47,139 nucleotides of DNA from an uncultured Planctomycetaceae bacterium (GCA_964487655.1 CAZASB010000002.1:1-47139); one strand, 5' to 3'. Counted from the first letter of the stretch, positions 1 to 47,139 are shown. Made by a program: numbers and translations. The notes: a model not told the origin generated them from the letters alone.

Positions 1-51
1 CCCTTCGCATTTAGCGGCGAAAACTGCCTGCGCCGCCCCGTGAACGGTTAC
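1..51 (-). mobile_element. MITE-like palindromic element, copy A (inverted orientation, cut by window edge)
   Basis: The reverse complement of 1-51 is GTAACCGTTCACGGGGCGGCGCAGGCAGTTTTCGCCGCTAAATGCGAAGGG. This is 50/51 identical to the first 51 nt of the complete element at 4936-5010. The terminal repeat GTGAACGGTTAC sits at 40-51, 8 nt from the stop codon of the 60-1028 gene. Confidence 0.7.
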
Positions 52-59
52 GGTTCCGG

Positions 60-1028
60 CTACCAACGCACGTCGACCGTCGCCGTCATACCGTGGAAGA
101 GAACGCTGTTGATACGTTGGCCTCCCAAGGCCGAAAAACCTGACGCCACGCCGTCGATCCACGTCAGTTGGTACCCTAGGCCAAGCACGAAATGCTGCGT
201 CAGTTCAAACTTGCCCGTCAATCCCAACTCGCCCAGAAAGGAGGTGCGCGTGGTGTTCCACCCGTTTGAGGGAAAAGAAGCCATGGTTCCCGCCACGTCA
301 CGCCCAACCGATATATGGTTGGTGAACATGCACGCCTTGACCATTCCATCGAGGTAAAGCCGGCTGGACGGCTGCCATACCGTGCCATCGATTCCCACCT
401 GTGCCCCGTACAGTTGGTTTTTTGCCCACGCAGCGGCCAATGCGAAATCCGTTCCGCTGGTCCGACCGTCCCAAAGGGTCGTGGAACGCTCCTCGAGCCC
501 GGTCCAACGGAAGCCGACAAGCCAGTGCAACTTGCCGAGGAAGGGGTATAGCGTATTCACCTCCACGTTGTCGAGGCGGGAGGTGTACCGGGCATTGGCC
601 CGGTCAAAAAATGTGTCCCCGGTGCCGAATACCCCAGTGCTGATTCCGCCGGCTTCCTCGATCGAGGAGCCAGCAGACCAGTCGTAGACGCCGAAGTAGA
701 TGATTTCGGCCTCGACCAGGTTGAGTATCCGCGTCGACAGGGAGATGTACGGCCCCCACTCCAATCCGAACCCCAGATCGGACGCGTTCAGGGTTTCTCC
801 CGGAGCGCCTGTCTCTGCCAGCGCCACGGATGAGCTACCCGATCGTGACATTGCGATAACCCCGGCCTCGATCGACCATCGCGGCTCGAACACGGCCTCC
901 GCCTTCTTAGGCATGCCCAGCCCCAGGTCCTTGATTGAAAGACTCTGCGGCTTGGCGGCCAACACCGGCATTGCGCATTCCGACCATGCGAGGAGCAGTG
1001 GAACGGCGAGGAGAAGGAATCGGTTCAT
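60..1028 (-). CDS. Outer-membrane beta-barrel protein (BBP7-like)
   Basis: Signal peptide MNRFLLLAVPLLLAWSECAMPVLAA from the ATG at 1028 (the ORF-track start at 1052 is GTG). The sequence is Gly/aromatic-rich with an alternating pattern. The C-terminus TATVDVRW ends in an aromatic residue, as in OM barrels, and the protein resembles planctomycete BBP7-family barrels. Confidence 0.6.
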   Translation of the reverse strand: MNRFLLLAVPLLLAWSECAMPVLAAKPQSLSIKDLGLGMPKKAEAVFEPRWSIEAGVIAMSRSGSSSVALAETGAPGETLNASDLGFGLEWGPYISLSTRILNLVEAEIIYFGVYDWSAGSSIEEAGGISTGVFGTGDTFFDRANARYTSRLDNVEVNTLYPFLGKLHWLVGFRWTGLEERSTTLWDGRTSGTDFALAAAWAKNQLYGAQVGIDGTVWQPSSRLYLDGMVKACMFTNHISVGRDVAGTMASFPSNGWNTTRTSFLGELGLTGKFELTQHFVLGLGYQLTWIDGVASGFSALGGQRINSVLFHGMTATVDVRW

Positions 1029-1200
1029 CGGCACGGCCAACGGAGGCTCCACGAGTGGGAACGGCTTCGGCTCGCCCGCTCACGACGCGAGCCGGGATAT
1101 CCCCCCACAACGCGCGGCAGAGCATACATTCCCTACAATCGTTAATCGGCGAAAATCCGAAAAAGCTTCACTAAGAGTCTGTCCGCCTTCCCATGCCTGG

Positions 1201-3183
1201 TCAGGGCGTCGTTCCCGGTGTTCCCGCCGTGCTGACGTCCAGTGCCGGCAGCCCAAGTCTGGCTGCCGCACTGGCCGGTCCGAACTGCACGCGGCCGCGC
1301 TCACAGCCGGTCAGCTCCGGGTCGACATGCAGCCAGCCGGAACTGGCCGGAATGGGCTGGGCCTGGGCGTGTCGGTAGTCGTCCAGCGTAATGCCTTCCA
1401 CCTTACCAGACCGGCTGAACACCACGTTTTCGTTCGCCCGGGCGATCGCCTCCGGTCGCGTAATTCGGATCGCGCCTTCGGCAACAATCACGTTCTGCTC
1501 CAGCGTGAATTCGGACGAACGGGGGAAGGTGAGCGTGGCGTCTCCCTCGCAGATGAACACGTTGCCGCGAATAATGTTCTTTGTCGCCATGTGGTTGTGC
1601 GAGGGCCGGGCGACCCGAACGCTGAGGTTGCCCTCCACAAGACAGTTTTCGGCCTGCTCGTCCAAGTAGTAAGCCGAGGCGCCATACCCGCCCGAATCGA
1701 CGATGTCGTGGACGTGGTTCCCACGGAGCACGATCCGCTTGCAGAACGTGATGTAGATGCCTGCCCCGTCATGGAGCACCTGCATGGCCCGGTAGATGCG
1801 GTTATGCTCGATGCGGTGGTCGTCACCACCGCAAGCGATGGCCGTGTACGGGGTGTCGTGGATCGTGTTGTGTTCGATGCGGCACACCTTGCCGTCGCGC
1901 CCGCCGCCCCAGATGGCGATGCCGCTGGGATAGACTTGGCCGACGTGGTGAACATGGTTGTTGCGTACGAGGCACTCTCCGCCGAACTTCAGGCCGCTGG
2001 CACCGGTGTGATGAACCCGGCAGTCCTCAATCTCGCAACCAGTGAGATTCCACGCTTTCACCCCCTGCCCGGCCACGTTCCGGACCTCCAGGCCGGCAAG
2101 TCGGCAGTTCTCTGCGTTAAACAACTCGACGGCTCCGGGAAACGCCCCAGCGCCGAATCCGCCAGAGATCAACGGCGTATTGGTCACCGAAAGCACGAGG
2201 CCGCCAATCGTTACGTCGCGAACCGGGCGGTCGGCCTGTCCGCGGATACGCAGGATCGAGTCGATCCGCGGCGCAATCACTCGGGCCGTCGTCATGTCCT
2301 CATCGGGCATGGGCCAGTAGACGACCTTTCCGGCCGTGCGGTCGAGATACCACTGCCCCGGCTCGGTCATCCCCTCTCGGACGTTCCAGACGACGAACTT
2401 CTTCACGCCGAATGCTCCGGGCGGGTGGCCGGCCGGATTGGAAAAAGTCAGTACTTGGTTCCCTTGGTCGTTCTTCGCAATGCCAACGACCGACTCGTCC
2501 CACATGTGGTAGATCGTCAGCTCGGCATTCTGGACGTCCAACCCGGCCCCAAGATTCTCGGGGCGGTACGAGAGCGTGCTCAACTCCTCGTTAGTCGGTT
2601 TACGCTTCCAGCCGCCGCCGGTGGTGCTCATCCACGGGACGTTGAACTCAGTCAGGTGCGAGAAGGTCCCTTCCCGTGGCAGCCGGGCCCGCGCAGCGAG
2701 CCGGTCGCCGACCAGGAGCATTCGAAAATCCCGGGAACGGTCCGCGATTTCCGGCACGTCGGCGGCCCAGAACCGGTCGCCGTCGCGGCGCCATCCGCCA
2801 ATGGGGCGTCCGCCGTACAGTACCACCTGCTCGCGTTCGGCCGCCTCGATGACAAGGTTGGAATCGGCGGGTCCCAGGTCGATCGATTGTTCCAGATAAT
2901 ATTGGCCGGCCTTCAGTACAATTCGCCGCAGGTGCTCACTTCCGCCCTGGCGCGAACGCTCGACGGCCGTTGCCACCGTCGCAAGCGGGCCATCGGAGCC
3001 GTCCACGGCAGGCGTGGCCTGCCGTCCGGACCAGTCATCGCTTCCGCCAAGCGCGACGAACAGCGTGGACTCAGCCGCAACCGACCGACCCAACCCGGCG
3101 GCAGCCAGAAGCAAAGCCAGGGCGACGCGACGAATGGTCGCGGCGCGAAAACGCGCGGAGGTACAAGCAGGGTGTAAGGGCAT
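1201..3183 (-). CDS. Secreted right-handed parallel beta-helix repeat protein
   Basis: 660-aa ORF with ATG at 3183 and a signal-like N-terminus (RFRAATIRRVALALLLAAAGLGRSVAAE). It contains a series of beta-helix turn motifs: VRNNHVHHVG, IEHNTIHD, IEHNRIYR, LRGNHVHD, VEGNLSV, IRGNVFI. Confidence 0.7.
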   Translation of the reverse strand: MPLHPACTSARFRAATIRRVALALLLAAAGLGRSVAAESTLFVALGGSDDWSGRQATPAVDGSDGPLATVATAVERSRQGGSEHLRRIVLKAGQYYLEQSIDLGPADSNLVIEAAEREQVVLYGGRPIGGWRRDGDRFWAADVPEIADRSRDFRMLLVGDRLAARARLPREGTFSHLTEFNVPWMSTTGGGWKRKPTNEELSTLSYRPENLGAGLDVQNAELTIYHMWDESVVGIAKNDQGNQVLTFSNPAGHPPGAFGVKKFVVWNVREGMTEPGQWYLDRTAGKVVYWPMPDEDMTTARVIAPRIDSILRIRGQADRPVRDVTIGGLVLSVTNTPLISGGFGAGAFPGAVELFNAENCRLAGLEVRNVAGQGVKAWNLTGCEIEDCRVHHTGASGLKFGGECLVRNNHVHHVGQVYPSGIAIWGGGRDGKVCRIEHNTIHDTPYTAIACGGDDHRIEHNRIYRAMQVLHDGAGIYITFCKRIVLRGNHVHDIVDSGGYGASAYYLDEQAENCLVEGNLSVRVARPSHNHMATKNIIRGNVFICEGDATLTFPRSSEFTLEQNVIVAEGAIRITRPEAIARANENVVFSRSGKVEGITLDDYRHAQAQPIPASSGWLHVDPELTGCERGRVQFGPASAAARLGLPALDVSTAGTPGTTP

Positions 3184-3238
3184 GGTTCAATTTCCTTGCG
3201 GGGAATCGCTCGCTTCTTGACGAAGGCCGGACCATCGA

Positions 3239-4666
3239 CTACCGATCGGGCCCCAGGGTATTGTCGTTCAGGTGGTTCTCCTCGCCGCCCTTAATAACCA
3301 ACGCGGTCCAGGGGCCGGCGTCTTCAACGTCGTTTCGAATCATGCAACCGGTGATTCGGCTTCTCGCAAGATCCTCGACAACCATGCCTGCATTGCGACA
3401 ATCCAGCACGGTACACTGCGCCACGTTCAGGCGCGAGCCGCCTCGGATCATCATGCCGGCCGGATGGGTGTGTACGCCGTTGACGTGCAATCCGGTGATG
3501 GTGCCGTCGTGGCAGTTCTCTAGCAGGATGCCGCCCTTGGCCTCGAGTGCGACACCGTAGTCGTAGTGCGGATTCCGATCGAAATTGTTCGCCGAAAGCA
3601 CGAGGTTGGAGCAGTTGACAGCCCGCAGGTCATAGCTGAAACCCATCCAGAACGTGTTGCCGACGAGGGTGACGCCCCGCGCGTCGCGGATGTCAACGTT
3701 CATTTGCACGTCGCTGAGGACGTTGCTGGCGATGGTCACATGGCCCCAGCGGCACTCGCGGTCGTCGTTGCCGATGATGCGAATGTTGGCCGATTCGTCG
3801 CCAAGATGGTTGTGCTGGATGGTGCATCCGGTAATGGAGACTTCCGCCACGCCGTACTTGCCGCCCCGCGAGTCGATCAGGATATTGGCCGTTGAGGGCC
3901 CCTCGTCGCCCATGTTGCTTTCGACATCGCATCCTGCAACGTGCAAATTTCGCACGTCTCCGCCACGCGCCACAATGCCGCCGCCCGCGTTGTAGCTGAC
4001 GTGGCAGCCGTTGACGTTGGTTTGGTGCAGACTGACGTTGTCGAGGTACAGGCCAATGCCGCGATTTTCGTAGAAGTGGCAGTTGGCCACGATGACGTTC
4101 CGGTTGCTTCCGACCAGATGGACCGCGTGAAGGGCACGCCGGATGGTCAGCCGCGTCAGCGTAAGCTGCATAGTTCCCGATGCCTCGATTCCGACGGCCT
4201 CCTCGTGTTCCCCCACGATTTCCAGGCCGTCGGCCATGGGCGTTCGCTCTCGCTGCCACACGCCCGGTTGAACGGTTTTGGGCGAGGCCGTGCCGCCGTG
4301 CGAGCCGAGAAAACGAAACGCCGGCCCTGGGCCGGCCATGACGACTCTGGCCACACCGGTTCCGGCCAGACCGATCGGGCCGTTTTGGGCGAGATTGATT
4401 TCAATCGGTCGCGAGATGCGGTACGTTCCTCGCGGGAACAGGACATCGCCCGCGCCGGAATCGACCGCCCGTTGGAGGGCCTCCGTATCGTCGGCAACGC
4501 CATCGCCGACCGCACCGAAATCGTAAACGGTACGAAGCGAAGGGGCATTGGCCTCTGGCCGGACCGAACCGGTTGCCGCCCCCCCTTCGTCGGCCGACCG
4601 TGCCCGAGAAGCCAGCATTACGGCGCCAATGGCAATAAAACCGAGCGGAATCGACCATCGTCCCAT
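3239..4666 (-). CDS. Pectate-lyase-superfamily / GH28-related beta-helix protein, secreted
   Basis: The ATG at 4666 is preceded by AAGGAG 7 nt upstream; the ORF-track start at 4684 is TTG. A signal peptide is present. The TVYDFGAVGDGVADDTEALQRAV motif is followed by beta-helix turns (VANCHFYEN, VNGCHVSYN, VAGCDVESN, ITGCTIQHN, LVGNTFW, LSANNFDRN). Confidence 0.7.
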   Translation of the reverse strand: MGRWSIPLGFIAIGAVMLASRARSADEGGAATGSVRPEANAPSLRTVYDFGAVGDGVADDTEALQRAVDSGAGDVLFPRGTYRISRPIEINLAQNGPIGLAGTGVARVVMAGPGPAFRFLGSHGGTASPKTVQPGVWQRERTPMADGLEIVGEHEEAVGIEASGTMQLTLTRLTIRRALHAVHLVGSNRNVIVANCHFYENRGIGLYLDNVSLHQTNVNGCHVSYNAGGGIVARGGDVRNLHVAGCDVESNMGDEGPSTANILIDSRGGKYGVAEVSITGCTIQHNHLGDESANIRIIGNDDRECRWGHVTIASNVLSDVQMNVDIRDARGVTLVGNTFWMGFSYDLRAVNCSNLVLSANNFDRNPHYDYGVALEAKGGILLENCHDGTITGLHVNGVHTHPAGMMIRGGSRLNVAQCTVLDCRNAGMVVEDLARSRITGCMIRNDVEDAGPWTALVIKGGEENHLNDNTLGPDR

Positions 4667-4910
4667 CGTTGTACTCCTTCGCAAAGACGTGCATAGTTGC
4701 CAGACTCAGACGCGATCCACCTAAGTCCTTACAGCGTAAGCGGCAGTGCCATTCGACTCAGGCACCAGTTTCCTCGACCGCGATTCCGCGGTCAAGTCAC
4801 AGCCGCCTCATCGTGCCTCACCCGGTTGCGGCAAACCGTCATTTCGGGTACAAGAGGGGGTTTGATTCACATTCACTGGCTATCCCGTTTCTGGGTGCAG
4901 GCCGACATTG

Positions 4911-5047
4911 TTGGAGTCCCGCCTTTAGGCGGTTAGTAACCGTTCACGGAGCGGCGCAGGCAGTTTTCGCCGCTAAATGCGAAGGGGACAGTCCCCCTGT
5001 GAACGGTTACGGCGGTTATTCCTTTCCGGCCAAAGCCGGGACTCCAA
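4911..5047. repeat. Nested palindromic structure: 22-nt inverted arms flanking MITE copy B
   Basis: TTGGAGTCCCGCCTTTAGGCGG (4911-4932) matches the reverse complement of CCGGCCAAAGCCGGGACTCCAA (5026-5047) at 19/22 positions. Each arm contains its own 5-bp hairpin: CCGCC-TTTA-GGCGG and CCGGC-CAAA-GCCGG. Confidence 0.6.
4936..5010 (+). mobile_element. MITE-like element, copy B (complete, 75 bp)
   Basis: The ends GTAACCGTTCAC...GTGAACGGTTAC form a perfect 12-bp terminal inverted repeat. There are internal hairpins AGCGGCG/CGCCGCT and GGGGAC-A-GTCCCC. A perfect 8-bp direct repeat GGCGGTTA brackets the element at 4928-4935 and 5011-5018. It is intergenic and has no coding capacity. Confidence 0.7.
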
Positions 5048-5123
5048 CAGAGCACCGTTCGCACCTGAAAACGGAGTGCCCAATCACTTGAAAGACGCCG
5101 CACCCTTCTGCAGCGAGTGGAAC

Positions 5124-5996
5124 ATGCAGGCTGAACTGTTACTGGATGCGAAGGCAAATCTTGGCGAGGGGCCAATCTGGCACGCTCCGTCGCAACGGCT
5201 GTATTGGGTCGATATCAATCGCAATGAGGTCCATGTCTTCAACCCGGTTGATGGCACTGACCGCGTCATCGATGTCGGCCAAAAGGTTGGCGCCGTTGTG
5301 GTGCGCCGGAGTGGAGGATTGCTCTTAGCCCTCCATCATGGGCTGGCATTCCTCGATATGGCTAGCGAACAGGTGACCATCCTGTGCGATCCGGAAGCCG
5401 ATTTAGCCGATAACCGGTTCAACGACGGCAAGTGCGACCCGGCGGGCCGCTTTTGGGTGGGTACCATGAGCCTTGCTCGCCAACCGGGCACCGCCAATCT
5501 CTGGCGGCTCGATCCCGACCTGACGGTTCATCACATGCTGGCGAACGTGACCACATCGAACGGCATTGTGTGGAGCCTTGACCATCGCACCATGTATTAT
5601 ATCGACACACCCACGCGCCAGGTCGCCGCGTTCGATTACGAGGCGGAGACGGGCCACATCGCCAATCGCCGCGTGGTCGTCAACTTTCCCGATGGCGCCG
5701 GAAGCGCTGACGGCATGACCATCGATGCACGCGGCATGTTGTGGATTGCCCACTTCCGCGGCGGCCGAGTGAGTTGCTGGAACCCGGCAACCGGAGCCAC
5801 CCTCCAGGCCATCGAAGTCCCAGCCCAGAAGGTTACCGCCTGCGCCTTTGGTGGTCCCAACCTGGACGATCTCTACATTACCACCGCCCGAATCGATCTG
5901 ACCGAGGAGGAACAGCGTGCCCAGCCGTACTCCGGCGGGCTATTCGTCGCTCGCCCCGGCGTGCCTGGCGTCGAGTCATTCGAATTCGCCGGGTAA
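5124..5996 (+). CDS. SMP-30/gluconolactonase/LRE family protein
   Basis: 290 aa from the ATG at 5124. Motifs LGEGPIWH, LYWVDI, DPAGRFWVGTM, SNGIVWS and DGMTIDARGMLWIA fit the six-bladed propeller lactonase family. The ORF-track extension back to 4977 runs through the MITE and is discounted. Confidence 0.8.
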   Translation: MQAELLLDAKANLGEGPIWHAPSQRLYWVDINRNEVHVFNPVDGTDRVIDVGQKVGAVVVRRSGGLLLALHHGLAFLDMASEQVTILCDPEADLADNRFNDGKCDPAGRFWVGTMSLARQPGTANLWRLDPDLTVHHMLANVTTSNGIVWSLDHRTMYYIDTPTRQVAAFDYEAETGHIANRRVVVNFPDGAGSADGMTIDARGMLWIAHFRGGRVSCWNPATGATLQAIEVPAQKVTACAFGGPNLDDLYITTARIDLTEEEQRAQPYSGGLFVARPGVPGVESFEFAG

Positions 5997-5999
5997 CCC

Positions 6000-7901
6000 A
6001 TGATCGTTCTCGACGTCCAGCGAATCGTCAAGCACTACGGCCCGGAGCCCGTGCTTGATGGCGTGACATTCCAGGTCCATCCGGGCGAACGGATTGCGCT
6101 GGTCGGCCCCAACGGCTGCGGGAAGTCAACCTTGCTGCAAATCATCGCCGGCAAGGAAGAGCCGGATGCCGGCACGGTGGCGCTACATCCCACCATTCAT
6201 GCCGGTTCATTTGAGCAGCAGGTGCATCTGGCAGGCGTGCAGTGCGTGTACGACGAGGCGAAATCGGCGCTGGCCGACCTTCTGACACTTCAGCATGAAG
6301 CCCAGTCGGTGGCCGAGGCCCTGGCGGAAACCGACGCGGACGACATGCGCCGTCTGGCCGCCCGTTACGATCACTTGCAGCAGGAACTCGACCGGCGCGA
6401 CGCCTACAACTTGGACCACAAAATCGAGCGAGTCCTGGGCGGGTTGGGCTTTGGCGAGACGGCCTTTCAGCAGTCTGTCGAGAGTCTCAGCGGCGGTGAG
6501 CAGAATCGGCTGATGCTGGCAAAACTCCTGCTAGCGGAGCCGAACCTCATGCTGCTTGACGAACCGTCCAACCATCTCGACATCGAAGCCACGCAATGGC
6601 TGGAGAGCTTCCTACTGGAGAGTTCCGCGGCCGTCATCGTGGTGAGCCACGACCGGTCGCTCTTGGATCGCGTGGCCACGCGTGCGCTCGAACTGGTGCA
6701 TGGCACGGTCGACTCCTATGTCGGCAACTTTTCGGCCTACTGGCGGCAGAAGCAAGAGCGGCTGCTCGTGGAACGTCGCACCTACGAGAAACAGCAGACC
6801 GAAATAGCCAAGACCGAAGATTTCATTCGGCGCAACGCCTACGGCCAAAAACACACCCAGGCCGAGGACCGCCGCAAGAAGCTCGAACGAATTGAGTCCG
6901 TGCCGCTGCCGCGCGAAATCGCAGCGCCCCCCATGGCATTCCCCGCCACAACCCGGTCCGGCGACCTGGTCGTTCGCGCGGAACGATTGGGCAAGTCATT
7001 CGATCGGCCACTGTTTCGAAACGTTACGTTCGACATTATCCGTGGCGAACGCTGGGGCTTGCTCGGGCCTAATGGATGCGGCAAGACCACGCTCTTGAAG
7101 TGCCTGGTCGGCTTGCTCGAAATTGATGAAGGACACGCTTCCTTGGGACACGGCGTGAAGCTCGGTTACTTTGACCAGCACCTCCACGAACTGCACGACG
7201 ACATGCAAGCCGTCGATGCCGTGCGACCGCCCAAAGGCTCGATTGACATCCAAAGGCGCCGGAACCTGCTCGGCCGGTTCGGCCTCGGCGGCGACACTCA
7301 ACTTCAGCCGGTTGAAAATCTCAGCGGTGGCGAACGCTGTCGCGTGGCCCTCGCCCGCCTGTGTCTGGCCGAGGCCAATTTGCTGGTACTTGACGAGCCA
7401 ACGAATCACCTCGACCTTTGGGCCCGCGATGCCCTGGAGCAGGCGTTGCTGAAGTTTGACGGCACGGTGCTTTTCGTCAGCCACGACCGATATTTTCTAA
7501 ACCGGGTCGCGGATCATCTGCTCGTGATCGAACCGGACCGAGTCCGGGTGGTTGTGGGTAATTACGACGTCTATCAACGCATGATAACGGAACAGTCGGC
7601 GCCGGCGCTGGTCGCGACGCCCGGCAAGACGTCTGCTCCGGCCAAGGCGCCACCCCCGGAATCGGCCGCGTCGAATACGAAACGCCGCCGTCGATTTCCC
7701 TATCGGAAAGTGGCCGATCTGGAAGCCGAGATTTTCCAGTCTGAAACCGAAGTGGAATGTCTCCACGCGGAGTTGGCTGACGGCGCGACCCACCGCGATG
7801 GCGAACTGGTTCGGGAACTTATGAACCGAATCGACCAGCGGAAGGCAGCTCTTGCCGTCCTGTACGAGCACTGGGAAGAGGCCGTCGAGCTAAACTGGTG
7901 A
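6000..7901 (+). CDS. ABC-F family ATPase (two ABC cassettes, no membrane domain)
   Basis: Walker A GPNGCGKSTLL and GPNGCGKTTLL. Signatures LSGGEQNR and LSGGERCR. Walker B LLLDEPSNHLD and LVLDEPTNHLD. There is a charged inter-domain linker and a C-terminal coiled-coil tail. The gene starts 3 nt after the stop of the upstream gene. Confidence 0.85.
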   Translation: MIVLDVQRIVKHYGPEPVLDGVTFQVHPGERIALVGPNGCGKSTLLQIIAGKEEPDAGTVALHPTIHAGSFEQQVHLAGVQCVYDEAKSALADLLTLQHEAQSVAEALAETDADDMRRLAARYDHLQQELDRRDAYNLDHKIERVLGGLGFGETAFQQSVESLSGGEQNRLMLAKLLLAEPNLMLLDEPSNHLDIEATQWLESFLLESSAAVIVVSHDRSLLDRVATRALELVHGTVDSYVGNFSAYWRQKQERLLVERRTYEKQQTEIAKTEDFIRRNAYGQKHTQAEDRRKKLERIESVPLPREIAAPPMAFPATTRSGDLVVRAERLGKSFDRPLFRNVTFDIIRGERWGLLGPNGCGKTTLLKCLVGLLEIDEGHASLGHGVKLGYFDQHLHELHDDMQAVDAVRPPKGSIDIQRRRNLLGRFGLGGDTQLQPVENLSGGERCRVALARLCLAEANLLVLDEPTNHLDLWARDALEQALLKFDGTVLFVSHDRYFLNRVADHLLVIEPDRVRVVVGNYDVYQRMITEQSAPALVATPGKTSAPAKAPPPESAASNTKRRRRFPYRKVADLEAEIFQSETEVECLHAELADGATHRDGELVRELMNRIDQRKAALAVLYEHWEEAVELNW

Positions 7902-8180
7902 CCACCGAGGCATCGACGGGAGCGCAATGCTCTTTCGGGGGGCCGACTAATGGCTTCTCGTGCTACTCTATCGTCACGATACGCGCCAATAACACCCATT
8001 GCGATGGAAACTGCGCACGTTGCTGGTGGGGATGCATGCTCCTTGCTTTGGCAGCCGACGCGGAAGCGCCCAATAACGTAGAGTTTTCCAAGACCATACC
8101 CGGCGCGGGAACCGAGTGTGCCATCGCCGGGAAAGGGGTGGTAAGAGGTCACTCTTGTGACTACGCCCGTTGGAGACCCA

Positions 8181-9863
8181 ATGAGTGCCGTCTGGTTCAT
8201 CTTCCTAATCGGCTCCCTGAACGCCTGCCTCGGGTTTGCGATCGCGTTGCATCTCGGCAGGCGTTATCGGGCCAGTATCCCATCAGACGGGGACTTTGAC
8301 GACAGTATTTCTTGGGCAGAGAACCCGGCGGTCGACGCTTCGATGGAACTCGCCGAGAGAGCCGATCGAGGGGAGGCGGTCATGCCAAGCGTGCCAACCG
8401 GGTTGGGGGCCGCCTCTGAGCAGACGAGCCCCACCGCATCGAATGCCGCCGCTCTGCTTGACGGCGTTCCACACATAGTCGATGAGCCCGTGGATGTCGA
8501 CACCGGCGGAAAACACGCCGAGGCGGTGCCCGAGACGGAAAGGGATATGTTGCACCCATCGTCAGGTGGAATCTCCGAGTCGCCCATGGACGATGCGGTT
8601 ATCTCGCGTCAACCCAAGGAACTAGGCGGCGGGAGTCTGCAAGACACAACGGTCTTGCCGGAAGCAGCGGTGGGCGCTCCCGAAGGAAGCCCTAACGCGA
8701 GATCGAGTTCTTCGGTATCGGAAAGCGATGTGTCCTCGCTAGCTCGCGACGAGGAAGCAGGTGCAGCGGCTGACCCACTGGAAGTCGTGACTCTGGCATG
8801 TCCTGACGCTAACGCAGCCGATACATTGCCTCGGCGCCCGGCGAGTCCTTCCACCGGCGACAAGACGATCGAGGCCCTTCTTTCCGAGGTCGAGCAGTAT
8901 CAAGAGCAACTTGGCCAGACCGACTTGGAACTGCGGGCGCGGGCCGAGGATCCCGATAGCGACTCGCTCCGCGCGTGTCTGGAGTCGCTACTCGAGGCCA
9001 GCCGGGAGTATGCGGAACAGCGCGAGCAGGCCCAGGCGGGTCTCGATGATATCTGGGGCAAAACACCGGAGTTCGGGGCCGTTCACGGCAAGTTGGAAGA
9101 GGCCTTCAGACAGCAGGATGCGCAAATCGAGTCAACCGAGCGGGCCGTCGCCGCGTTCCCCTACGTCGACGACCTCAAGCAAGGATGTCGTGTTATGATT
9201 GGCGAAACCACCAAGCTGATCGACGCCAACCTGCGAGTGCGAGACACGCTCCAGGAAGTCGGTATCGAACTGGCTCGCGAGGAAAATCGCCTTACCGATC
9301 TGGAACCTGTAAGACTGCGCGACGCACTCACCGGTGCCGAGAGTCGCGAGTCGCTCGAGGGAGCATTGCTCCAATGGATGCAAGATGGCGACGAACGACT
9401 CGACACGCTTTCGGTAGCGGCCATCGATATCGACGAGTTTGGCCGGGTGAACGAGGAGTTTGGCCATACCGTGGGCAATCAGTTGCTTCATGCCTTCGGC
9501 AAGCTGATCATTGCCGAGACTGGGAACCGGGCACGGCTTGCTCGGTTCAGCGGTGAGTGCTTTGTCCTGTTGTTCCACGACTCCGACCTTCGCACCACGA
9601 CGAACGCCGTCGAGCGGCTTCGGCAGATCGTTGAGCTTGCCTGCTTCGAGTACAAACGATCCGAAATTCGGATCACGGTCAGTTGCGGTGTTGCGGAGAC
9701 AGTCGATGACGACACGCCCAACAGCGTCATGGCCCGCGCGGAGGCCACGCTCATGGAGGCGAAGCGTTACGGTCGGAATCGCACATTTATTCACGAGGGT
9801 AAGTATCCTACCCCGGTTGTGCCGCCGAAATTTCCCATCGAACAACGCCGGATGACGCTCTAG
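8181..9863 (+). CDS. Membrane-anchored GGDEF-domain protein with degenerate active site
   Basis: The ATG at 8181 is preceded by GGAG. The N-terminal TM segment is MSAVWFIFLIGSLNACLGFAIAL, followed by an acidic/Ser-rich linker and a coiled-coil segment. The C-terminal GGDEF fold is recognisable (RDALTGAESRESL, AIDIDEFGRVNEEFGHTVGN, RFSGECFVLLF, SCGVAE, EAKRYGRNR), but the GGDEF motif reads SGECF. Confidence 0.75.
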   Translation: MSAVWFIFLIGSLNACLGFAIALHLGRRYRASIPSDGDFDDSISWAENPAVDASMELAERADRGEAVMPSVPTGLGAASEQTSPTASNAAALLDGVPHIVDEPVDVDTGGKHAEAVPETERDMLHPSSGGISESPMDDAVISRQPKELGGGSLQDTTVLPEAAVGAPEGSPNARSSSSVSESDVSSLARDEEAGAAADPLEVVTLACPDANAADTLPRRPASPSTGDKTIEALLSEVEQYQEQLGQTDLELRARAEDPDSDSLRACLESLLEASREYAEQREQAQAGLDDIWGKTPEFGAVHGKLEEAFRQQDAQIESTERAVAAFPYVDDLKQGCRVMIGETTKLIDANLRVRDTLQEVGIELAREENRLTDLEPVRLRDALTGAESRESLEGALLQWMQDGDERLDTLSVAAIDIDEFGRVNEEFGHTVGNQLLHAFGKLIIAETGNRARLARFSGECFVLLFHDSDLRTTTNAVERLRQIVELACFEYKRSEIRITVSCGVAETVDDDTPNSVMARAEATLMEAKRYGRNRTFIHEGKYPTPVVPPKFPIEQRRMTL

Positions 9864-10019
9864 CCTGCCGTCGAAAGTCACTTATCTAACCGCCCAGGTC
9901 GCTCACATTACTCGACAGGAAAAAAACGGTAGGCGTATGTACCTGATCGGATGCAGCTATACCGATCGGATTCATTATTAGGCCCCAGAAAGACGACGGG
10001 AAGCGGCTTGAGCATGGCG

Positions 10020-11657
10020 TCACCTGGACTCGTTGGCGCGGATGTCGATGGGACCGTGGTTGGGCTGGCGCGGGCCGGGAGTGCTTCGCCCCTCGGCCAC
10101 GAGTCGTTCCAGTAGATCGATCAGCTCCCGGACTTTTTCGGGATGCTTCTGGAGCAGATTCTCCTGCTCGCCCAGGTCGTCGTCCAGATCATAAAGCTGC
10201 ATTGGCGGCAGCTCGGCAGCTTGCTTCGTGCCCGGCCGAGGCACGCTCCAACCGCCCGAGTCGGGGCACGTCAAGAGCTTCCATCGACCCTGGCGGATAG
10301 CAAAGCTCCCGTTGACCGAATGCGATACGAGCTGATCACGACCGCTGCTGGCGCCGGTACGAAGCGTCGCCAGGAAACTGATGCTGTCCTCGCCGGCGTT
10401 GGCCGGTAAGGAAAGGCCGAGAATCTCGGCTACAGCCGCCATGACGTCGCTCTGGCAGACGAGCTGGTTGCTCTTGGCTCCGGCGGGAATCTGCCCGGGC
10501 CATCGCACAATGAGCGGAATACGATGTCCACCCTCGAACAGGTCAGCCTTGTGGCCTCGCAGTGGGCCGCTGGGATGATGCTCGTACTCGGCCAACTCGT
10601 CGAACTTCGCCTGCGGAGAACAGCCGTTGTCGCTGGTGAATAGAACCAGCGTCTTCCCAGCAAGCTGGTGCTGGTCAAGAGCCTTGAGTATCTCGCCCAC
10701 GGCCCAGTCGGTTTCCATGACGAAGTCGGCATACGGGTTGATGCCGCTCTTACCCTGCCACTGGGGTGTAGGCAAGATGGGCGTATGCGGCGAAGTAAAC
10801 GGTACATACAGGAAGAAAGGTCGTCCGCCGCGTGCGTCCGCTGCGCACCGATCGATATATTCGATCGACTTGCGGGCGAGAATGGGCAGTACGTCGGCGG
10901 CGTCGAAGTCGGGCGCGGTGGGGCCCTTTCGAGTTCGCCGGCTCGGCGTGTGGTCGTGCATCATCGGAAAGTCGCGATCCTGGGTTGGCAGCGATGCAAC
11001 CTGGTCGTTTTCGATAAAGGTGTACGGCACCATGTCGAGTGACGCACTGATGCCGTAGTAGTAGTCGAATCCAACGCTATTCGGCCCGTTCGTAATCGGC
11101 TGCGCGAAGTCGACGTTGAACACCTGCTCGCGCGGCTCGATGCTCAACTCCGAGACTTTCACTCCTGGCTTGACGCCCCAATCCATGCCCAGGTGCCATT
11201 TACCGATGCATGCCGTATGGTACCCTTCCGCCTTAAGCATCGACACCAGCGTCATTCGGCCGGGCTCGATGAGTCGCGGGCTGAGGCCGCCCAGCACGCC
11301 GCGTTGCAGCTTTGTGCGCCAGTTGTATCGTCCCGTAAGCAGCCCGTAGCGCGTTGGCGTGCAGACCGACGAGGTGGAATGCGCGTCGGTGAAACGCATG
11401 CCTTCAGCGGCTAGGCAGTCGACATTCGGCGTCGGAATCTTCCCGCCATAGCAACTAACGTCGGCATAACCGAGATCGTCGGCAAGTATTAGTACGATGT
11501 TTGGTACACTGCCAAGTGTCTCTTTTCCATCGCATTTCGTCGCTGTTATTGACAGACTTGGGGTGACGAGAGCAAGTATAAGTGTAGCTATTCTATGTAG
11601 CAATGAGCCCAGTGAATAAGAAGAGGCATCGCTTCCCCTACGGAGCATGGGTTGCAT
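10020..11657 (-). CDS. Arylsulfatase (formylglycine-dependent sulfatase family)
   Basis: PNIVLILADDLGYADVSCYG, the C-x-P-x-R formylglycine motif SSVCTPTRYGLLTGR, and GKWHLG. A hydrophobic signal segment is present (LLHRIATLILALVTPSLSITA). The exact start among the N-terminal Met codons is uncertain. Confidence 0.85.
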   Translation of the reverse strand: MQPMLRRGSDASSYSLGSLLHRIATLILALVTPSLSITATKCDGKETLGSVPNIVLILADDLGYADVSCYGGKIPTPNVDCLAAEGMRFTDAHSTSSVCTPTRYGLLTGRYNWRTKLQRGVLGGLSPRLIEPGRMTLVSMLKAEGYHTACIGKWHLGMDWGVKPGVKVSELSIEPREQVFNVDFAQPITNGPNSVGFDYYYGISASLDMVPYTFIENDQVASLPTQDRDFPMMHDHTPSRRTRKGPTAPDFDAADVLPILARKSIEYIDRCAADARGGRPFFLYVPFTSPHTPILPTPQWQGKSGINPYADFVMETDWAVGEILKALDQHQLAGKTLVLFTSDNGCSPQAKFDELAEYEHHPSGPLRGHKADLFEGGHRIPLIVRWPGQIPAGAKSNQLVCQSDVMAAVAEILGLSLPANAGEDSISFLATLRTGASSGRDQLVSHSVNGSFAIRQGRWKLLTCPDSGGWSVPRPGTKQAAELPPMQLYDLDDDLGEQENLLQKHPEKVRELIDLLERLVAEGRSTPGPRQPNHGPIDIRANESR

Positions 11658-12040
11658 CGGTACACCTGCGGCAAGACGGGCGGTTTTCGGGACGTCGGAC
11701 TCGCGAGCCTGACGCGCACATCAGTATCGACGACCGGCGACTGCGGGTCAACATGCGCGGGGGCTGGTACCTGAAGCGGGAGGACCACAATGGGACGCAA
11801 GCGTAAAGAACGGCAGCAGGCGCATGGGTCGGCCTGACACGCCGTCTCAAAACCGGGACGGAAGGTGCGCAGAGCCGATCCGTCGAATAACTGAGGCGAG
11901 CCACTACTCGTCCGACGCGCGAAAGAAAGAGACAAGGCTTAGAGACAAGCGACCTGTCTCAACGTCGCTCGGCAATGCGTGGTCTTTGGGCCTCACGGAA
12001 GCGGGCCACATCGACTCGATAAGCCGCAAGCCGGGAAGAC

Positions 12041-12703
12041 TTACCAGCCAAACAGCCACCCCCAGAACCCGCCACCATCGCCGCCGTTGCCGCCGCCGTT
12101 GCCGCCGCCGTTGCCACCACCGTTGCCACCACCGTTGCTACCACCGTTGCTACCACCGTTGCCGCCACCGTTGCCACCACCGTTGCCGCCACCGTTGCCA
12201 CCACCGTTGCTACCACCGTTGCCGCCACCGTTGCCACCACCACCACCTCCGGAGCCACCTCCGTTGCCACTATTTGAGTCTCCATCGGAGTCTTCACTGG
12301 AACTATCGTCGGCATCGCTGGTCGCGTCGTCGCCCATGTCGGTGCCCGTACCCGTACCACCGGAACTGCCGTCGGCATTGTCGGTTTGGCCGGTGCCGCT
12401 TCCACCCGAAGCGTTCGAGTCAGTCTGACTGGCACCCGAGGCACCGCCGCCAGACGAGTCAGACGAACTGCCGTTCGCCGGAGTTTGCGGCGTAATTCCC
12501 GCGCCGCCGAGCCGAGTGTGATTGGTAAGCTGCCGCGGATCGCCCACCGCGACGGCGGTGGAAGCGAGTTCTTCGGACGCGTTACGCCCGAGCTGGATGA
12601 CCGTGACAATGATGGCCAGCGCAACCACGCCAAGAACAAAGGCCATTTCGGTCGTTCCGATCCCACGGCGACGAATTGGATGACATAGACCCATATTTCT
12701 CAT
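12041..12703 (-). CDS. Flp/Tad-type prepilin-like protein with long Gly/Asn/Ser/Asp-rich C-terminal extension
   Basis: The ATG at 12703 is preceded by GGAG 7 nt upstream. The N-terminus RRRGIGTTEMAFVLGVVALAIIVTVIQLGRNASEELASTAVAV aligns residue for residue with the Flp pilin pattern G-xxxx-E-[YFM]-hydrophobic helix-LG-x-N (compare Caulobacter PilA, ESGATAIEYGLIVALIAVVIVTAVTTLGTNLRTAF). About 150 aa of low-complexity sequence follow, ending GGDGGGFWGWLFGW. The ORF-track N-terminal extension to 12931 is discounted. Confidence 0.55.
   Translation of the reverse strand: MRNMGLCHPIRRRGIGTTEMAFVLGVVALAIIVTVIQLGRNASEELASTAVAVGDPRQLTNHTRLGGAGITPQTPANGSSSDSSGGGASGASQTDSNASGGSGTGQTDNADGSSGGTGTGTDMGDDATSDADDSSSEDSDGDSNSGNGGGSGGGGGGNGGGNGGSNGGGNGGGNGGGNGGGNGGSNGGSNGGGNGGGNGGGNGGGNGGDGGGFWGWLFGW
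12086..12241 (-). repeat. Coding tandem repeat, 13 x 12 nt (GTTGCYRCCRCC on the + strand = G-G-[G/S]-N on the coding strand)
   Basis: Thirteen head-to-tail 12-mers can be read directly: gttgccgccgcc x2, gttgccaccacc x2, gttgctaccacc x2, and so on. They encode NGGG/NGGS units in the tail of the 12041-12703 gene. Confidence 0.9.
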
Positions 12704-12890
12704 GTTATTTCTCCACAATACGTGACCCACACAATACTTTTCTTCAAGCCTAGCTTGCCCTGGCGGGGCGTCACTTCGCTGACACGTCGCTTCCAGCTTT
12801 TCCCGGTTCTCGTATGGACACTTATCCGGTCCGTAGGGTATGATAACTGCCGTAACCCTTCCGTCATTCTTGCTTCCGGGTGTTCTTCCG

Positions 12891-14042
12891 ATGGCTACCA
12901 CAACCTTTTTAGAGGGAAGTGCCACCCGCACGTGGGGTGGACATCCGGCCGTTCATTGTTGCGACGAATTGATTGCCCGATACAAGCAAATCCTCGATCA
13001 GCAACGATTGAGTTGGACGGAACACCATCAGTTGCTTCGCGTACTGGGTTCCGGCGGTCAGGGCGTCGTGTACTTGAGTGAACGGCGCGGCACGGACAGT
13101 TTCACGCTGCCGGTGGCCGTAAAGGTCTTCTCGCCGGAGCGGTATGAGGACGAACGATCGTACGACGAAGCAATGGGTCGCATGGCCCAGGTGGCCGCTC
13201 ACGTGGCCCAAATCCAGCAGGACAACCTACTCGATGTCCACAACTGGATCGACCGAGAGCGCATTCGCTTGATGGAGATGGAGTGGGTTGACGGGTTCGA
13301 CCTGAAGCAACTACTCACCACGAAGATGCTCGAGTGGATTCACTACCACGTGAGCAACAAGCGGTGGCGGTACATCAACCAGGTGATTGTAACGGCGGGG
13401 CCGATCCAGCCTCGCGTGAAGCCAGGCGTTGCGATTGCGATTGTGCGCGACTGCCTTGCCGCGCTGGCCGCGTTGCACCGGCATGGGATCGTTCACGGCG
13501 ACCTGAAGCCGTCGAACATCATGCTCAAGCGGACGGGAAACGCGAAGATCGTCGACTTGGGGTCGGCGTTCGAGATGGAGGATGTGCCGGGCCGGCGGAG
13601 TTGCACGCCTACCTATGCCGCCCCCGAGGTCCTCGATGGCGAGGCTTGCACGCCGCGCAGCGACTTGGCCAGCCTGGGGTATGTGCTCATTGAAATGCTG
13701 TCGGGTTCATCGCCTTTCGCCGGCTTGAAGAGCTACCAGGAACTTCTGGAGGCGAAGCGATTTTTGGCCCAGCGGCTTGCCCGCATCCTGCCGGAAGAAG
13801 TCGTGTGCAATGAGCTTCTGATGAGCTTTTGTCGAGGATTGGTGGCTCCGGATCCGTCGCGCCGCTTCCCCAGCGCTGAAGCGGCCGAGCTGGTGAAGGA
13901 GGGCGCGGCCAGTTTCCACCGACAGTTGATCAAGGGCGACCTGGCCAGCGAATACGACAACGAAATTCGCCTCTGGCTCGAGGAACTCGAGTGCTTGGGC
14001 GAGGACGGCGCGGGATCACCGCCGGAACAAGAGCAGTCATAG
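12891..14042 (+). CDS. Ser/Thr protein kinase (Hanks type, soluble)
   Basis: G-loop GSGGQGVVYL, VAVKVF lysine, catalytic loop HGDLKPSNIML (non-RD), DLGSAF, TPTYAAPEV. ATG at 12891. The gene is divergent from the Flp-like gene across a 187-bp spacer. Confidence 0.8.
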   Translation: MATTTFLEGSATRTWGGHPAVHCCDELIARYKQILDQQRLSWTEHHQLLRVLGSGGQGVVYLSERRGTDSFTLPVAVKVFSPERYEDERSYDEAMGRMAQVAAHVAQIQQDNLLDVHNWIDRERIRLMEMEWVDGFDLKQLLTTKMLEWIHYHVSNKRWRYINQVIVTAGPIQPRVKPGVAIAIVRDCLAALAALHRHGIVHGDLKPSNIMLKRTGNAKIVDLGSAFEMEDVPGRRSCTPTYAAPEVLDGEACTPRSDLASLGYVLIEMLSGSSPFAGLKSYQELLEAKRFLAQRLARILPEEVVCNELLMSFCRGLVAPDPSRRFPSAEAAELVKEGAASFHRQLIKGDLASEYDNEIRLWLEELECLGEDGAGSPPEQEQS

Positions 14043-15047
14043 TTCGATCCGCTGCCCAAGTTCGTGGCTGCGGCGCGCCTGCTGCACGATCCACAGCGCC
14101 CGATACGCGTCTTCCAGGTCACACGCGCGGCGCAGCAAACTGGTGACGGCGCGGTGGAAGTGGTTCAGAAGCTGCTCGCCAACGGGCCGTTCGCCGCCGA
14201 GCGATTCCTGATGCCGGCCGGCATCGTCAAACCAGACGAGCGAAGCCGGTAGGTCGACAAACGCGGTGCCGTTCTGACAGGCTATTTGCAGGTCGGCGAG
14301 CGGGCGGTATCCGATGGCTTCCTTCCAGTCAGCCGGGATATATCGGCCACAGCTAATCTGGGCCACCGGCCCGGTGCCCGGCTTCGCCCGCTCCGAGAAA
14401 TCGAGGGTCATCATCTGGTAGTCCTCGCACGGCATGTCGTCGTCGCCGAGGTGCATCAACCCGGTTACCCAAGTCGGTTCGCAGTCGACCACGTACCGGC
14501 ACCAGTCGACCAGTTCGATCAGGTCGCGAATGGCCAAATGCTGGAGCGAGCAGCCGGTCAGATGGCATTTGGCCGACGGCACGGCGATTCGGCGGTGGCA
14601 GAACAGCAAGCGAGAACTGCCAAGCCGGGTCGCTATCAGTTCCTTCAGGCGGATGGTGGCTGGTGCTTGCCGGCAGGGAAACTCGGCCACGAAGGCGATT
14701 CCCGTCTGCTCGACGCGTTGCTTCACCAGGCGGGCCTCGTCCGGCTCGAGGTCCAGGCCGGCGGCGCAATAGATTGCTTTCCCCGCCTCACAAGCGGCCA
14801 GAATCGGCAGCGTGCCGTACCACTGGGGCGCCAGGATCAGAATCGCATCGATATCTTCGCGACGAACCAACGCCCGATACCCGTCGACCGCACTGGCGCC
14901 AAACTCGCTGGCCGCCTGCTGTGCACGATGGCACACCTGATCGCACACGGCCCGAACGTCGAACCGGTCGGATAGTATGCGGAGTGCCGGCGCGTGCAGT
15001 TGCTGCCAGGCATCGCCCAGGCCGATCAGACCAACTCGGAGCTTCAT
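14037..15047 (-). CDS. Gfo/Idh/MocA family oxidoreductase
   Basis: The ATG at 15047 gives MKLRVGLIGLGDAW, a Rossmann-type N-terminus typical of this family. Length is about 336 aa. Its stop overlaps the convergent kinase gene by 6 nt. Confidence 0.65.
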   Translation of the reverse strand: MKLRVGLIGLGDAWQQLHAPALRILSDRFDVRAVCDQVCHRAQQAASEFGASAVDGYRALVRREDIDAILILAPQWYGTLPILAACEAGKAIYCAAGLDLEPDEARLVKQRVEQTGIAFVAEFPCRQAPATIRLKELIATRLGSSRLLFCHRRIAVPSAKCHLTGCSLQHLAIRDLIELVDWCRYVVDCEPTWVTGLMHLGDDDMPCEDYQMMTLDFSERAKPGTGPVAQISCGRYIPADWKEAIGYRPLADLQIACQNGTAFVDLPASLVWFDDAGRHQESLGGERPVGEQLLNHFHRAVTSLLRRACDLEDAYRALWIVQQARRSHELGQRIEL

Positions 15048-15428
15048 AAACGGCCCATTCGAGGAGTGTCCACGAGAACGCAAGAATCGGAATCGGGGTA
15101 AGAACCCCGATGACAGTCTACTTTATCGTCGTTGAAGCTGCTGCGACAGCCCCCCAAGCGTATAGTCTGTCGTTTGAATCCCGGAGTCGCCCTTCGGCCA
15201 GCGGAAACGTGGCCCTGCTTCCGCGCCGCTTTGGGACGATCAAGAAAAATCGCTACGATCCCCCTTGCCCGCAAGATTTCTTTGAGTAAACTACAAAGTT
15301 GCCATGAGTGGCGATTGGGCGTTCGTCCACAGGTTACGCCCCGCCGCTAATGCGGCCCCGTACGCCCTACCGTTTGGCCCCACCGGACGTCCCGCCAAGC
15401 TGCCCACCTGCCTTTTGGAGAATTGACC

Positions 15429-15842
15429 ATGATGAGCCTGATGTTGGCTGCCGCCATGCTTCTGCCGATCGCCACGTCAGAGAAAAAGACAGAAGCCGAA
15501 ACGTACGCGGCAGCCTACAAGGCTATTGTGGAGACAGGGAAGCCGATGGTCGTCATGGTTGGTACCGAGTGGTGTCCGCCGTGCCAAGCCATGAAGCGGC
15601 ACATCCTGCCCGAGCTTCGCAAGCGGCGGTGCTTCGGGAAGATCGTCTTTGCCCGGGTCAATGCCGACGATGAAGCGGGCTTGGCCAAGCGACTTACCGG
15701 TGGTGGCCCGGTCCCACAACTGATCATGTTCCGCAAGACGAAGAACGGTTGGGCCCGCCGCAAACTGATCGGCAAGCAGAGTGCCGAAACAGTCGAGCGA
15801 TTCGTCGAGCAGGGTCTCGCGCTGGACGCGGCCGGCAAGTAG
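15429..15842 (+). CDS. Thioredoxin-family protein with signal peptide
   Basis: WCPPCQ redox motif and hydrophobic N-terminus MMSLMLAAAMLLPIATS. The first ATG is at 15429 with GGAG 8 nt upstream; the ORF-track start at 15423 is TTG. Confidence 0.75.
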   Translation: MMSLMLAAAMLLPIATSEKKTEAETYAAAYKAIVETGKPMVVMVGTEWCPPCQAMKRHILPELRKRRCFGKIVFARVNADDEAGLAKRLTGGGPVPQLIMFRKTKNGWARRKLIGKQSAETVERFVEQGLALDAAGK

Positions 15843-15997
15843 CCCGATGCGGAGCGTTTAGCGATTGTGCCCATCGCCGAACCGGCCAACTGACAGGCTC
15901 GATTCAGAGCCATGGGTGTACTTCAGAGCCGCAGATACGATTCAGAGTCGGATGAGCGAAATAATTCGGGCTACAACAGCCCACCGACGCCACGCAG

Positions 15998-16993
15998 CTA
16001 CTCCCCGTTCGAGTGTGCGGTTGCAACCAGCATGTTCCCTTCGCGGAACGCCGTGGCCATGGCCATGGGGATATCGGCTTCGGCGAGTACGACCTTGGCC
16101 CGATTGCGAGCCACTTCAGCCTTCATTTCCTGCTCGCGAGCACTGGCCAGGGCGCGACGTTCCTCGGCTTTCGCCCGGGCAACACGCATGTCGGCGTTGG
16201 CTTGGTCGGTCTGAAGGCGGGCACCAATATTCTCGCCGACGTCAATGTCGGCAATGTCGATCGAAACAATCTCAAAGGCGGTCTGAGCATCGAGTCCACG
16301 CGCCAAGACGGCCTTCGATATCTTGTCCGGCTTCTCCATGACGGCCAAGTGGGTGTCGGTCGAGCCGATGGACGTGATGATGCCCTCGCCTACCCGAGCG
16401 ATGATCGTTTCTTCCGTGGCGCCGCCAATGAGCTGTTCGAGGTTGGTCCGCACGGTTACCCGAGCGCGCACTTTCAGTTCCACCCCGTTTCTGGCGATGG
16501 CGCTGAGGGTGCTTCTCTGGGAGCGTTGAGGATCGGGGCAGTCGATGACCTTGGGGTAAACGCTGGTTTGCACCGCTTCGAGGACGTCGCGCCCGGCCAA
16601 GTCGATTGCCGCGGCGCGGTCGAAGTCGAGGTCGATATCAGCACGATTGGCTGCGATGATCGCTCGAATGACGCTGGGAACATTGCCACCGGCCAGGTAA
16701 TGGGCCTCCAGCCGCCGCGTGGTAATGCCCGTGTCACGCTCCGACCCGGTGCCCGACTGGATGGCCATGATCTTCGCCTGCACAATCACCTTCGCGTTGA
16801 CCTTGCGAAGACTCATGCCCACCAGACTCCACAGGCTGATGTTGGCGTTGGACATGTACGCCTGGAACCAGATACCGCCGTACACGAGGACCAGGACCGC
16901 GAAGATGAACGCAAAAAAGAGGAAGACCAAGCCGCCGAAGATCATCAGGGGCGTATTGCCCTGCGCCAGCAGAATCGGTAACTGCCCAACCAT
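15998..16993 (-). CDS. floA: Flotillin-like protein FloA (UPF0365/YqfA family)
   Basis: Collinear similarity to B. subtilis FloA: [82 protein letters not shown]. The ATG at 16993 is preceded by GGAGG. Confidence 0.9.
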
Positions 16994-17154
16994 CGAATCG
17001 CCTCCGGTTGTGGGTGTAAGGGTCAAGCCGGCCTAGACGCCGTTTCCGGGAATCCCGACCATCGTGCAAGACTGCGTCTAGCATACCCAATTGGCCAGAG
17101 TGCGGCTAGTAGCCCTCCTACCCTTGTGCGGCAAAATTTCTCGCGGCTTCTCCA

Positions 17155-18165
17155 CTACCCGGATACACCTGCCGTATGTTCATACTCTTCCACTTGATGG
17201 AAGGCTTGGGCAACCTCTTGACGGGCACCGAGATAGTAACAAACACCTATTAAAGCAATGAGAATTGTAATCATTCGGTAGACCAAACCAACCACGAGCC
17301 CCTTGGTTCCGGCGTCGGCAAGCTGGCTGTAGAGAAACTGAATGGTCCCTTCCTGCGGACCCGCAGGAAGGGGGATCACGCTCGCGACCGTACTCAACGG
17401 AACGACCACGAAATGCTCCGCCAGCGGCAGAGTGCGGTCGGGCAGGCCCAGGGCGATCAGGTAGATACCCACGGCAAGCAGGCAGTGGACGCCAACGCTC
17501 ATGATGCCTGACATCAGAAGCACGCCGGGCCGCTTGTGGTACATGCGGCTGGTCTCGATGAGTTTCTCGGCCATGTTGCCGAATCGTGGCGACCGGATGA
17601 GCGATTGGACGATGTGTCCGGTGCCTGCACCGACGTGAAACCATACTCCCACGCCCAGCGTTGCGACGGCGGTGACTCCCAAAGCTATGCGGCAAGCCCA
17701 GCGAATATCGACGTTTGCGTGGTTCTGGAACCCCAAAACGAGGATGGCCGTCGCGAGCACGACAAACACGACATAGAGGCCAACCACCCGATCGGCAACC
17801 ACCGAGGCCACCGCACGAGTGCGATGGTCCCTATGCTCCCTCGCCAACATCACCGCCTTGATCAAGTCGCCGCCAACGATTCCCATTGGCGCCAGATTGA
17901 ACAGGTAGCCCAGAAAACTGATCCGTAGCGCGTTACGGAGTGAAAGCGGCAGTTCGAGCGCATGGACCAGATACCACCAGCGAACCTGGGTAAGCAACAC
18001 GGCGACCGCGCACACGGCCCATGCCGCCAGCAGGAGCCGCCAGTTCTTCGGATCGCCCCGGAGCCGTCCGACGGCATCCGAATCGCGCAGAGCATCGTGA
18101 ACCAAATAGGCCAGAATGGCCACCGAAATGACGATCTTCAGAAACAGAATCAGGTGCTTTTTCAC
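17155..18165 (-). CDS. Polytopic membrane protein, UPF0104 / flippase-like (lysyl-PG synthase TM-region-like)
   Basis: GTG start at 18165 (MKKHLILFLKIVISVAILAYLV) with AAGGA upstream. There are about 8 hydrophobic segments. The family assignment rests on overall resemblance only. Confidence 0.5.
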   Translation of the reverse strand: MKKHLILFLKIVISVAILAYLVHDALRDSDAVGRLRGDPKNWRLLLAAWAVCAVAVLLTQVRWWYLVHALELPLSLRNALRISFLGYLFNLAPMGIVGGDLIKAVMLAREHRDHRTRAVASVVADRVVGLYVVFVVLATAILVLGFQNHANVDIRWACRIALGVTAVATLGVGVWFHVGAGTGHIVQSLIRSPRFGNMAEKLIETSRMYHKRPGVLLMSGIMSVGVHCLLAVGIYLIALGLPDRTLPLAEHFVVVPLSTVASVIPLPAGPQEGTIQFLYSQLADAGTKGLVVGLVYRMITILIALIGVCYYLGARQEVAQAFHQVEEYEHTAGVSG

Positions 18166-18366
18166 AGTTGTGTCCTTTTACGCCATTGCACCAAGACGAC
18201 TCGCTTGCGTCAAGGCATCCCTGCGGAATAGCTCAACCCCCCATAGACTGAGTTCATGCCGAGTTCGACTTGTCGAATTGGGGCGTTCTCTGGTACGCTA
18301 TGGAGCGGTTGTTCGGGAGTATCAACGAGGCAAAACAGGAAGGTGTGTGTGGTTGTGGCAAAATCC

Positions 18367-19512
18367 ATGGCGTCCAAGTCGGTACAGCACACGCGAAAAA
18401 CCGGATCGAAGTTCCGCGCATGGACGCCACGGTTCTGGCACGGCATGAACACCGCCGGCTGGTTTGGTCTGCTGGCAAGGAACCACTGTGCTATCGCGCC
18501 CCGCCGTTGGGCCATGGCGAGTATCATCACTGGGTTCGCGCCGTTTAATTTTTTCTTCTCTGTGCTTCAGCAGATGCGGTTCGGGCAGGCAATCGATCAG
18601 ACCGAGCTGGTTGACGATCCCGTGTTCGTCATCGGGCATTGGCGCAGCGGAACGACCTACCTGCACGAACTGCTAGTTCGCGACGAGCGGTTCACCTACC
18701 CGGGAACTTACGATGTGTTCGCTCCGAATCATTTCCTGGCGTCGGGAGCGTTTATTAAGCCGTGGGTGAAGTACCTGCTGCCCGCGACCCGGCCGATGGA
18801 CAACGTGGCCGCTGGCTGGGAACGGCCGCAAGAGGATGAGTTTGCTCTGTGCAGTCTGGGGCTGCGGTCGCCCTACTTGACCATCGCGTTTCCGAACCGG
18901 CCGCAAGATGGCGAGTACCTCGACATGGCCGACGTTTCCCCCGAGGCGTTGGCCCATTGGAAAAAGCGGTTCATCTGGTTCCTGAAGTGCCTGACCATCC
19001 GAGCGCGCAAGCGGATCGTTCTTAAGTCGCCGCCGCACACGGCGCGTGTCGGGGTGCTTCTGGACATGTTTCCCCGAGCGAGATTCATCCACATCGTGCG
19101 AGATCCATACGTACTCTTCCCCTCGACCATCAATCTCTGGTCGGCCCTGTACCGGGACCACGGTTTGCAGGTACCGCGGTTTAAGGGAATCGAAGAGCAA
19201 GTATTCAATACGTTCTGCCGCATGTACGAGGCGTTCGAGCGCGATCGTCCGCGCATTCCCCAAGGGCAGATTGCCGATGTGCGTTACGAGAATCTGGTGG
19301 CAAATCCCATGGCCGAGATGGAGCGGCTGTACCGGGAGCTTGACCTGGGCGATTTCGAGGCCGTTCGGCCCGCGCTCGAACCGTTTGTTGGCGAGCAGCG
19401 CGAGTTCAAGACCAACCGGTACGAAATTTCGCCCGAGCTGCGGCGAGAGATCACGCTTCGCTGGCGGCTTTACTTCGACCGGTACGGCTACCCATGCGAC
19501 AACGCGGACTGA
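18367..19512 (+). CDS. Sulfotransferase family protein
   Basis: PAPS-binding-like motif IGHWRSGTTYLHELL and KSPPHTARV. ATG at 18367; the upstream part of the ORF-track entry looks non-coding. Confidence 0.7.
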   Translation: MASKSVQHTRKTGSKFRAWTPRFWHGMNTAGWFGLLARNHCAIAPRRWAMASIITGFAPFNFFFSVLQQMRFGQAIDQTELVDDPVFVIGHWRSGTTYLHELLVRDERFTYPGTYDVFAPNHFLASGAFIKPWVKYLLPATRPMDNVAAGWERPQEDEFALCSLGLRSPYLTIAFPNRPQDGEYLDMADVSPEALAHWKKRFIWFLKCLTIRARKRIVLKSPPHTARVGVLLDMFPRARFIHIVRDPYVLFPSTINLWSALYRDHGLQVPRFKGIEEQVFNTFCRMYEAFERDRPRIPQGQIADVRYENLVANPMAEMERLYRELDLGDFEAVRPALEPFVGEQREFKTNRYEISPELRREITLRWRLYFDRYGYPCDNAD

Positions 19513-19616
19513 TTCGCTCCTGACTGACGCTTTGGGCGCGCGAGGCGAGCCTCGTTGTCATATTGGAAGAATCGAATGGATATTCACGTTTGCGTTTTTT
19601 CGTACAACCGCGGACC

Positions 19617-19690
19617 GTAACCGTTCACGGGGCGACGACGCCGTTTTCTCCGCTGTATGCGAAGGGGGCAGTCCCCTTGTGAACGGCTAC
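19617..19690 (+). mobile_element. MITE-like element, copy C (complete, 74 bp, diverged)
   Basis: GTAACCGTTCACGG...TTGTGAACGGCTAC, about 84% identical to copy B by hand alignment (63/75). A perfect 8-bp direct repeat CGCGGACC brackets it at 19609-19616 and 19691-19698. It is intergenic. Confidence 0.7.
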
Positions 19691-19879
19691 CGCGGACCAC
19701 TTCCTGAGAAAGCCCGGCGAAATGCGAGTAACGTTGAGGCACGCAGATCGGATCGACGCGTCTGGGCTTGCATTTCCCGTCCGAAAACGCAATTCTATCC
19801 GAAGATTTTTCTGCATTCAGAACTGCGGCGAGAAAGCAGGTTTCGCCAGTCTCGTCGCCTTGGAGCCGCAAAAACGCCG

Positions 19880-20761
19880 ATGTATATTCTGCTGCTGGTA
19901 TCCTGCGTCTGGGCGTTTTCGTTCGGGCTAATCGGTAATCGCCTAGCCGGCCTCGATCCCGCCGCCGTAGCGGTTGTGCGACTGGGGCTGTCGCTGCTGA
20001 TCTTTGCTCCGTTTGCATTCCGGTTTCGCATTGTCGCCCGCGATGCCCTTCGCCTGTTGCTGCTGGGGGGACTGCAGTTCGGGCTGATGTACGTGTTCTA
20101 CATCGCGAGTTTTCGCTTTCTCCCGTCGCACCGGGTGGCCCTGTTCACTATTTTCACTCCGCTGCATGTGGCTTTGCTCGCCTGGCTCGACGGGGACCGG
20201 CGTCCGGCCCGGCTGCTGCCCGCCGCCCTACTGGCGGTCGCCGGAACCGGCATCCTGGTCTGGCGCGTGCCGGATGCCGAACGGCAGTGGACGGGATTTT
20301 TCCTGGTTCAAGCTTCAAACCTGTGCTTTGCGCTGGGGCAGATCGGCTACCGGCGCCTGGCGCGCAAACTGCCGGGCATGCGCGACGCCCCCGTCATGGC
20401 CTGGATGTACGCCGGAGCGGTACTCGCCGCCCTACCTTTTGCCGCCTGGGGCTGGAATCCGGCCAACTTCGCCCCCGATCCCGGTCAATGGCTCGTGCTG
20501 GTCTACCTAGGCGTGATGGCTTCGGGAATCGGCTTCTGGCTTTGGAATCTCGGTGCCCGGCGCGCCCGGCTGGGCACGCTGGCGGTCATGAACAACGCCA
20601 AGATTCCCCTGGGCGTAGCCTTTTCGCTGATCTTCTTTCAGGAGCCCGCTTCGCTCTGGCGCCTGGCCCTGGCCGGCACCGCCATGCTGCTCGCCGTTTT
20701 CCTGTGCGAAACTAAATTTTCAACCCAAAACTGCTCTTGGAGAAAACCGCATGCGTTGTAA
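19880..20761 (+). CDS. EamA/DMT-family transporter
   Basis: From the ATG at 19880 there are about 10 hydrophobic helices in a two-fold EamA-like arrangement (MYILLLVSCVWAFSFG...; ...VMASGIGFWLWNLG...). The 571-aa ORF-track entry is a read-through of upstream non-coding DNA and the MITE. Confidence 0.7.
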   Translation: MYILLLVSCVWAFSFGLIGNRLAGLDPAAVAVVRLGLSLLIFAPFAFRFRIVARDALRLLLLGGLQFGLMYVFYIASFRFLPSHRVALFTIFTPLHVALLAWLDGDRRPARLLPAALLAVAGTGILVWRVPDAERQWTGFFLVQASNLCFALGQIGYRRLARKLPGMRDAPVMAWMYAGAVLAALPFAAWGWNPANFAPDPGQWLVLVYLGVMASGIGFWLWNLGARRARLGTLAVMNNAKIPLGVAFSLIFFQEPASLWRLALAGTAMLLAVFLCETKFSTQNCSWRKPHAL

Positions 20762-20883
20762 GCGCCCCAATATTCTGCTGGCTATCGCCAACGATTGGGT
20801 CCGGCGCAGCCGCTTGATCTCGCGCGGCGGAGCGACTCGCCGTGACACGCAGTTCCTTCTTTTAGCCATGGAGAACCCACGAT

Positions 20884-21480
20884 ATGAGCCGAACCGCGAT
20901 CCTCTCCATTGTCGCCGGTTGGCTTGCCCTGATCGCTTTGCCAGTGGCAACCGTTGCAGACCAGGCCCAGCGCCCGAACATCCTGTTTATCATGGCCGAC
21001 GACCATGCGGCCCAATCGCTTTTCTGCTATGGAAGCTACCGGAACAAGACGCCGAACCTCGACCGGTTGGCCGAGCAGGGGGTGTTATTCACCAACTGCT
21101 TTTGCACCAATTCGATTTGCGGTCCCAGCCGCGCGACCATCCTGACGAGCAAGTGCAGTCACCTGAACGGATTCGCTCGTAATTCGCACAAGTTCGACGG
21201 CAGCCAACAAACAGTCGCCAAGCTCATGCAAGCGATCGGCTACCAGACGGCCATGATTGGTATGATCAACAAGCACTATGGCGTGCGCACCGATCGGTAC
21301 AAGCTAATCTACTTCCATGAACTCGATGAGTGGGATCTGTACGATTTGCAGGAGGATCCGCGCGAACTGAACAGTGTTTACGGCGATCCGGCCTACGCCG
21401 CAGTGGTACAGGAGTTGAAGCGGGAATTGACTCGGTTACGCAAGCAGTACAAAGATGACGACAAAGTGGCGGTGCGGTAG
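20884..21480 (+). pseudogene. Sulfatase remnant with large in-frame internal deletion
   Basis: The N-terminal 125 aa are a normal sulfatase start: signal peptide, [37 protein letters not shown]. This is fused directly to the family's C-terminal 70 aa ([27 protein letters not shown]). The central roughly 280-300 aa, including GKWHLG, are missing. The junction lies near 21253-21275. Confidence 0.7.
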
Positions 21481-21498
21481 ACGTTTGCGAGAAGGGCA

Positions 21499-21528
21499 TT
21501 GCCGATTGGCATCGAAACATGGTATCAT
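21499..21528 (+). promoter_or_regulatory. Candidate sigma70-like promoter of parDE (TTGCCG-N18-TATCAT) containing the TGCC-N4-GGCA inverted repeat
   Basis: -35-like TTGCCG at 21499-21504 and -10-like TATCAT at 21523-21528, followed by AAGGAG and the ATG at 21551. This is pattern matching only. Confidence 0.3.
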
Positions 21529-21550
21529 CCCGGTAAGGAGAGAATAAGCC

Positions 21551-21790
21551 ATGTCTAACATCTTCCCGGAAGACGTCCAGCAGTTTGTCAAATACGAACT
21601 TGCGAGCGGCCATTACCGGTCGACGCAAGAAATGGTTCTTGAAGGCCTCCGGCTCCTCCAGCGAGAACGGACCGAAACGGCTGAAGCCATTTGTGCGGGG
21701 CTCCACGATTTTGAAGCCGGCCGGTTCCAAACACTCGATGAGGTATTTGCAGACCTTCGGCAAGAACTCGCTGCCCCAATTCGGAAATGA
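21551..21790 (+). CDS. parD: Type II antitoxin, ParD/CopG-like
   Basis: 79 aa. FVKYELASGHYRSTQEMVLEGLRLLQRER matches the ParD (COG3609) antitoxin pattern. The stop overlaps the toxin ATG (ATGA at 21787-21790). Confidence 0.8.
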   Translation: MSNIFPEDVQQFVKYELASGHYRSTQEMVLEGLRLLQRERTETAEAICAGLHDFEAGRFQTLDEVFADLRQELAAPIRK

Positions 21791-22125
21791 ACATCTATTC
21801 AGTGGTCATTTCTGCAACGGCGAAGGAGGACATCCGCGCCGGTTACAGGTGGGCTGCAGAACATGCCCCGGAAACGGCCGCCAAATGGTTGGACCGGTTC
21901 CATCAGGCTTTGGGTACACTGGCCACAAACCCACAACGATGCAGTATCGCTCCAGAAACGGAACTGGTGAAACGGGAAATTCGCCAGTTCCTCTGCGGAA
22001 GACGTCGTAATATCTGGCGAGCTTTATTCTGCATTGAGGACGGGCAGGTCCGAATACTCCACGTTCGGCGGGCTGCAAGGGATACGGCAAGCCGCGAAGA
22101 GCTTACTGATACCCGGGATTGGTAA
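21787..22125 (+). CDS. parE: Type II toxin, RelE/ParE family
   Basis: 112 aa. The pattern A..DI..GY.W, PETAAKWLDRF, and R.ALF.IEDGQVRILHVRRAARD is typical of ParE/RelE toxins. It has a 4-nt overlap with parD. Confidence 0.8.
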   Translation: MNIYSVVISATAKEDIRAGYRWAAEHAPETAAKWLDRFHQALGTLATNPQRCSIAPETELVKREIRQFLCGRRRNIWRALFCIEDGQVRILHVRRAARDTASREELTDTRDW

Positions 22126-22198
22126 CCGCTGTAACGTTGGATTCGAGACAATACCCGTGTAAAGGCACGAGCGGTGTCGACCTGTACGACAGTCGGCG

Positions 22199-23539
22199 TT
22201 AACCCGTGGTCGCCTCAATACCTGCCTCGGCGGCGGTGCAAATCCGATCGAGTTCATCCAATGTGATTGCCAAGGGCGGCATGAGAATGACGATATTGCC
22301 CAGCTGGCGGAGCAGGACGCCGAGATTTCGGGCATGTTGGCAGGCGAGGATGCCGCGCTGCTCGGTTCAGGAATAGGGCGCCATGGTTGCCCTGTCCCGC
22401 ACCATTTCAACGCCGGCGATCATGCCGCACTGGCGGACGAAACCGACGTGCGGAAGTTGGGCCATGGGTGCTAGGTGCGCCGCTAGGCGGTCCATCTTGG
22501 GCGGAAACTGAGCAAGCGTTTTTTCCTCGTCGAAGCCATCGAGCGTAGCGAGCGCCGCGGCGGCGCCCAATGGATTCCCGCCGTAGGTGTGTCCATGGAA
22601 AAACGTCTTCCCCTCGGCATAGTCGCCCAAGAAAGCGTTCCAAATCGCGTTGGTGGCAAGCGTGGCCGCCAAAGGCATATACCCGCCGTCAGCCCCTTGG
22701 CCAGGCATAGGAAGTTGGGCGATACGTCCTCGTGTTCGCAGGCGAACATCTTGCCGGTCCGGTCCATGCCAACGGCCACCTCGTCGGCAATGAGCAGGAC
22801 GTCGTACTTGCGCGTCAGTTCGCGCACGCCTCGCAGGTAGTCCGGCGGATGCACGATCATGCCGGCCGCCGCCTGCACGAGTGGTTCGATAATCATCGCG
22901 CCGATGGTTCTCTTGAAGAACGTGTTCGAGCTTCGCAAGGTGATGCGCCGCGAGTTCTTCGGACGTCACTCCCCCAGGCGGCCGAGAAGCGTCGGGCGGC
23001 GGCAAGCGGAGCACGTCGAACAACAGGGGCTGGAACATGGCGTGGAAGCGCTCGACTCCGCCAACGCTCATGCTGCCCAGCGTGTCGCTGTGGTAGGCAT
23101 CACCCAGGGTGATGTAGACGGTCTTTTCCGGGCGGGGATTGGCTCGCTGCCGCCAGTATTGGAAGGCCATTTTCAGGGCGACTTCGACGGCCGTGGCTCC
23201 GTCATCCGAGAAGAACACGTGCCCGAGACCCTCCGGCGCGAGGTCGACCAGTCGGCGAGCCAGCCTGATGGTGGTCGAGTTTGACGAGCCAAGGTTCGTC
23301 ACGTGAGCCACGCGGTCGAGTTGCTCGCGAATGGCCGCGTCGATCCGCGGATGGCGATGTCCGTGGATATTGCACCACAGGCTGCTTACGCCGTCGAGGT
23401 AACGGTTGCCATCAATATCGACGAGCGTACATCCCTCGCCGCGTTCCAGCAGCAGGGGCTCGTGTTCGACCATCTGGGTGAACGCGTTCCAAACCAGCGT
23501 TCGGTCCCATGTTTCAAGTTGTTCGCGTGTCGGTTTCAT
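22199..23539 (-). pseudogene. bioA: bioA (adenosylmethionine-8-amino-7-oxononanoate aminotransferase) disrupted by two frameshifts and an in-frame TGA
   Basis: The N-terminus (LVDIDGNRYLDGVSSLWCNIHGHRHP, SDDGATAVEVALKMAFQYW) is in the frame of ORF 22367-23539. The PLP-lysine core ([48 protein letters not shown]) is in the frame of ORF 22483-22938. [10 protein letters not shown]...[11 protein letters not shown] returns to the first frame. A TGA at 22367-22369 is followed in frame by TEQRGILACQHARNLGVLLRQLGNIVILMPPLAITLDEL, and the TAA stop is at 22199-22201. Confidence 0.75.
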
Positions 23540-24321
23540 TCCCAGGCAACGATCACCATCGCTCCAATTTCAATGCCGAGCCGACTCGCGGCGTTGTCGC
23601 CCACGACGGCCAGTTCGAGCTGGCCGCTCGATCCGATGAGCGCCGCAAGCGTGCCGGGCGGCTGATCGGCATAGCTGCCGTAGATGCCGAAGGTCTCGTA
23701 AATACTACAAATAATGCAGGCGCGTTCGTCTGTCGGACGACCTTCGAGCATGTCGACTGTAATGTTCGTGATCAGGTTGCCGAACGAATCGATCTGCTCG
23801 ACGACACCTTCGAGCCGCCGCTCGCTCCGATGCACCCTGAACCACTGGATGGCGAGCAGGCCCTCGTGGGGCGGGCCAAGCTGCTCGGGCGGCACGCCGC
23901 AGGCGACGTGTCCGGCCACCGGGGCCATGATGTCGCGGCCATGGAACGTGCCCGACACTTCGGAGAGCCAGAACCGTCGGTTGGCCAGACGAATTACGCG
24001 ATCCGGCAGCTCGCGCTCCGCCATGCGGCTGAGAAGCCCATTATCGGGCGCGATAAACTGCTGCCCGCCAATTTGGGCGTACACGATCGCTCGGTCGGTA
24101 CCTACGCCCGGATCGACCACGACCACATGGATCGTTCCTTTCGGGAACCGTGGGCAAACCGAGTCGAGCACCATGGCCGCATGGCGGATGTCCTGGGCCG
24201 GCACGTCGTGGGTCAGATCGACGAGCGTTGCTTCGGGGCAGATCGATAGGATTACCCCCTTCATGGCCGCAACGTACGGACTGCCGGTTCCGAAGTCAGT
24301 GGTTAGCGTAATGATGCTCAT
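23536..24321 (-). CDS. SAM hydrolase / SAM hydroxide adenosyltransferase family protein (DUF62)
   Basis: MSIITLTTDFGTGSPYVAAMKGV, VVVDPGVGT and GTFHGRDIMAPVAG are family motifs. ATG at 24321. The stop overlaps the bioA ATG (ATGA at 23536-23539). Confidence 0.8.
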   Translation of the reverse strand: MSIITLTTDFGTGSPYVAAMKGVILSICPEATLVDLTHDVPAQDIRHAAMVLDSVCPRFPKGTIHVVVVDPGVGTDRAIVYAQIGGQQFIAPDNGLLSRMAERELPDRVIRLANRRFWLSEVSGTFHGRDIMAPVAGHVACGVPPEQLGPPHEGLLAIQWFRVHRSERRLEGVVEQIDSFGNLITNITVDMLEGRPTDERACIICSIYETFGIYGSYADQPPGTLAALIGSSGQLELAVVGDNAASRLGIEIGAMVIVAWE

Positions 24322-24350
24322 AATGGCTCTTCCCACGATTCCGCACAGTG

Positions 24351-25826
24351 CTACATATCCGAAATCAATGCGAGGCACAACTGCTTCATTCGCCCGGGGT
24401 CCACGTTCGGATTACTCTTTTTGGCCTGCCCGATGAGCGAGCCGACGGCCTTTTCCTTGCCCTCTTTCACTTGCTGGACGACTTTAGGGTTGGCTTCGAG
24501 CAACTGCCGGCAAAGGGTCTCGAGGACCGAATCGTCGACCTTTTCGATTCCCAGCCGAGCCATGGCCTCGGACACGGAGCCACCTGCATCGATCATCTCG
24601 GCCAGGACCTCGCGCCCGCGACTGGTCGTCAGCTCGCCGGCCGTGACCGTTTTGAGCAGTAAGGCCAACTCGCCGGCCGATACGGGGAACGCCGCAATGG
24701 ATGCTTCCCGCTCGTTCAGCCAGCGGAGCACGTCCTGCTGAATCCAGTTTCCGGCCGCCTTGCCGTCGCCGCACGCGTCGGCCACGGCCACATAGTAGTC
24801 GATCAATGGACGGCCCTGGTTGACCAGTACGTCGGCATCGTAGGCCGTAATGCCATACGTGGCCTCCAGCCTCGCCCGCAGCGCCGCCGGCAACTCGCCC
24901 AGCCGTGCGCGAATCGATTCGACCTCCTCCTTCGTTATCGCCAGGGGCACCAGGTCCGGATTGGGGAAGTATCGATAATCGCTCGACTCCTCCTTCACCC
25001 GCTGCTCGTACGTCACCTGCCGATTCTCGTCCCAGCCGCGGGTAGTCTTGTACCCGCCGGGTGCGCCGAGGCGGACTCGGCGCTCTCGCCATAACTCATA
25101 CTGCCGCTCGGCCTCGTAGGCCAGAGCCCGCTCCACCGCGCGGAAGCTGTTCATGTTCTTCACTTCGACGATGGGCGTCGCGACCGTTCCTTCGGGCGTT
25201 TCGACGTGCAGGTTGATGTTTGCGTCGACCCGGAGAGAGCCCTCCTGCATGTTGCAGTCGCTCACGCCCAGATAGCCCAGCAGCAGTTTCAGCTCGGTCA
25301 GGTAGGCGCGGGCTTCGGCGGGGCTGGCCATGTCTGGTTCGCTAACAATTTCCAGAAGTGGCGTCCCAGCGCGGTTCAGATCGATGCGGCTGTCAGCCTT
25401 TCCAGTGGCCTCGTCGTGCATGCTCTTGCCGGCGTCTTCCTCCAAGTGAGCCCGCGTAATGCGTACGCGTTTCGGCTCGAATGCGCCCTTCGGATCGCTG
25501 ATTTCCAGCCAGCCGGCGTGGCTCAGCGGCAGGTCGAATTGGCTGATTTGATAGCCCTTGGGCAGGTCGGGGTAGAAATACTGCTTCCGGTCCCACTTAG
25601 TGAATCGGGGGATCGTGCAATTCAACGCCACGGCCGTACGGAGCGAGAGCCGTACCGCCTCGCGATTCATCACCGGTAGCGAGCCGGGCATACCGATGCA
25701 CACCGGGCACGTTTGCGTGTTGGGCGGCGCACCGAACTGTGTACTGCACCCGCAGAACAGCTTGCTGCGAGTAAGCAACTGCACATGCACTTCCAACCCG
25801 ATCACGATAGTATGGGGTTCGCTCAT
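24351..25826 (-). CDS. gatB: Asp/Glu-tRNA amidotransferase subunit B
   Basis: VIGLEVHVQLLTRSKLFCGCST...PNTQTCPVCIGMPGSLP and a C-terminal YqeY-like tail. The ATG at 25826 overlaps the gatA stop (ATGA). Confidence 0.9.
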   Translation of the reverse strand: MSEPHTIVIGLEVHVQLLTRSKLFCGCSTQFGAPPNTQTCPVCIGMPGSLPVMNREAVRLSLRTAVALNCTIPRFTKWDRKQYFYPDLPKGYQISQFDLPLSHAGWLEISDPKGAFEPKRVRITRAHLEEDAGKSMHDEATGKADSRIDLNRAGTPLLEIVSEPDMASPAEARAYLTELKLLLGYLGVSDCNMQEGSLRVDANINLHVETPEGTVATPIVEVKNMNSFRAVERALAYEAERQYELWRERRVRLGAPGGYKTTRGWDENRQVTYEQRVKEESSDYRYFPNPDLVPLAITKEEVESIRARLGELPAALRARLEATYGITAYDADVLVNQGRPLIDYYVAVADACGDGKAAGNWIQQDVLRWLNEREASIAAFPVSAGELALLLKTVTAGELTTSRGREVLAEMIDAGGSVSEAMARLGIEKVDDSVLETLCRQLLEANPKVVQQVKEGKEKAVGSLIGQAKKSNPNVDPGRMKQLCLALISDM

Positions 25827-27358
25827 GGCTCTCTGGTATGCCAGTCGGTCGCCTGCTGGAACATGGCGGCTGCGCGCAGCAGTCGCTCCTCCTCGAACGG
25901 CGGCGTTTGCAAGTGAAGTCCAATTGGCAAGCCCTTGCCGCTGAGTCCGCACGGAACGGATAGACTCGCCAGACCTGCCAGGTTTGCGCTGACCATGTAG
26001 AGGCCGAACAGGTACATGGCCAACGGATCGTCGGTCTTCTCGCCTAACTTGTAGGCAGGCGTGGGCGTAACGGGGCCGATCAGGAGGTCGACCTTCTTGA
26101 AGGCTTCATCGAAATCTTGCCGAATGAGCCGCTGCACCTTGAGCGCCTTCAGGTAGTAGGCCTCGTAATAACCGGCGCTCAGGGCGTATGTGCCCAGCAT
26201 GACGCGACGTTTCACTTCGGGTCCGAATCCCTCAGACCGCGTGCGGCGATACATGCGGGTCAGGCTCGTATCGAGCGATTCCAAACCGATCGTATTGCCG
26301 GCCTCGCGCAGCCGTTTTCGCTCGGCTTCCAGTTCGGTCAGCATGGCTCGTTCGTCGGTGCGGTAGCCGTAGTGGACACCATCGTAGCAGGCCAAGTTGC
26401 TCGAGGCTTCGCACGGGGCGATGATATAATACGTGGCCACCGCATACCGGCTGTGCGGCAAGGATACGTCGTGGATCGTGGCGCCGAGCGACTTGTAAAC
26501 ATCCACTGCCTCGCGCACGGCACGCTCGACCTCGCCGTCGAGTCCCTCACCGAAATGCTCTCGCACCATGCCCAGACGCAGACCGGCAAGCGGCTGGCGT
26601 ACCGTGCTCGCGTAGGAAGGTACGGGGCGGTCGACCGAGGTCGAATCGTTCGGATCGTACCCGGCCAACACTTCGAGCAGCAGCGAGCAGTCTTCCGCCG
26701 TTTGCCCCAGCGGGCCCACTTGATCCAGGCTGCTGGCAAACGCTACAAGGCCGAAGCGACTCACTCGACCGTAGCTGGGCTTCAACCCCGTAACACCGCA
26801 TAACGCGGCAGGGCAGCGGATGGAACCACCCGTGTCGGTCCCGATCGAAAGCGGGACCATTCGGGCGGCGATGCACGCCGCCGCGCCGCCGCTGGAGCCG
26901 CCGGGAATACGCTCGGGGTTCCACGGGTTGGTGGTCTTCTGAAAGGCCGAGTTCTCCGTCGAACCGCCCATGGCGAACTCGTCCATATTCGTACGGCCCA
27001 ATAGAACCGCGTCGGCCCGTTTCAGCTTGGCGACGACTGTGGCGTCGTACGGCGGTCGGAATCCGGCCAGCATGCGCGACGCGCACGTGGTCAACTGGCC
27101 CTTCTGACACAGCAGGTCCTTCACTGCAACCGGCAGTCCGGCCAGCGGTCCCAGTGGTTCCCCCGCCGCGCGTCGGCGGTCGATCCCCTCGGCCTGCTCT
27201 AGGGCCGCCTTGGCATCGACTCGCAAGAAGGCGCGAATTTGGCCATCCCGCTGTTCGATCCGCGCAAGACATGCCTGGGTAAGTTCGACTGCGCTGGTCT
27301 CTCCAGACTGCAACCGCTTGAGTAACCCGGTTGCCGTGTGCCTGAGAAGGGACATCAT
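25823..27358 (-). CDS. gatA: Glutamyl-tRNA(Gln) amidotransferase subunit A
   Basis: Amidase signature GGSSGGAAACIAARMVPLSIGTDTGGSIRCPAALCGVTGLKPSYGRVSR. The ATG at 27358 overlaps the gatC stop (ATGA). Confidence 0.9.
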   Translation of the reverse strand: MMSLLRHTATGLLKRLQSGETSAVELTQACLARIEQRDGQIRAFLRVDAKAALEQAEGIDRRRAAGEPLGPLAGLPVAVKDLLCQKGQLTTCASRMLAGFRPPYDATVVAKLKRADAVLLGRTNMDEFAMGGSTENSAFQKTTNPWNPERIPGGSSGGAAACIAARMVPLSIGTDTGGSIRCPAALCGVTGLKPSYGRVSRFGLVAFASSLDQVGPLGQTAEDCSLLLEVLAGYDPNDSTSVDRPVPSYASTVRQPLAGLRLGMVREHFGEGLDGEVERAVREAVDVYKSLGATIHDVSLPHSRYAVATYYIIAPCEASSNLACYDGVHYGYRTDERAMLTELEAERKRLREAGNTIGLESLDTSLTRMYRRTRSEGFGPEVKRRVMLGTYALSAGYYEAYYLKALKVQRLIRQDFDEAFKKVDLLIGPVTPTPAYKLGEKTDDPLAMYLFGLYMVSANLAGLASLSVPCGLSGKGLPIGLHLQTPPFEEERLLRAAAMFQQATDWHTREP

Positions 27359-27648
27359 ATTTCTCCCAGTACGGCCGGCACGCGGTAGCACGCGTCATCT
27401 CGACTGGAAGCGTTGGCCAGTGCCTGCTTGAGAGGAAGGCTGGGGCGAACCTCGTCGTCGCGGAGGGCATCCACCATACCGAGTGGATGGGCCATTGGCT
27501 CGACCCCCTCGGTATCGACCTGCTCCAGTAACGCGATATACTCCAACACCGCGCCGAGCTGCCCGGTCATCTGCTCCAACTCGGCCTCCGAGAGTAGCAG
27601 TCTTGCCAGGAGCGAGACTTTTTCGACTTCGTTACGAGAGATCGCCAT
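27355..27648 (-). CDS. gatC: Asp/Glu-tRNA amidotransferase subunit C
   Basis: 97 aa. VEKVSLLARLLLSEAELEQMTGQLGAVLEYIALLEQVDTEGVEP is the typical GatC pattern. It is the first gene of the gatCAB operon. Confidence 0.85.
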   Translation of the reverse strand: MAISRNEVEKVSLLARLLLSEAELEQMTGQLGAVLEYIALLEQVDTEGVEPMAHPLGMVDALRDDEVRPSLPLKQALANASSRDDACYRVPAVLGEI

Positions 27649-27806
27649 GGATTCGGCCCGGGTGCGGAGTCAACAAAGGGTGAATCGCCGCCGTACGAGC
27701 AGGAACGGCGGTCGAACCCGCTCTCTGCTGAAGACGCGCCATTGAATACCGAACAACGCCATCGCCGGAGGCAATGGCACCGTGATTTCCACGACCGGAG
27801 AACCGA

Positions 27807-28082
27807 CTAGGCCGACTTGGCGGCCTTCGGCATCTGGAACGGCACCACTCGCACCCGCTTGGTTACCGCGCCGCTGCGGAGGCACTGTGTGCATACCCGA
27901 ACCGTTTTGTTCGCACCTTTCGCGGTCGTAACGCGAACGCGCTGGAGGTTGGGCTTGAACTTTCGGCGGGCGATTCCGGTAACTTTGGTTCCTACCCCGC
28001 CGAGGTATTTCGCCTTGCCGCGGTGAGCGACCGAATTACCCATCACGGGCTTCTTTCCACAAACTTCACAAACACATGCCAT
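27807..28082 (-). CDS. rpmB: 50S ribosomal protein L28
   Basis: 91 aa. CEVCGKKPVMGNSVAHRGKAK...FKPNLQRVRV is the L28 pattern. GGAGGAG lies upstream of the ATG at 28082. Confidence 0.85.
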   Translation of the reverse strand: MACVCEVCGKKPVMGNSVAHRGKAKYLGGVGTKVTGIARRKFKPNLQRVRVTTAKGANKTVRVCTQCLRSGAVTKRVRVVPFQMPKAAKSA

Positions 28083-28128
28083 GGCAAGCTACCTTTCCAC
28101 AACTCCTCCAGAAGACGACCAAACTCGC

Positions 28129-28156
28129 AGTATAGCTGATCGGCCTTTCCTCGCAA
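28129..28156 (-). promoter_or_regulatory. Candidate sigma70-like promoter of rpmB (TTGCGA-N16-TATACT)
   Basis: On the minus strand, TTGCGA (28156-28151), a 16-nt spacer and TATACT (28134-28129) lie about 47 nt upstream of the rpmB ATG. This is pattern matching only. Confidence 0.35.
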
Positions 28157-28240
28157 AGGGGTGACAATTCCAAAACGGGAATTGGTGCCAACACGGTCCG
28201 ACCGGGGGGGCAACCCTTTGGGAATGGCGGGAATGCTCGG

Positions 28241-29032
28241 CTATTCGCCGCGGATCAAACCAAGGACTTCGTCGAGGATGCGGCCATTGGCACCGATGCC
28301 GTTTCCCCCGCGAATGGTGGGATTTCCGTGCCAGTCCGTAAAAGTGCCACCGGCCTCTTCGAGGATCGGTAGAAGGGGAGCGGTGTCCCAGACGGCCATT
28401 TGTGGGTCGACCATCAGCTCGGCCCGGCCGGTTGCCACCAGCATGTAGCCGTAGCAATCGCCCCAGGTGCGCACCAAGCGTGCCGTCGACTGCAGACGGC
28501 GGAACGCGCCCTCTTGGCCCATGTCCCACCAAAGTTTGATCTCACTGCTCAAGAAGATGCCCTCGGCAAGCTGCTCGCACGCCGAAACACGTGCCGGCCG
28601 CGGCGGCGCGTCGCCTCGGACATACCAGGCACCCTCGCCCCGGGTAGCATACACGCACTCATTCGTGGCGGGGATACGAATGACTCCGAGGACAGGCTGG
28701 TCTTCAAACTCCATTCCGACAAGGGTTCCAAACAACGGTACCCCATGAATGAATGATCTCGTGCCATCGATCGGGTCGAGAATCCAGCGGAAGGGACTTC
28801 CGCCAGTCCGGTCGGGCAATTCTTCGCCGAGAATGGAATCGTCGGGGAATGCGTCGGCGATGCGGTGGCGAAGATGTTCCTCCACCCTGCGGTCGGCGGC
28901 GGTCACCGGCGAGTCGTCCGCCTTGCGATCGACGCGCAAATCGGGGTTGCCGAAATATTCCATCGCAATCCAGCCTGCCTCTCGGGCGATGTCGACTGCA
29001 AGGTTCAATCGCTCTTCGATCTCAATCATCAT
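28241..29032 (-). CDS. Inositol monophosphatase family protein (HisN-like histidinol-phosphatase type)
   Basis: Metal-binding motifs GEE, WILDPIDGT and WDTAP. The TWGDCYGYMLVATGRA segment is typical of the HisN branch. Confidence 0.75.
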   Translation of the reverse strand: MMIEIEERLNLAVDIAREAGWIAMEYFGNPDLRVDRKADDSPVTAADRRVEEHLRHRIADAFPDDSILGEELPDRTGGSPFRWILDPIDGTRSFIHGVPLFGTLVGMEFEDQPVLGVIRIPATNECVYATRGEGAWYVRGDAPPRPARVSACEQLAEGIFLSSEIKLWWDMGQEGAFRRLQSTARLVRTWGDCYGYMLVATGRAELMVDPQMAVWDTAPLLPILEEAGGTFTDWHGNPTIRGGNGIGANGRILDEVLGLIRGE

Positions 29033-29375
29033 GATTCACCATTTCCAAACGGGGCCGTTAGGCATGCTCTTCCAACAAAGACCGCCCAATTGTACCAGTA
29101 GCACGCCCACCCTGCAACATGGCGAGACTCCGTTCGCAGGGTGAACGAATCCGGCGAGGGCCGTCGTTACTCAGCTTTTTTGAACCGGAGCAGGTAAAGG
29201 AGCCGTATGAATGTCGAGTTCGTCGATGAGCTTAAATCCGCCGCGGGTCGCCTCTTCAATCGTGAGCGCCTAAATAGAGCGGCGAGCGGCCTTTCGCTTG
29301 TTCCGGCCCCGCTGGATACGTTACACTAAAATGGTACCCTGAACTCGTCCTCGCATTGCCAAGAGGGACATTGTC

Positions 29376-30647
29376 ATGCCCGATTACTGCGGAACCCGAA
29401 TTGTGCTCCTTATTGCGCTGACGATTGTCGCGACCGTCGCGCCGTCCCTCGCATTCGGTGCCGATTGGCCCGGATGGCGCGGCCCGCGACGCGACGGTGT
29501 GAGCCGCGAGACGGGGCTCTTGCAGGAGTGGCCGGAGGGAGGGCCGTCCCTGGTCTGGGCAACGAACCTGTGCGGCGAGGGATACGCCACGCCGGCGGTT
29601 GCGGGTAATCGCGTATACATGATGGGGAACGGCCGCGGCGGCGAGTGGGTCGTGGCCCTAAATGTCGAGAAGAAAGGCACGCAAGAGTGGGCTTCCGCCA
29701 CGGGGTCAGGGAATGAGCAAGTCGAGTATCCCGGGGCACGCTCAACCCCCACCGTCGACAGCCAACGCGTGTATGCCCTCGGCGTGGCCGGAATCCTCGT
29801 GTGTCTGGATGCCGAAGACGGCAAGGTAATCTGGCACAAGAACCTCGTGACGGACTTCGGCGGTACGGCACCCAACTGGGGGTACTCCGAGTCGGTGCTG
29901 GTTGATGGCAAGTTCGTTATCTGTACGCCGGGCGGCCGAGAGAACACGCTCGTCGCGTTGAACAAAGACACCGGTCAGAAGGTCTGGGGGGCGGTCATCG
30001 GTGATGCGGCCGCCTATTCGTCTGTCATCAAGGTCAAGATCGCCCAGGTTTCACAGTATGTTGCCTTTACGGCCAAGGGGGTTGTGAGCGTTGCCGCCGA
30101 TTCCGGACGCTCGCTATGGCGTTACGACGCACCGGCTGGTCCCACAGCCAATATCGCCACGCCAATTTGGTACAAAGACACCATCTTCGCGGCCAGTGCC
30201 TACAAAAAGGGTGGCGGACTCGTCTGGCCACGTTTCACCCCGCAAGGCTTCGTGCCCCAGCAGATCTACTTCACCAAAGACATGCAGAACCATCATGGGG
30301 GCATGGTGCTTGTCAATGAGTATCTTTTCGGGTGCGGCAACCCCAGTGTGCTGACGTGCCTGAACTACCGCACGGGCGAGATCATATGGACCGACCGCAG
30401 TTGCGGCAAGTGCTCGATCCTCCACGCCGACCGGCGTCTCTACTGCCGCGACGAGAACGGACCCATCAGCCTAGTGGCCGACGACGCGAAAGGCTTCAAC
30501 CTGCATGGACGGTTCACCCCGCCACACCGCAGCGGCCAGAAGGCATGGCCACACCTAGTCGTCGCCAATGGCATGATGTACGTTCGCGACCAGAACGTCT
30601 TGCTGTGCTACGACGTACGCGATCTCAAGATCAAGAGTTCTCGATAG
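29376..30647 (+). CDS. PQQ-like beta-propeller repeat protein (BamB-like fold), secreted
   Basis: Signal peptide, then ADWPGWRGPRRDGVS, followed by repeated blades of the form (A/P)V..G.V(Y/F). Confidence 0.7.
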   Translation: MPDYCGTRIVLLIALTIVATVAPSLAFGADWPGWRGPRRDGVSRETGLLQEWPEGGPSLVWATNLCGEGYATPAVAGNRVYMMGNGRGGEWVVALNVEKKGTQEWASATGSGNEQVEYPGARSTPTVDSQRVYALGVAGILVCLDAEDGKVIWHKNLVTDFGGTAPNWGYSESVLVDGKFVICTPGGRENTLVALNKDTGQKVWGAVIGDAAAYSSVIKVKIAQVSQYVAFTAKGVVSVAADSGRSLWRYDAPAGPTANIATPIWYKDTIFAASAYKKGGGLVWPRFTPQGFVPQQIYFTKDMQNHHGGMVLVNEYLFGCGNPSVLTCLNYRTGEIIWTDRSCGKCSILHADRRLYCRDENGPISLVADDAKGFNLHGRFTPPHRSGQKAWPHLVVANGMMYVRDQNVLLCYDVRDLKIKSSR

Positions 30648-30843
30648 TCGGATTTTGGGGGACTCCCGGCCTGGCGAGTTGGGGGCGAGAACGGGCTCCA
30701 ACGGAGCCACTGGTGATTTCAGATGCAAGTTCGTTCCTGCGTTCCGGTGTAGCCAACTCACTTGGTGCTGCCTGTTGGTGGGGGGACGTTGGTGGTATAC
30801 TGTTGCACATTGTTGATTTTTTCATCGTTCTTGCGAGTATTTC

Positions 30844-31884
30844 ATGGCCATGTCTCGGGAGCCCATTCTTCATCCTGCGACGGACCAGAAGGAGGAGGAT
30901 CGTGCTCTCCGCCCTCGACACATGGCCGAGATGGTCGGCCAGCGCGAGGTGTATGCGCGGCTGGAGATCGTCGTCGACGCAGCCTCGAAACGTGGCGAAC
31001 CCCTTGGGCACATTCTGTTCGACGGTCCCCCCGGGCTGGGGAAGACCACTTTTGCGATGTGTATTCCCCGCGACCTGGGCGTCGGGTTCCAGATTGCCAG
31101 CGGCGCGGCCCTGGCCGCGCCGAAGGACGTCATCCCCTACCTGACCAATGCCGAGGAGCGATCGGTTCTGTTTATTGACGAGATCCATCGCCTCCCCAAG
31201 GCCGTCGAGGAGTTCCTCTACCCGGCCATGGAGGACTTTCGCGTCGACATCACGCTGGGCGAGGGGGTCAACGCGCGCACGATCAATATGCAACTCCGCC
31301 CGTTTACGGTCATTGGGGCAACGACTCGCACCGGGCTGCTTTCCGCGCCATTGCGTGATCGATTTCAGCTACGCGAGCATCTTGACTTCTACACGATCGA
31401 CGAGTTGGCCGAGATTGTGCGACGGAACGCGGCCAAACTCCGCGTGGAGATCGAGGGGGACGCGACTCGGGAAATCGCCTCACGGAGTCGAGGAACGCCC
31501 CGTTTGGCCAACAATCGGCTCCGCTGGGTCCGAGACTATGCCCAGAGCCGGGCGGACGGACGGATTTCACTTGGCGTCGCCCGGGCGGCGCTGGAAATGC
31601 TGGGGATCGACCGTCGCGGCCTAGATTCGCAGGATCGGAAATACCTCGAAACGATCGCTCGCGTTTTCGCCGGTGGTCCCGTGGGCGTCGAGGCGGTCGC
31701 CCACACCATGAACGTGGCGACCGATACCTTGACGGACGAGGTCGAGCCATTCCTTTTGCGCAGCGAGTTGGTGATTCGCACGCCGCGCGGCCGACGGCTC
31801 ACTGCGGCCGGCTTCGAGCACCTCGGGGTCTCCTTCATCCCAGAAGGTATGGAGGACGCGCAGCCGAAACTCTTTGGCTCCTAG
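30844..31884 (+). CDS. ruvB: Holliday junction branch migration DNA helicase RuvB
   Basis: LRPRHMAEMVGQ, Walker A GPPGLGKTT, Walker B VLFIDEIHRL, FTVIGATTRTGLLSAPLRDRF, and a C-terminal winged-helix segment. Confidence 0.9.
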   Translation: MAMSREPILHPATDQKEEDRALRPRHMAEMVGQREVYARLEIVVDAASKRGEPLGHILFDGPPGLGKTTFAMCIPRDLGVGFQIASGAALAAPKDVIPYLTNAEERSVLFIDEIHRLPKAVEEFLYPAMEDFRVDITLGEGVNARTINMQLRPFTVIGATTRTGLLSAPLRDRFQLREHLDFYTIDELAEIVRRNAAKLRVEIEGDATREIASRSRGTPRLANNRLRWVRDYAQSRADGRISLGVARAALEMLGIDRRGLDSQDRKYLETIARVFAGGPVGVEAVAHTMNVATDTLTDEVEPFLLRSELVIRTPRGRRLTAAGFEHLGVSFIPEGMEDAQPKLFGS

Positions 31885-32140
31885 CCCAGACTGTCCACCA
31901 CAAAGTTCCTATCTCTCTGACGCTGATCTTTGGAAAAATGAGCCGGATTGGAAGTGGCTGCAAGAACAAGATGCCCGAAACGCCCTAACATCGCCAGCTT
32001 CACGCACTGGAGTCTCATTTCTGCCCTCCGGTCATGGAGAACGCCATCCTTTCAGAGCGCCATAACGTCTTGTCCCAATTCACCTTAGGATAAATCCAAT
32101 CGAATCTCGGAATGATAGGGCTCGTCCCGCCGGTGACCTT

Positions 32141-32170
32141 CCTCGCAACTCCTCGCAACTCCTCGCGACT
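32141..32170 (+). repeat. Three tandem 10-mers (CCTCGCAACT x2, CCTCGCGACT) in the long leader upstream of cpaF
   Basis: Read directly at 32141-32150, 32151-32160 and 32161-32170, about 240 nt upstream of the cpaF ATG. Confidence 0.8.
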
Positions 32171-32410
32171 CCAGCTTACGTACAACAACGAGGGCATTCC
32201 GCCGGGGTAAAGTGGTTCGCGTAAAAGCATACAATCGCGCTAGTCGGCACAATCGCCACCTCTTGCCTGTGTTGCCGCTTTGACACTCGCTATAAGCTAG
32301 ACTTTTTTAGGCGCCGTAGATTTGCATGGGGCGCCCTCTCGGCCGAGTCCCTCCCCCAGGTTGGAACCGTCGGCGAGTAGGAGACTTGCATTCCACGCGA
32401 GGAAGCGTCC

Positions 32411-33730
32411 ATGGCGAAACTTACAACAACGTTGCGCACCACCGATTCGAAAGAAGGTAACTTCGAACGACTCAAGCAACGCATCCATAACAAGCTGGTC
32501 GACAAGCTCGACTTGAGCCGTGTGGGTGAGTTAGAAGGCGATACGCTGCGCCGGGAAATCCGGCTTGTCGTTGAGCACCTGTGCGACACGCAGGACGTGC
32601 TGCTCAACCGTAACGAGCGAGAACGGTTGATCGAGGAAGTGCTCGATGAGACTTTCGGGCTCGGTCCACTTGAGATGCTTCTGAAAGACGCGACGATCAG
32701 CGATATCCTGATCAACGGTCCGAGAAACATCTACGTTGAACGTCGCGGAAAGATGGAGAAGACGACGGTCGCCTTCCGCGACAACGACCACCTGATGCAG
32801 ATCATCGACCGCATCATCTCAAGAGTGGGACGCCGGGTCGATGAAACCTGCCCCATGGTCGATGCCCGCATGATTGACGGATCGCGCTTCAACGCGATCA
32901 TCCCGCCCTTGGCGCTCGATGGGGCGGCCGTGTCCATTCGTCGTTTTGGCGCAAATCCATTGAAGCTCGAGGATCTGTTGAACTATAAGGCGTTCACGCC
33001 GGAAATGGTCATGCTCCTGGAAGGGGCCATCAAGGCGCGGTTGAACATCCTTATTAGCGGTGGGACGGGCTCCGGCAAGACGACACTGTTGAATACCCTG
33101 TCGAGCTTCATCCCGAACACGGACCGTATTGTCACGATTGAAGACGCGGCGGAACTCCAGCTCCAGCAGGACCACGTCGTGCGACTGGAAACACGACCGG
33201 CCAATATCGAAGGCAAGGGCGAGATCAAGGCTACCGATCTGGTGCGCAACGCCCTGCGAATGCGGCCCGAACGCATCATTATTGGCGAATGCCGCGGCAC
33301 GGAGGCGCTCGATATGCTCCAGGCCATGAACACGGGCCACGAGGGCTCGCTTACAACCATTCACGCGAACACTCCGCGCGACGCCATCGCCCGACTCGAA
33401 ACCATGATCATGATGGCCGGCTTCGAACTGCCGCTGAAAGCCATGCGCGCGCAAATCGCCAGTGCCGTCGACCTAGTCGTGCAAGCGTCGCGACTGCAAG
33501 GCGGCCCGCGGAAAATTACGTACATTACCGAGATTGTCGGCATGGAGCAGGACACTGTCGTCATGCAGGACATCTACCGTTTCGACAAGAAGGGACTGGA
33601 CGAGACCGGACGAGCGTACGGGCAGTTTCATGCCACCGGAGTCCGCCCCAGTTTCATGGACCGGCTTGAATCTGCCGGCGTTCGACTTCCCGCTAGTGCC
33701 TTCCGGCAACGCGTCATGATGGAAGATTAA
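32411..33730 (+). CDS. cpaF: Tad/Flp pilus assembly ATPase CpaF/TadA
   Basis: Walker [14 protein letters not shown], Asp box [10 protein letters not shown], Walker [12 protein letters not shown], His box [13 protein letters not shown]. Confidence 0.9.
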
Positions 33731-33753
33731 CCCCATACAGCAGGCACGCGTCC

Positions 33754-34719
33754 ATGACTCCCACTCTCTTGATTGGTATTGCCGTATTCGTCTTCGTGGC
33801 GGCGCTTGTTGGCGGCTTGTCGCTTCTGATGCGAGAACGGGAGAGTTCGGTCGTCGAGGACCGGCTTGCCATGCTCACGGGCATGGGAGGCTCTCGAGAC
33901 GGGCTCGAAAAGGAGAAAAGCGTTCTCTCGCAACCGCTCGACGAAGAGCCGGGGATATTCGACAGTTTCTTCACCCGGTTTGGAAACGTCAGCTTGCTGC
34001 TTGAACAGGCCGATACCTCGCTCACACTCACGAAACTGGTCCTCATTTCCGCGGCGATAGCCGGAGCGGGATTGCTCTTTGGAACAGCTCTTGGAGTCCA
34101 TCTGGCGCTGCTGCCGATCGTCGGCGTGGTTCTGGGGGCGTTGCCTTTGATGTGGATTCTCTGGCGGCGCAAGCGCCGGCTGAAACAGTTCGCCGCGCAA
34201 CTGCCTGACGCGCTCGAAATGATCGCTCGCGGACTGCGTTCGGGACAGAGTCTCGGCTTCGGGTTCAACTGTGTGAGTGACGAGATGAGTGATCCGATCT
34301 CGACTGAGTTCCAGCGGGCATTCGAGGAGCAAAACCTGGGCGTGCCGCTCGAGGAAACACTGCGCGACCTCAGCGAACGCATTCCAAACCTGGATTTGAA
34401 GTTCTTTGTCACGGCCGTCATTCTCCAGCGTCAAACCGGCGGCGACCTAGCCGAGATCCTTGACAAGATCGGCGCGCTCATCCGGGACCGGTTTCGTATC
34501 TGGGGACAAGTGCAGGCATTGACGGGCGAAGGCCGGCTTTCCGGCGTCGTGCTCCTGGCCTTGCCCTTTGTGCTGTTTTTCGCCGTGTATCAGCTCAATC
34601 CGGAGTACCTCATGGTCCTCTTCACCGACCCGATGGGCAAGCAGATGCTGGCCATTGCCATCATCATGCAGGTGGTAGGGGCCCTGGTTATCCGGAAGAT
34701 TGTCAACATTCGGGTCTGA
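33754..34719 (+). CDS. tadB: Tad pilus platform protein TadB (T2SS-F domain)
   Basis: N-terminal TM segment. T2SSF-type domain LPDALEMIARGLRSGQSLGFGF...GVPLEETLRDLSERIP. C-terminal TM pair. Confidence 0.8.
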   Translation: MTPTLLIGIAVFVFVAALVGGLSLLMRERESSVVEDRLAMLTGMGGSRDGLEKEKSVLSQPLDEEPGIFDSFFTRFGNVSLLLEQADTSLTLTKLVLISAAIAGAGLLFGTALGVHLALLPIVGVVLGALPLMWILWRRKRRLKQFAAQLPDALEMIARGLRSGQSLGFGFNCVSDEMSDPISTEFQRAFEEQNLGVPLEETLRDLSERIPNLDLKFFVTAVILQRQTGGDLAEILDKIGALIRDRFRIWGQVQALTGEGRLSGVVLLALPFVLFFAVYQLNPEYLMVLFTDPMGKQMLAIAIIMQVVGALVIRKIVNIRV

Positions 34720-34747
34720 CCGATTTGGAAAGCGATGTGGGTTCAGT

Positions 34748-35722
34748 ATGACCGTTCTCGCCAATAGCTTGCTCAACTTCGAATCGTTGCTACCACTGGC
34801 CCTGTTCGGCACGTTCGCCGCCGTTGCATGGTGGGTGCTGGAACTCGTGGCCACGGGGAAGCCGCGCGCGTTGGAACGCCTTGACGAGCTGAAAAACCCG
34901 CACAAGCGTAGGCCCGAGTCCGCCGGTGCCTTGAAGAAGCAGGATGCCATGACGCGCGTGTTGGAGAAGGCCACCCCGGCCTTTGCCAAACCGCTGCAAC
35001 CGAAGAACGAAGCCGAGATGAGCAAGCTCAAGATGAAACTCGCCAACGCCGGCTTTCGGAGCGAGACGGCGGGTAGTATCTTTCTGGGACTGAAGTTCGC
35101 TGGGCTCGTGCTTGGCTTGTTCCTCGGCGGCGGCACGATTCTCGGACTCGCCGGCGTCAGTCAGAAGACACTTGTCGCCGCGGTCGCCCTGGCGGGACTC
35201 CTCTTCTACTTACCCGGATTCGTGGTAGGATTCATCGGAAGCAAACGCAAACAGGCCATCTTCCTGGCTCTGCCCGACGCGCTCGACCTGATGGTGGTGT
35301 GTGTGGAGGCGGGCCTTGGACTCGATCAGGCCATGCGCAAAGTCGCGGACGAGATGAAGAAGACCTACCGCATCCTGTCCGCCGAGTTCGCCCTAGCCAA
35401 CTTTCAACTGCAAATGGGCCGGCCCCGCGCGCAGGTGCTCCACGAACTGGGATTGCGAACGGGAGTTGCCGACTTACGCAGCCTTGCCGGCGTTCTTATT
35501 CAGGCCGACAAGTTCGGCTCCAGCGTTGCGTTGGCCCTACGCGTGCAGAGCGACTCGATGCGCACGCGCCGCCGCCAAATGGCTGAAGAAAAAGCCGCCA
35601 AGACGGCCGTGAAGCTGATCTTTCCGCTCGTCCTCTTCATTTTTCCAGGTATCTTCGTGATTCTCGTCGGTCCCGCCGCCATCACCATGGTGCGCGAGAT
35701 GTTCCCGAAAATGAGCGGATAG
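34748..35722 (+). CDS. tadC: Tad pilus platform protein TadC (T2SS-F domain)
   Basis: ATG at 34748. LPDALDLMVVCVEAGLGLDQAMRKVADEM...GRPRAQVLHELGLRTG and C-terminal TM helices. Confidence 0.8.
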   Translation: MTVLANSLLNFESLLPLALFGTFAAVAWWVLELVATGKPRALERLDELKNPHKRRPESAGALKKQDAMTRVLEKATPAFAKPLQPKNEAEMSKLKMKLANAGFRSETAGSIFLGLKFAGLVLGLFLGGGTILGLAGVSQKTLVAAVALAGLLFYLPGFVVGFIGSKRKQAIFLALPDALDLMVVCVEAGLGLDQAMRKVADEMKKTYRILSAEFALANFQLQMGRPRAQVLHELGLRTGVADLRSLAGVLIQADKFGSSVALALRVQSDSMRTRRRQMAEEKAAKTAVKLIFPLVLFIFPGIFVILVGPAAITMVREMFPKMSG

Positions 35723-35768
35723 CCCGTAGATTGGTCGCCGTGGACGGCCGAGGCAAATTCCATCCGCT

Positions 35769-36641
35769 CTAGGAAACATCCTCGTTTTCGACACCGTGGA
35801 TGGCGCGCAGGAAGTGCTTGACGGAGGGGCATCGCTTGACGGGGTTGGACACGAGGCAGGAGGCAATGGCCTCGGCCAGCTTGGGATGGACGTTGGGCCG
35901 ATACTGGAAGATGTCAGCCGGCGGCTGGTCGTGCGTCATGGCCGCCATGCCGGTCGTGCCGCGGTTCCAAGGCAATTCACTCGTCAGAAGTTCAAACGCC
36001 GACACCCCGAATGCGAAGATATCGACCCGTTGGTCCGTCGGCTGCCGACGAACCAGTTCGGGAGCCATGTAGTTGGGCGTGCCGGTACGGTTTCCCGGCA
36101 TCATGAACGGCTGCGTCGCCGGCACGGTCAGGCCGAAATCGATGAGCTTGATATTCTCTCGATCCTCGCAGACCAGCAGATTCCGGGGACACACGTCGCG
36201 GTGGATGTATCCAGTCTTGTGGACCACGGCCAGCGCGTCCGCCGCCTGCCGAATGAACCGAAGGCGGCGCCCTTCGAGCATCGGGTCGCGGCTGACGAGT
36301 ACGGCGTTGAGGTTTGGCCCGTCGATGAACTCCATGACGAGATACTGCTCGTTCTTGGTCGTCAGTCCGAACTCGAACGTCCTGATGATCCGGGGATGAT
36401 CGAACTCCGTAGCGATTTCACCTTCGGTCGGCTTGACGAGGCCCTTGAATCGCGATTCAAACGCAAGGGTCTTCTCTCGGTCGAGGATCTTCAGACCGAC
36501 GATTTGGTTGGTCCGCAGGTCGCGCGCCATGTAGAACTTCGACATAGTGCCCATGGTAGCCGCGCGCAGCAGCGCGAAGCGGGACGTAACGTCCAGCTTG
36601 CCGCCCGAGAACATCGATCGAACACCGTCAAGGAAGCCCAT
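35769..36641 (-). CDS. Hanks-type protein kinase with atypical catalytic loop (HRDVCPRN)
   Basis: IVGLKIL lysine, LVMEFIDG hinge, YIHRDVCPRNLLV, IDFGL, GTPNYMAPE, DIFAFGVSAFELLT. The first ATG is at 36641. An alternative GTG at 36656 overlaps the accD stop (GTGA). Confidence 0.75.
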   Translation of the reverse strand: MGFLDGVRSMFSGGKLDVTSRFALLRAATMGTMSKFYMARDLRTNQIVGLKILDREKTLAFESRFKGLVKPTEGEIATEFDHPRIIRTFEFGLTTKNEQYLVMEFIDGPNLNAVLVSRDPMLEGRRLRFIRQAADALAVVHKTGYIHRDVCPRNLLVCEDRENIKLIDFGLTVPATQPFMMPGNRTGTPNYMAPELVRRQPTDQRVDIFAFGVSAFELLTSELPWNRGTTGMAAMTHDQPPADIFQYRPNVHPKLAEAIASCLVSNPVKRCPSVKHFLRAIHGVENEDVS

Positions 36642-36652
36642 GATAGCCACCG

Positions 36653-37501
36653 TCACTTGCCACAGTAGTCGATCGCGCGGGCGATCTCACTTTGAAGGTC
36701 CTTTCGCCGTACAATTCGGTCGACGAATCCATGCTCCAGGAGGAACTCGCTGGTTTGGAACCCCTTGGGCAATTCAATTCGGATGGTGGCCTTGATCGTG
36801 CGCGGACCGGCGAAACCGATCAGGGCCTTTGGTTCGGCAAACACCAGGTCGCCGAGAGAGGCGAAGCTGGCGGCCACGCCGCCCATGGTCGGGTTGGTCA
36901 GAACAGAAATGAACAGGCCGCCTGCCTGATCGAACCGGGCCAGCGCGGCGGAAACCTTCGCCATTTGCATCAGTGAGAACATGCCCTCGTGCATGCGAGC
37001 GCCGCCGCCCGATCCCGAAATGATGATCAATGGCAATTGCCGTTCGGTCGCGCGTTCGATGGCTCGAGTGAGTTTCTCGCCAACGACCGAACCCATGCTG
37101 CCCATAATGAAGGCGGAGTCGGTTACGGCAAACACGACCCTTCGCGCGCGAACCATGCCGGTGCCCGTCAGGGCGGCATCACGCAGACCGGTTCGTCGCT
37201 GTTCGTCGACCAAGCGTTCCCTGTAGGGCTTTTTGTCGACGAAGTCGAGGGGATCGGCCGGTTCGAGGTCGGCGTCCCATTCCTCAAAAGTGCCTTCGTC
37301 GAGTACTTGGCGAACGCGTTCCGCGGCGGGAACGTACCAATGGTAATCACATTGCGGGCAGACGCCGAGACGTCGTTCGGCCTCGCGCCGAAAGATGATC
37401 TGCTGGCAGCCGGGGCAGCGCATCCAAAGGCCTTCCGGCACACCTCGCTTCGGCCGCTTGGCCACGTTCCGCAAACTCTTCGATTCAGTATCGGACGACA
37501 T
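36653..37501 (-). CDS. accD: Acetyl-CoA carboxylase carboxyltransferase subunit beta
   Basis: Zn-ribbon [26 protein letters not shown] and carboxyltransferase core [10 protein letters not shown]...[12 protein letters not shown] at 37501, with a GTG alternative at 37510. Confidence 0.9.
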
Positions 37502-37642
37502 GAGACTCACAACAGGTTAGGTTTTTGTCTGGTGTTTGACTAACGTGATCCTCCGGCATCACACGCAGCGCCGGTATCCGGGCCGATGGATACGGAACCG
37601 ATTCCTCGGAGATATTCCGGGAATCCATGATGGGACCCCATG

Positions 37643-38227
37643 CTATCCGGCGGGGACCGTCACTTTCCGGGACTCGACTTCGAGCATTTCCCATTGTCCG
37701 TGCGCCCGGGCACTCTTCCATAAATCGCCCAGGTCGCCATGGTTAATAAATCGGCGAACCAAGCTAGCCAACGGCTCGGACAGCACCAAGGCAATCGTAC
37801 CCTCACGATACTTCTTCAACAGGCGCGTCATGGCGGCGCGAACCCGCTCATCCGCGTCGCTGAGCATTTCTCCCTCCGGCGGGCAGACGTTTTCCGGCTG
37901 CTCCTGCCATTGCTTGTACACACGGGGCTGCTTCTGCCGCACCTCGTCAATTGGCATCCCCTGCCACAGTCCGTGGTTGAGATTCTGCATTCGTTCGAGC
38001 CGTTTGTACTTCACCCCGAGCCCACGGGCAATGATTTCGGCGGTTTGCCGCGCCGGCTGGCAGTTCGGCGCATAAACGACCTCGATGCCGTGTCCGGCAA
38101 TCTCCTCGACGAGCCGAGTGACCTCCTGCTCGCCCTCCTCGTTGAGCGGGATGTCCAGGGTTCCCTGGATCCGCTCTTCGCGATCGTAGTCCGTTGAACC
38201 GGGATGTATGAGCACAATGCGAAGCAT
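37643..38227 (-). CDS. Histidine-phosphatase-superfamily protein lacking both catalytic histidines
   Basis: The fold pattern of phosphoglycerate-mutase-like proteins is present (IVLIHPGSTDYDREERIQG..D.PLNEEGEQE). RHG is replaced by HPG, and the C-terminal SHG position reads SEP. The gene starts 9 nt after the rpe stop. Confidence 0.6.
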   Translation of the reverse strand: MLRIVLIHPGSTDYDREERIQGTLDIPLNEEGEQEVTRLVEEIAGHGIEVVYAPNCQPARQTAEIIARGLGVKYKRLERMQNLNHGLWQGMPIDEVRQKQPRVYKQWQEQPENVCPPEGEMLSDADERVRAAMTRLLKKYREGTIALVLSEPLASLVRRFINHGDLGDLWKSARAHGQWEMLEVESRKVTVPAG

Positions 38228-38236
38228 GGTCTTTAG

Positions 38237-38941
38237 TCAAGCCTGAGCGTTTTGATTGGCCAAGGCCGTTCGTGTCATCTGTGTTACAAACCGGCCATAG
38301 TCGTCTTGGGAAAACAAGGCGGAGCCCGCAACGAACAAACGCGCGCCGGCGGACGCACACTCGCCGACGGTCTCGAGATTCACGCCCCCGTCGATGGACA
38401 GTAGGAGGCGGTCGCCAGCAAGCTCCCGAATACGTCGAACCTTGGAGAGCACACTAGGCTGGAACACCTGTCCCCCGAACCCGGGCATCACGCTCATCAC
38501 CAGGACAAGGTCGCACTGATTCAGATAGGGTTCCACGGCGCTCACGGGAGTGGGCGGGTTCAAGCTGATGCCTGCCGCCGCACCCAACGCGTGAATCTCT
38601 TCGAGCAACGTTTCCGGTTGGGGAATCACCTCGATGTGGATAGTCAGCAGATCGGCCCCCGCCTCCCGGAATCGCTTCAAGTACTCACCCGGATTCGAGA
38701 TCATCAAATGGACGTCCAAGGGCAGATCGGTCACTCGCCGCACGGCTTCCACAATGGGGAGACCAAAGCTGATGTTCGGCACAAAGTGACCATCCATCAC
38801 GTCGAGGTGCAGGATACCGGCACCAGCGTCTTCGGCTCGTCGGATCTCCCGTTCAAGGCGGGTAAAGTCGCACGCAAGCAGCGACGGCGCTACCATCGGA
38901 CTGGAATCGAGTAATCGGTCAATCATGGATGATGCAATCAT
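38237..38941 (-). CDS. rpe: Ribulose-phosphate 3-epimerase
   Basis: PSLLACDF, HLDVMDGHFVPNISFG, DVHLM, MSVMPGFGGQ, IDGGV. The start is uncertain: ATG at 38941, 38926 or 38896. Confidence 0.85.
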   Translation of the reverse strand: MIASSMIDRLLDSSPMVAPSLLACDFTRLEREIRRAEDAGAGILHLDVMDGHFVPNISFGLPIVEAVRRVTDLPLDVHLMISNPGEYLKRFREAGADLLTIHIEVIPQPETLLEEIHALGAAAGISLNPPTPVSAVEPYLNQCDLVLVMSVMPGFGGQVFQPSVLSKVRRIRELAGDRLLLSIDGGVNLETVGECASAGARLFVAGSALFSQDDYGRFVTQMTRTALANQNAQA

Positions 38942-39090
38942 ATCAACACTATTGTAGCAAACAGAGAAAACGAAGTCTGCGCGGGATGAGGCGGAAGATG
39001 CCCTGCTTGCATTGGGTGTAACTACCCACTTACGGTGGGTTTTCGTGCGGAGAATGGTTCCGCGCAAGTGCTGCTCTGTCGGGCCACAGG

Positions 39091-42000
39091 CTACTTGATA
39101 CCCGTTGCCTCGGGCTTATTCTCCCAATTATAGGTGGCTGCGAACTCGGAGGGGGTGTGGTTCTCTTGGCCATCGGACGTTGCGACAACGTACACCAGCG
39201 TTTCCAGTCTGGAGAGATCTGCCCGATAAAACCCCTCGCTTGGACTAATTGCCAGCCAGCGACCCCCTCTCATTGGGCACAGTAAGAGCCGAGCATCACT
39301 GCTGCCCACGCCTCGCAAGGCCAGTAAGCTGCCTTCAACGGACCGGACGACCATTGTACCGTCCTGCGATATTCCGCGTAAGCTCCGACTCGTGCATGAC
39401 CCCCGCGCGGTCCCAAGGGTGTTGCCCTGCATGCCTGCTTCGCGGAGGCATCCCTCTTCGCGTGTGAGCAGTGTTGCATCGGCGGGTTTCCAATGAGCGA
39501 TGCCGCCATAGCTTCCCGACGTGAGCAGCACCGGGCCCTCGGACTCCCAGAGCATGTGCCACACACATCCGTGGCCGCTGTCCCAGTCGTGAACCAACTG
39601 CCGTCTGTCCACGTCGACCAGCCGAACACGTGCGTCCCAGGCCGAGAAGGCGAGGTAATGGCCATCGGGCGACCACGCCACGGTGCTCACGACGGAGGGG
39701 GTCTCCAGCGGAAATTGGGCCCATTCGTCTCCCGTTGCGGTGTCCCAGATACGGCAGAGGCCATGCTCTTCCGCCGTGGCCAGCCACCTTCCGCAAGGCG
39801 AGAAGGCGGTGTCCAGCACATGGCCCTTGCACGATATTTTTTTGAGAGTCTTGCCAGTCTCGGCATCCAGGACTAGCAGAGAGCCGTCGGTGTGGCCGAC
39901 GGCGAATTGCCTGCCGCCGGGCTGCCATGCCATGACCCACGCCTGGCTTTGGCTCGTACGCACGGAGAACACTTGCCGACCTTCAGCGAGGTTCCACAAG
40001 CGGCTCCAGCCGGCCGAGTCGCCCACCAGCAGTAGCGGGCCGATGGGCGACCATGCGGTGGTCGTGGTCCGCGTCGCGGCAGCCGAGCGGAAGAGTCTGG
40101 TTTCTTCCGAGCCAGGCTGGTAAGTTCGCAGTTCGCCGTTGGACATGCCGCAGTAGGCTACGGCGACGTTGCGCGACCATGCGACCGCAGTGGCAGCGTT
40201 GGGCGTCATCAAGGGGCGAGATATCTTCTTCCGCACGTCGCCATCCCATAGGACGGCGAACTCCATGCCTTGCTTGCCGCCACTGACCGCGAAAAACCAT
40301 TGCCCGTCACTCGACCAGCCGAGCCCGCTCACCGGCTGGCTTGCCGCGCTCTCTTTCCGCGGCCGGAACCCTTCGGCCCGATCCCAGATGGTGACGTGGC
40401 TCCCGCCGCCGCACGAGGCGAGCCGTGTTGCGTCGGGCGACCAGGCAAGCCGCCGAATCGGCCCTGGCTCGGCGCCGTTTAATTGCTGGAGGGGTTTCCA
40501 GTCGGGCACACTCCAGATGCGGATGGTGCTTCCTTCGTCGCCGGAGGCCACCAGGGCGCCGTTGTCAGAGAAGCGAAGCGAGGTTACGGTCGTCGCATGG
40601 CCTGCCAGGACGTCGAAAAGCTCGCGAGTGCCGGCGCGCCAAAGGCGGATTTCACCGTTCCCGTGCCCACTGGCCAGGATGCCCTCCGGCGAGCAATCCA
40701 GGCAAGTCGCTGCGTCGGTTTCGCCAAGAGTCGCCTCCCAAAGCAGCCGGCCCGTCTCCACATCCCAAACCCGGAGCGAACCGGCGGCAACGGCAATCTC
40801 CTGGCGGCAAGGGAGCCACGCAATTGCACGAATCGGATTCGGCTCCACGAACATCCACGCCAGGTCGCCCGTGCCTATTCGCACAATCCGCACGCATCCG
40901 ACCGCATCGCCGACGGCAAGCAGGCGCTGATCGGACGAAAGGGCCAAATGCGTCACGGCGGCTCGGCCCCCACGCGTTTCGAGCGTCCATCCCTTTACGC
41001 CGGGAAGCGGTGGAGGGTGTTGTATCATCGCCGACTGGTTGAGCCGGACCGCCGGGGTGTCCTGCATCGATACGAACCCGTGTTCGGTGCCCGAACGTGG
41101 CAGACCAACCGCCAGAGCGGCAACGATCGCACCGATTCCAACCGTGAAAATCGCCAGCCAAAACCAGCGGCGCAACCCTTGTCGTCGCCAGCGCACTGCC
41201 AGACGTCCGTGCGTCGGTCGGTCGTATCGGGTTGAACCGGCGGTCCAAACCGGCGTGTCGACACCAAGCGGATCGGGAGAATGCGAACGGCTCAACTGAG
41301 GCAAGCGACCAACCAGTGCCGACAAATCGGAACCGGTGGACCAAGCGCCAAGCGTCTGCTCCACCTCGGTCATATCCGCCGGCCGGTCGGCGGGACGTTT
41401 GGTCAACATGCGCCGCAGGAGCTGGACCAGACCCCGGGGCAGATCGGCTCGCAACCGGTTGATATCGAGGATCCGTTCGGTTGCGTGCGCCAGGAGCTTT
41501 CGCCCGAAGGTGTTGTGTTTGGTGTCTGCAAACGGCGCGTTTCCAGCCAGCAGATAGTAGAGCGTGCAGCCCAGGGCGTAGATGTCGGACCGCGAGTCGG
41601 CCTGACGCGGGTCTTGTCCTTGTTCGGGCGCGAGGTAGTCGGCGCTACCAAGGATTTGGTCCGTAATCGTGTGGCCCGGCTCGGTGCCGTCACCGGGGGC
41701 AAGCCGGGCGATTCCCAGGTCGAGTAGTTTGACCGTTCCCTCGTGCGTAATCATCAGATTCGACGGCTTTACATCGCGATGCACAAGACCGTTCTGATGG
41801 GCGTGGTGAAGGCCGCGAGCGGCCTGGACAACCACCTCGCACGCGTCCGAAACCCGGAGCGGACCGAGTTGGTCCACCAGTTTCCGGAGGTCGGCGCCGA
41901 CGATCAGCTCCATGACCAGGAAATGTCGGCCATTGTCCTCGCCTGCGTCGTAAGCACGAACCAGGTTCGGATGGTCCAACCGGCCGATGGCTTCCATTTC

Positions 42001-42240
42001 GTCGAGAAACCGCGCGAGGGAATCGCGACGTTCGATCCGATCGGCACAGAGCAGTTTGATGGCGGCCGGTCGTTTGAGCCGGACGTGCATGGCCCGGTAG
42101 ACCGTACCCATTCCACCGGCCCCGAGTCGTTCGAATAACTCGTACTGCCCCAAGGTTTCGGCATCCTCCAAACCCTGGTCGCGTCTGCCCGCGAGGGCGC
42201 TGGTCTGACCGGCTGACTTTGGATGGCTATCGATTGGCAT
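39091..42240 (-). CDS. Ser/Thr protein kinase with transmembrane segment and C-terminal WD40 beta-propeller(s)
   Basis: GAGGMGTVYRA, AAIKLL, HRDVKPSNLMI, DLGIAR, GSADYLAPE. TM segment WFWLAIFTVGIGAIVAALAV. Many WD-like repeats follow (LASGHGNGEIRLW, VASGDEGSTIRIW, LATAEEHGLCRIWD). The start is ATG 42240 or the upstream ATG 42312. Confidence 0.8.
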   Translation of the reverse strand: MPIDSHPKSAGQTSALAGRRDQGLEDAETLGQYELFERLGAGGMGTVYRAMHVRLKRPAAIKLLCADRIERRDSLARFLDEMEAIGRLDHPNLVRAYDAGEDNGRHFLVMELIVGADLRKLVDQLGPLRVSDACEVVVQAARGLHHAHQNGLVHRDVKPSNLMITHEGTVKLLDLGIARLAPGDGTEPGHTITDQILGSADYLAPEQGQDPRQADSRSDIYALGCTLYYLLAGNAPFADTKHNTFGRKLLAHATERILDINRLRADLPRGLVQLLRRMLTKRPADRPADMTEVEQTLGAWSTGSDLSALVGRLPQLSRSHSPDPLGVDTPVWTAGSTRYDRPTHGRLAVRWRRQGLRRWFWLAIFTVGIGAIVAALAVGLPRSGTEHGFVSMQDTPAVRLNQSAMIQHPPPLPGVKGWTLETRGGRAAVTHLALSSDQRLLAVGDAVGCVRIVRIGTGDLAWMFVEPNPIRAIAWLPCRQEIAVAAGSLRVWDVETGRLLWEATLGETDAATCLDCSPEGILASGHGNGEIRLWRAGTRELFDVLAGHATTVTSLRFSDNGALVASGDEGSTIRIWSVPDWKPLQQLNGAEPGPIRRLAWSPDATRLASCGGGSHVTIWDRAEGFRPRKESAASQPVSGLGWSSDGQWFFAVSGGKQGMEFAVLWDGDVRKKISRPLMTPNAATAVAWSRNVAVAYCGMSNGELRTYQPGSEETRLFRSAAATRTTTTAWSPIGPLLLVGDSAGWSRLWNLAEGRQVFSVRTSQSQAWVMAWQPGGRQFAVGHTDGSLLVLDAETGKTLKKISCKGHVLDTAFSPCGRWLATAEEHGLCRIWDTATGDEWAQFPLETPSVVSTVAWSPDGHYLAFSAWDARVRLVDVDRRQLVHDWDSGHGCVWHMLWESEGPVLLTSGSYGGIAHWKPADATLLTREEGCLREAGMQGNTLGTARGSCTSRSLRGISQDGTMVVRSVEGSLLALRGVGSSDARLLLCPMRGGRWLAISPSEGFYRADLSRLETLVYVVATSDGQENHTPSEFAATYNWENKPEATGIK

Positions 42241-42398
42241 GGGAAATGCTATTGCATGACTCGATTTTCCTCTGGCACGATACACTTCCTGACAGCTTAT
42301 GTCAACCTGCAAGACAGGCTAAGAAAAAGATACCCATGGCTTACCCGTGGGAGTTTCACGACACGTCGGTGCCGGTGATGAACAGACCGCAGGCCATG

Positions 42399-44771
42399 TT
42401 ACGGGCCCTTGACATAGAACAACGCCAGCCGGCCGCCGAGCGGTTCGGTCGTGGCCGTCAGATCGAGCGACTTCTGGAACTCGACCGGGGCGAGCCAGAA
42501 ATACCGCCAGGCCATCCGGCCGGCGCGCCCGCTCATGCTCGCCTGAAATTCGCCCGATTGACCGAGCAGCAGGTCGAGGTTTGGGGCCTGCCAGCCATCG
42601 CGCGGCGCGCCGTCGACGTTCAGTTCGGCAATGCCGGGCTCGTCGCCGTCGGCCTGCTCGCACGCCAGCGCCACGAGGCGCCCGGCGCCTTCGTATCGGG
42701 CTAAGGATTTGCCGCCTTCTCCAGCGGGCAGAAACACGCCGCGCAGCCGCATCATGGCGGCCACTTCCTTCAACCGCTCGCCTTCGACCGGTTCCACGCA
42801 TACTTCGAGCGCAACGTTCTCGATGGGCTGTTCACTTGCGTTGCGAAGCGCGAACGAGATGCCATTGCTGAACGGCATGGCCTGGGTCAATCCATATCCG
42901 TTCCGCGCGAAATGGACCAGGTTGTAGTAGTTTCTCGGTCCGGACAGGCTAGCAAGCCAGAAACGGACCGGGGCCGATACGGCCGGTTCCGACTGGCCGT
43001 CCACGGTTACGTCGAGCCACAGGTTGTCGTTCTTCAGAAACGCGTCGCCCATGCGTAGCCGAACGTATCGGACGATACCTGCCCCTTCCAGCGTCAGGAC
43101 CGGCTCCGCTGCCCCAGGCGCGAGGGTTGCCCCATCCGACTGGAACCGTGGCAGCACGCCCGGATTGCGGTAGTCGGCAAAGCGACCTTTCAGATGCCGG
43201 TATACGACCGAATCTGGCCAGCCGCGAGGCAAGGTATCGTCCTGACGCGAGAAGGTTAACGTCTTGTAATCCGCGGGAAACGTCACGTAGTCGATGCGGT
43301 AGGCCATCTGTCTGGCATCTCGCAGAACGATTCGCAGGCTCTTGGCGTACGGCAGGCAGGTGACGATCGGATTTCGGTACTCGCTCATCTGCGGCAGGAC
43401 GCCTAGCAGGCCGTCGGCGCCAACCTCGATGCGAGGCTGTTCCTCGCCGTCGAAGTAGAATGCCAGCTTACCCTCGGACGTATTTTGCGCAATGCGAACC
43501 ACGGCCCCGGGCCCGGTCAGCTCGGCCAACACGTATTCACCCGGTTCCTCCTGGGCAATGGTTGCGCTCACCACGCCGGAGCCGATGCCGTCGTCGCGAG
43601 CCAGCAGCCAGGGATTCATCAGACGGTCGATCACGTGGGCGGACTGTTTGGGCGGCGGTTTGCGCCAAAGGTCAAGACTCGTGCCTTCCGGCGCTTCGAG
43701 CAGGCAGATGTTTCGGAATCGAGTCCAACTGCCGTGATCCTGAAACCCGAGCCATCCACACAGATTCCGGTGCCGCAGTTCAGGGTGGTGTTCGGTGTTG
43801 TAATGCTGCACCAGTTCGCCGTTATCCCAGGCGGTAATCATATAGTCGTCGGCCTTGACGACAAGCTGATTCCACTGCTCCGACCGGTGGACATTGGCAA
43901 CGGCGGGAACGGCCCCGTAAATCGCCATGTGCCCGCCCTTGCCGAGGCCGGGGTGGCCGTTCATCTGGAGTTCCATGCCGTCGCTCGATGGCCATGCGTT
44001 ACGCGGCGTGCGGATTCCAAGGCCGGAATTGGTGCCCTTCTGCATCTGGTATTCGAGCGAGAGGGTGAAGTTGCCGAACTCCCGCTCCGTGCGGAGATAG
44101 TCGCCTGCATGTTCGGTGCGTACGATTTGGCCGTCTTCAACCCGCCATTTTTCGAGATTGCCGGGCGTCCACCAGCCTGTCAGATCGGTACCGTTGAAAA
44201 GCGGCTCGCCAGCCGGCTCGCGCACGCACATTTCAGCGAGAGTCCCATCGCCGGCGGTCAAGGCCAAGCCCAGCCCAAATCGGCGTTTCGGGTCGATGTC
44301 GACCGTCCATAGCGTGGTCTCGTCAACCGCCAGTTCGAGCTTCCCGGCAGCGCGGCGGAGCGTCGTGACGTGGCAACCGTCGGTCTTTCGTTTGACCTTG
44401 CCACCTGGGTTGACCACCGACTCGGTGTCGGTCAATGAGCCGCACTGGCCGCCCTCGCCGAGCGTGATGGCAAGCCCCGGGCCGCCTGACGCCTCGGGCA
44501 ATGTCAGCTTCCACGCGCCCTCCTCGGAAACGGTCCATTGCCAGCACAGTTCAAAATCGCCGAACACAAAACCCGACACCAGCGGCGTTGCCTTGGCCGT
44601 ACCGCCGAGCACGCCGTTGGTCATGGTCCATCCGGCAGGCTCCTGCTCGCCATATTGCCAGCCCAGAAGCGAGTCGGGCCGAAAAAGCTTCACGCCGAGC
44701 GACTCCTCCGCGGCCAAGGATGCCGCAAGACACAGAACGAAGCACGGGACCAGTGGGATAACTCGCTTCAC
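42399..44771 (-). CDS. Secreted multidomain protein: DUF1080 (3-keto-disaccharide hydrolase-like) domains plus DUF2961/GH172-like C-terminal domain
   Basis: A GTG at 44771 preceded by GGAG gives the signal peptide KRVIPLVPCFVLCLAASLAAEE. The ORF-track extension to 44939 overlaps the upstream gene. DUF1080-type segments: LFNGTDLTGWW...W.VEDG, GNFTLSLEYQ, NSGLGIR, LQMN, GWLGFQDHG. The C-terminal assignment is by resemblance only. Confidence 0.6.
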   Translation of the reverse strand: MKRVIPLVPCFVLCLAASLAAEESLGVKLFRPDSLLGWQYGEQEPAGWTMTNGVLGGTAKATPLVSGFVFGDFELCWQWTVSEEGAWKLTLPEASGGPGLAITLGEGGQCGSLTDTESVVNPGGKVKRKTDGCHVTTLRRAAGKLELAVDETTLWTVDIDPKRRFGLGLALTAGDGTLAEMCVREPAGEPLFNGTDLTGWWTPGNLEKWRVEDGQIVRTEHAGDYLRTEREFGNFTLSLEYQMQKGTNSGLGIRTPRNAWPSSDGMELQMNGHPGLGKGGHMAIYGAVPAVANVHRSEQWNQLVVKADDYMITAWDNGELVQHYNTEHHPELRHRNLCGWLGFQDHGSWTRFRNICLLEAPEGTSLDLWRKPPPKQSAHVIDRLMNPWLLARDDGIGSGVVSATIAQEEPGEYVLAELTGPGAVVRIAQNTSEGKLAFYFDGEEQPRIEVGADGLLGVLPQMSEYRNPIVTCLPYAKSLRIVLRDARQMAYRIDYVTFPADYKTLTFSRQDDTLPRGWPDSVVYRHLKGRFADYRNPGVLPRFQSDGATLAPGAAEPVLTLEGAGIVRYVRLRMGDAFLKNDNLWLDVTVDGQSEPAVSAPVRFWLASLSGPRNYYNLVHFARNGYGLTQAMPFSNGISFALRNASEQPIENVALEVCVEPVEGERLKEVAAMMRLRGVFLPAGEGGKSLARYEGAGRLVALACEQADGDEPGIAELNVDGAPRDGWQAPNLDLLLGQSGEFQASMSGRAGRMAWRYFWLAPVEFQKSLDLTATTEPLGGRLALFYVKGP

Positions 44772-44808
44772 GGTTGGCGTCTCCAAAGATGGTGTTGGCG
44801 CATGTCGC

Positions 44809-45750
44809 TTAGACCTCGAGGAACTCGTCGATTGCTTCACGCATGACGGCGCGGTCGGGGTCCACGCCGGTCCATAGCGCGATGGCCTCGGCCACCTGCT
44901 CGACATACATTCCCAATCCTTCGATAACGGGGCATCCATGCTCGGCCGCCTCGCGCAGGAACCGAGTGTCGGGCGGGTCGGCCGTCATGTCGGCCACGAG
45001 CGTCTGCTGGCCGAGTAATTCGATGCGAACGGGCACGCGGGCGTTGGGGTCTTCGCGGCCTTGGGTTGTGGCGTGGACCACGAGATCGATTTCCGGCGAG
45101 AGTTCCAGTTCACCCTCCCAGGGCAGGGCCACCGCACCGAGTTCAAATTGCGTTTTCAGCGACTCGACCAGCGAATTGGCCTGCTCGACATTCTGACCGC
45201 ACACGTTGATTTCCGCCGGTCGCAGCCGGGCCAACTCGTACGCGACTGCCCGCGCGGCCCGGCCGGTTCCCAGAATGGCGATACGGCGTTCGGCCGGGTC
45301 CAGCACGTCGCGTAGCGAGGCTAGGAGGCCGCGTCCCTCGAAGTTCTCGCCCACCAGGGCATCGCCTTCGCGGTAAACCACGTTCAACGCGCCGACGAAC
45401 TGCGCCGCTTCGCCACAACGATCCAGTAACGGCAGAACGGCCTCCTTGTGGGGATAGGAGACGTGCGCGCCGACGAAGCCCATCGCCCGCACCCCCCGAA
45501 TAGCATCGGTCAGCCCCTCCGGCTTCACCTCGACAGTGTGGTAAACCCAATCGATATCGTGGTGTGCGAAGGCCCGCTCGACCATAAACTCGGTCGGGTT
45601 TCCGCCAGGACGATCGGAAAGAAGGACGAGGATAGGCTGGACAGACTGGCTGGTCACGGGGAGGATTCCGAAATCGGTTTTGGGGTAGGAGGTGATCGAC
45701 TGCCAAGCACGTATTCTAGCGCTATCGGCCAAAAAACGCAACGCGATCAC
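44809..45750 (-). CDS. Shikimate dehydrogenase family protein (divergent)
   Basis: AMGFVGAHVSYPHKEAV (catalytic Lys context), ALNVV, the Rossmann segment RIAILGTGRAARAV, and a C-terminal GLGMYVEQVAEAIALWTG. The GTG start at 45750 is uncertain. Confidence 0.6.
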   Translation of the reverse strand: MIALRFLADSARIRAWQSITSYPKTDFGILPVTSQSVQPILVLLSDRPGGNPTEFMVERAFAHHDIDWVYHTVEVKPEGLTDAIRGVRAMGFVGAHVSYPHKEAVLPLLDRCGEAAQFVGALNVVYREGDALVGENFEGRGLLASLRDVLDPAERRIAILGTGRAARAVAYELARLRPAEINVCGQNVEQANSLVESLKTQFELGAVALPWEGELELSPEIDLVVHATTQGREDPNARVPVRIELLGQQTLVADMTADPPDTRFLREAAEHGCPVIEGLGMYVEQVAEAIALWTGVDPDRAVMREAIDEFLEV

Positions 45751-45861
45751 TTGCCGAACAGCTCAGTGAAGTACGCTCCCACCTGCCCCATCCCAACGCG
45801 AGTGTGATTACCTAGCATGTTGGCGTGGTGCCCCGGGCTGTGGAACCGGCCCAGATTTTCC

Positions 45862-45945
45862 ATCGAGTTGGGGTCTCTTGTATGACCTTCCCGGTTGCCA
45901 TAGATCGAGTTGGGGTCTCTTGTATGACCTTCCCGGTAGCCATAG
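45862..45945 (+). repeat. Perfectly adjacent tandem duplication, 2 x 42 bp
   Basis: ATCGAGTTGGGGTCTCTTGTATGACCTTCCCGGTTGCCATAG (45862-45903) is repeated at 45904-45945 with one mismatch (T/A). It is intergenic, 66 nt upstream of the ATG at 46011. Confidence 0.9.
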
Positions 45946-46010
45946 AATGGGCAATCTGAAGGATTATCCCACTTTCACTGAAGAGCCGCACCCCATTCGA
46001 AGGGCAATTC

Positions 46011-46988
46011 ATGCCGCGTAAGTATATTCGCGATTTGGGTCAACAGGACGTCGTCGACGAGGTTTTCGTCGCCTCGGGCAAGCAGTTGCGGCCAAACCGG
46101 AATGGGAACCTGTATTTGCAAGTGGAGCTGTCCGACCGGACTGGCTCGATCGGCACGCGGCTGTGGAACGCCGACGACACGATTTACCAATCGTTCAACG
46201 ACGGCGACTACGTGCGAGTGCAAGGGAATACTCAGTTGTTCCAGGGCGCGGTGCAGATGATTGCGAAGCGAATCGAACGGGTTGAACCTGAACAGGTCGA
46301 TCCGGCCGAGTTCGAGCCCGAGGCGGCCGTCGATGTGAACCGGCTGTTGGCCCGCATGAAGGAACTCGTCCGCGGCATTCGCGACCCACACCTGAAGACT
46401 CTGGCCGAGTGCTTCCTGCTGGACGACGAGTTTCTCGCGAAGTTCACCCTGGCCCCGGCCGGCACGAAGCATCATCATTCGTACCATGGCGGGTTGCTGG
46501 AGCATACGATCGGCGTGATGGAAGCGGCAGACCGCATCGCGCCGAACTACCCGCGAATCGATCGCGACCTCCTCCTGGTCGGCGCCATGCTGCACGATAT
46601 CGGGAAGACGCGCGAGCTGGGCTTCCAGACCGGCCTGGAGTATACGGACGAAGGCCAACTCCTCGGCCACGTGGTCATGGCCGTCGAGATGCTCAACGGG
46701 AAGGTGGCCGAGGCCGAGCGACTGGGCGGCGAGCCCATTCCGGCCGAGACCGTACTGAAGCTCAAGCACATGCTACTGAGCCATCACGGCGAGTACGAGT
46801 TCGGCAGCCCCAAGACGCCCATGACCCTCGAAGCACTCGCTCTGCACTGCCTCGACCTGCTGGATGCGAAGCTGAACGCCTTCGACCTGATCATGCAAGC
46901 GGATCCGAATACTGACAGCCCGTGGACCACCTACCAGCCCAATTTAGGGCGTAAGCTTTACAAGGGGATCAGCCCGGCCCGCCCGTAA
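46011..46988 (+). CDS. OB-fold plus HD-domain 3'-5' exoribonuclease, YhaM family
   Basis: N-terminal OB fold (RPNRNGNLYLQVELSDRTGSIGTRLWN...GDYVRVQG) and HD domain (HHSYHGGLLEHTIGV, GAMLHDIGK, SHHGEYEFGSPKTP). Confidence 0.8.
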   Translation: MPRKYIRDLGQQDVVDEVFVASGKQLRPNRNGNLYLQVELSDRTGSIGTRLWNADDTIYQSFNDGDYVRVQGNTQLFQGAVQMIAKRIERVEPEQVDPAEFEPEAAVDVNRLLARMKELVRGIRDPHLKTLAECFLLDDEFLAKFTLAPAGTKHHHSYHGGLLEHTIGVMEAADRIAPNYPRIDRDLLLVGAMLHDIGKTRELGFQTGLEYTDEGQLLGHVVMAVEMLNGKVAEAERLGGEPIPAETVLKLKHMLLSHHGEYEFGSPKTPMTLEALALHCLDLLDAKLNAFDLIMQADPNTDSPWTTYQPNLGRKLYKGISPARP

Positions 46989-47028
46989 CAAGGGGCTCAC
47001 TGCCCAGAAGAGGGCCATTTTCGGTAGG

Positions 47029-47088
47029 GAATACGAGTTCAGCAGCCCCAAGACGCCCATGACCCTCGAAGCACTCACCCTGCACTGC
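47029..47088 (+). repeat. 60-bp copy of an internal segment of the YhaM-like gene (46791-46850), located downstream of its stop
   Basis: GAATACGAGTTCAGCAGCCCCAAGACGCCCATGACCCTCGAAGCACTCACCCTGCACTGC against 46791-46850 gives 56/60 identical. All four differences are transitions, and the similarity boundaries are sharp. Confidence 0.85.
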
Positions 47089-47139
47089 TAGCCCGGATTA
47101 TTCATCTACGTAGGGTGGGTCGAGGTCGCGTAGATCGTT

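Follow-up and report, generated by a model that had tools for sequence, protein, structure and literature searches.

An open reading frame on the minus strand of a contig from an uncultured Planctomycetaceae bacterium (GCA_964487655.1, CAZASB010000002.1:1–47139; this whole stretch of 47,139 nucleotides is hereafter called the window) begins like the precursor of an Flp/Tad pilin and continues into a long glycine-rich tail, which raises the questions of whether it is a genuine gene, whether its N-terminal part is related to Flp pilins, and what a pilin-like protein bearing such an appendage might do. Translation of positions 12041–12703 gives a 220-aa protein identical to that described in the first-pass annotation of this DNA. 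The closest relative for which DNA was retrieved, P0006, lies on a 1.7-kb contig (L083) and is divergent to a kinase 94% identical to the one in the window, which indicates that L083 is the orthologous locus. The gene and its upstream signals are as follows:

12041–12703, minus strand: complete coding sequence of the 220-aa Flp-like tailed protein (translation, homologues in the same frame, DNA alignment with L083, dN/dS)
12041–12043, minus strand: stop codon of this coding sequence (translation)
12710–12714, minus strand: Shine-Dalgarno-like GGAGA with a 7-nt spacer to the ATG at 12703 (sequence; GGAG and ATG conserved in L083)
12840–12867, minus strand: candidate sigma-70-like promoter ATGACG-16-TATCAT, 5' of the gene (by consensus match alone)

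The repeat region of the gene is open in several frames and on both strands, and the frame was therefore settled through homologues, which retain that of the 12041–12703 ORF. DNA alignment of the window with L083 brings the ATG, the GGAG and intergenic blocks into correspondence, and the second hexamer of the candidate promoter overlaps one block, ATCATACCC, that is conserved between the two loci. In L083 the stop-to-stop frame opens just 14 codons 5' of the aligned ATG, which leaves a longer, 296-aa GTG-started ORF in the window unsupported; the start and frame proposed initially thus stand. Neither the 5' region nor the whole window matched Rfam, and the gene is therefore without a recognised riboswitch.

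Comparison with the orthologue in L083 gives a dN/dS of 0.29 for residues 15–68 (range 0.29–0.38) and, for the kinase at the same pair of loci, 0.028. These values indicate that the gene is under purifying selection, yet that its nonsynonymous evolution is about ten times faster than that of the neighbouring kinase. A look-up of the exact 220-aa sequence in a collection of 15 billion proteins returned no record. Taken with the homologues described below, the comparisons indicate a genuine gene of rare and patchy occurrence.

The N-terminal part of the protein comprises two segments:

12662–12703, minus strand: basic leader, residues 1–14, MRNMGLCHPIRRRG, net charge +4, ending in Gly14, with the predicted prepilin-peptidase site G/IGTTE (sequence, family conservation, PilA register)
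12500–12661, minus strand: Flp-like core, residues 15–68 (AF2 helix, family conservation, hhalign, independent profile, register with PDB 8U1K)

The features initially held to align with Flp pilins (a basic leader, a Gly at the peptidase site in G14/IGTTEM, a Glu at +5, a hydrophobic stretch and LG-x-N) are all found in the translation. The order MRNMGLCHPIRRRG/IGTTE(5)MAFVLGVVALAIIVTVIQL, that is, basic leader, Gly at -1, Glu at +5 and a hydrophobic run, is that of a class III signal. The core consists of Glu19 (+5), the hydrophobic alpha-1 helix with its 24-residue hydrophobic segment, L38-G39-R40-N41 with the invariant Gly39 of LG-x-N, and a conserved TAxGVGDPxQL-NH-R motif. The AF2 model places a helix at residues 17–54, with 10-residue block mean pLDDT of up to 95, and a short helix at 56–60. 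Within the subfamily of tailed relatives the conservation of R12, G14 and E19 (+5) is 90% or higher. Three features depart from the canonical pattern. The closest orthologue, P0006, has Ala rather than Gly at -1, which counts against a prepilin reading; residue +6 is Met in the target and L, W, V or M in relatives, never Tyr, so that the Flp motif G/XXXXEY is not reproduced; and the predicted mature length of 206 aa exceeds the 40–60 residues described for Tad pilins. Cleavage after Gly14 is predicted from register with mature Caulobacter PilA.

An HMM search of the N-terminus against Flp_Fap (PF04964) and TadE (PF07811), proposed as the main check on this resemblance, gave a negative answer: at E≤10 neither family matched the target, whether at full length, as its N-terminal 70 or 76 aa, or as the 296-aa extension, and NCBIfam gave neither an Flp/TadE match for the target at the same threshold nor a model for any relative. 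The Pfam and NCBIfam scans of the target returned noise only (e.g. TrbK, E 0.05–0.4). PF07811 also failed to match any of 13 relatives scanned at E≤10, so the alternative of a TadE-like pseudopilin was rejected, and the type IVa/T2SS family N_methyl (PF07963) had no match in the target.

The Flp-like character of the N-terminus was nevertheless recovered by less direct routes. A profile built only from short planctomycete Flp-like proteins of about 60 aa (A5), from which the target and the tailed subfamily were excluded, retrieved the target ORF at E=4.6e-10 from among about 12,000 six-frame ORFs, and an hhalign comparison of the tailed subfamily (A4) with A5 gave 99% probability and E=2.5e-18 over 60 columns. 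PF04964 is the family matched by most A5 members (11 of 12, best 3.6e-6), all of them below its gathering score of 32.2 bits. The same holds for every PF04964 match in the clade, with 31.3 bits for P0040 at most, 26 for P0009 and about 25 for the short forms; among tailed members the E-values are 7.9e-6 (P0009), 0.0024 (P0012) and 0.13 (P0011). When a mixed family profile (A2) was compared with the PDB, the best matches were two Tad pilin structures from Caulobacter, 8U1K (E=0.0065) and 8U2B, both in register, with G14 at -1, E19 at +5 and LGRN over LGTN; the tailed-subfamily profile alone reached Tad pilins only at E=0.15–0.18. The family profile also recovers proteins labelled at source as 'Flp pilus assembly pilin Flp' or 'Flp/Fap pilin component', and some of the planctomycete proteins recovered carry precomputed PF04964 matches. 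The A5 and hhalign results show homology between the first ~60 residues and the short planctomycete Flp-like proteins. From the profile comparisons as a whole we conclude that the core represents a divergent Flp-superfamily branch, its link to recognised Flp pilins being transitive.

The target also belongs, as the searches that follow show, to a rare planctomycete family. Exhaustive phmmer searching with the N-terminal 76 aa as a single sequence against 1.84 billion representatives (E≤1e-3) gave 13 matches, of which 12 are genuine relatives (best E=1.9e-19); the remaining one, P0008, contains repeated NRPS carrier domains and was discarded as spurious. All 12 share the leader, the helix and the GVGDP motif, most have a low-complexity Gly-rich tail, and several have Trp-rich ends. 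Further members with the same layout were found in a metagenome scan. Word-index searches were uninformative, the full-length query giving only low-complexity matches to unrelated Gly/Asn-rich proteins and the N-terminus nothing. The family is very rare, and its members in public data are either without annotation or carry the label 'hypothetical'.

A four-part layout, which recurs across independent lineages, characterises most of the tailed subfamily's full-length members: a basic leader ending in R-x-G; G-x-x-x-x-E with the hydrophobic helix, the invariant Gly and TAxGVGDPxQLxNH-R; a low-complexity tail of 43–177 aa, rich in Gly, Asn and Ser, often acidic, with (NG)n, NGGG or GNSNAG repeats; and a short C-terminal stretch, hydrophobic or aromatic, with a GxxxG. 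In the target the last two parts are:

12266–12499, minus strand: acidic Gly/Ser/Thr/Asp linker, residues 69–146, predicted disordered (composition; block mean pLDDT 40–57 and no secondary structure)
12077–12265, minus strand: Asn-Gly repeat block, residues 147–209, 13 NGG[G/S] units (TRF, codon table, regex count)
12044–12076, minus strand: C-terminal aromatic motif, residues 210–220, GGGFWGWLFGW, containing G215-x-x-x-G219 (related ends in relatives)

Composition and the regex count agree with the acidic Ser/Thr/Asp/Gly-rich stretch, 13 NGG[G/S] units and aromatic C-terminus of the first-pass annotation. The tail comprises 152 aa (residues 69–220), of which 44% are Gly, 15% Ser, 12% Asn and 10% Asp plus Glu; Lys and Arg are absent, and residues 69–150 have a net charge of about -14. 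A composition check found neither Cys nor heterocycle-forming residues in the tail, and no double-glycine leader architecture. At the DNA level TRF reports a period of 12 nt with 15.8 copies and 87% matches at 12084–12270. Asn-Gly dipeptides, in which the repeat abounds, are the most deamidation-prone sequence known.

The tail is predicted to be disordered: AF2 gives no secondary structure over residues 61–213, with 10-residue block mean pLDDT of 31–57, and a marginal short helix at 214–217 with pLDDT of about 50. A folded polyglycine-II or beta-helix formed by the NGGG repeat was considered and is unsupported by the model (10-residue block mean pLDDT 31–48). Foldseek comparison of the AF2 model with the PDB gave 0 matches, as expected for a single helix followed by disorder.

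Ends related to that of the target occur in P0005, P0007, P0009, P0011, P0012, L084 and L085/86, and examples of the GxxxG-containing ends of the subfamily are GWLFGW, ILGWLFGW, WFWGWFGW, WGWLGGWFGW and GGLLGRLLGMLFS; P0017 and P0039 have different ends without the aromatic motif. Across 1.3 Mb of planctomycete loci the Trp-rich motif was found on family members only, and it is therefore no sorting signal of general use. Between the near-identical alleles L085 and L086 there are a single SNP and an indel of 48 nt, equal to four copies of the 12-nt (4-codon) unit seen in the target, which suggests repeat slippage, with collapse of the repeat in short-read assembly as an alternative. Whether the tail is conserved or hypervariable had been asked at the outset, and the homologue comparison answers it in both senses: composition and end motif are conserved among family members, and length and sequence are hypervariable.

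The genomic setting of the gene includes two features that bear on its role:

12891–14042, plus strand: divergent Ser/Thr protein kinase, context (Pkinase, 3e-35)
32411–35722, plus strand: cpaF-tadB-tadC, a Tad ATPase and two platform proteins, candidate assembly machinery (T2SSE 4e-65, T2SSF twice)

The target gene has a sulfatase and the kinase as neighbours, the latter across a gap of 187 bp. The divergent pairing reported earlier is a matter of local synteny, shared with L083 and absent from other family members. An orthologous kinase (73–93% identical) is carried by 80 Thermoguttaceae and other Pirellulales genomes, and in 80 of the 80 no Flp-like gene lies upstream of it, synteny ending at about 12874–12891. 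Linkage to a kinase, seen only in the window and L083, was therefore rejected as a feature of the family. The kinase beside the Flp-like gene is only distantly related to the one beside tadC (30% identity over 118 aa).

The cpaF-tadB-tadC cluster lies 19.7 kb from the target gene, in agreement with the approximately 20 kb given at first, and holds the sole Tad genes found in the window; no other pilin, prepilin peptidase, secretin or TadE/F was detected in the 47 kb. Among the family members inspected none adjoins tad genes, and the tailed ones have varied housekeeping genes as neighbours. P0011 and P0012 have ScpA and a metallo-beta-lactamase-like gene upstream, and P0009, P0012 and L086 a HemY-like amine oxidase downstream; other tailed members lie beside genes for a DUF1559 protein (L084), a DUF4350 protein (P0005) or HicAB (P0007). 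The DUF1559 protein of L084, unlike the target, matches PF07963. Exporter, immunity or modification genes were found beside none of the members at inspected loci. The short Flp-like forms adjoin surE and PSCyt/PSD1/DUF1501 genes. Since tailed and short forms alike lie away from tad genes, a stand-alone location is the norm throughout the planctomycete clade and carries little weight in either direction.

Tad pilins are described as proteins of 40–60 residues that form a single helix and lack a C-terminal domain (PMC10710030). Among proteins of solved structure the closest to the target is one of them, Caulobacter crescentus PilA (8U1K, 8U2B), which it resembles in its basic leader with a final Gly, Glu at +5, continuous hydrophobic helix and LG-x-N; about 39 of the 45 residues of the mature pilin align in register with it, and the AF2 helix covers the same span. 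It is unlike Tad pilins in its predicted mature length, in its predicted disordered tail of about 150 aa, in having Met rather than Tyr at +6 and in the absence of a Pfam match. Tad ATPase and platform genes are present in the same window, and the target gene does not lie in a tad operon.

In sequence, the nearest relatives of the target are short Flp-like proteins of planctomycetes (P0021, P0033, P0037 and others), which are homologous to it over the first ~68 residues, carry the same motif after the helix, TA-x-[GD]V-x-[DN]P-x-x-L, and are likewise encoded by stand-alone genes away from tad loci. Their consensus, '...RRGISxVQW...TKLNQTATDVxNPxxLTTRFGS', ends right after the conserved motif without a tail, and they differ also in having Gln at +5 instead of Glu and a conserved synteny of their own. 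A sister group, comprising P0036 of the cultured Anatilimnocola aggregata together with P0016, P0018–P0020, P0022 and P0026, combines an Flp-like core with a low-complexity tail and a conserved terminal motif, as the target does; its tails are Ser/Gly-rich, about 45–55 aa long and end in [ILMV]-Cys-Pro, and Gln stands at +5, whereas the target has an Asn/Gly-rich tail, a Trp-rich GxxxG end and Glu at +5. In the literature searched neither tailed Flp pilins, of either kind of tail, nor planctomycete Flp pilins are described, which agrees with the initial view that the architecture matches no described pilin (PMC10710030 giving Tad pilins no C-terminal domain). That view needs qualification in one respect, since the Ser/Gly-tailed relatives are already labelled 'Flp/Fap pilin component' and the principle of a tailed Flp protein is therefore already present in annotated genomes.

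Flp-pilin N-termini fused to C-terminal cargo are known from polymorphic toxins (PMC12605009), and the target shares with these fusions an Flp-type N-terminal module carrying a C-terminal extension. The cargo of the toxins is a folded enzyme domain, whereas the target's tail is a predicted disordered repeat in which no domain was detected. Glycine-rich class II microcins differ from the target in their double-glycine leaders and adjacent exporter and immunity genes.

We give roughly even chances to the reading that this is a divergent prepilin-like protein of the Flp type (type IVc, Tad) that is handled by a Tad system, for which we infer both cleavage and assembly. The positive leader would hold the N-terminus in the cytoplasm, a prepilin peptidase of the TadV/CpaA type would cut after Gly14 to expose IGTTE(5)M, and the hydrophobic helix would sit in the cytoplasmic membrane until a CpaF/TadB/TadC machine polymerised it from there into, or onto, a Tad-type filament. 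The C-termini of Tad pilins form the filament surface (PMC10710030), and therefore the tail would project outwards from such a fibre, or else from the membrane, in the manner of an acidic, flexible brush whose tips are hydrophobic and aromatic; adhesion or surface coating would be its most likely function. A tail of about 15 kDa and 150 aa on each subunit would crowd a filament, and the protein may thus equally well be an alternative or minor pilin as the major one. Passage of subunits with a 45-residue helix and a 150-aa tail through a secretin would moreover be sterically demanding, which counts against the prepilin reading.

The main rival reading, which the same crowding favours but which we consider somewhat unlikely, is that the protein descends from Flp pilins but builds no pilus. 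It would then be anchored in the membrane by its N-terminal helix, cleaved or not, with the tail spanning the periplasm and the aromatic GxxxG tip docking in the outer membrane, the peptidoglycan or a partner, and would act as a flexible tether, spacer or sensor. A positive-inside leader followed by a 24-residue hydrophobic segment would fit a signal anchor equally well, the conserved short hydrophobic C-terminal motif resembles a membrane- or protein-docking element, the Ala at -1 of the orthologue weakens the argument from the peptidase site, and the members inspected are never beside tad genes. However, a plain anchor has little reason to conserve R12, G14 and E19 as the subfamily does, the alignment of the core takes in the entire length of a mature Tad pilin, and the short relatives, of about 45–50 aa when mature, have no obvious role besides that of pilin. 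A Gly-rich tail, patchy distribution and fast evolution would also suit a released peptide, be it a bacteriocin of the microcin type or a constituent of an adhesive or matrix, for which the prepilin-like leader would be an export or processing signal only; the tail is like those of adhesive and antimicrobial peptides in composition only, and the one relevant domain match, of P0015 to a YxzE-like bacteriocin, is weak (E=0.008, below cut-off). We consider release highly unlikely given a hydrophobic helix long enough to remain in a membrane or filament core, a leader that is not of the double-glycine type, a tail devoid of Cys and heterocycle-forming residues, and loci that, wherever inspected, hold no dedicated exporter, immunity or modification genes.

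That the ORF is non-functional, whether as a chance product of a GC-rich 12-nt tandem repeat or as a decaying remnant, is largely refuted and barely credible. The multiple open frames on both strands of the repeat, the absence of the exact protein from 15 billion others and the missing gene at 80 related loci might be taken to favour it, but the repeat does not reach the N-terminal 76 aa, for which specific homologues are found with E-values as low as 1.9e-19, the start codon and Shine-Dalgarno sequence are conserved with the orthologue, dN/dS is 0.29–0.38 and the four-part architecture is recurrent in independent lineages.

Returning to the prepilin reading, we can extend it to an undescribed kind of Tad-type filament, a 'bottle-brush' pilus, in which cores of about 45 residues would carry disordered, acidic Asn-Gly bristles of 50–180 residues with aromatic GxxxG tips, bristle length being tuned in populations by slippage of the 12-nt repeat; this is a tentative proposal that we regard as unlikely. 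The deamidation-prone Asn-Gly dipeptides could therefore additionally age or cross-link such a fibre, and the adhesive fibres of planctomycetes that are as yet uncharacterised could include fibres of this kind.

Computational evidence thus points to an unusual form of a pilin type for which the literature gives no C-terminal domain. A conserved family that joins an Flp core to a long, repeat-variable tail with an aromatic end would show that Tad-type fibres, or membrane proteins derived from Flp pilins, can display large flexible appendages, and it would offer a concrete candidate for the surface fibres and adhesion of planctomycetes, structures that are poorly understood.

The 12-nt repeat that encodes the Asn-Gly block of the 220-aa Flp-like protein keeps long spurious ORFs open in other frames and on the opposite strand, and gene finders could mis-call these. 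A length difference in such a repeat separates two alleles of a tailed family member from sister metagenome samples, which are distinguished solely by one SNP and a 48-nt in-frame indel within the Asn-Gly repeat, equal to four 12-nt units. This indel represents either a repeat-length polymorphism or a repeat collapsed during assembly.

Window 11824-12666: spurious ORFs of 223 aa (Arg/His/Cys-rich), 149 aa (Pro-rich) and 235 aa (Val/Ala/Thr-rich)
L085:2047-2544 and L086:6001-6546: the allele pair

Further prepilin-like genes were found on other planctomycete contigs and beside a tailed family member, P0007.

L089:7959-8144, L090:2454-2639 and the locus of protein P0035: short Flp-like genes of ~60 aa
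L082:10001-10330: P0036, of the Ser/Gly-tailed sister subfamily
L093:1098-1274: 58-aa ORF with a prepilin-like start, immediately 3' of the P0007 gene

Glu at +5 is near-universal among type IV pilins; the short genes have Gln at this position. They lie outside tad operons, at a conserved site with a PSCyt/PSD1-DUF1501 pair on one side and surE on the other. A planctomycete sister subfamily of 109–119 aa (P0016, P0018-P0020, P0022, P0026, P0029 and P0036) likewise carries Gln rather than Glu at +5, and has a Ser/Gly-rich tail that ends in [I/L/V/M]-Cys-Pro in every member. The 58-aa ORF, whose prepilin-like start reads RRGRAG|AATVDYVLILAVVLP, had no Pfam match; the genes next downstream of it form a HicA/HicB toxin-antitoxin pair.

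Within the window, the cpaF-tadB-tadC trio is isolated: genes for a pilin, a prepilin peptidase, a secretin and TadZ/CpaE are all missing from its surroundings.

Window 32411-36656: cpaF-tadB-tadC and the following kinase
Window 20884-21480: 198-aa sulfatase-like ORF

A 295-aa Ser/Thr kinase gene lies convergent with tadC, right after its end, and is one of three Pkinase genes in the 47-kb window (12891-14042, 35769-36656 and 39091-42312), the last encoding a kinase-WD40 fusion of 1073 aa. The sulfatase-like ORF, in which a match confined to the first half of the Sulfatase domain (profile positions 1–152 of 301) is followed by one to the end of SGSH_C, may be a sulfatase gene that is truncated or has an internal deletion.

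The orthologous locus L083 is a 1.7-kb contig (JAXMIB010001335.1) from a MAG labelled 'Patescibacteria group bacterium'. Despite this label, the kinase encoded on it shares 94% identity with the window's kinase, which is of Thermoguttaceae type. The contig is probably mis-binned. Comparison of the divergent intergenic regions of the two loci (window 12704-12890 and L083:1213-1404) identified conserved blocks, including ATCATACCC, GTCCATAC and AAGCTAxGCTT, one of which overlaps a sigma-70-like -10 match. The blocks may be promoter or operator elements common to both loci.
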